UHGV virus genome: UHGV-0372619
Reading direction: 5' to 3' (one strand)
Length of the DNA: 10,101 bases
Source: a virus
The notes below the pieces were generated by a model. That model saw only the letters and a list, made by a program, of their open reading frames with translations. It did not search any database and was not told the origin of the DNA. Shown piece after piece: positions 1-10,101 of the stretch. The position numbers were made by a program, and so were the translations under genes. The stretch's first letter is position 1. The number at the start of each line of letters is the position of its first letter.

Positions 1-23
1 TGTTCTCCGGAGGTGGACGATGA
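1..23 (+). CDS. H: 3' end of the upstream tail tape-measure gene (lambda H-like), partial; its stop TGA (21-23) overlaps the M start ATG (20-22)
   Basis: Open frame from window start ending at TGA 21-23, in the ATGA overlap arrangement I recall for lambda H/M. Only 7 codons are visible, so the identity is by synteny, not sequence. Confidence 0.4.
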
Positions 24-349
24 AGACCTTCCGCTGGAAAGTGAAACCCGGTATGGATGTGGCTTCGGTCCCTTCTGTAAGAAAGGTGCGCTTTGGTGAT
101 GGCTATTCTCAGCGAGCGCCTGCCGGGCTGAATGCCAACCTGAAAACGTACAGCGTGACGCTTTCTGTCCCCCGTGAGGAGGCCACGGTACTGGAGTCGT
201 TTCTGGAAGAGCACGGGGGCTGGAAATCCTTTCTGTGGACGCCGCCTTATGAGTGGCGGCAGATAAAGGTGACCTGCGCAAAATGGTCGTCGCGGGTCAG
301 TATGCTGCGTGTTGAGTTCAGCGCAGAGTTTGAACAGGTGGTGAACTGA
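20..349 (+). CDS. M: Tail tip assembly protein M (gpM), 109 aa
   Basis: ORF 20..349 translates to MKTFRWKVKPGMDVASVPSVRKVRFGDGYSQRAP..., which I recognise as essentially identical to lambda gpM, with the same length and the same position immediately upstream of L. The stop overlaps the L start (TGATG). Confidence 0.9.
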   Translation: MKTFRWKVKPGMDVASVPSVRKVRFGDGYSQRAPAGLNANLKTYSVTLSVPREEATVLESFLEEHGGWKSFLWTPPYEWRQIKVTCAKWSSRVSMLRVEFSAEFEQVVN

Positions 350-1047
350 TGCAGAATATCCGACAGGAAACACTGAATGAATGCACCCGTGCGGAGCAGT
401 CTGCCAGCGTGGTGCTCTGGGAAATCGATCTGACAGAGGTCGGCGGAGATCGTTATTTCTTCTGTAATGAGCAGAACGAAAAAGGTGAACCAGTCACCTG
501 GCAGGGGCGGCAGTATCAGGCCTATCCCATTCAGGGAAGTGGATTTGAGATGAACGGCAAAGGAGCCAGTGCAAGGCCAACGCTGAAAGTCTCTAATCTG
601 CACGGCATGGTCACCGGGATGGCGGAAGACCTGCAGAGTCTGGTCGGAGGAACGGTGGTCAGGCGTAAGGTTTACGCCTGTTTTCTGGATGCGGTGAACT
701 TCGTCAACGGAAATAGCGATGCCGATCCGGAGCAGGAGGTGATCAGCCGCTGGCGCATCGAGCAGTGCAGCGAACTGAGCGCGGTGAGCGCCTCTTTTGT
801 ACTGTCCACGCCGACGGAAACGGATGGCGCTGTTTTTCCGGGACGTATCATGCTGGCCAACACCTGCACCTGGACCTATCGCGGTGACGAGTGCGGTTAT
901 AGCGGTCCGGCTGTCGCGGATGAATATGACCAGCCGACGTCCGATATCACGAAAGATAAATGCAGTAAATGCCTGAGTGGCTGTAAGTTTCGCAATAATG
1001 TCGGCAACTTTGGCGGCTTCCTTTCCATTAACAAACTTTCGCAGTAA
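349..1047 (+). CDS. L: Minor tail protein L (gpL), 232 aa, with C-terminal cysteine cluster
   Basis: ORF 349..1047 (MQNIRQETLNECTRAEQSASVVLWEIDLTEVGG...) is near-identical to lambda gpL as I recall it, with the same 232-aa length. The C-terminal Cys residues (CTWTYRGDECGYSG...KDKCSKCLSGCKF) are consistent with the reported iron-sulfur cluster of gpL. Start is coupled to the M stop. Confidence 0.9.
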   Translation: MQNIRQETLNECTRAEQSASVVLWEIDLTEVGGDRYFFCNEQNEKGEPVTWQGRQYQAYPIQGSGFEMNGKGASARPTLKVSNLHGMVTGMAEDLQSLVGGTVVRRKVYACFLDAVNFVNGNSDADPEQEVISRWRIEQCSELSAVSASFVLSTPTETDGAVFPGRIMLANTCTWTYRGDECGYSGPAVADEYDQPTSDITKDKCSKCLSGCKFRNNVGNFGGFLSINKLSQ

Positions 1048-1051
1048 TCCC

Positions 1052-1795
1052 ATGACACAGACAGAATCAGCGATTCTGGCGCACGCCCGGCGATGTGCGC
1101 CAGCGGAGTCGTGTGGCTTCGTGGTGAGAACGCCGAAGGGGGAAAGATATTTTCCCTGCGTGAATATCTCCGGTGAGCCGGAGGCGTATTTCCGGATGTC
1201 GCCGGAGGACTGGCTGCGGGCAGAGATGCAGGGTGAGATTGTGGCGCTGGTCCACAGCCACCCCGGTGGTCTGCCCTGGCTGAGTGAGGCTGACAGGCGG
1301 CTGCAGGTGCAGAGCGATTTGCCGTGGTGGCTGGTCTGCCGGGGGGCGATTTACAAGTTCCGCTGTGTGCCACATCTTACCGGGCGGCGCTTTGAGCACG
1401 GGGTGACGGACTGTTACACGCTGTTCCGGGATGCTTACCATCTGGCGGGGATTGAGATGCCGGATTTTCATCGCGAGGATGACTGGTGGCGTAACGGTCA
1501 GAATCTCTATCTGGATAATCTGGAGGCCACAGGGCTGTATCAGGTGCCGTTGTCATCAGCACAACCGGGCGATGTGCTGCTGTGCTGTTTTGGTTCATCG
1601 GTGCCGAATCATGCCGCCATTTACTGTGGTGACGGCGAGCTGCTGCACCATATTCCTGAACAACTGAGCAAACGAGAGAGGTATACCGACAAATGGCAGC
1701 GACGCACACACTCCCTCTGGCGTCACCGGGCATGGCACGCATCTGCCTTTACGGGGATTTACAACGATTTGGTCGCCGCATCGACCTTCGTGTGA
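1052..1795 (+). CDS. K: Tail assembly protein K (gpK), with N-terminal MPN/JAB (JAMM) metalloprotease-like domain and C-terminal NlpC/P60-like domain; longest ORF 247 aa, with an alternative internal start at 1196 giving 199 aa
   Basis: Frame open from ATG 1052 (MTQTESAILAHARRCAPAESCGF...), 5 nt after the L stop. A JAMM-like motif HSHPGGLPWLSEAD (HxHx7SxxD) sits at about 1256-1300, with a conserved upstream Glu (PAESCGF) that lies only in the longer form. The C-terminal Cys/His-containing region (DCYTLF ... HHIPE) fits an NlpC/P60 fold. Matches lambda gpK as I recall it; the lambda reference annotation (199 aa) would correspond to ATG 1196 (MSPEDWL...). Confidence 0.85.
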   Translation: MTQTESAILAHARRCAPAESCGFVVRTPKGERYFPCVNISGEPEAYFRMSPEDWLRAEMQGEIVALVHSHPGGLPWLSEADRRLQVQSDLPWWLVCRGAIYKFRCVPHLTGRRFEHGVTDCYTLFRDAYHLAGIEMPDFHREDDWWRNGQNLYLDNLEATGLYQVPLSSAQPGDVLLCCFGSSVPNHAAIYCGDGELLHHIPEQLSKRERYTDKWQRRTHSLWRHRAWHASAFTGIYNDLVAASTFV

Positions 1796-2334
1796 AAACG
1801 GGGGCTGAAGCCATCCGGGCGCTGGCCACGCAGCTTCCGGCGTTTCGCCAGAAACTGAATGAGGGCTGGTATCAGGTGCGCATTTCCGGGCGTGATGCAG
1901 GCGAAAACGAATTATCTGCCCGTCTTAATGAGCCGCTGGCAAATGGTGCCGTGATCCACATCGTACCGCGTCTGGCGGGTGCCAAAAGTGGCGGTATTTT
2001 TCAGGCAGTGCTGGGTGCGGCGCTAATTGCTACGGCAATCTGGATGCCGGGGCTTAGTATTGTTGCAAGTAATCTCATGTTCTCTCTTGGGGCAGGTATG
2101 GTTTTAGGCGGTGTTGCGCAGATGCTGGCACCGAAAGCCAAAACGCCTAAAGTGTCAGCCACTGATAACGGTAAGCAAAATACCTATTTTTCCTCATTGG
2201 ATAACATGGTTGCCCAGGGCAATGTCCTGCCTGTTCTGTACGGTGAAATGCGCGTGGGGTCACGTGTGGCATCTCAGGAGATCAGCACGGCAGATGAAGG
2301 GGATGGTGGTCAGGTTGTGGTAATTGGGCGGTAA
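1693..2334 (+). CDS. I: Tail assembly protein I (gpI), 213 aa, with ubiquitin-like N-terminal region and Gly/Ala-rich hydrophobic C-terminal half
   Basis: ORF 1693..2334 (MAATHTLPLASPGMARICLYGDLQRFGRRIDLRVKTGAEAIRALATQ...) matches lambda gpI as I recall it. It overlaps the 3' end of K by 103 nt in a different frame. The C-terminal ...NMVAQGNVLPVLYGEMRVGSRV...GGQVVVIGR is conserved; the hydrophobic Gly/Ala-rich centre differs somewhat from lambda (lambda I is 223 aa by my recollection). Confidence 0.85.
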   Translation: MAATHTLPLASPGMARICLYGDLQRFGRRIDLRVKTGAEAIRALATQLPAFRQKLNEGWYQVRISGRDAGENELSARLNEPLANGAVIHIVPRLAGAKSGGIFQAVLGAALIATAIWMPGLSIVASNLMFSLGAGMVLGGVAQMLAPKAKTPKVSATDNGKQNTYFSSLDNMVAQGNVLPVLYGEMRVGSRVASQEISTADEGDGGQVVVIGR

Positions 2335-2406
2335 TATTATTTACTCATGTTCTAACTGATTTAATATTTATATCGAACACTGATAATTATTCTGTTGGTT
2401 AGCTAT
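2335..2406 (+). promoter_or_regulatory. AT-rich intergenic region upstream of the inserted lipoprotein gene; putative sigma70-type promoter (weak -10-like hexamers such as GATAAT at 2382-2387 and TAATAT at 2362-2367)
   Basis: A 72-nt stretch far more AT-rich than the flanking tail genes, with several TATAAT-like hexamers but no convincing -35 and no strong Shine-Dalgarno. The promoter assignment is an inference from the cassette architecture. Confidence 0.25.
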
Positions 2407-2745
2407 ATGAACAAAACGATTTTATTCTGCACGATTATTGCCTTAACAGGATGTAAATCTTTGGATTACGTAAAATCCGGCAAGACTGTAATGGAAGGTA
2501 ATTCATTAAAAAATATTGATGAATTGTCAGGCTGCATATCCAGACAATGGGCTGGTAATGGAACACCTATAACATCCCTTCCTATTGAGAATGGGGTAAG
2601 CCTTTTAGTTCCACAGGCTATGGGTGGGTATGATGTTGTGCTTGATATCAAAAAAGCAGGAAATGGCAGTAGTTTTACTCTTTATGAACGCGTACCAGCA
2701 TTAACGCCAAAAATTTTTGCTGATAGTGTTAATGCATGTAAATAA
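2407..2745 (+). CDS. Small predicted lipoprotein of unknown function (about 112 aa), low-GC insertion between tail genes I and J
   Basis: ORF 2395..2745 in the track. I prefer ATG 2407, which gives MNKTILFCTIIALTGC: a classic lipoprotein signal peptide with lipobox L-T-G-C. The +2 residue is Lys, not Asp, which suggests outer-membrane sorting. Two further Cys (CISRQW and C-terminal NACK) could form a periplasmic disulfide. Composition is markedly AT-rich against the flanking genes, and lambda has no counterpart here (I abuts J in lambda as I recall). Confidence 0.7.
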   Translation: MNKTILFCTIIALTGCKSLDYVKSGKTVMEGNSLKNIDELSGCISRQWAGNGTPITSLPIENGVSLLVPQAMGGYDVVLDIKKAGNGSSFTLYERVPALTPKIFADSVNACK

Positions 2746-2769
2746 TAGTTAATCCTGCCGTAACTCATG

Positions 2770-2797
2770 AGCCGCCTTTTGGGCGGCTTTGTTGTTT
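2770..2797 (+). terminator. Putative rho-independent terminator downstream of the lipoprotein gene
   Basis: Inverted repeat AGCCGCC-(loop)-GGCGGCT at 2770-2788 followed by a T-rich tract TTGTTGTTT, located between the lipoprotein stop (2745) and the J ribosome-binding site. Confidence 0.5.
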
Positions 2798-2811
2798 ATG
2801 GAGTGTGAGGA

Positions 2812-5800
2812 ATGGGTAAAGGTAGCAGTAAGGGGCATACCCCGCGCGAAGCGAAGGACAACCTGAAGTCCACGCAGCTGCTGAGTGTGATCGATGCCAT
2901 CAGCGAAGGGCCGGTTGAAGGTCCGGTGGATGGATTAAAAAGCGTGCTGCTGAACAGTACGCCGGTGCTGGACAGTGAGGGGAATACCAATATCTCCGGC
3001 GTCACGGTGGTGTTCCGGGCAGGTGAGCAGGAGCAGACACCGCCTGAGGGCTTTGAATCCTCCGGCTCCGAGACGGTGCTGGGTACGGAAGTGAAGTACG
3101 ACACGCCGATTACCCGGACCATCACGTCTGCAAACATCGACCGTCTGCGCTTTACCTTCGGTGTGCAGGCACTGGTGGAAACCACCTCAAAGGGGGACCG
3201 GAATCCGTCGGAAGTCCGCCTGCTGGTTCAGATACAACGTAACGGTGGCTGGGTGACGGAAAAAGACATCACCATTAAGGGCAAAACCACGTCGCAGTAT
3301 CTGGCCTCGGTGGTGGTGGATAACCTGCCGCCGCGCCCGTTTAATATCCGGATGCGCAGGATGACGCCGGACAGCACCACAGACCAGCTGCAGAACAAAA
3401 CGCTCTGGTCGTCATACACCGAAATCATCGATGTGAAACAGTGCTACCCGAACACGGTACTGGTCGGCGTGCAGGTGGACTCGGAGCAGTTCGGCAGCCA
3501 GCAGGTGAGCCGTAATTATCATCTGCGCGGGCGTATTCTGCAGGTGCCGTCGAACTATAACCCGCAGACGCGGCAATACAGCGGTATCTGGGACGGAACG
3601 TTTAAGCCAGCATACAGCAATAACATGGCCTGGTGTCTGTGGGATATGCTGACCCATCCGCGCTACGGCATGGGGAAACGTCTTGGTGCGGCGGATGTGG
3701 ATAAATGGGCGCTGTATGTCATCGGCCAGTACTGCGACCAGTCGGTGCCGGACGGCTTTGGCGGCACGGAGCCGCGCATCACCTGTAATGCCTGGCTGAC
3801 CACGCAGCGCAAGGCGTGGGATGTGCTCAGTGATTTCTGCTCGGCGATGCGCTGTATGCCGGTATGGAACGGGCAGACGCTGACGTTCGTGCAGGACCGA
3901 CCATCAGATAAGGTGTGGACCTATAACCGCAGTAATGTGGTGATGCCGGATGATGGCGCGCCGTTCCGCTACAGCTTCAGCGCCCTGAAGGACCGCCATA
4001 ATGCCGTTGAGGTGAACTGGATTGACCCGAACAACGGCTGGGAGACGGCGACAGAGCTTGTGGAGGATACGCAGGCCATTGCCCGTTACGGTCGTAACGT
4101 CACGAAGATGGATGCTTTTGGCTGTACCAGCCGGGGGCAGGCACACCGCGCCGGGCTGTGGCTGATTAAAACAGAACTGCTGGAAACGCAGACCGTGGAC
4201 TTCAGCGTGGGCGCAGAAGGGCTTCGCCATGTGCCGGGCGATGTCATTGAAATCTGTGATGATGACTATGCCGGTATCAGCATCGGCGGGCGCGTGCTGG
4301 CGGTAAACAGCCAGACCCGGACGCTGACGCTCGACCGTGAAATCACGCTGCCATCCTCCGGTACCACGCTGATAAGCCTGGTTGACGGAAGTGGTAATCC
4401 GGTCAGCGTGGAGGTTCAGTCCGTCACCGACGGACTTAAGGTGAAAGTGAACCGGGTTCCTGACGGCGTTGCAGAATACAGTGTGTGGGGGCTGAAGTTG
4501 CCGACGTTGCGTCAGCGCCTGTTCCGCTGTGTGAGTATCCGTGATAACGATGACGGCACGTATGCCATCACCGCCGTGCAGCATGTACCGGAAAAAGAAG
4601 CCATCGTGGATAACGGGGCGCACTTTGACGGCGGCCAGAGCGGCACGGTGAATGGTGTCACGCCGCCAGCGGTGCAGCACCTGACCGCCGAAGTCACCGC
4701 AGACAGCGGGGAATATCAGGTGCTGGCGCGCTGGGACACGCCGAAGGTGGTGAAGGGCGTGAGCTTCCTGCTCCGTCTGACCGTAACAGCGGATGACGGC
4801 AGTGAGCGGCTGGTCAGCACGGCCCGGACGACGGAAACCACATACCGCTTCACGCAACTGGCGCTGGGAAACTACAGGCTGACAGTCCGGGCGGCAAATG
4901 CCTGGGGGCAGCAGGGCGATCCGGCATCGGTATCGTTCCGGATTGCCGCACCGGCAGCACCGTCGCGGATTGAGCTGACGCCGGGCTATTTTCAGATAAC
5001 CGCAACGCCGCATCTTGCCGTTTATGATCCGACGGTACAGTTTGAGTTCTGGTTCTCGGAAAAGCGGATTGCGGATATCAGGCAGGTTGAAACCACAGCC
5101 CGCTATCTTGGCACGGCGCTGTACTGGATAGCCGCCAGTATCAATATCAAACCGGGCCATGATTATTATTTTTATATCCGTAGTGTGAACACTGTTGGCA
5201 AATCGGCATTTGTGGAGGCTGTCGGTCGGGCGAGCGATGATGCGGAAGGTTACCTGGATTTTTTCAAAGGCAAGATAACCGAATCCCATCTCGGCAAGGA
5301 GCTGCTGGAAAAAGTCGAGCTGACGGAGGATAACGCCAGCAGACTGGAGGAGTTTTCGAAAGAGTGGAAGGACGCCAACGATAAGTGGAATGCCATGTGG
5401 GCTGTCAAAATTGAGCAGACCAAAGACGGCAAACATTATGTCGCGGGTATTGGCCTCAGCATGGAGGACACGGAGGAAGGCAAACTGAGTCAGTTTCTGG
5501 TTGCCGCTAACCGTATCGCATTTATTGACCCGGCAAACGGGAATGAAACGCCGATGTTTGTGGCGCAGGGCAATCAGATATTCATGAACGACGTGTTCCT
5601 GAAGCGCCTGACGGCTCCCACCATTACCAGTGGTGGCAGTCCTCCGGTATTTTCCCTGACATCAGACGGAAAGCTGACCGCTAAAAATGCGGATATCAGT
5701 GGCAGTGTGAATGCGAACGCCGGGACGCTCAACAATGTCACGGTAAATGAAAACTGTACGATTAAGGGCATGCTGGAGGCGACTCAGGTCAGAGGTGACT

Positions 5801-6225
5801 TCGTTAAAGCTGTATCCAAATCATTTCCGAAACAGGCTGGTACGTGGGGTAACACGGAAACACCAAACGGGACGGTTACAGTCACCATCAGCGATGATCA
5901 TAACTTTGACCGTCAAATCATTATTCCGCCCATTATCTTTAACGGAATAGCGTATAGCGATCCGGGAAGTGGTAATAACCCGGGAGGTACAAGATACACG
6001 GGTTATGGTTTTGAAGTTCGCAAAAACGGTGTATTAATCGCATCCAGAGAAACTAAAGGGGCCATTCCCGGTAGCTACAGTGCGGTTATTGATATGCCGA
6101 GTGGCAGGGGAAGCGTCACTCTGGAGTTTAAGGTTTTCCATAAAGGCAATCAGTGGGCAGGTAATATCACCGACTGTACGGTGATTGTGACCAAAAAAGC
6201 CGCTTCCGGCATCAGTATTCGTTGA
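2812..6225 (+). CDS. J: Tail tip host-specificity protein J (central tail fibre), 1137 aa, with divergent C-terminal receptor-binding domain
   Basis: ORF 2812..6225 preceded by a GAGGA Shine-Dalgarno. The N-terminal [34 protein letters not shown]... and most of the length match lambda gpJ (1132 aa) as I recall it. The last ~150 aa (from about ...[34 protein letters not shown]... to ...[10 protein letters not shown]) diverge from the lambda C-terminus I remember. Confidence 0.92.
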
Positions 6226-6246
6226 AATTGTTATAACCCATATAAG

Positions 6247-6270
6247 GGCACCAGAAATGGTGCCTTTTTT
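6247..6270 (+). terminator. Putative rho-independent terminator between J and lom
   Basis: GGCACC-AGAAAT-GGTGCC stem-loop followed by TTTTTT, immediately after the J stop and upstream of the lom Shine-Dalgarno (GAGAGG). Confidence 0.5.
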
Positions 6271-6294
6271 ATTGCAGAAAAGCGAGAGGTAATT

Positions 6295-6894
6295 ATGCGT
6301 AAACTTTATGCCGCCATTTTGTCCGCAGCCATTTGTCTGGCCGTATCCGGTGCGCCTGCATGGGCATCTGAACATCAGTCCACGCTGAGCGCGGGGTATC
6401 TTCATGCCTCGACGAACGTTCCCGGCAGCGATGATCTTAACGGGATTAACGTGAAATACCGTTATGAGTTTACGGATACGCTGGGGCTGGTGACGTCATT
6501 CAGCTATGCAGGAGACAAGAATCGCCAGCTTACCCGTTACAGCGATACCCGCTGGCATGAAGATTCCGTGCGTAACCGCTGGTTCAGCGTGATGGTGGGG
6601 CCGTCTGTGCGCGTGAATGAATGGTTCAGCGCGTATGCGATGGCGGGTATGGCTTACAGCCGTGTGTCGACTTTCTCCGGAGATTATCTCCGCGTAACTG
6701 ACAACAAGGGGAAAACGCACGACGTGCTGACCGGAAGTGATGACGGTCGCCACAGCAACACGTCTCTGGCGTGGGGAGCTGGCGTGCAGTTTAACCCGAC
6801 CGAATCCGTGGCCATTGATATTGCTTATGAAGGCTCCGGCAGTGGCGACTGGCGCACTGACGGTTTCATCGTGGGTGTCGGTTATAAATTCTGA
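6295..6894 (+). CDS. lom: Outer-membrane beta-barrel protein Lom (Ail/Lom/PagC family), 199 aa
   Basis: ORF 6295..6894. Signal peptide [24 protein letters not shown], followed by alternating aromatic/hydrophobic beta-strand patterns and a C-terminal ...[10 protein letters not shown] ending in Phe, typical of 8-stranded outer-membrane barrels. Same position (between J and stf) and high similarity to lambda Lom as I recall it. Confidence 0.88.
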
Positions 6895-6920
6895 TTAGCC
6901 AGGTAACACAGTGTTATGAC

Positions 6921-6947
6921 AGCCCGCCGGTTCAGGCGGGCTTTTTT
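6921..6947 (+). terminator. Putative rho-independent terminator downstream of lom
   Basis: AGCCCGCC-GGTTCA-GGCGGGCT stem-loop followed by TTTTTT, 27 nt after the lom stop. Confidence 0.6.
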
Positions 6948-6958
6948 GTGGGGGGAAT

Positions 6959-9900
6959 ATGGCAGTAAAGATTTCAGGTGTACTGAAAGACGGCACAGGA
7001 AAACCGGTACAGAACTGCACAATCCAGCTGAAAGCAAAACGTAACAGCACCACGGTGGTGGTGAACACGCTGGCCTCAGAAAATCCGGATGAAGCCGGGC
7101 GTTACAGCATGGACGTTGAGTACGGTCAGTACAGCGTTATTCTGTTGGTGGAGGGATTCCCGCCGTCACATGCCGGGACCATCACCGTGTATGAAGATTC
7201 TCAACCCGGTACGCTGAATGATTTTCTCGGTGCCATGACGGAGGATGATGCCCGTCCGGAGGCATTGCGACGTTTTGAACTGATGGTGGAAGAGGTGGCG
7301 CGTAACGCGTCCGCAGTGGCACAGAACACGGCAGCCGCGAAGAAGTCAGCCGGCGATGCCGGCACATCTGCCCGTGAGGCGGCAACCCATGCGACTGATG
7401 CTGCAGGCTCAGCACGCGCAGCCAGCACGTCAGCCGGACAGGCCGCTTCGTCGGCTCAGTCAGCGTCTTCCAGCGCAGGAACGGCATCAACAAAGGCCAC
7501 TGAAGCGGAAAAAAGTGCTGCCGCTGCAGAGTCCTCAAAAAGCGCGGCAGCTACCAGTGCCAGTGCCGCGAAAACGTCAGAAACGAATGCTGCAGCGTCA
7601 CAACAATCAGCAGCCACTTCTGCATCCACCGCGACTACGAAAGCGTCAGAAGCTGCCACCTCAGCCCGGGATGCGTCGGCTTCAAAAGAGGCGGCAAAAT
7701 CATCAGAAACGAACGCATCCTCGAGCGCCAGCAGCGCAGCTTCCTCGGCAACGGCGGCAGCAAATTCCGCGAAGGCGGCAAAAACGTCCGAGACGAACGC
7801 CAGGTCTTCTGAGACGGCAGCGGGACAGAGCGCCTCAGCTGCGGCAGGCTCAAAAACAGCGGCTGCGTCGTCTGCCAGTGCCGCGTCAACAAGTGCCGGG
7901 CAGGCCTCAGCCAGTGCCATCGCCGCCGGAAAATCGGCAGAAAGCGCCGCATCATCCGCTTCAACAGCCACAACGAAGGCTGGCGAAGCCACTGAACAGG
8001 CCAGCGCAGCAGCGAGGTCAGCTTCCGCAGCGAAGACATCCGAAACGAACGCGAAAGCGTCGGAAACCAGCGCAGAATCCTCAAAAACGGCTGCCGCATC
8101 GTCCGCCAGTTCGGCGGCGTCATCGGCCTCATCGGCGTCTGCTTCAAAAGATGAGGCGACCAGACAGGCGTCAGCAGCGAAGGGCAGCGCCACGACGGCA
8201 TCCACGAAGGCAACAGAGGCTGCTGGCAGTGCGACGGCGGCAGCACAGAGCAAAAGTACGGCAGAATCCGCAGCAACGCGCGCTGAGACAGCGGCAAAAC
8301 GGGCAGAGGATATTGCATCCGCCGTGGCGCTTGAGGATGCGAGCACGACGAAAAAGGGGATAGTCCAGCTCAGTAGTGCAACCAACAGCACATCTGAAAC
8401 GCTTGCCGCGACACCGAAGGCAGTTAAAGCAGCGAATGACAATGCGAATGGCAGGGTACCATCTAACCGAAAAGTTAACGGGAAAGCACTGACTGCGGAT
8501 ATAACATTAACACCGAAAGATATTGGCACTTTAAATTCAGTAACGATCTCTTTCTCTGGCGGGGCAGGGTGGTTCAAACTGGCAACGGTTACCATGCCAC
8601 AAGCGAGTTCCATCGTTTACATCGCATTGATTGGTGGCGCTGGTTACAACGTCGGCTCCCCACAGCAGGCAGGCATTTCAGAACTGGTTCTACGAGCAGG
8701 CAATGGAAACCCCAAAGGGATTACCGGAGCTTTGTGGAAGCGTACAGCCGTCGGATTAACGAATTTCGCCTGGATCAACACATCCGGCGATACATATGAT
8801 ATTTACGTTGAGATTGGCAATTATGCGACGAGTGTAAATATCCATTGGGATTGTACTACAAATGCGTCAGTTTCTATTTATACCTCGCCAACATATTCAG
8901 CGAGTAAGCCTTCCAGCGTTACCGATGGTGTTGTTTATACGATGTATAGCTCACATCAGAAACCTACACCATCAGATATTGGAGCGCTGCCAACGACTGG
9001 AGGGACTATTTCAGGTCCGTTGTCTGTTACTGATGGGATCACCGGGGCACTGAAGGGGAACGCCGATACCGCGACGAAACTTGCGGCAGCCCCAAAAATT
9101 AACGGTGTTAAGTTTGATGGCTCGGCGGATATTAACCTCACGCCGGAAAATATTGGTGCATTTGCCCGACGTTCGACGGGAGCTTATGCGGATTCGGATG
9201 GAGCCGTTCCCTGGAATGCCGAATCAGGCGCTTACAATGTCACCCGCTCTGGCGACAGCTATATTCTGGTTAACTTCTATACCGGAGTCGGAAGTTGCCG
9301 GACCTTGCAGATGAAGGCGCATTACAGAAATGGTGGTCTGTTCTACCGTTCTTCAAGAGACGGTTATGGTTTTGAGGAAGACTGGGCAGAAGTTTATACC
9401 TCGAAAAATCTTCCACCAGAAAGCTACCCAGTAGGCGCACCAATCCCGTGGCCATCAGATACCGTTCCGTCTGGTTATGCCCTGATGCAGGGGCAGACTT
9501 TTGACAAATCTGCCTACCCAAAACTTGCAGCCGCTTATCCGTCAGGCGTGATCCCTGATATGCGTGGCTGGACGATTAAGGGCAAACCTGCCAGTGGTCG
9601 AGCCGTATTATCTCAGGAACAGGACGGCATTAAATCGCACACCCACAGCGCCAGCGCATCCAGTACGGATTTGGGGACGAAAAACACATCGTCGTTTGAT
9701 TACGGAACCAAATCCACGAATAACACCGGGGCGCATACCCATAGTATTAGCGGGACTGCAAATAGTGCCGGTGCGCACCAACACAAGAGTTCCGGTGCAT
9801 TTGGTGGCACGAACACGAGCATTTTCCCTAATGGTTATACCGCGATTTCAAATCTAAGCGCGGGGATTATGAGCACAACAAGCGGTAGTGGCCAGACTCG

Positions 9901-10101
9901 TAATGCAGGGAAGACATCATCAGATGGTGCTCATACCCACTCGCTGTCCGGCACTGCTGCAAGCGCAGGCGCACATGCACATACTGTCGGTATTGGTGCT
10001 CATACGCACTCCGTTGCGATTGGCTCACATGGACACACCATCACCGTTAACGCTGCTGGTAACGCGGAAAACACCGTCAAAAACATCGCATTTAACTATA
10101 T
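6959..10101 (+). CDS. stf: Side tail fibre protein Stf, 3'-truncated by the window end (at least 1047 codons); mosaic of lambda-like N-terminus, Ala/Ser-rich repeats, inserted central module and lambda/T4 gp37-like His-rich C-terminal region
   Basis: My own translation from ATG 6959 stays open to the window end, which is presumably why the ORF track lacks it (no in-window stop). N-terminal [26 protein letters not shown]... and C-terminal ...[71 protein letters not shown]...[13 protein letters not shown]...[26 protein letters not shown] match lambda Stf as I recall it. By that recollection the stop should lie only a few codons beyond the window. Confidence 0.85.
7330..8300 (+). repeat. Degenerate tandem Ala/Ser/Thr-rich repeats inside stf, with recurring A-K-T/S-S-E-T-N-A units
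   Basis: Recurring nucleotide motif GC[GA]AA[AG]AC[GA]TC[AC]GA[AG]AC[GA]AA[CT]GC at about 7568, 7694, 7788 and 8039, encoding AKTSETNA / AKSSETNA. The surrounding sequence is almost entirely A/S/T/E/K. This also creates the spurious Ala-rich reverse ORF and Arg-rich +1 ORF over the same span. Confidence 0.6.

Follow-up and report, generated by a model that had tools for sequence, protein, structure and literature searches.

Gene K of a lambdoid prophage very probably starts directly after gene L, and a missing base probably accounts for the shorter K of the lambda reference

In the window analysed here, a 10,101-nucleotide stretch of the viral genome UHGV-0372619, two in-frame ATG codons can each be read as the start of tail gene K, raising the question of which of them opens the gene and why the lambda reference uses the second. 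The upstream neighbour, encoding minor tail protein L (349..1047, 232 aa; this and all other features lie on the + strand) and identified from the open reading frame listing and a Pfam Phage_tail_L match of 331 bits, stops at TAA 1045-1047. After a four-nucleotide spacer, TCCC, a frame opens at ATG 1052 and continues for 247 codons to TGA 1793-1795, just as the initial annotation had proposed (1052..1795). It had also correctly identified the second ATG, codon 49 of the same frame (1196..1198), as the counterpart of the lambda reference start: it aligns with lambda position 14276 and would give a product of 199 residues. Starting K there leaves 148 nt (1048-1195) as an apparent spacer behind the L stop, of the same length as in J02459 and NC_001416.

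Both position and sequence identify this gene as the orthologue of lambda gpK (J02459 AAA96551 / NP_040598, 199 aa). It lies between L and I in an M-L-K-I-J tail-tip module, as judged from the Pfam identities of the flanking genes, which is the position of K in lambda; 240 of its 247 residues are identical to K of resequenced lambda, and it matches phrog_30 with 545 bits. The window nevertheless represents a lambdoid prophage rather than lambda itself, with ~93% nucleotide identity to mEp332, a J of 1137 aa (1132 in lambda), an I of 213 aa (223 in lambda) and, unlike lambda, an extra open reading frame between I and J. Gene I (1693..2334), recognized by Pfam as Lambda_tail_I and encoding the ubiquitin-like tail assembly protein I, shares its first 103 nt with the 3' end of K, read in a different frame; over these shared nucleotides the I frame has a dN/dS of 0.10 and the K frame one of 2.0.

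The question of the K start thus comes down to whether the 48-codon segment omitted by the 199-residue annotation (1052..1195) is coding. Openness of such a stretch is by itself weak evidence, expected by chance in ~10% of cases. Across 85 unique sequences of 1055-1195, by comparison, the K frame gives a dN/dS of 0.21 versus 2.4 and 2.6 for the two alternative frames, and variable sites are distributed 13/8/31 over the three codon positions; such frame-specific purifying selection, as the substitution pattern indicates, is stronger evidence than the open frame alone. The 48-residue peptide on its own matches PHROGs with E values of 1e-22 to 1e-31, PDB profile alignments to 2kks and 2kcq begin at profile positions 2-4, and the Pfam, PHROG and PDB profile matches all span residues 1-48. 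For comparative purposes, K loci were gathered with a single K protein for viral contigs and with an 11-sequence alignment for genome contigs; 136 of the 145 fetched loci carry an intact K frame. The 80 viral loci are all 96-98% identical, supplying data on frame intactness and substitution but little diversity.

More distant relatives extend the picture beyond this group. In a homologue search against 1.84 billion representatives, query residues 1-10 aligned with residues 1-15 of full-length homologues (35-50% identity, 228-260 aa). An alignment of 87 homologues at 33-58% identity shows G22 and N38 invariant and P17, E19, C21 and F47 conserved in at least 90%, all of these upstream of Met49, so that conservation reaches past the internal Met down to 33% identity. 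At position 49 the consensus residue is Ile; apart from a close group from E. coli, Citrobacter and Edwardsiella, most homologues carry Ile there in place of Met and so cannot start at this codon. What was found is thus the opposite of a universal internal-Met start behind a non-conserved upstream region. Consistently, the best-placed ATG is found 64-72 codons 5' of the HSHP motif in 14 loci (from Citrobacter, Xenorhabdus, Providencia, Chania, Gallibacterium, Oceanisphaera, Testudinibacter, Aggregatibacter, Glaesserella, Edwardsiella and a Pasteurellaceae isolate). In the nine of these loci in which the end of the upstream frame (L) could be located, the ATG follows it by 0-11 nt or overlaps it by 1 nt, and a purine-rich, Shine-Dalgarno-like stretch often precedes these homologue ATGs.

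The same alignments bear on starts further 5' within L. The frame of the window is open back to 977, and translation from GTG 977 or ATG 998 would yield proteins of 272 or 265 aa whose extension carries VAVSFAIMSATLAASFPLTNFRSNP. However, the lambda L-K spacer is 5 nt versus 4 here, the corresponding in-frame stretch upstream of K in lambda spans 7 codons without a start codon, homologue N-termini align to residues 1-10, and Pfam and PDB matches never reach upstream of 1052; we consider such an extended K extremely improbable. Some records place the start downstream of 1052, giving products of 211, 233 or 239 aa; these choices are unsupported, since conservation already begins at residues 1-10.

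The contribution of the disputed segment is clearest in the predicted N-terminal domain. Pfam assigns residues 3-98 (1058..1345) of the 247-residue form to Prok-JAB (PF14464), in agreement with Foldseek, at 51.9 bits, where the gathering score is 25, and with coverage of profile positions 3-103 of 114; the 199-residue form scores only 22.8 bits, below threshold, and covers positions 63-103. As defined by Ambroggio et al. (PMC300881), who also described the role of its Glu, the JAMM motif joins a general-base Glu to a zinc-binding part. In K the former would be Glu19 of PAESCGF (codon 1106..1108), which is conserved and, in the PDB profile search, aligned with the Glu of solved MPN/JAMM proteins; the latter corresponds to H68-S69-H70-x7-S78-x2-D81 (1253..1294), with H68, H70 and D81 invariant and S69 and S78 conserved in at least 90% of the 87 homologues. 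The complete E-x(n)-H-S/T-H-x7-S-x2-D motif is thus present, and E19 is unique to the long form, as the initial annotation had argued in pointing to the loss of the N-terminal JAB part from the 199-residue protein.

Structural modelling leads to the same reading. The AlphaFold model of the 247-residue K has a pLDDT of 97.1, with blocks over residues 1-50 at 97-98, and assigns residues 3-36 to the JAMM core; the 48-codon segment encodes its helix 3-15 together with strands 21-27 and 30-36. Foldseek returns a probability of 1.00 to 5ld9/5lda, CSN5, Rpn11 and AMSH, and the PDB profile search matches K to 2kks, 2kcq and 5lda. With Pyrococcus furiosus JAMM1 (5LD9/5LDA), which binds the ubiquitin-like SAMP2, K shares the same fold at an rmsd of 2.5-2.6 Å over 106-109 aligned columns, and it has the complete E...HSH...S..D motif in common with the stand-alone JAMM peptidases (PfJAMM1, AfJAMM 1R5X, DSY2949 2KKS, 2KCQ), although these lack its fusion to an NlpC/P60 domain. 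Against the haloarchaeal desampylase model NF041370, K scores 28.5 bits, far under the equivalog cut-off of 130, and the NCBIfam scan of K gave sub-threshold matches only. By profile score, motif and fold, the N-terminal domain of K is a predicted metallopeptidase of the JAMM/MPN+ type, to which the first 48 residues would contribute helix 1, strands 1 and 2 and the catalytic Glu19.

Against this background we weighed the reading of the lambda reference, in which K begins at ATG 1196 only and 1048-1195 is untranslated spacer. The reference annotation with its many copies and the Shine-Dalgarno-like site ahead of 1196 speak for it, but it would leave the frame-specific purifying selection on 1055-1195 and the conserved catalytic and core residues of 1052-1195 without a coding role, push the Pfam JAB match below threshold, and deny a start to the distant homologues that lack Met49, while the reference annotation itself is accounted for by a missing base, as described below. 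We judge this reading very improbable.

Downstream of the JAMM domain, residues 111-224 (1382..1723) form an NlpC/P60 domain (PF00877) according to Pfam, conservation and fold, with 49.3 bits against a threshold of 23 and a match across all of profile positions 1-105 of 105. Cys121 (codon 1412-1414) is the candidate catalytic residue together with His187 and His199; among the 87 homologues both His residues are invariant and Cys121 is conserved in at least 90%. The PDB profile search and Foldseek match the fold of this domain to MepS/Spr and LytE. With its Pfam score and Cys/His/His residues, it is a predicted peptidase of the C40 family, in keeping with the view of the initial annotation that the 247-residue form holds complete JAMM-type and NlpC/P60-like domains. 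The resulting protein would join the JAMM site completed by H68-S-H70...S78..D81 to an NlpC/P60 site formed by C121, H187 and H199. MepS/Spr, LytE and CwlO share the fold and the Cys-His-His positions, but K, unlike these enzymes, has neither a signal peptide nor a cell-wall-binding module; as it is likely to serve assembly in the cytoplasm and is missing from virions, a role on peptidoglycan is doubtful.

Why, then, is lambda K annotated with 199 residues? In J02459 and NC_001416, L occupies 13429-14127 and K 14276-14875 (199 aa), with 148 nt in between; the upstream ATG at 14133 is out of frame with K, and the K frame is interrupted by a TGA 21 nt before 14276. Comparison with the window identifies a single G at 1186..1186, within GGAGGCGTATTTCC, that is absent from these records, corresponding to 14266_14267insG. 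It is this missing G that puts ATG 14133 out of frame and leads to the 199-residue annotation. Among the loci scanned, the sequence state GGAGGC-TATTTCC is confined to J02459, NC_001416 and OR974322, and OR474059 is also in the reference state, with a gapless 601-nt match; GGAGGCGTATTTCC is found in 60 lambda-type loci, among them OM418626, PV340536, KT232076, LC730321 and DE3. A whole-genome comparison of MW057783 (lambda cI857 ind1 Sam7) with J02459 shows exactly six differing sites, 14266_14267insG among them, and LC730321 shares both 138delG and 14266_14267insG. The genotype sequenced by Sanger was reportedly cI857, ind1, Sam7 as well, and NEB, in its documentation of DNA of this genotype, reportedly gives the same six differences.

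Could the missing G instead be a real allele of the J02459 stock, with K either 199 residues long or made by a +1/-1 ribosomal frameshift? Programmed frameshifting is used by lambda G-T, and OR974322 and OR474059 show the reference state. The annotation of OR974322, however, is an exact copy of that in RefSeq, and OR474059 bears an UNVERIFIED flag, so that both look reference-derived; MW057783, of the genotype cI857, ind1, Sam7 and with only six differences from J02459, has the G, as do all other independent lambdas and the 60 lambda-type loci. A true allele therefore has, in our estimate, next to no probability. From these sequence comparisons, the 199-residue K of the lambda reference is best read as an artefact of one G missing from the 1982 sequence, and the 247-residue frame as intact in real lambda DNA, as it is in the window, given that resequenced lambdas carry the G. 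The lambda reference does use the internal ATG, as first noted, but not by a free choice of start, as the initial annotation implied: with the true start out of frame, the internal Met and its GGAGG would have been left as the first plausible start, and the GGAGG probably explains why 14276 was chosen.

This GGAGG (1180..1184), Shine-Dalgarno-like but inside the K coding region and 11 nt before ATG 1196, deserves consideration in its own right. As part of CGGAGGC it would form a duplex of -9.5 kcal/mol with the 16S 3' end, it is annotated as a ribosome-binding site in OM418626, and by the same duplex measure nothing comparable precedes ATG 1052. Lacking its own Shine-Dalgarno sequence, K would be translated from ATG 1052, 4 nt past the L stop, by initiation most likely coupled to L termination, yielding the 247-residue two-peptidase protein. 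A hairpin predicted around 1168-1208 (-31.6 kcal/mol, z = -2.2) encloses the GGAGG; its stability barely exceeds that of shuffled sequences, and it is not claimed here as a functional element.

A strong GGAGG ahead of 1196 and no detectable Shine-Dalgarno sequence at 1052 together leave room for an additional internal product, that is, a 199-residue, NlpC/P60-only isoform made from ATG 1196 alongside the 247-residue protein. Nested in-frame genes such as C/Nu3 and S107/S105 of lambda provide a model for this arrangement. Every close E. coli lambdoid relative examined keeps both GGAGG and ATG, and in some phages the K-like protein, TAPK, has an NlpC/P60 domain only (Iyer et al., PMC1779556). 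Set against the strength of CGGAGGC are a spacing of 11 nt to the ATG, longer than optimal, the location of the site within the predicted hairpin, and the conserved Glu-Pro-Glu codons, which also explain the GGAGG. Moreover, the predominance of Ile at position 49 outside the close enterobacterial group means that the family as a whole does not share an internal start, and the 199-residue form would, in the structure model, hold half a JAB domain that could not fold. We regard dual products as unlikely, and slightly more so a version in which the hairpin hides the internal site and so tunes the ratio of the 247-residue enzyme to an internally initiated 199-residue K. If a 199-residue product were made from 1180-1198, the old ‘K’ would coexist with the true one, the second product having NlpC/P60 but no functional JAB, and K would be a nested two-product gene like C/Nu3.

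Conservation, the Ile at position 49, the placement of homologue ATGs and the structure model all favour the start at 1052 that the initial annotation had advanced. We consider it very probable that K starts there, encodes 247 residues, was truncated in the lambda reference by an artefact and may act on the product of the adjacent gene I. This last element draws on Iyer, Burroughs and Aravind (2006, PMC1779556), who predicted that K processes the ubiquitin-like gpI encoded beside this JAB plus NlpC/P60 peptidase, an architecture described in 2003-2006. The TAPK/TAPI pair of that work has exactly the architecture and neighbourhood of the window, with no architectural difference. Here Lambda_tail_I (PF06805) covers residues 14-97 of I, and the ubiquitin-like domain ends in ...VPRLAGAKSGG, followed by a hydrophobic, Gly-rich linker and a C-terminal domain; on sequence grounds the K-I pair fits the description of a phage ubiquitin-like plus JAB tail-assembly pair, in which gpI would by analogy be a substrate or a partner of K.

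In the mechanism we envisage, the JAB domain, possibly helped by NlpC/P60, would cleave the ubiquitin-like N-terminal domain off gpI near ...SGG, and the C-terminal part of gpI would then become the tail-tip plug. The presumed substrate is a linear ubiquitin-like fusion, rather than an isopeptide conjugate as for the stand-alone JAMM enzymes. In lambda, mass spectrometry finds no K in virions and gpI is resolved only at residues 135-223 (PMC10721106), and we infer from the cryo-EM papers and Iyer et al. (2006) that K is a non-virion assembly enzyme; the unseen N-terminal part of gpI could equally be disordered, not removed. The initial annotation had gone further and likened the system to ubiquitin-type conjugation and deconjugation. 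The pairing of gpI with a JAB-containing K indeed stands as described, but the analogy is overstated: the Pfam scan of M, L, K, I, 2395-2745, J, lom and 7356-8363, which stopped at 8363, found no E1- or E2-like match (2395-2745 and 7356-8363 had no Pfam match), and the phage clusters list TAPI, TAPK and TAPJ only (Iyer et al. 2006, PMC1779556). A TAPK/TAPI pair without E1 or E2 is not a conjugation system.

For the window, the practical outcome is to annotate K at 1052-1795, which reveals no new biology. The 247-residue K is a real, correct and already practised annotation, found in PV340536, MW057783, phage 21 (OL657228) and RefSeq E. coli prophages, with the same 744-nt coding sequence in RefSeq E. 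coli 4/1-1; the lambda reference and some recent papers still have 199 residues. The shorter coding sequence has been copied even into records whose own sequence has the G, such as OM418626 and DE3, and UniProt P03729 is presumably still 199 aa. A 2020 structural review gives ‘gpK, 199 residues’ with one peptidase domain recognised (PMC7291167), a 2025 study of lambda mutation rates mapped to J02459/NC_001416, and Feiss et al. (2022) speak of ‘9 differences’ relative to the Sanger sequence with none itemised; no paper found in our literature search states the K start correction or 14266_14267insG. Given the wide use of the phage record J02459/NC_001416, the truncated K propagates with it. A K cloned, modelled or mutated from the reference would lack the catalytic Glu of the JAB domain along with its helix 1 and two of its core strands, the very parts that are needed to test the processing of gpI by K.

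The domain, conservation, selection and structure results for the first 48 codons bear out the observation and main reading of the initial annotation, which placed the start of K at 1052 and not at an internal Met: the correct annotation of the gene in the window is 1052-1795. After the L stop TAA (1045-1047), four nucleotides (TCCC) lead into ATG 1052, from which an open frame of 247 codons reaches 1795; ATG 1196 is codon 49. Because of this 4-nt spacer, and because no SD is detectable at 1052 by pairing with the 16S 3' end, K translation is probably coupled to L termination. The lambda reference does place its K start at the internal ATG, 148 nt after L: in J02459 and its RefSeq copy NC_001416, the annotated L spans 13429-14127 and the 199-aa K spans 14276-14875, and lambda 14276 aligns with window 1196.

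Among 85 unique 247-codon sequences, the K frame has a dN/dS of 0.21 over codons 2-48, against 2.4 and 2.6 for the two alternative frames, with 13/8/31 variable sites at codon positions 1/2/3. The 48-residue peptide by itself matches four PHROG families (E 1e-22 to 1e-31). In a HMMER scan of 1.84 billion cluster representatives (1,758 matches at E <= 1e-10), query residues 1-10 of K align with residues 1-15 of full-length homologues (35-50% identity, 228-260 aa). The homologue alignment proposed as a check shows conservation upstream of Met49: across 87 homologues with 33-58% identity, G22 and N38 are invariant, and conservation reaches 90% or more at P17, E19, C21 and F47. Position 49 itself has the consensus Ile and distant homologues mostly do not have Met49, so that most homologues from other genera cannot start there. 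We inspected gene starts in the nucleotide sequences of Citrobacter, Xenorhabdus, Providencia, Chania, Gallibacterium, Oceanisphaera, Testudinibacter, Aggregatibacter, Glaesserella, Edwardsiella and a Pasteurellaceae isolate. In these taxa the best-placed ATG of K lies 64-72 codons 5' of HSHP, often behind a purine-rich SD-like stretch, and begins 0-11 nt after the end of the upstream ORF or overlaps it by 1 nt (9/14 such loci with the end locatable).

The Pfam Prok-JAB profile matches residues 3-98 of the 247-aa form at 51.9 bits (gathering score 25). On the 199-aa form the match is confined to profile positions 63-103 and falls under the threshold at 22.8 bits, and the N-terminal part of the MPN/JAB domain is lost together with its Glu, as had been claimed; the NlpC/P60 match is the same in both. 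Since E19 lies within the first 48 residues, the complete motif E19...H68-S-H70-x7-S78-x2-D81 (JAMM motif as defined by Ambroggio et al., PMC300881) occurs in the long form only. In the model that AlphaFold2 gave from the alignment of 87 sequences (mean pLDDT 97.1), residues 3-36 supply a helix (3-15) and strands (21-27, 30-36) of the JAMM fold. The structures that Foldseek superposes are P. furiosus JAMM1 (5ld9/5lda, rmsd 2.5-2.6 A), CSN5, Rpn11 and AMSH for the N-terminal domain, and MepS/Spr and LytE for the C-terminal domain. In a PDB profile search the alignments to two MPN proteins, 2kks and 2kcq, begin at profile positions 2-4 and at the N-termini of these proteins, and the conserved Glu is matched.

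The discrepancy in K length is caused by a single-base omission in the 1982 reference; the start codon was not chosen freely. The upstream ATG of J02459/NC_001416, at 14133, is out of frame with K, only the first 45 of the 76 codons in its ORF match K, and an in-frame TGA lies 21 nt 5' of 14276; the reference reads GGAGGC-TATTTCC where the window reads GGAGGCGTATTTCC, with a G at 1186. This G (14266_14267insG) is present in five independent lambda-derived sequences, OM418626 (lambda imm434), PV340536 (lambda from MG1655), KT232076, LC730321 and EU078592 (DE3). Among the loci fetched for a wider scan, 60 lambda-type copies have it and only J02459, its RefSeq copy and OR974322 do not; OR474059 also lacks it, by a gapless 601-nt match to the reference. 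Both OR974322, whose annotation is identical to RefSeq, and OR474059, flagged UNVERIFIED, look reference-derived. MW057783, named 'Campylobacter phage CJLB-4' in GenBank, is a lambda genome whose S gene is interrupted, and it differs from J02459 over the whole genome by exactly six changes: 138delG, 14266_14267insG, 37589C>T, 37742C>T, 43082G>A and 45352G>A. Of these, 37589, 37742 and 45352 are the ind1, cI857 and Sam7 alleles of the strain sequenced by Sanger et al., and a commercial lambda DNA supplier reportedly lists the same six. LC730321 belongs to another lineage and also has 138delG and 14266_14267insG. The G in independent lambdas, in the 60 copies, in LC730321 and in MW057783 contradicts a genuine frameshift allele in lambda. 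With the G restored, lambda K is 247 aa long and identical to the window's protein at 240/247 positions.

A GGAGG located 11 nt 5' of the internal ATG forms a -9.5 kcal/mol duplex with the 16S 3' end; with no SD detectable at 1052, this explains why 14276 looked like a start in the frameshifted sequence. That the internal ATG gives an extra 199-aa isoform besides the 247-aa form is very improbable, since the SD-to-ATG spacing is long, a hairpin covers the site (z = -2.2) and Met49 is absent from distant homologues. The hairpin is predicted at 1168-1208, with CUCCGGUGAGCCGGAGG pairing with CCGGAUGUCGCCGGAG and enclosing both GGAGG and AUG 1196; its signal is marginal (76 nt, -31.6 kcal/mol, 4/200 shuffles folding as well) and may merely reflect repeated CCGGAG coding sequence. 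GTG 977, further upstream, is excluded as a start because the extension it would give is not conserved: the L-K spacers of lambda and the window are 1 nt apart in length.

The correction itself is little new and already practised, since several records and modern pipelines use the long form, and the biology dates from publications of 2003-2006. RefSeq E. coli genomes carry a 744-nt CDS, 'C40 family peptidase', 4 nt after L; PV340536, MW057783 and OL657228 (phage 21) annotate the 247-aa K, and the largest K clusters in a 5.8-billion-protein collection have this length. A 2003 list of JAMM proteins included lambda K, and the JAB plus NlpC/P60 architecture beside gpI, the ubiquitin-like tail assembly protein, was described in 2006 (PMC1779556). 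Annotation is inconsistent across records, with 199-, 211-, 233- and 239-aa versions also in existence, and OM418626 and DE3 annotate 199 aa despite the G in their own sequences. A 2020 review treated gpK as '199-residue' and found one peptidase domain only (PMC7291167), and Feiss et al. (2022) mentioned, but did not list, nine positions at which laboratory lambdas in common differ from the Sanger sequence (PMC9119081). No explicit statement of the K correction was found in the literature searched; because the reference record keeps the truncated protein, it is still useful housekeeping.

Several records showed further irregularities. In ON470618, the closest phage relative (partial genome), K is annotated as 199 aa although the ATG and 247-codon frame are intact, and L is split at locus 3050-3752 into CDSs 3050-3592 and 3555-3752, which implies a frameshift. 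In mEp332 (PV340541, locus 1253-1300) the K start region is in another frame, the annotated 233-aa K beginning MCASGVVRLRGK... as against ...RRCAPAESCGFVV..., which suggests a compensated indel pair or sequencing errors near the K 5' end. Relative to J02459, LC730321 has several substitutions at 20.6-22.4 kb and an extra C after 20832, where laboratory lambda has its known stf frameshift; the record therefore looks like an Ur-lambda-type stf+ phage. Lambda DNA also occurs as low-coverage contigs, often ~48.4-48.5 kb at ~1x, in assemblies labelled Neobacillus, Pseudoxanthomonas, Shewanella, Pseudomonas, Bradyrhizobium, Streptomyces and others; these, and MW057783 with its cI857, ind1 and Sam7 alleles, look like laboratory or control-DNA contamination.

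The window carries the tail-tip module of a lambdoid prophage, with M (20-349), L (349-1047), K, I (1693-2334), J (2812-6225) and a Lom/Ail gene (6295-6894). It is distinct from lambda itself, its top phage matches being the partial genome of vB_EcoS-813R6 at 98.5% identity and mEp332 at 93%, and the K region is found in 4,375/5,426 complete E. coli genomes. The I-J intergenic region (2335-2811) measures 477 nt versus 60 nt in lambda and contains a TTG-started ORF of 116 aa with no Pfam match (2395-2745), possibly an inserted moron; a 112-aa hypothetical protein is annotated in the same place in the closest E. coli genome. Downstream of lom, where lambda has stf/tfa, two long ORFs overlap on opposite strands, 7356-8363 (+; 335 aa, no Pfam match) and 7456-8613 (-; 385 aa).

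Related records give I at least three different starts: at ATG 1693 in the lambda reference and the window, overlapping K by 103 nt; at the equivalent of ATG 1732 in RefSeq E. coli, overlapping by 64 nt; and at the K stop (GTG 1792) in PV340536 and ON470618. The shorter versions would truncate the ubiquitin-like domain, because in the 1693 form the Pfam Lambda_tail_I domain starts at residue 14, all 85 unique sequences have ATG 1693, and within the overlap (1693-1795) the I frame has a dN/dS of 0.10 and the K frame one of 2.0. Of the proposal that gpI and K form a ubiquitin-type conjugation/deconjugation system, the pairing of a ubiquitin-like protein with a JAB peptidase stands (PMC1779556), but with no E1- or E2-like Pfam match among M, L, K, I, J, lom and the ORFs at 2395-2745 and 7356-8363, 'conjugation system' is the wrong description.

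Pfam, motif residues and Foldseek agree with the initial annotation that K is a two-domain protein; its JAMM and NlpC/P60 catalytic residues are intact, and its gene lies directly after L and overlaps I. gpK was undetected by virion mass spectrometry and unresolved in cryo-EM maps (PMC10721106, PMC12617516), and K is essential by classical genetics (table in PMC10695390); it would be an assembly enzyme and not a virion component. No experiment on gpI cleavage by K was found in the literature searched. In cryo-EM only gpI residues 135-223 are resolved, as a plug in the tail-tip lumen (PMC10721106), which is consistent with such cleavage, although an N-terminus that is merely disordered would account for it equally well. 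The ubiquitin-like N-terminal domain of gpI ends ...AGAKSGG, and the JAB domain of K most likely cleaves it off gpI.

Follow-up and report, generated by a model that had tools for sequence, protein, structure and literature searches.

Morons were defined as extra DNA between adjacent genes that differs in base composition, has its own promoter and terminator, and is expressed from the prophage (Juhala/Hendrix; PMC3594210). Among the closest described examples are HK97 gp15, HK022 gp20 at the K|I junction and HK022 gp22/gp23 at the I|J junction, all of which are compositionally distinct inserts between lambda-like tail genes. HK97 gp15 has been proven to cause superinfection exclusion, and it does so without targeting the receptor (PMC3594210). 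Exclusion by small disulfide-bonded outer-membrane lipoproteins working at the periplasmic face also has precedent, in the pairs Llp-FhuA and Rtp45-LptD as well as in Cor and Lpp021/Lpp010. Here, we describe a lipoprotein gene of the PHROG 914 family that lies in the spacer between tail genes I and J, and compare it with these systems. The window is the whole stretch of DNA analysed, 10,101 nucleotides of the virus genome UHGV-0372619; gene I, gene J and the features between them all lie on its plus strand.

The insert at the I-J junction

Tail assembly gene I (1732-2334, from the RefSeq annotation of an identical region) ends in a TAA stop at 2332-2334, and the ATG of J, which encodes the 1137-aa tail tip and host-specificity protein (2812-6225), is at 2812. 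Alignment with lambda and mEp460 places an inserted cassette at 2335-2768, where 434 bp stand in place of 17 bp of I-J spacer. GC content in 200-bp windows is 0.345-0.40 across 2300-2800, as against 0.52-0.61 on both sides, and the lipoprotein coding sequence itself has a GC content of 0.37 compared to 0.56 and 0.59 for the 2-kb flanks. At homologous loci (n=8) the corresponding values are 0.41-0.46, with surroundings of 0.44-0.54. Therefore, the AT-rich foreign block that a sequence-only reading had proposed between I and J is borne out by both the GC plot and the alignment. That reading took the block to be about 470 bp, ending at 2800. The insert is real, but its proper limits are 2335-2768, because the hairpin that begins at 2769 is already present in cassette-free lambda and mEp460. 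Extra DNA between adjacent genes and a differing base composition, two of the defining features of a moron, are both found in the cassette.

None of the 107 phage records matched by the flanking sequence, in which I and J are near-identical, has the I-J insert. Of 5426 complete E. coli genomes, 337 (~6%) have the cassette, and approximately 96% of the I-J junctions in E. coli genomes are without it. The expectation that J directly follows I in lambda and its relatives thus holds for lambda and the 107 matched phage records but not for HK022, in which annotated morons already occupy both the I|J and the K|I junctions.

The first 72 bp of the insert (2335-2406) form an AT-rich 5' spacer with a putative promoter and a weak ribosome-binding region. 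A strict scan found no sigma-70 promoter upstream of the gene on the plus strand at 9/12 or more matches with a 16-18 nt spacer. The best relaxed matches were TTAATA-15-GATAAT (9/12) and TTTACT-17-AATATT (8/12), scores that 90% of shuffles of the AT-rich spacer equal, indicating that they are not significant. Downstream, a terminator-like hairpin with a 9-bp stem and a T-tract (2769-2799) directly precedes the J ribosome-binding site. The terminator scan gives it as GAGCCGCC-TTTT-GGGCGGCTT at 2769-2789, followed by TGTTGTTTAT, and folding supports it (z = -2.3 to -2.9). In lambda and mEp460, both without the cassette, the corresponding position holds GAAACCGCC-loop-GGGCGGTTT, with compensatory differences from the hairpin of the cassette locus; the lambda I-J spacer is 60 bp, hairpin included. 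The proposed self-contained layout of promoter, gene and terminator is accordingly weakened at both ends: the promoter matches are not significant, and although the hairpin and T-tract are present, they are orthologous to a native lambda feature and did not arrive with the insert. At K|I and T|H, junctions where lambda has no spacer, each cassette version is followed by a hairpin and T-run of its own, and the stems are unrelated in sequence. In the Klebsiella homologue, the gap between K and the ATG is just 32 bp. An Rfam scan of the window detected no RNA family. The lipoprotein gene would be expected to be expressed by Q-antiterminated read-through of the late operon, and low-level expression in the prophage from the putative local promoter, ending at the 2769-2799 hairpin, is possible.

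A mobile lipoprotein family

The cassette encodes a 112-aa lipoprotein precursor of PHROG 914 (2407-2745), as indicated by its translation, its RefSeq entry (WP_152934993, "hypothetical protein"), the phrog_914 profile and homologues. At 339 bp the gene is compact and simple to clone. The RS3xxxx locus tags of the ORF are late additions, annotation pipelines having long overlooked it. The N-terminus reads MNKTILFCTIIALTGC|KSLD, with a signal peptide (2407-2454) that ends in the lipobox L-T-G-C; Cys16 is the predicted lipidated residue, followed by Lys at +2 and Ser at +3. The signal regions MNK-TILFCTIIA-LTGC show every sequence feature of a signal peptidase II substrate, namely a positive n-region, a hydrophobic h-region, a lipobox of the form [LVI][ASTVI][GAS]C and a Cys at 15-35. 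Outer-membrane sorting was judged by the absence of Asp at +2, and since this residue is Lys, Lol sorting to the outer membrane is expected. A canonical lipobox with Lys at +2 in a 112-aa ORF, as originally proposed, is therefore confirmed by the translation and by the family as a whole, where the lipobox is found in 122/127 members and Asp at +2 in none of the 122. The alternative 116-aa form from an ATG at 2395 falls away, as the codon at 2395 is TTG.

Among 54 diverse members C16, C43 and C111 are the only invariant residues. Exactly three cysteines are found in 109/122 members, and in 101/122 the last is penultimate. The Cys43 (2533-2535) and Cys111 (2737-2739) codons bound a span (2533-2739) whose ends would be joined by a disulfide, a bond that in the structural model probably links helix 1 to the C-terminal helix. 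The AlphaFold2 model is confident (pLDDT 82) and shows a small alpha/beta fold, arranged beta-alpha-beta4-alpha, for the 96-aa mature domain, with helices at 37-50 and 101-111. It is closest to Francisella Flpp3, a likeness that is moderate at 6-9% identity. A BFVD fold search returned only uncharacterised phage proteins, the best from Pseudomonas phage phiAH14a. We also scanned Pfam (with the lipoprotein and 54 relatives), NCBIfam and PADLOC. For the lipoprotein, no Pfam family was found at E <= 10, Lambda_Bor and DUF3568 included, and PADLOC-DB v2 gave no defence family at E <= 10. Matches to NCBIfam VirB7, Pfam DUF6491 and LPAM_1 were confined to the signal peptide or below threshold and were rejected, as was FlgP in a PDB sequence search (E = 1.1, signal peptide only).

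The protein matches phrog_914 over its full length with E = 7.4e-32 (residues 1-112 against positions 1-118 of the 118-position profile), and 54/54 diverse relatives match the same profile. PHROG 914 comprises ~117 clusters that share the lipobox and two conserved cysteines. Relatives are found in Klebsiella, Enterobacter, Kluyvera and many other Proteobacteria, and homologues in other Enterobacteriaceae are 47-61% identical. Within E. coli the ORF is under purifying selection (pN/pS 0.13), and it is intact in six prophages with a truncated J. The homologues in other Enterobacteriaceae, the ~117 clusters and the pN/pS value together indicate that the ORF is not due to chance. The sole match in a tblastn search of the phage collection was phage Fraca, at 30% identity. 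We found no papers on the RefSeq accessions or on phrog_914.

Three junctions of lambda-like tail operons harbor the gene. It lies at I|J in 34 E. coli loci, at K|I in Klebsiella, phage Fraca and others, and at T|H in Enterobacter; the T|H site, which separates chaperone T from the tape-measure gene, is the one that the exclusion moron gp15 occupies in HK97. At all 40+ tail-embedded loci the gene has the orientation of the tail genes. The enterobacterial subfamily is confined to tail operons; distant members are found outside them, in mobile elements of other kinds, as units with an orientation of their own, which in some is divergent. The three junctions and the unrelated mobile-element contexts show that the gene is mobile cargo of the moron type, at a junction that is empty in lambda-type phages, and the proposal that it is such cargo is upheld. 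Taken together, we are highly confident that the I-J spacer of this lambda-like E. coli prophage holds a horizontally mobile, moron-type gene of PHROG 914 that encodes a signal peptidase II substrate predicted to be sorted to the outer membrane. Hosts of the cassette include the O104:H4 outbreak strain C227-11 and APEC O1, and it is equally carried by commensal, animal and environmental isolates and by other genera. Genomes with the cassette may hold as many as three copies of it, and often have several lambda-like prophages besides.

Possible modes of action

Our tentative choice as the most likely working mode is a phage-exclusion or lytic-conversion factor acting at the level of the envelope. 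Lipidation of Cys16 would yield a 96-residue mature protein that Lol would sort to the outer membrane, where a compact alpha/beta domain stapled by Cys43-Cys111 would hang on a tether of ~10 residues from the inner leaflet. From the periplasmic side the lipoprotein would bind either a component of the host's outer membrane or the tip of an incoming tail, so that related siphophages could not adsorb productively or deliver their DNA, and the lysogen, the released progeny or both would gain protection. The location of the precedent lipoproteins in siphophage tail regions is consistent with this. Nevertheless, several observations count against it. PHROG 914 has no homology to exclusion proteins and the PADLOC search was null, and a 96-aa protein with a Flpp3/Bet v1-like alpha/beta fold is unlike the ~6 kDa Llp, Cor and Rtp45. 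The gene lies 5' of J or further upstream, away from the receptor-binding end; one protein occurs with at least three J types and various tape-measure types; and distant homologues sit outside tail operons. The promoter scans and the 32-bp Klebsiella gap weigh on the same side. Finally, the co-resident lambda-like prophages and multiple cassette copies argue against strong exclusion of close relatives.

If exclusion does operate, we favour a target that is independent of the J receptor-binding domain over masking of the phage's own receptor; candidates would be a conserved face of an outer-membrane protein or a conserved step in penetration by lambda-like tails. The more specific proposal, that PHROG 914 represents a novel type of phage-borne outer-membrane lipoprotein that blocks infection independently of the receptor-binding domain, is something we consider unlikely as it stands. 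The lipoprotein would then intercept tail-tip penetration (the N-terminal part of J, L, M, I or the tape measure) or, alternatively, an outer-membrane factor of a general kind on which many siphophages depend. Such a mode of action would account for the gene staying linked to the conserved M-L-K-I-J(N) block at three different sites even though the J tips and tape measures around it are exchanged.

A rival to exclusion that is doubtful, although less so than the others, is a moron for host fitness or virulence similar to Bor/Iss or Lom, which would alter the envelope and have no phage-phage role. What would change is serum resistance, adhesion, stress or antimicrobial tolerance, or lipid binding. 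A Lom moron lies in the very same operon, the pathogens O104:H4 C227-11 and APEC O1 carry the cassette, distant relatives occur in non-tail contexts and the lipoprotein stays intact in defective prophages, all in line with a benefit to the host. However, Bor is unrelated by sequence (no Pfam match), the Flpp3 likeness is moderate at its 6-9% identity, commensal, animal and environmental isolates and other genera carry the cassette to an equal extent, and the enterobacterial subfamily is found inside tail operons only.

It is also conceivable, if rather improbable, that the gene is an accessory of the lytic cycle only, expressed from the late-operon transcript alone with no promoter of its own and with no part in lysogenic conversion. 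It could, for example, keep progeny off debris or modulate envelope breakdown. The shared orientation at all 40+ tail-embedded loci, the lack of a significant promoter in strict and relaxed scans, the short Klebsiella gap and the pre-existing I-J hairpin of lambda all fit such a role, and Llp is itself described as a lytic-conversion protein. On the other hand, at K|I and T|H the gene comes with new terminator-like hairpins, which fit best with transcription that escapes antitermination; distant members form independent units with divergent orientation; and the ORF is kept intact where J is truncated.

The position next to J had suggested that the lipoprotein masks the receptor of its own phage, inactivating it as Cor and Llp do FhuA. 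This possibility is weakened, and we regard it as poorer still than a role limited to the lytic cycle. Lipoproteins at least 98% identical to one another are found upstream of no fewer than three receptor-binding types of J, which share 46-69% identity over the last 200 aa, and ~50%-identical homologues occur together with J proteins that are wholly different, at 1186 aa and 3100-3367 aa. The gene precedes J and is separated by 2.5-3.4 kb or more from the end that encodes the receptor-binding domain, whereas Cor, Lpp021 and Lpp010 are encoded directly past J. The C-terminal 198 aa of J are identical to those of Stx1a/Stx2c long-tailed phages and phage Perceval, yet phages that share these J C-termini do without the lipoprotein gene, and its globular domain does not align with Cor. 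It is important to point out that different J types need not mean different receptors, since gpJ variants that occur naturally in E. coli prophages can share a single receptor, OmpC, despite their divergence in sequence. In addition, the gene adjoins J in E. coli and encodes an outer-membrane lipoprotein whose disulfide would join an N-proximal and a C-terminal cysteine as in Llp and Cor, and the motif after the lipobox aligns with Cor (30 columns, 93%).

Finally, it is hardly credible that the ORF is spurious, or that it encodes a conserved part of the tail or of its assembly apparatus: it does lie inside the tail operon and was long overlooked by annotation pipelines, but it is missing from ~96% of E. 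coli I-J junctions and from 107/107 matched phages, carries an exported lipoprotein signal incompatible with cytoplasmic tail assembly, and is conserved across genera under purifying selection.

Comparison with described systems

The PHROG 914 cassette is present in ~6% of complete E. coli genomes, yet the family has no name and no Pfam entry. It is reasonable to regard its member here as a previously uncharacterised moron lipoprotein that is a candidate exclusion or host-fitness factor. As a host-fitness factor it would be a further prophage input to the envelope biology of pathogens; as an exclusion factor it would bear on phage therapy and on lambda-derived delivery vectors with the same J variants.

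The HK97 and HK022 morons share with the cassette the type of site. HK97 gp15 is a small inner-membrane protein and HK022 gp20 (74 aa) a membrane-helix protein; neither is a lipoprotein, and both are unrelated to the PHROG 914 member in sequence. Lambda Bor/Iss and Lom are similar in that they are moron envelope proteins expressed from lambdoid prophages, and Lom is present in the window (6295-6894) with flanking hairpins of its own. Lom is a beta-barrel, and both Bor and Lom differ from the cassette protein in genomic position and fold. The Flpp3 (DUF3568)/Bet v1-like lipoproteins of Francisella differ in setting, Flpp3 being chromosomal and the PHROG 914 member phage-borne.

Cor (phi80/N15/HK022/T1; phrog_1119) is likewise a prophage-encoded outer-membrane lipoprotein from a tail region, with two further cysteines of which the last is penultimate or near-terminal. 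An hhalign comparison with Cor reached a probability of 93% over 30 columns, which correspond to the signal peptide and ~14 mature residues, and the motif past the lipobox, GC-x-x-(x-x)-L-x-K/R-x-P, aligns. However, Cor is 77 aa (~60 mature) compared to 112 aa (96 mature) here, and its gene is downstream of J whereas the cassette gene is 5' of J. Homology to Cor was rejected because the globular parts do not align and the phrog_1119 match (E = 0.44) covers residues 1-31 only. The sequence-only reading had described the protein as unlike Bor and had not assigned it to Cor or Llp, which agrees with the null Pfam result at E <= 10 and with profile-profile similarity limited to the signal peptide and linker of Cor.

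Lpp021 and Lpp010 of mEpimmI (2025) are lipoproteins in the structural cluster of temperate E. coli siphophages with lambda-like L, K, I and J, and their exclusion, shown experimentally, tracks the use of OmpA or LamB. They are 72 and 82 aa and are encoded downstream of J on the opposite strand. Homology was rejected here also (16-20 signal-peptide columns in hhalign, probability 35-52%), and neither was recovered when the phage collection was searched by tblastn with the lipoprotein. T5 Llp and Rtp Rtp45, exclusion proteins of solved structure, are small periplasm-facing outer-membrane lipoproteins from siphophage tail regions as well. Llp has a Cys11-Cys58 disulfide and targets FhuA, Rtp45 targets LptD, and both act at the periplasmic face. 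At ~6 kDa, with genes that adjoin the receptor-binding protein, they contrast with the 96-aa beta-alpha-beta4-alpha domain described here, and similarity to them in sequence or fold was looked for and rejected. Cor, Lpp021, Lpp010, Llp and Rtp45 all have ~55-65 aa when mature and genes that adjoin the receptor-binding end. Should the PHROG 914 lipoprotein prove to be an exclusion factor, it would represent a structurally new lipoprotein class beside Cor, Llp and Rtp45.

Boundaries and composition of the insert

The window derives from a lambda-like E. coli prophage, of which it represents the tail region; across 2200-2900 it matches strain 4/1-1 and several other chromosomes at 100% identity. 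The RefSeq gene order is M, L, K (a C40 peptidase), I, a hypothetical protein, J, Lom and the side tail fibre. As the sequence-only reading had described, the interval between the end of I at 2334 and the start of J at 2812 contains a low-GC lipoprotein open reading frame (ORF; 2407-2745, + strand, 112 amino acids, N-terminus MNKTILFCTIIALTGCKSLD) with a hairpin and T-tract downstream, and GC content here is 0.345-0.40 versus 0.52-0.61 in the flanks. The alternative 116-amino acid form, suggested to start from an ATG at 2395, has TTG as its first codon.

The terminator-like hairpin (2769-2789, then TGTTGTTTAT) was detected by a terminator scan and folds better than shuffled sequences. Its stem, GAGCCGCC/GGGCGGCTT, is the orthologue, with compensatory changes, of a hairpin in lambda and mEp460. 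In both phages the I stop codon is followed by tgcaaaatgttttatgt (from the mEp460 alignment and from the lambda I-J spacer read), next by GAAACCGCC-loop-GGGCGGTTT-TGTC(A/G)TTTATGGAG, and then by the start of J. Because the hairpins are orthologous, the foreign DNA proper is 2335-2768, 434 bp that entered 3' of the I stop codon, ahead of a hairpin that was already present. Therefore, the hairpin proposed to close the cassette is real, but it is not specific to the cassette at this junction. In lambda (about positions 84-112 of NC_001416 15380-15540) and mEp460, the terminator-like hairpin and T-tract lie inside a 60-bp I-J spacer, and may either be left over from moron turnover or have a function in the late operon; no described role of this hairpin is known. 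The proposed promoter remains putative, as a scan upstream of the ORF found no sigma-70-like promoter on the + strand, and the relaxed matches TTAATA-15-GATAAT and TTTACT-17-AATATT are equalled in 90% of shuffles of the AT-rich spacer. Expression would occur by late-operon read-through, possibly with a contribution from a local promoter.

Several other features of the prophage were observed. Lom (Ail/Lom beta-barrel, 6295-6894) lies 3' of J and is bracketed by strong terminator-like hairpins at 6244-6267 and 6921-6942, the two best-scoring in the window besides that at I-J. This arrangement matches that of a classical moron. In the protein encoded by the side tail fibre gene (6959-10101), which runs off the window end, the N-terminal half is long, repetitive and rich in Ala, Ser and Thr, and His-rich GAHTHS-type repeats occur near the window end. 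A 510-amino acid antisense ORF inside J (3904-5436, - strand) probably reflects no more than the high GC of the coding strand. Outside the window, at the end of the same prophage next to prfC (L001:20860-23082), the RefSeq annotation includes a DinI-like protein and an anti-phage reverse transcriptase with a TIR domain, in what looks like a defence-cargo hotspot.

Distribution and genomic contexts

Of 5426 complete E. coli genomes, 337 carry the 477-bp cassette (95-100% identity), at 349 places and with up to three in one genome. O104:H4 C227-11 and APEC O1 are among the carriers, and 'hypothetical protein' is the annotation of the ORF in every case. The I-J junction itself was found at 8610 places in 4281 genomes, and therefore roughly 4% of junctions contain the cassette. 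The expectation that the junction is empty elsewhere held for all 107 phage records matching the flanks, none of which has the cassette, and tblastn against 50,697 phage records returned a single relative, 30% identical, in temperate phage Fraca.

The enterobacterial subfamily of this lipoprotein always resides within a lambda-like tail operon, at three different junctions. All 34 E. coli-type loci that were examined use I|J. The K|I site is occupied in Klebsiella variicola, phage Fraca and three IMG/VR loci (L043, L050, L051), and T|H, between tail chaperone and tape measure, in Enterobacter-type loci (L007, L044-L049). The archetypal moron, gene 15 of HK97, occupies the same T|H position (PMC3594210), and HK022 has gp20 at K|I and both gp22 and gp23 at I|J, all annotated as morons. 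GC is lower in the gene than in its flanks in every lineage. A hairpin and T-run lie within about 20-40 nt downstream of it, with a stem sequence that differs by lineage. Lambda has no spacer at K|I or T|H, and therefore the hairpins there arrived with the gene. Distant members (20-27% identity) lie outside tail operons: one is part of an island that encodes an integrase, RadC and a transposase, a second is oriented divergently from a phage-like element's replication module, and a third lies on the opposite strand beside the head genes of a small HK97-like element. Together, the three junctions, the low GC and hairpins of each lineage and the non-tail contexts establish, from sequence, that this cargo gene is mobile, foreign in composition and an independent unit in many contexts.

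In a Jejubacter-type prophage (L042:3051-7855), K|I holds about 4 kb of further cargo, with antirepressor/KilA-like ORFs and an XRE-type regulator, then the lipoprotein gene and an unrelated second lipoprotein of 149 amino acids (7406-7855) directly 5' of I. An extra small ORF also separates K from the lipoprotein gene in Fraca (L002:3725-3994, 89 amino acids) and IMG/VR locus L043 (about 6231-7000), and so the cassette may be two genes in some lineages.

The protein family

No meaningful match to the protein was found in Pfam, NCBIfam or PADLOC. Among PHROGs, phrog_914 (function unknown) matched over the full length (E = 7e-32), and a match to the Cor family was confined to the signal peptide (E = 0.44). 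Homologues from Jejubacter, Kluyvera, Klebsiella variicola and Enterobacter are 47-61% identical, and a profile search of 1.84 billion representatives gave 117 clusters, nearly all of 105-125 amino acids. Across 54 diverse members only the lipobox Cys, C43 and C111 are invariant, with W48 and G63 nearly so. A lipobox is found in 122 of 127 family proteins, none of which has Asp at +2; the mature part has exactly three Cys in 109, and the last Cys is the penultimate residue in 101. At the sequence level these features identify a lipoprotein precursor with outer-membrane-type sorting residues, and lipidation and outer-membrane localisation would follow. The AlphaFold2 model (pLDDT 82, pTM 0.73) is a beta-alpha-beta4-alpha domain with C43 in the first helix and C111 where the last helix ends, and hence a C43-C111 disulfide likely staples the fold. 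E. coli alleles segregate 11 synonymous and 5 non-synonymous changes (pN/pS = 0.13). Judged from sequence, the family is uncharacterised, widespread and under purifying selection.

Cor and PHROG 914 have in common the motif GC-x-x-(x-x)-L-x-K/R-x-P, located directly after the lipidated Cys (window 2452-2490). Both also have a Cys one residue short of the C-terminus. No alignment was obtained between the globular parts of the two. The resemblance may reflect a tether or sorting motif present in both, or convergence.

Candidate functions and comparison with exclusion lipoproteins

Given the characterised small lipoproteins of siphophage tail regions and the gp15 moron at T|H, we tentatively favor envelope-level exclusion or lytic conversion as the single most likely function. 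The main rival, a role in host fitness such as those of Bor and Lom, is considered less likely; in its favor are a fold like that of the Francisella lipoprotein Flpp3 and the distant relatives in non-tail contexts. Strong exclusion of close relatives is difficult to reconcile with the several lambda-like prophages that cassette-bearing genomes often hold, the two or three cassette copies in some of them, and the absence of the family from PADLOC.

Masking of the phage's own J receptor, as had been proposed, is not supported. The window J is 1137 amino acids, the last 198 of which are identical to those of Stx1a/Stx2c long-tailed phages and phage Perceval; this tip type is also common to Ayreon and cdtI. 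Other cassette-bearing prophages have a 1159-amino acid J of VT1-Sakai/PPompW type. The two are 95-100% identical over the first ~800 alignment columns, but mostly 46-57% over the last ~370, with one 100-column block at 74%. J is thus mosaic at window 5200-6225: the N-terminal part stays unchanged, and behind it at least three tip classes are exchanged. Type switches among loci are also seen for the tape measure, G and T, and M-L-K-I are roughly 90-100% identical in nearly all (I is only 55% in L016). Across the 34 loci, the lipoprotein has six intact alleles, each within one residue of the commonest, yet intact J genes of at least three tip classes (49-69% pairwise identity) follow it, and relatives of ~50% identity accompany J proteins of 1186 and of 3100-3367 amino acids. 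J is truncated downstream of the lipoprotein in six prophages (L012, L016, L017, L019, L022, L031), all with an intact lipoprotein ORF; only two of the 34 loci have a disrupted one. L012 also has an IS21-family insertion in its tape-measure gene. Own-receptor masking keeps a small probability, because divergent natural gpJ tips can share OmpC. A target independent of the receptor-binding domain is more likely.

Lipoproteins encoded by morons are well known, as are morons in the tail operons of lambdoid phages; the present protein, which is uncharacterised and fits no named family, would not greatly surprise a specialist. It is a well-defined, common and easily tested candidate, and interest would rise if it proved to be a receptor-independent exclusion lipoprotein of new fold. 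Profile-profile alignment with Cor is confined to the signal peptide plus about 14 residues of the mature protein, and with Lpp021 and Lpp010 to the signal peptide alone. Unlike the PHROG 914 protein, the proven exclusion lipoproteins are smaller and sit beside the receptor-binding end: Cor (77 amino acids) is 3' of J in HK022, Lpp021 of mEp021 (72 amino acids) and Lpp010 of mEp010 (82 amino acids) lie just after J on the opposite strand, their types tracking OmpA or LamB use, and Llp of T5 and Rtp45 of Rtp adjoin pb5 and the Rtp receptor-binding protein, respectively.

Follow-up and report, generated by a model that had tools for sequence, protein, structure and literature searches.

The 3′ end of gene J in the virus genome UHGV-0372619 very probably is the receptor-binding allele of phage 434, known from the lambda h434 hybrids, and by homology with that phage it would dock on the porin OmpC. 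The tip of this J protein is a common, long-known host-range variant. The initial annotation of the window, i.e. of the whole stretch of 10,101 nucleotides that was analyzed, rightly recognized that the tip had been swapped, but it failed to recognize the textbook h434 variant.

Gene context and structure of J

The window is part of a lambda-like E. coli prophage, whose tail-tip end it covers, and contains the genes M (20–349), L (349–1047), K (between L and I), I (1693–2334), J, and lom as well as a long side tail fiber gene, which starts at position 6959 and runs off the window end. The closest complete genome was an E. coli chromosome, which was 99.0% identical across the window and carried a like annotation. 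Gene J (2812–6225, plus strand), coding for the tip attachment or central tail fiber protein, is an intact open reading frame of 1137 amino acids. This is also the length of the phage 434 J protein, whereas lambda J (NC_001416) has 1132 residues. The Pfam domains of J follow each other in the order FNIII-A_GpJ, Phage-tail_3, Ig_J, Ig_J_second, Phage_Tail_Tip, and Ig_GpJ_C.

Residues 1–964 (2812–5703, plus strand) form a conserved scaffold, whose amino acid sequence is 97.7% identical to that of lambda J and 99.2% identical to that of 434 J. When the protein was compared with lambda J in blocks of 50 residues, each block was 94–100% identical until residue 950, and identity then fell to 74%, 42%, 30%, and 35% in the blocks that follow. 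Expressed by region, the amino acid identity to lambda J was 97.7% for residues 1–964, 66.7% for residues 965–1000, and 38.9% for residues 1001–1137. Hence, the departure of the last ~150 residues from lambda J was borne out by alignment, and the C-terminal peptide quoted in the initial annotation is present in J exactly as written. A lambda-type tip was rejected as a candidate on the same identity of 38.9% over residues 1001–1137 and on the absence of any blastn similarity to lambda at 5782–6225.

The same break was found in the DNA. Identity to lambda was 92–99% until position 5711, 72% at 5712–5811, and about 42–57% thereafter, with dense mismatches from approximately position 5719. At the protein level, the divergence starts near residues 965–970 (nucleotides ~5705–5720). 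We refer to residues ~965–990 (5704–5781, plus strand), where identity drops, as the transition zone; it also is the putative 5′ recombination anchor of the tip. In a blastn comparison of the window with lambda, similarity ended at position 5781 and restarted at position 6767 within lom, without any high-scoring pair at 5782–6766. This tract without lambda DNA similarity (5782–6766, plus strand) comprises the tip, the intergenic region, and the 5′ three quarters of lom. The start that had been proposed for the divergent domain, position 5780, fits the DNA breakpoint at 5781/5782. Moreover, the breakpoint in J coincides with residue 964, the junction of functional lambda gpJ chimeras (PMC11338833).

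The J end is also poorer in G and C than the rest of the gene, as the initial annotation had stated. The GC content of positions 5780–6225 is 0.471 (GC3 0.45), compared to 0.576 (GC3 0.695) for the first 2900 nucleotides of J, and it is lower than the minimum of 0.493 found in 2522 overlapping 446-nucleotide segments of the J scaffold (z = −3.0). Lambda's own J tip has a GC content of 0.556 and a GC3 of 0.624. However, the tips of 434, mEp332, and Ayreon, all of the 434 class, and of Chlobot, the one other non-lambda tip class whose GC content was examined, range from 0.47 to 0.48. Among the tips compared, the lambda tip is thus the GC outlier, and a low GC content is not peculiar to J in the window. 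The lower GC content of the tip would reflect a separate history of this part of the gene.

Family and fold of the tip domain

The receptor-binding domain of the 434/h434 class (5780–6225, plus strand) is supported by its Pfam family, its identity to 434, its fold, and its GC content. The profile PF12421 (Ig_GpJ_C), titled [quoted passage not shown] in Pfam, matched J residues 1001–1136 (nucleotides 5812–6219) with 90.9 bits at a cut-off of 26.2 and over profile positions 1–134 of 135. This domain lies at the extreme C-terminus, after Phage_Tail_Tip (PF09327, residues 845–972). In a phmmer search against the PDB, the last 170 residues of J aligned end to end with A8 gpJ (9wca, E = 7e-39) and with lambda gpJ (8xcj, E = 3e-29).

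A monomeric AlphaFold2 model of the tip, which was based on an alignment of 21 sequences including 20 homologs from protein databases, reached a mean pLDDT of 78.3 (moderate confidence), whereas a single-sequence model of the last 190 residues was unusable (pLDDT 47). The four best matches of the tip model in a Foldseek search of the PDB were 8xck, 9wcb, 9wca, and 8xcj (E = 5e-16 to 1e-15, TM 0.62), which represent the lambda central fiber, closed and LamB-bound, and the A8 fiber, closed and OmpC-bound. The fifth match was weaker by ten orders of magnitude. The J end is thus an allelic homolog of the lambda receptor-binding domain, with the same fold. This Ig-like domain would form the very tip of a presumably trimeric central tail fiber. 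The capture of an unrelated foreign domain is ruled out by the PF12421 match and the gpJ-tip fold. Consequently, the earlier view of a receptor-binding domain replaced on a conserved scaffold holds for a 434-class tip insofar as an exchange of homologous PF12421 alleles is meant, and not the acquisition of an unrelated domain.

The tip belongs to the 434 class

Alignment of the complete J proteins identified the allele class. Compared to 434 J, the J protein of the window showed 99.2% amino acid identity over residues 1–964 and 94.2% over residues 965–1137, with no gaps and with 10 substitutions in the tip. In a three-way alignment, both proteins shared every gap against lambda J, and J of phage 434 and J of the hybrid lambda h434 imm21 both have 1137 residues. 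The indels in the tip are located at lambda residues 1011/12, 1043/44, 1078/79, and 1099–1114. [quoted passage not shown] The tip differs from lambda mainly at four loop regions that are prone to indels in natural J proteins.

At the DNA level, the window and 434 could be aligned continuously and colinearly from position 2781 to 7380 with an overall identity of 96.6%. The tip DNA was 92% identical to 434 and its flanks 98–99%, which makes the tip a sister allele within the 434 class. Codons that differ from 434 make up 20% of the tip (35 of 173) and 7% of the scaffold (71 of 964), so that divergence from 434 is about threefold higher in the tip than in the scaffold. Nonsynonymous changes account for 10 of the 35 differing codons in the tip, the other 25 being synonymous, versus 8 of the 71 in the scaffold. 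This pattern suggests that the tip may have been exchanged, or may have changed faster, even inside the 434 class.

Two other tip classes were considered. The window tip was only roughly 50–55% identical to A8, and the published DNA of 1A2 encodes the end ...ISDLLVVVMKKATAGITIS, which is unlike the end of J in the window. A peptide search of the supplements for tips of A8 or 1A2 equal to the window tip gave no match.

The region downstream of J is consistent with this assignment. J is followed by a terminator-like hairpin (6244–6267, plus strand), at a place equivalent to that of an annotated terminator in 434, and by lom (6295–6894, plus strand), which encodes an Ail/Lom outer-membrane protein (PF06316, E = 1e-119). 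Lom shares only 45% amino acid identity with lambda Lom, and positions 6226–6766, comprising the intergenic region and the 5′ part of lom, are 99.4% identical to 434 DNA. Hence, the 434-type allele of lom is linked to the 434-class tip.

Probable exchange of the tip as a cassette

Segments of the window were compared with eight phages to examine whether the tip behaves as a cassette. The last 170 residues of J were 100% identical in Ayreon, PhiR49_1, and O157 Stx1a and Stx2c phages, and the DNA from 5780 to 6225 was 100% identical in Perceval and Stx2c_PV98-693. In the latter phage, the 5′ part of J (2812–4300) was just 78% identical at the DNA level and the region from M to I 75%. Ayreon carries the tip, with 99.3% DNA identity, on a J protein of 1165 amino acids. 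The reverse situation was found with Chlobot, which belongs to another tip class: the 5′ part of J was 97% and lom 95% identical to the window, but no DNA similarity was detected by blastn between positions 5769 and 6186, as similarity stopped at 5768 and restarted at 6187. The last ~13 codons of J (6187–6225, plus strand) are thus conserved and would serve the cassette as its 3′ recombination anchor.

Since Stx2c_PV98-693 combines identical tip DNA with a 5′ part of J of only 78% identity, the tip appears to move as a cassette. Its proposed anchors are residues ~965–990 on the upstream side and the final ~13 codons of J on the downstream side. With lambda as the reference, the crossover downstream of the tip is located inside lom and not at the end of J. 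We propose that homologous recombination at conserved flanks, with one anchor near residues 964–990 and the other in the final ~13 codons of J or farther downstream in lom, would exchange tips among lambdoid phages, and that the tip allele would have come to sit on its lambda/434-type scaffold through such a cassette exchange.

Inferred receptor and alternative explanations

Phage 434 uses OmpC, and lambda with the 434 fiber gene binds OmpC instead of LamB (PMC3509688; PMC11101478); a citing paper attributes the OmpC use of phage 434 to Hantke 1978. For the natural tip classes A8 and 1A2, replacing only the J end, with the junction at residue 964 of lambda J, switched lambda particles from LamB to OmpC (PMC11338833), and the PDB entry 9wcb is a complex of A8 gpJ with OmpC. 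Because phage 434 uses OmpC, this porin is the inferred receptor of the window tip, which most likely binds OmpC rather than LamB. By homology with phage 434, the tip would dock on the trimeric porin. When lambda binds its receptor, the bottom loops of the tip spread, and a twist that runs up the fiber opens the tail (PMC11101478); binding of OmpC would likewise rearrange the fiber, open the tail tip, and lead to ejection of the DNA. The hosts given in phage records with 100% identical tips are E. coli K12 for Ayreon and ECOR13 for PhiR49_1.

The sequenced lambda h434 hybrid carries the 434 lom and side tail fiber genes in addition to J, and therefore the genetics summarized in reviews does not single out the last 170 residues for the 434 class. 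A receptor-prediction preprint from 2026 contains no receptor data on lambda- or 434-type J tips of temperate lambda-like phages, its gpJ analyses being concerned with Drexlerviridae and related phages.

A caveat for the assignment of OmpC is that the window tip differs from 434 at 10 residues, some of them near the loop hotspots. One substitution in J suffices for OmpC use by phage 21 and four for OmpF use by lambda (PMC11336670; PMC6646904). Such shifts of the porin range by few mutations, together with the finding that the natural OmpC binders A8 and 1A2 accept different OmpC variants (PMC11338833), could argue for a 434-class sub-allele whose specificity has been shifted or widened toward other OmpC variants or toward OmpC plus a porin such as OmpF. 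The number of amino acid differences from 434 (10 in 173 residues), the larger fraction of differing codons in the tip, and their higher nonsynonymous share would fit this explanation. On the other hand, most of the differing codons are synonymous (25 of 35), and Ayreon, whose tip is identical, has the same host as 434, E. coli K12, so that we consider a shifted or widened specificity improbable. The broader idea that the sub-allele shared by Ayreon, Perceval, and the O157 Stx1a and Stx2c phages may differ from 434 in its receptor range, be it by another subset of the natural OmpC variants or by an added or different porin, is unlikely; if it were true, an exchange inside the 434 class itself would amount to a host-range shift.

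The initial annotation had offered either a different outer-membrane receptor or a different LamB allele specificity. The former agrees with the 94% identity to an OmpC-using class, which makes a change of receptor the probable outcome. A tip that still binds LamB and is tuned to another LamB allele is conceivable insofar as the tips of the lambda and 434 types are homologs with a common fold, and as the lambdoid phage 21 natively uses LamB (PMC11336670). However, the window tip is only 39–46% identical to the LamB-binding lambda tip and has indels in all four hotspots, whereas it matches the OmpC-using 434 tip without a single indel, and lambda with the 434 fiber binds OmpC and not LamB, as outlined above. 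Tuning to a LamB allele is thus highly improbable. The probability is slighter still that no exchange took place and that the J end, selected by the host, evolved so rapidly that it diverged without any transfer, with the drop in GC content as a by-product. While the specificity region indeed evolves faster than other parts of J (PMC6646904), a divergence in place is hard to reconcile with a fall in DNA identity to lambda from >92% to about 50% within ~100 nucleotides, with a divergent tract that runs on into lom, and with a decrease of GC3 from 0.70 to 0.45. It also conflicts with the identical tip DNA of the Stx2c phage on a 5′ part of J with 78% identity and with the near-identical scaffold of Chlobot that bears a DNA-unrelated tip. 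Based on this mosaic pattern and the identity figures, both LamB-allele tuning and divergence in place were rejected in favor of an exchanged 434-class tip that would bind OmpC.

A lipoprotein gene between I and J

Genes I and J are separated by an insert of 450 bp with a GC content of 0.35, which contains one open reading frame (2407–2745) with a signal peptide and a lipobox. The encoded lipoprotein falls in a PHROG of unknown function and had no matches in Pfam and NCBIfam. None of the 50,697 phage records searched contained the DNA of the insert, which was found in 337 E. coli genomes and is annotated there as “hypothetical protein”. The only phage relative of the lipoprotein was a weak protein match (30% identity) from the tail-tip gene region of phage Fraca. 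Cor and Llp are lipoproteins that block the phage's own receptor, and a lipoprotein gene adjoining a receptor-binding gene may recall these proteins by analogy. This unannotated insert is more unusual than the J tip.

Prevalence of 434-class tips

Of 5426 complete E. coli genomes, 2111 (about 39%) contained DNA of the 434-class tip, and 721 E. coli genome records have the tip DNA at an identity of at least 99%. Lambda's own tip was found in 98 of the 5426 complete genomes, in all of them at an identity of at least 99%, and at least three of these genomes belong to laboratory strains. In this genome set, the 434-class tip thus outnumbers the LamB-binding lambda tip about twentyfold. In a tblastn search, the tip was found with at least 92% identity in 74 phage records, which include many O157 Stx1a, Stx2c, and Stx2a phages, cdtI, 2851, and mEp460. 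With respect to its tip class, the exception is the model phage lambda and not the prophage in the window.

Ever since the lambda h434 hybrids, J tips have been known to swap between LamB and OmpC specificity. Such swapping has been analyzed across 1207 J homologs, structures of related tips have been solved, and lambda particles have already been retargeted in this way. The present case illustrates that a host-range cassette is recognizable from the raw sequence.

Comparison with known systems

The closest known system is J of phage 434 and the lambda h434 allele (OL657226, OM418627), with which the window shares the length of 1137 amino acids, the indel pattern, and the 434-type lom. It differs from phage 434 by the ten substitutions in the specificity region and by the downstream side tail fiber gene, which departs from 434 after position ~7380. 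The receptor-binding domain of lambda gpJ (8xcj, 8xck, 8iyk) belongs to the same Pfam family and agrees with the window tip in its predicted fold and in its location, which is the end of the central-fiber beta-prism, but it shares only 39% identity with the window tip over residues 1001–1137, differs by the indels in four loop regions, and binds LamB, whereas the window tip would bind OmpC. The gpJ chimeras with A8 and 1A2 (Brodel et al., Nature 2024; 9wca, 9wcb) have the same fold and use OmpC but represent different tip classes. Two further systems were compared by description. The long-tailed Stx2a phage phi330 has a lambda-like central fiber and is experimentally OmpC-dependent, and its tip, for which an identity of 35–40% to those of 434 and lambda was reported (PMC12502783), sets it apart from the tip described here. 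Gifsy-1 also possesses a lambda-like central fiber that is experimentally OmpC-dependent, but this phage infects Salmonella, and its J protein additionally binds OmpX and BtuB (PMC12312913).

Distribution of J tip classes and exchange of lom

The J protein of the window carries a receptor-binding tip of the 434 class. Among 5426 complete E. coli genomes, 2111 contain a tip of this class. The LamB-binding tip of lambda occurred in only 98 of these genomes, in every case with at least 99% identity, and the three carriers among the matches listed, K-12 C3026, B C3029, and C43(DE3), are all laboratory strains.

The adjacent outer-membrane protein gene lom (6295-6894) is a 434-type allele. Phage 434 shares 99.4% DNA identity with the window over positions 6226-6766, which take in the 5' part of lom, whereas lambda Lom is only 45% identical to the Lom protein encoded here. 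Compared with lambda, the J tip and lom were exchanged jointly; the two sequences become similar again at position 6767, within lom. Phage Chlobot possesses the same type of lom allele behind a different J tip, and lom and tip are therefore separable. A second small mosaic patch lies inside J at 5310-5393, where DNA similarity to the window is lost in Ayreon, mEp332, and Chlobot (J proteins of 1160-1165 aa) but kept in lambda, 434, and Perceval.

Insert between tail genes I and J

Genes I and J are separated by a 450-bp insert (2331-2780) with a GC content of 0.35. Its sole product, encoded on the plus strand at 2407-2745, is a predicted lipoprotein of 112 aa with the N-terminus MNKTILFCTIIALTG followed by C, and a terminator-like hairpin (2769-2789) is located 3' of the ORF. 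The protein was assigned to phrog_914 (function unknown) and had no match in Pfam or NCBIfam. The insert is missing from lambda, 434, Perceval, Ayreon, mEp332, Chlobot, and Stx2c_PV98-693, and no DNA-level match was obtained among all INPHARED phage records; 337 of the 5426 E. coli genomes contain it. Its location adjoining the receptor-binding gene suggests that the insert is a moron. We speculate that its product is possibly a receptor-directed superinfection-exclusion lipoprotein, as are Cor and Llp.

Side tail fibre gene and downstream region

The side tail fibre ORF (6959-10101, plus strand) is intact over more than 1047 codons and continues past the window end; PGAP annotation marks the gene as partial in the nearest genome. 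A low-complexity Ala/Ser/Thr-rich stretch of approximately 400 residues accounts for a strong skew of A over T at ~7350-8400, and His-x-His repeats occur in the distal part. In E. coli strain 205, which is this nearest genome, a TIR-domain anti-phage reverse transcriptase gene (14146-15750) lies outside the window, downstream of the matching region and immediately past the tail fibre assembly gene, which is the usual slot for moron or defence genes.

Patches of the side tail fibre gene of the window are 85-87% identical to lambda stf/orf-314. Since the Stf protein of Ur-lambda binds OmpC, J and Stf of the window phage might target the same porin.

Follow-up and report, generated by a model that had tools for sequence, protein, structure and literature searches.

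The Ala/Ser-rich tract of a lambda-type side tail fibre gene is an array of 49 heptads, probably a coiled-coil shaft of quantised and mostly conserved length

About 1 kb of the stf gene in UHGV virus genome UHGV-0372619 encodes little besides Ala, Ser, Thr, Lys and Glu, which raises the question of what such a sequence builds in a side tail fibre and whether its length is free to vary. The initial annotation had placed this Ala/Ser-rich tract in stf, within the fibre shaft, and the placement is borne out below. The term "window" denotes the whole stretch of 10,101 nt that was analysed.

The lambda-type order J–lom–stf is found in the window, with J at 2812-6225 (eight GpJ Pfam domains), lom at 6295-6894 (Ail_Lom) and stf from 6959, where the translation begins MAVKISGV...; tfa would fall past the window end. 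Judged by the 1052-aa protein in the closest complete genome found, stf is about five codons short of complete here. Pfam models match Stf at aa 1-134 (PF08400, phage_tail_N; E 5.4e-72, 240.5 bits against a cut-off of 26.6) and at aa 826-873 (Collar), the latter in a distal part that also contains H-x-H repeats; no Pfam model was found over aa 135-825. Comparison with the PDB by phmmer aligned residues 1-94 with the "Tail fiber protein" of 9E7M/9MGH (9E7M chain Ta; E 1e-52). In the near-identical locus L129, a 1052-aa "prophage tail fiber N-terminal domain-containing protein" is followed by a tail fibre assembly gene. The features of the gene that are used in the following are:

6959..10101, + strand: stf (side tail fibre) CDS, identified from its translation, PF08400 and Collar; runs off the window end
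6959..7240 (aa 1-94), + strand: collar (attachment) domain, from phmmer against the PDB
7295..8323 (aa 113-455), + strand: heptad array of 49 uninterrupted A-x-x-S-A-x-x repeats, from layout, periodicity and Viterbi tracing
7568..7591 (aa 204-211), + strand: AKTSETNA copy 1
7694..7717 (aa 246-253), + strand: AKSSETNA copy 2, the left end of natural 84-nt and 336-nt deletions
7778..7801 (aa 274-281), + strand: AKTSETNA copy 3, the right end of the 84-nt deletion
8030..8053 (aa 358-365), + strand: AKTSETNA copy 4, the right end of the 336-nt deletion
8324..8440, + strand: conserved post-heptad junction, kept after the tract in nearly all homologues

The order of collar, linker and heptad array (from aa 113) agrees with the lambda domain map, and by alignment the junction at 8324..8440 appears to correspond to where the proximal domain of lambda ends, ahead of the hinge.

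The composition of the tract is as biased as first noted: its 343 residues include 130 Ala, 82 Ser, 40 Thr, 22 Lys and 21 Glu (86% A/S/T/K/E), no Pro and only 12 Gly, as suits a helix, and its limits of 7295-8323 are slightly wider than the original 7330-8300. Position 1 of the heptad is Ala or Val in 49/49 cases, position 4 is Ser in 37/49 and position 5 is Ala in 35/49, and Viterbi register tracing revealed no register shift across the 49 heptads. Protein self-identity at lag 7 amounts to 0.44, as compared to 0.223 ± 0.021 in shuffled controls (z = 10.6), and lag 7 and its multiples alone stand out in a periodicity scan. The pattern of conservation follows the same grid. Among 121 distinct tracts, the entropy is 0.042, 0.032 and 0.037 at positions 1, 4 and 5 and 0.16-0.29 at positions 2, 3, 6 and 7; the former are approximately 5-fold less variable. 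The core residues are small (Ala, Ser) at 4/3 spacing and not the Leu/Ile/Val of canonical coiled coils, so that the usual expectations on stability and oligomer state may not hold.

AKTSETN is one variant of this heptad. The four AK[T/S]SETNA copies are spaced 126, 84 and 252 nt apart, which fits the recurrence at about 90-250 nt described earlier; the irregularity ascribed to it does not persist, as the copies sit on a strict 21-nt lattice. The heptad code accounts for the A/S/T/K/E composition and the GC-richness, and likewise for the recurrence of AKTSETN and for the alternative frames free of stops. The GC content is 0.58-0.64, against about 0.50-0.53 in the flanks, in agreement with the earlier description as GC-rich. 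The heptad periodicity of an alpha-helical coiled coil, as the organising principle of the region, was absent from the initial annotation.

The open frames that accompany the tract raise a separate question. Three of them are long and cover both strands, as had been predicted together with their possible miscalling by annotation pipelines:

7456..8613, − strand: spurious antisense ORF of 385 aa, in the frame of lambda orf206b (NP_040603) and phi458 Orf45
7635..8318, − strand: spurious antisense ORF of 227 aa, 95.6% identical to the ev099 "hypothetical protein" VUF53544.1
7356..8363, + strand: spurious alternative-frame ORF of 335 aa, R/Q/P-rich

Miscalls of this kind are indeed on deposit: antisense ORFs over the tract are entered as genes in lambda (orf206b), ev099 and phi458, and the N-terminal half of stf is lost in these records as a consequence. 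Their length (227-385 aa) and their deposition as CDSs could be taken to mean that one of the frames is a real overlapping gene, which would help to explain the odd composition. To this we assign next to no probability. The antisense ORF does not keep its limits: it measures 385 aa in the window, 206 aa in lambda and 245 aa in phi458, and ev099 has ORFs of 67 and 227 aa that lie in two different frames. A stop truncates the long antisense ORF in 43/69 distinct 49-heptad DNAs, with stops gained and lost at scattered positions, and 22/69 relatives carry stops in the frame of the 335-aa ORF, at 16 scattered positions. Moreover, the heptad constraint on the sense frame explains the composition completely, and PGAP calls no such overlapping ORFs in the RefSeq genomes examined. 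We reject a real antisense gene of the orf206b type in view of the varying limits and the scattered stops; the 385-aa ORF is a by-product of GCN/TCN/ACN codon usage.

With regard to structure, an AF2 monomer model places helix at 99-251, 263-371 and 394-461 (mean pLDDT 54.8, pTM 0.23); calculated from a shallow 18-sequence alignment, it bends the helix back on itself. The low confidence of the model, together with the Ala/Ser/Thr low complexity and the lack of a Pfam model in the region, would suit a disordered low-complexity linker or a beta-structured or collagen-like shaft. Such an assignment is highly improbable. Disorder gives no reason for keeping one register over 343 residues, and it explains neither the five-fold better conservation at positions 1, 4 and 5 nor the whole-heptad indels discussed below. 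The scan of lag self-identity revealed no G-X-Y or beta-helix periodicity in the tract, and the lambda homologue is seen as a rigidly rotating rod whose start is a resolved trimeric helical bundle (PMC12617516).

The comparison with lambda can be taken further. Ur-lambda Stf is divided into residues 1-91, 92-101, 102-393 (coiled coil) and 394-422 (hinge), where 102-393 form the proximal coiled coil of three chains, resolved at the start of the trimeric bundle; high-resolution density is limited to this first part (PMC12617516). The collar domain of gpStfN (the 9E7M/9MGH chain) binds gpV/gpM, and Stf trimers form four fibres per virion at the gpV/gpM junction (PMC12617516). Stf of the window resembles lambda Stf in its position after J and lom, in its collar (about 93% aa identity), in its linker and in the A-x-x-S-A-x-x code. 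At the DNA level, lambda stf aligns with 86% nt identity and one 315-nt gap, which is a 105-aa difference: lambda has 34 heptads versus 49 here (+15). The distal receptor-binding half differs as well, and only 32% of the query is covered. StfR of the Rac prophage in K-12 is closer, with a 49-heptad tract of equal length and 94.5% nt identity (MG1655 stfR); this protein and the "prophage tail fiber N-terminal domain-containing protein" family deviate only in their distal domains and total length (1120 aa in the StfR-like protein of L003, 1052 aa in MIN11). Of the genomes found, that of E. coli O89m:H9 MIN11 is closest, with an identity of 100% in 7150-8450 and of 98.6% in 5546-10101. A match is present in 4857/5426 complete E. 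coli genomes, 3586 of which cover at least 80% of the query. The tract is an already known and very common component of E. coli prophages.

Apart from the 94-aa collar, the PDB sequence search with Stf returned just a weak match to DT57C LtfA (residues 35-169, E 0.046), which shares AKxSExN heptads with the tract. In DT57C LtfA and T5 pb1, Ala/Ser/Lys/Glu heptads with AKxSExN-type units likewise stand right after the attachment segment, and in LtfA a trimeric alpha-helix bundle, radial from the tail tip, has been seen experimentally (PMC10713586), with the three-helix coiled coil resolved from T40 onwards (PDB 8HQZ; PMC10713586). The differences are a lasso in the LtfC ring in place of the PF08400 collar, another phage family, and a resolved part that comprises the helix start alone. 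By analogy to lambda cryo-EM/ET and DT57C LtfA, the geometry of the tract is presumably trimeric and helical. Considering periodicity, conservation and homology together, the tract is very probably the proximal alpha-helical, three-stranded coiled-coil rod of a lambda-type side tail fibre (Stf/StfR).

The same heptads are found beyond the lambdoid phages. Tail fibres of Escherichia phages of about 108 kb, e.g. Cyrano (CYRAN_21, which bears the annotation of a P1 S homologue), and representatives with a Peptidase_S74 chaperone C-terminus share the tract and the part behind it (7512-9045 of the window) at 90% nt identity, and the representatives P0126 and P0155 contain 304-392 aa of these heptads. 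Unlike Stf, these fibres have another N-terminal anchoring domain (the tract starts from aa 151) and other C-terminal modules. As it stands behind a different anchor there, the tract is an exchangeable module and not specific to lambdoid phages. Heptad-repeat fibrous proteins whose length varies via indels inside the coiled coil are also represented by T4 fibritin (gpwac) and the Ala-rich MSP3 of Plasmodium vivax. Both are unrelated in sequence to the tract; in fibritin the cores are canonical and hydrophobic and loops are inserted between the segments, in contrast to the tract, which forms one continuous array around Ala and Ser.

Whether the shaft changes its length readily depends in part on the repeats in the DNA. 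High nucleotide self-similarity had been proposed for the tract and was not found. TRF, applied to the whole window at a minimum score of 30, reported no array in the tract beyond two tiny ones of 22-23 nt, so that the suggested tandem-repeat check came out negative despite the heptad periodicity of the protein. DNA identity is 0.46 at lag 21 and 0.37 at the remaining multiples of 3. No exact repeat is longer than 13 nt, where codon-shuffled controls give 12.2 ± 1.4 nt:

7558..7570, + strand: longest exact direct repeat, TGCCAGTGCCGCG, with its partner at 7873-7885, 315 nt (15 heptads) apart

Judged by TRF, lag 21 and longest repeat, the tract does not consist of the head-to-tail units of high nucleotide identity that define a VNTR. 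The short repeats present are in phase: every pair of exact repeats of at least 11 nt is separated by a multiple of 21, and all spacings in one repeat family (231, 126, 84, 63, 189, 21 and 21 nt) are multiples of 21 as well. Nine exact pairs of at least 11 nt occur in the tract and none in equal-length coding DNA of J or distal stf. The repeat is detectable only in the protein or via the phase of these spacings.

Heptad numbers were compared among homologues by means of a heptad Viterbi tracer with looser anchors, since anchoring on fixed motifs passed over homologues whose junction motifs vary (27 and 35 sequences remained unanchored). The number is exactly 49 in 128/151 distinct anchored homologues, and the 49-heptad tract is kept although their distal halves differ greatly (total lengths 652-1252 aa). 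Close relatives, at 85% identity or more, have 49, 47, 45, 42, 35, 34 or 33 heptads; 31, 19 and 17 occur where the distal part differs, and representatives at 50% identity span roughly 12 to 56. Giant proteins with multiple heptad segments also exist. Relative to 49, the shorter variants lack 2, 4, 7, 14, 15 or 16 heptads. No variant of ±1 heptad was observed among the 151 distinct homologues; the copy-number polymorphism of a VNTR, typically by one unit up or down, is not what the tract displays. Whole-heptad classes make up 6/11 of the non-reference length classes (binomial P = 0.002), and every length class with more than one distinct sequence is in heptad register. Out-of-register indels (+4, −3, −18, −29 and −30 aa) occur in five homologues, each a singleton; if real, they would mean that strict register is not absolutely required.

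An even-step sample of complete E. coli genomes gave a single full-coverage place with a net deletion (H83, −294 nt or −14 heptads), next to 35 places with equal query and record spans and seven that are longer by insertion. The E. coli class that is longer by 261 to 264 nt was considered as a possible longer tract and rejected: in both members checked (L126, L128) the insertion is located downstream and the tract has 49 heptads.

Four deletion junctions were read in DNA, and all of them fall on direct repeats in the form of 8-13-nt in-phase microhomologies. AK[T/S]SETN copies bound two of the four. An 84-nt (4-heptad) deletion runs from copy 2 to copy 3 of AK[T/S]SETNA in L124/P0106, and a 336-nt (16-heptad) deletion from copy 2 to copy 4 in L085, P0114, P0116, P0117 and P0120. 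The position of the TGCCAGTGCCGCG pair agrees with a 105-aa deletion in P0115 and with a complex 14-heptad deletion in L127.

These data bear on the reading of the tract as a hypervariable, contingency-like locus, prone to recombination and slippage, that frequently generates fibre-length variation. The seven length classes in close relatives, the direct repeats at all four junctions and the excess of exact repeat pairs over J and distal stf speak in its favour. Stepwise slippage, in turn, predicts ±1-heptad variants, and none was seen; TRF detects no array, identity at lag 21 is only 0.46, the longest repeat is at the codon-shuffle level, 49 heptads persist next to very different distal halves, and a single net deletion was found among the full-coverage places of the E. 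coli sample. On balance we regard frequent variation as unlikely. From the earlier proposal, recombination between short repeats, partly AK[T/S]SETN copies, is retained as the probable route, and slippage by single units is not supported. The suggested comparison of copy number did bring out differences among relatives (49 to 33 heptads), although within a family in which 49 prevails. The shaft comes in discrete lengths that are for the most part conserved; it changes only now and then, and nearly always by entire heptads.

For the coiled-coil rod, the following picture can be drawn. Three Stf chains, each anchored by its collar (aa 1-94) and a short linker, would wind together over 49 heptads around a core stripe of small residues, namely Ala (heptad position 1), Ser (position 4) and Ala (position 5); in an alternative register, Ala would occupy both a and d, and Ser g. 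At about 0.15 nm each, 343 residues would add up to a stiff rod of ~51 nm, of which the 34 heptads of Ur-lambda fall short by some 15-16 nm. The rod would keep the hinge and the distal receptor-binding part clear of the tail tip. Length evolves slowly, and we infer that it does so by rare deletions whose ends lie in short direct repeats of 8-13 nt. The 21-nt period of the DNA would keep such deletions in frame and in heptad register automatically. Whole modules are also exchanged through the tract.

More tentatively, the Ala-Ser-Ala array might represent a distinct class of trimeric coiled coil with a small-residue core (an "alanine/serine zipper"), serving as a length-selected spacer and a recombination-safe joint. 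We rate this as a speculative possibility, rather doubtful at present. Pointers to it are the 49 heptads (about 51 nm) kept against very different distal domains, and the 21-nt period, by which any crossover or deletion between microhomologies is in frame and in register. If true, receptor-binding modules could move among lambdoid, about 108-kb Cyrano-like and T5-like phages, and shaft lengths would fall into discrete classes, perhaps adjusted to how deep the surface layer of the host is. No specific description of the heptad code in tail fibres, or of variation in its length, came up in a literature search.

For annotation, the tract is best treated as one coiled-coil shaft within stf, and ORFs on the opposite strand or in other frames are to be dropped. 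For engineering, where chimeric Stf is already employed on lambda-derived particles (PMC11338833), the heptad lattice, the in-register deletion series (49 down to 33) and the module junctions mark register-safe sites for shortening, lengthening or fusion. For the biology of these phages, the analysis adds extra detail rather than surprise: the tract is an ordinary, known feature of prophages.

The window is a lambda-type tail module, and the long reading frame starting at 6959 is stf, the side tail fibre gene.

Genes of the tail module
In the window, with J and lom: tail-tip genes
2812-6225: J, eight GpJ Pfam domains
6295-6894: lom, Ail_Lom domain
6959 to window end, (+): stf by translation, 1047 codons, reading frame running beyond the window

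Pfam assigns residues 1-134 of Stf to PF08400 (Prophage tail fibre N-terminal, E 5.4e-72) and places a Collar domain at residues 826-873. The closest complete genome found, E. coli O89m:H9 MIN11, matches 7150-8450 at 100% identity and 5546-10101 at 98.6%; its stf encodes a protein of 1052 aa, with a tail fibre assembly gene behind it. Further 3′ in MIN11 (L129:11583-13601), the prophage end holds a pin-like recombinase gene with a frameshift, together with a "TIR domain-containing anti-phage reverse transcriptase", adjoined by a DinI-like gene. The distal fibre of the window carries seven H-x-H motifs (9638-10036, (+); Stf residues 894-1026), i.e. SHTHS, three copies of GAHTHS, GAHQHK, GAHAHT and GSHGHT, and a weak Pfam Phage_fiber match falls within this region (residues 921-934). 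These motifs are reminiscent of the His repeats that bind metal in T4 gp37-type fibre tips.

The Ala/Ser-rich tract noted in the initial annotation is present at Stf residues 113-455 (7295-8323), where A (130), S (82), T (40), K (22) and E (21) account for 86% of 343 residues and the GC content is 0.58-0.64, compared with about 0.50-0.53 in the flanks. Laid out in rows of seven, the tract consists of 49 unbroken heptads of the form A-x-x-S-A-x-x, the register of which is constant from residue 113 to 455. Position 1 is Ala in 47 of the 49 heptads and Val in two, position 4 is Ser in 37, and position 5 is Ala in 35, the remainder being mostly Lys or Glu. Protein self-identity at lag 7 is 0.44 vs. 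0.223 ± 0.021 in shuffles (z = 10.6), and amounts to ~0.4 at lags 14 to 42 and ~0.2 at other lags; a seven-state Viterbi tracer returned a single segment (112-457) with zero shifts. The AKTSETNA unit, previously described as irregularly spaced, occurs at 7568, 7778 and 8030, with AKSSETNA at 7694, giving spacings of 126, 84 and 252 nt. Those of the main DNA repeat family (231, 126, 84, 63, 189, 21, 21) and of all exact repeats of at least 11 nt in the tract are likewise multiples of 21 nt. As every spacing falls on this 49-heptad, 21-nt lattice, AKTSETN is simply one recurring heptad variant in a fixed register.

The tract is the proximal coiled-coil domain of Stf/StfR, as described for Ur-lambda. 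Judged from sequence, a fixed-register array in which small apolar residues recur at 3/4 spacing, Pro is absent and Gly is scarce reads as an alpha-helical coiled-coil signature. The heptads can be assigned to a register in two ways. In one, Ala occupies a and e with Ser at d; in the equivalent other, the Ala of position 5 is a, that of position 1 is d and Ser is g, which would give an alanine-zipper-like core. Among 121 distinct 49-heptad homologues (85-100% identical), mean entropy is 0.03-0.04 at positions 1, 4 and 5 vs. 0.16-0.29 at positions 2, 3, 6 and 7, a pattern that a buried stripe would show. Among PDB chains, the "Tail fiber protein" of 9E7M/9MGH matches Stf over residues 1-94 (E 1e-52). 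The paper on that entry (Yu et al., PMC12617516) assigns residues 102-393 of Ur-lambda Stf to a three-chain proximal coiled coil; the start of the trimeric bundle was resolved by cryo-EM and the rod moves as a rigid body in cryo-ET. Lambda stf is 86% identical to the window at the nucleotide level with one 315-nt gap in the alignment, and its array comprises 34 heptads rather than 49. A weak match to the tract (E 0.046) was also obtained for residues 35-169 of DT57C LtfA, which has the same AKxSExN-type heptads and forms a three-helix coiled coil resolved from T40 onwards (PMC10713586). The AF2 monomer, a low-confidence model (pLDDT 54.8) in which the helix is folded back on itself, places helix over 99-251, 263-371 and 394-461 and lends weak support to the coiled-coil reading. 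With a rise of about 0.15 nm per residue, the tract of 343 residues would correspond to a rod of about 51 nm, some 15-16 nm longer than that of the 34-heptad lambda array.

Shaft length had been suggested to vary between related phages, and several heptad-number classes were indeed found. Tract length was taken as the distance between alignment-free flanking anchors in 116 Stf loci (one-genome-per-species and IMG/VR scans with collar domain), 120 close protein homologues and six further loci.

Length classes of the tract (distinct sequences)
Reference class, change 0 (49 heptads): 128
Whole-heptad classes, -14, -28, -49, -98, -105 and -112 aa: 18 in all
Out-of-register classes, +4, -3, -18, -29 and -30 aa: 1 each

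Six of the 11 non-reference classes are multiples of seven (binomial P = 0.002), and all classes seen more than once are in register. The tract was found in 4857 of 5426 E. coli complete genomes, with at least 80% of the query covered in 3586 of them. Among full-coverage rows of an even-step sample of these genomes, query and record spans are equal in 35, including K-12 Rac stfR, and one (H83) is shorter by 294 nt, i.e. 14 heptads. Seven rows are longer by 261-264 nt; in the two that were checked, the extra sequence lies outside the tract and 49 heptads are retained. Arrays of 34, 31, 19 or 17 heptads occur where the distal part differs. A search of 50%-identity representatives (1.84 billion) gave 886 clusters with a match to the tract at E ≤ 1e-3, the arrays of which range from about 83 to 392 residues. 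Shaft length is thus quantised, and one class strongly dominates among close relatives despite varied distal halves (total length 652-1252 aa).

High nucleotide self-similarity, as previously proposed, was not observed. TRF found no array in the tract beyond two tiny ones of 22-23 nt, lag-21 identity is 0.46 vs. 0.37 at other multiples of three, and the longest exact repeat (13 nt) does not exceed that of codon-shuffled controls (12.2 ± 1.4). Nine exact repeat pairs of at least 11 nt are present, each of them in phase, compared with none in stretches of J or distal stf of the same length. Natural deletions use these in-phase exact repeats.

Deletion junctions in the tract (window positions; L, gene loci; P, protein homologues)
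7706 / 8042: 336 nt, 16 heptads, in L085 (P0114, P0116, P0117 and P0120 at protein level); microhomology GAAACGAACGC, AKSSETN copy 2 with AKTSETN copy 4
7689 / 7773: 84 nt, 4 heptads, in L124 (P0106); microhomology AGGCGGCAAAA, copy 2 with copy 3 of AK[T/S]SETN
7946-8092: 147 nt, 7 heptads, in L125 (P0111); microhomology GCCGCATC, between two AASSAS heptads
7558 / 7873: 14 heptads net in L127 (DNA), 15 heptads in P0115 (by position, protein level); microhomology TGCCAGTGCCGCG

The junctions support the earlier proposal that the repeated units mediate rearrangement. Since no variant of plus or minus one heptad was found among the homologues surveyed, rare microhomology-mediated deletion is favoured over stepwise slippage. 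The L127 junction holds a tandemly duplicated AASTSAG heptad. This 35-heptad stf (E. coli EC21Z-048, L127:2358-3527) is flagged by PGAP as an incomplete pseudogene; translated from the PGAP start it is an uninterrupted 949-aa reading frame.

The prediction that the tract generates long spurious reading frames on both strands, prone to miscalling, was borne out.

Long additional reading frames across the tract
7356-8363, (+): alternative frame
7456-8613, (-): antisense
7635-8318, (-): antisense

Sense codons of the tract are mostly GCN, TCN, ACN, AAA and GAA, so that one other sense frame is stop-free and two antisense frames have 1-2 stops. Lambda orf206b (NP_040603), antisense within orf-401, was deposited as a gene; the record of phage ev099 has two antisense "hypothetical proteins" and no annotation for the N-terminal half of stf, a pattern repeated in phage phi458. 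BLASTP links these antisense frames to those of the window. Across 69 distinct 49-heptad DNAs, stops in these frames lie at scattered positions; selection thus does not maintain them as open. In the RefSeq genomes looked at, stf is correctly annotated by PGAP. A 57-aa GTG reading frame (6895-7068, (-)) lies antisense to the spacer between lom and stf and to the initial 110 nt of stf. It is a "hypothetical protein" in ev099, phi458 and, by PGAP, E. coli EC21Z-048 (91-98% identical), and is probably spurious as well. Separately, lambda PaPa sequence (frameshifted orf-401, 34 heptads) appears as low-coverage ~48.5-kb contigs or fragments (L005-L022 and others) in assemblies of Pseudomonas, Shewanella, Leeuwenhoekiella, Oceanobacillus, Kitasatospora, Bradyrhizobium and other genera, which looks like lambda DNA contamination of public assemblies.

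The tract also marks a boundary between modules. In some E. coli loci, the match to the query is confined to the first 651 nt. Cyrano-like phages (about 108 kb) have 7512-9045 in common with the window at 90% nucleotide identity and differ in the N-terminus. In Cyrano itself (OV696614, 108 kb), the corresponding tail fibre CYRAN_21 (L130:2957-6982) carries the annotation of a P1 S homologue, which is evidence for movement of the heptad tract, with the region that follows it, between unrelated phage types. On a 3.8-kb contig of a "Clostridiales" MAG (L009:2528-3793), a 94% identical Stf collar domain occurs with 17 heptads, directly followed by a collagen-like G-X-Y run (GPPGPKGEQGPAGPQGPKGDKGERGDTGP), a coiled-coil shaft spliced to another kind of fibrous repeat. 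Separate Ala/Ser heptad segments, 6-15 per protein and each about 30-300 aa long, are found in giant proteins of 2,500-6,200 aa (P0146, P0147, P0150, P0151, P0154, P0171 and P0189), in several cases with non-heptad spacers of roughly 170-190 aa; a Pfam scan of P0146 gave no match.

In summary, the initial observation is confirmed and sharpened, and its interpretation partly supported. The feature is ordinary and already known as the Ur-lambda proximal coiled-coil domain, and most E. coli genomes contain an annotated copy of the gene. In the searchable literature, we found no statement of the explicit A-x-x-S-A-x-x code, the unbroken register through all 49 heptads, the predominance of that heptad number or the in-phase microhomology junctions of shorter classes. 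These four points are incremental, yet of use in annotation and in the engineering of chimeric Stf (PMC11338833). Rather speculatively, and with a likelihood we rate as low, the small-residue heptad array might represent a length-selected, recombination-safe joint common to phage families.
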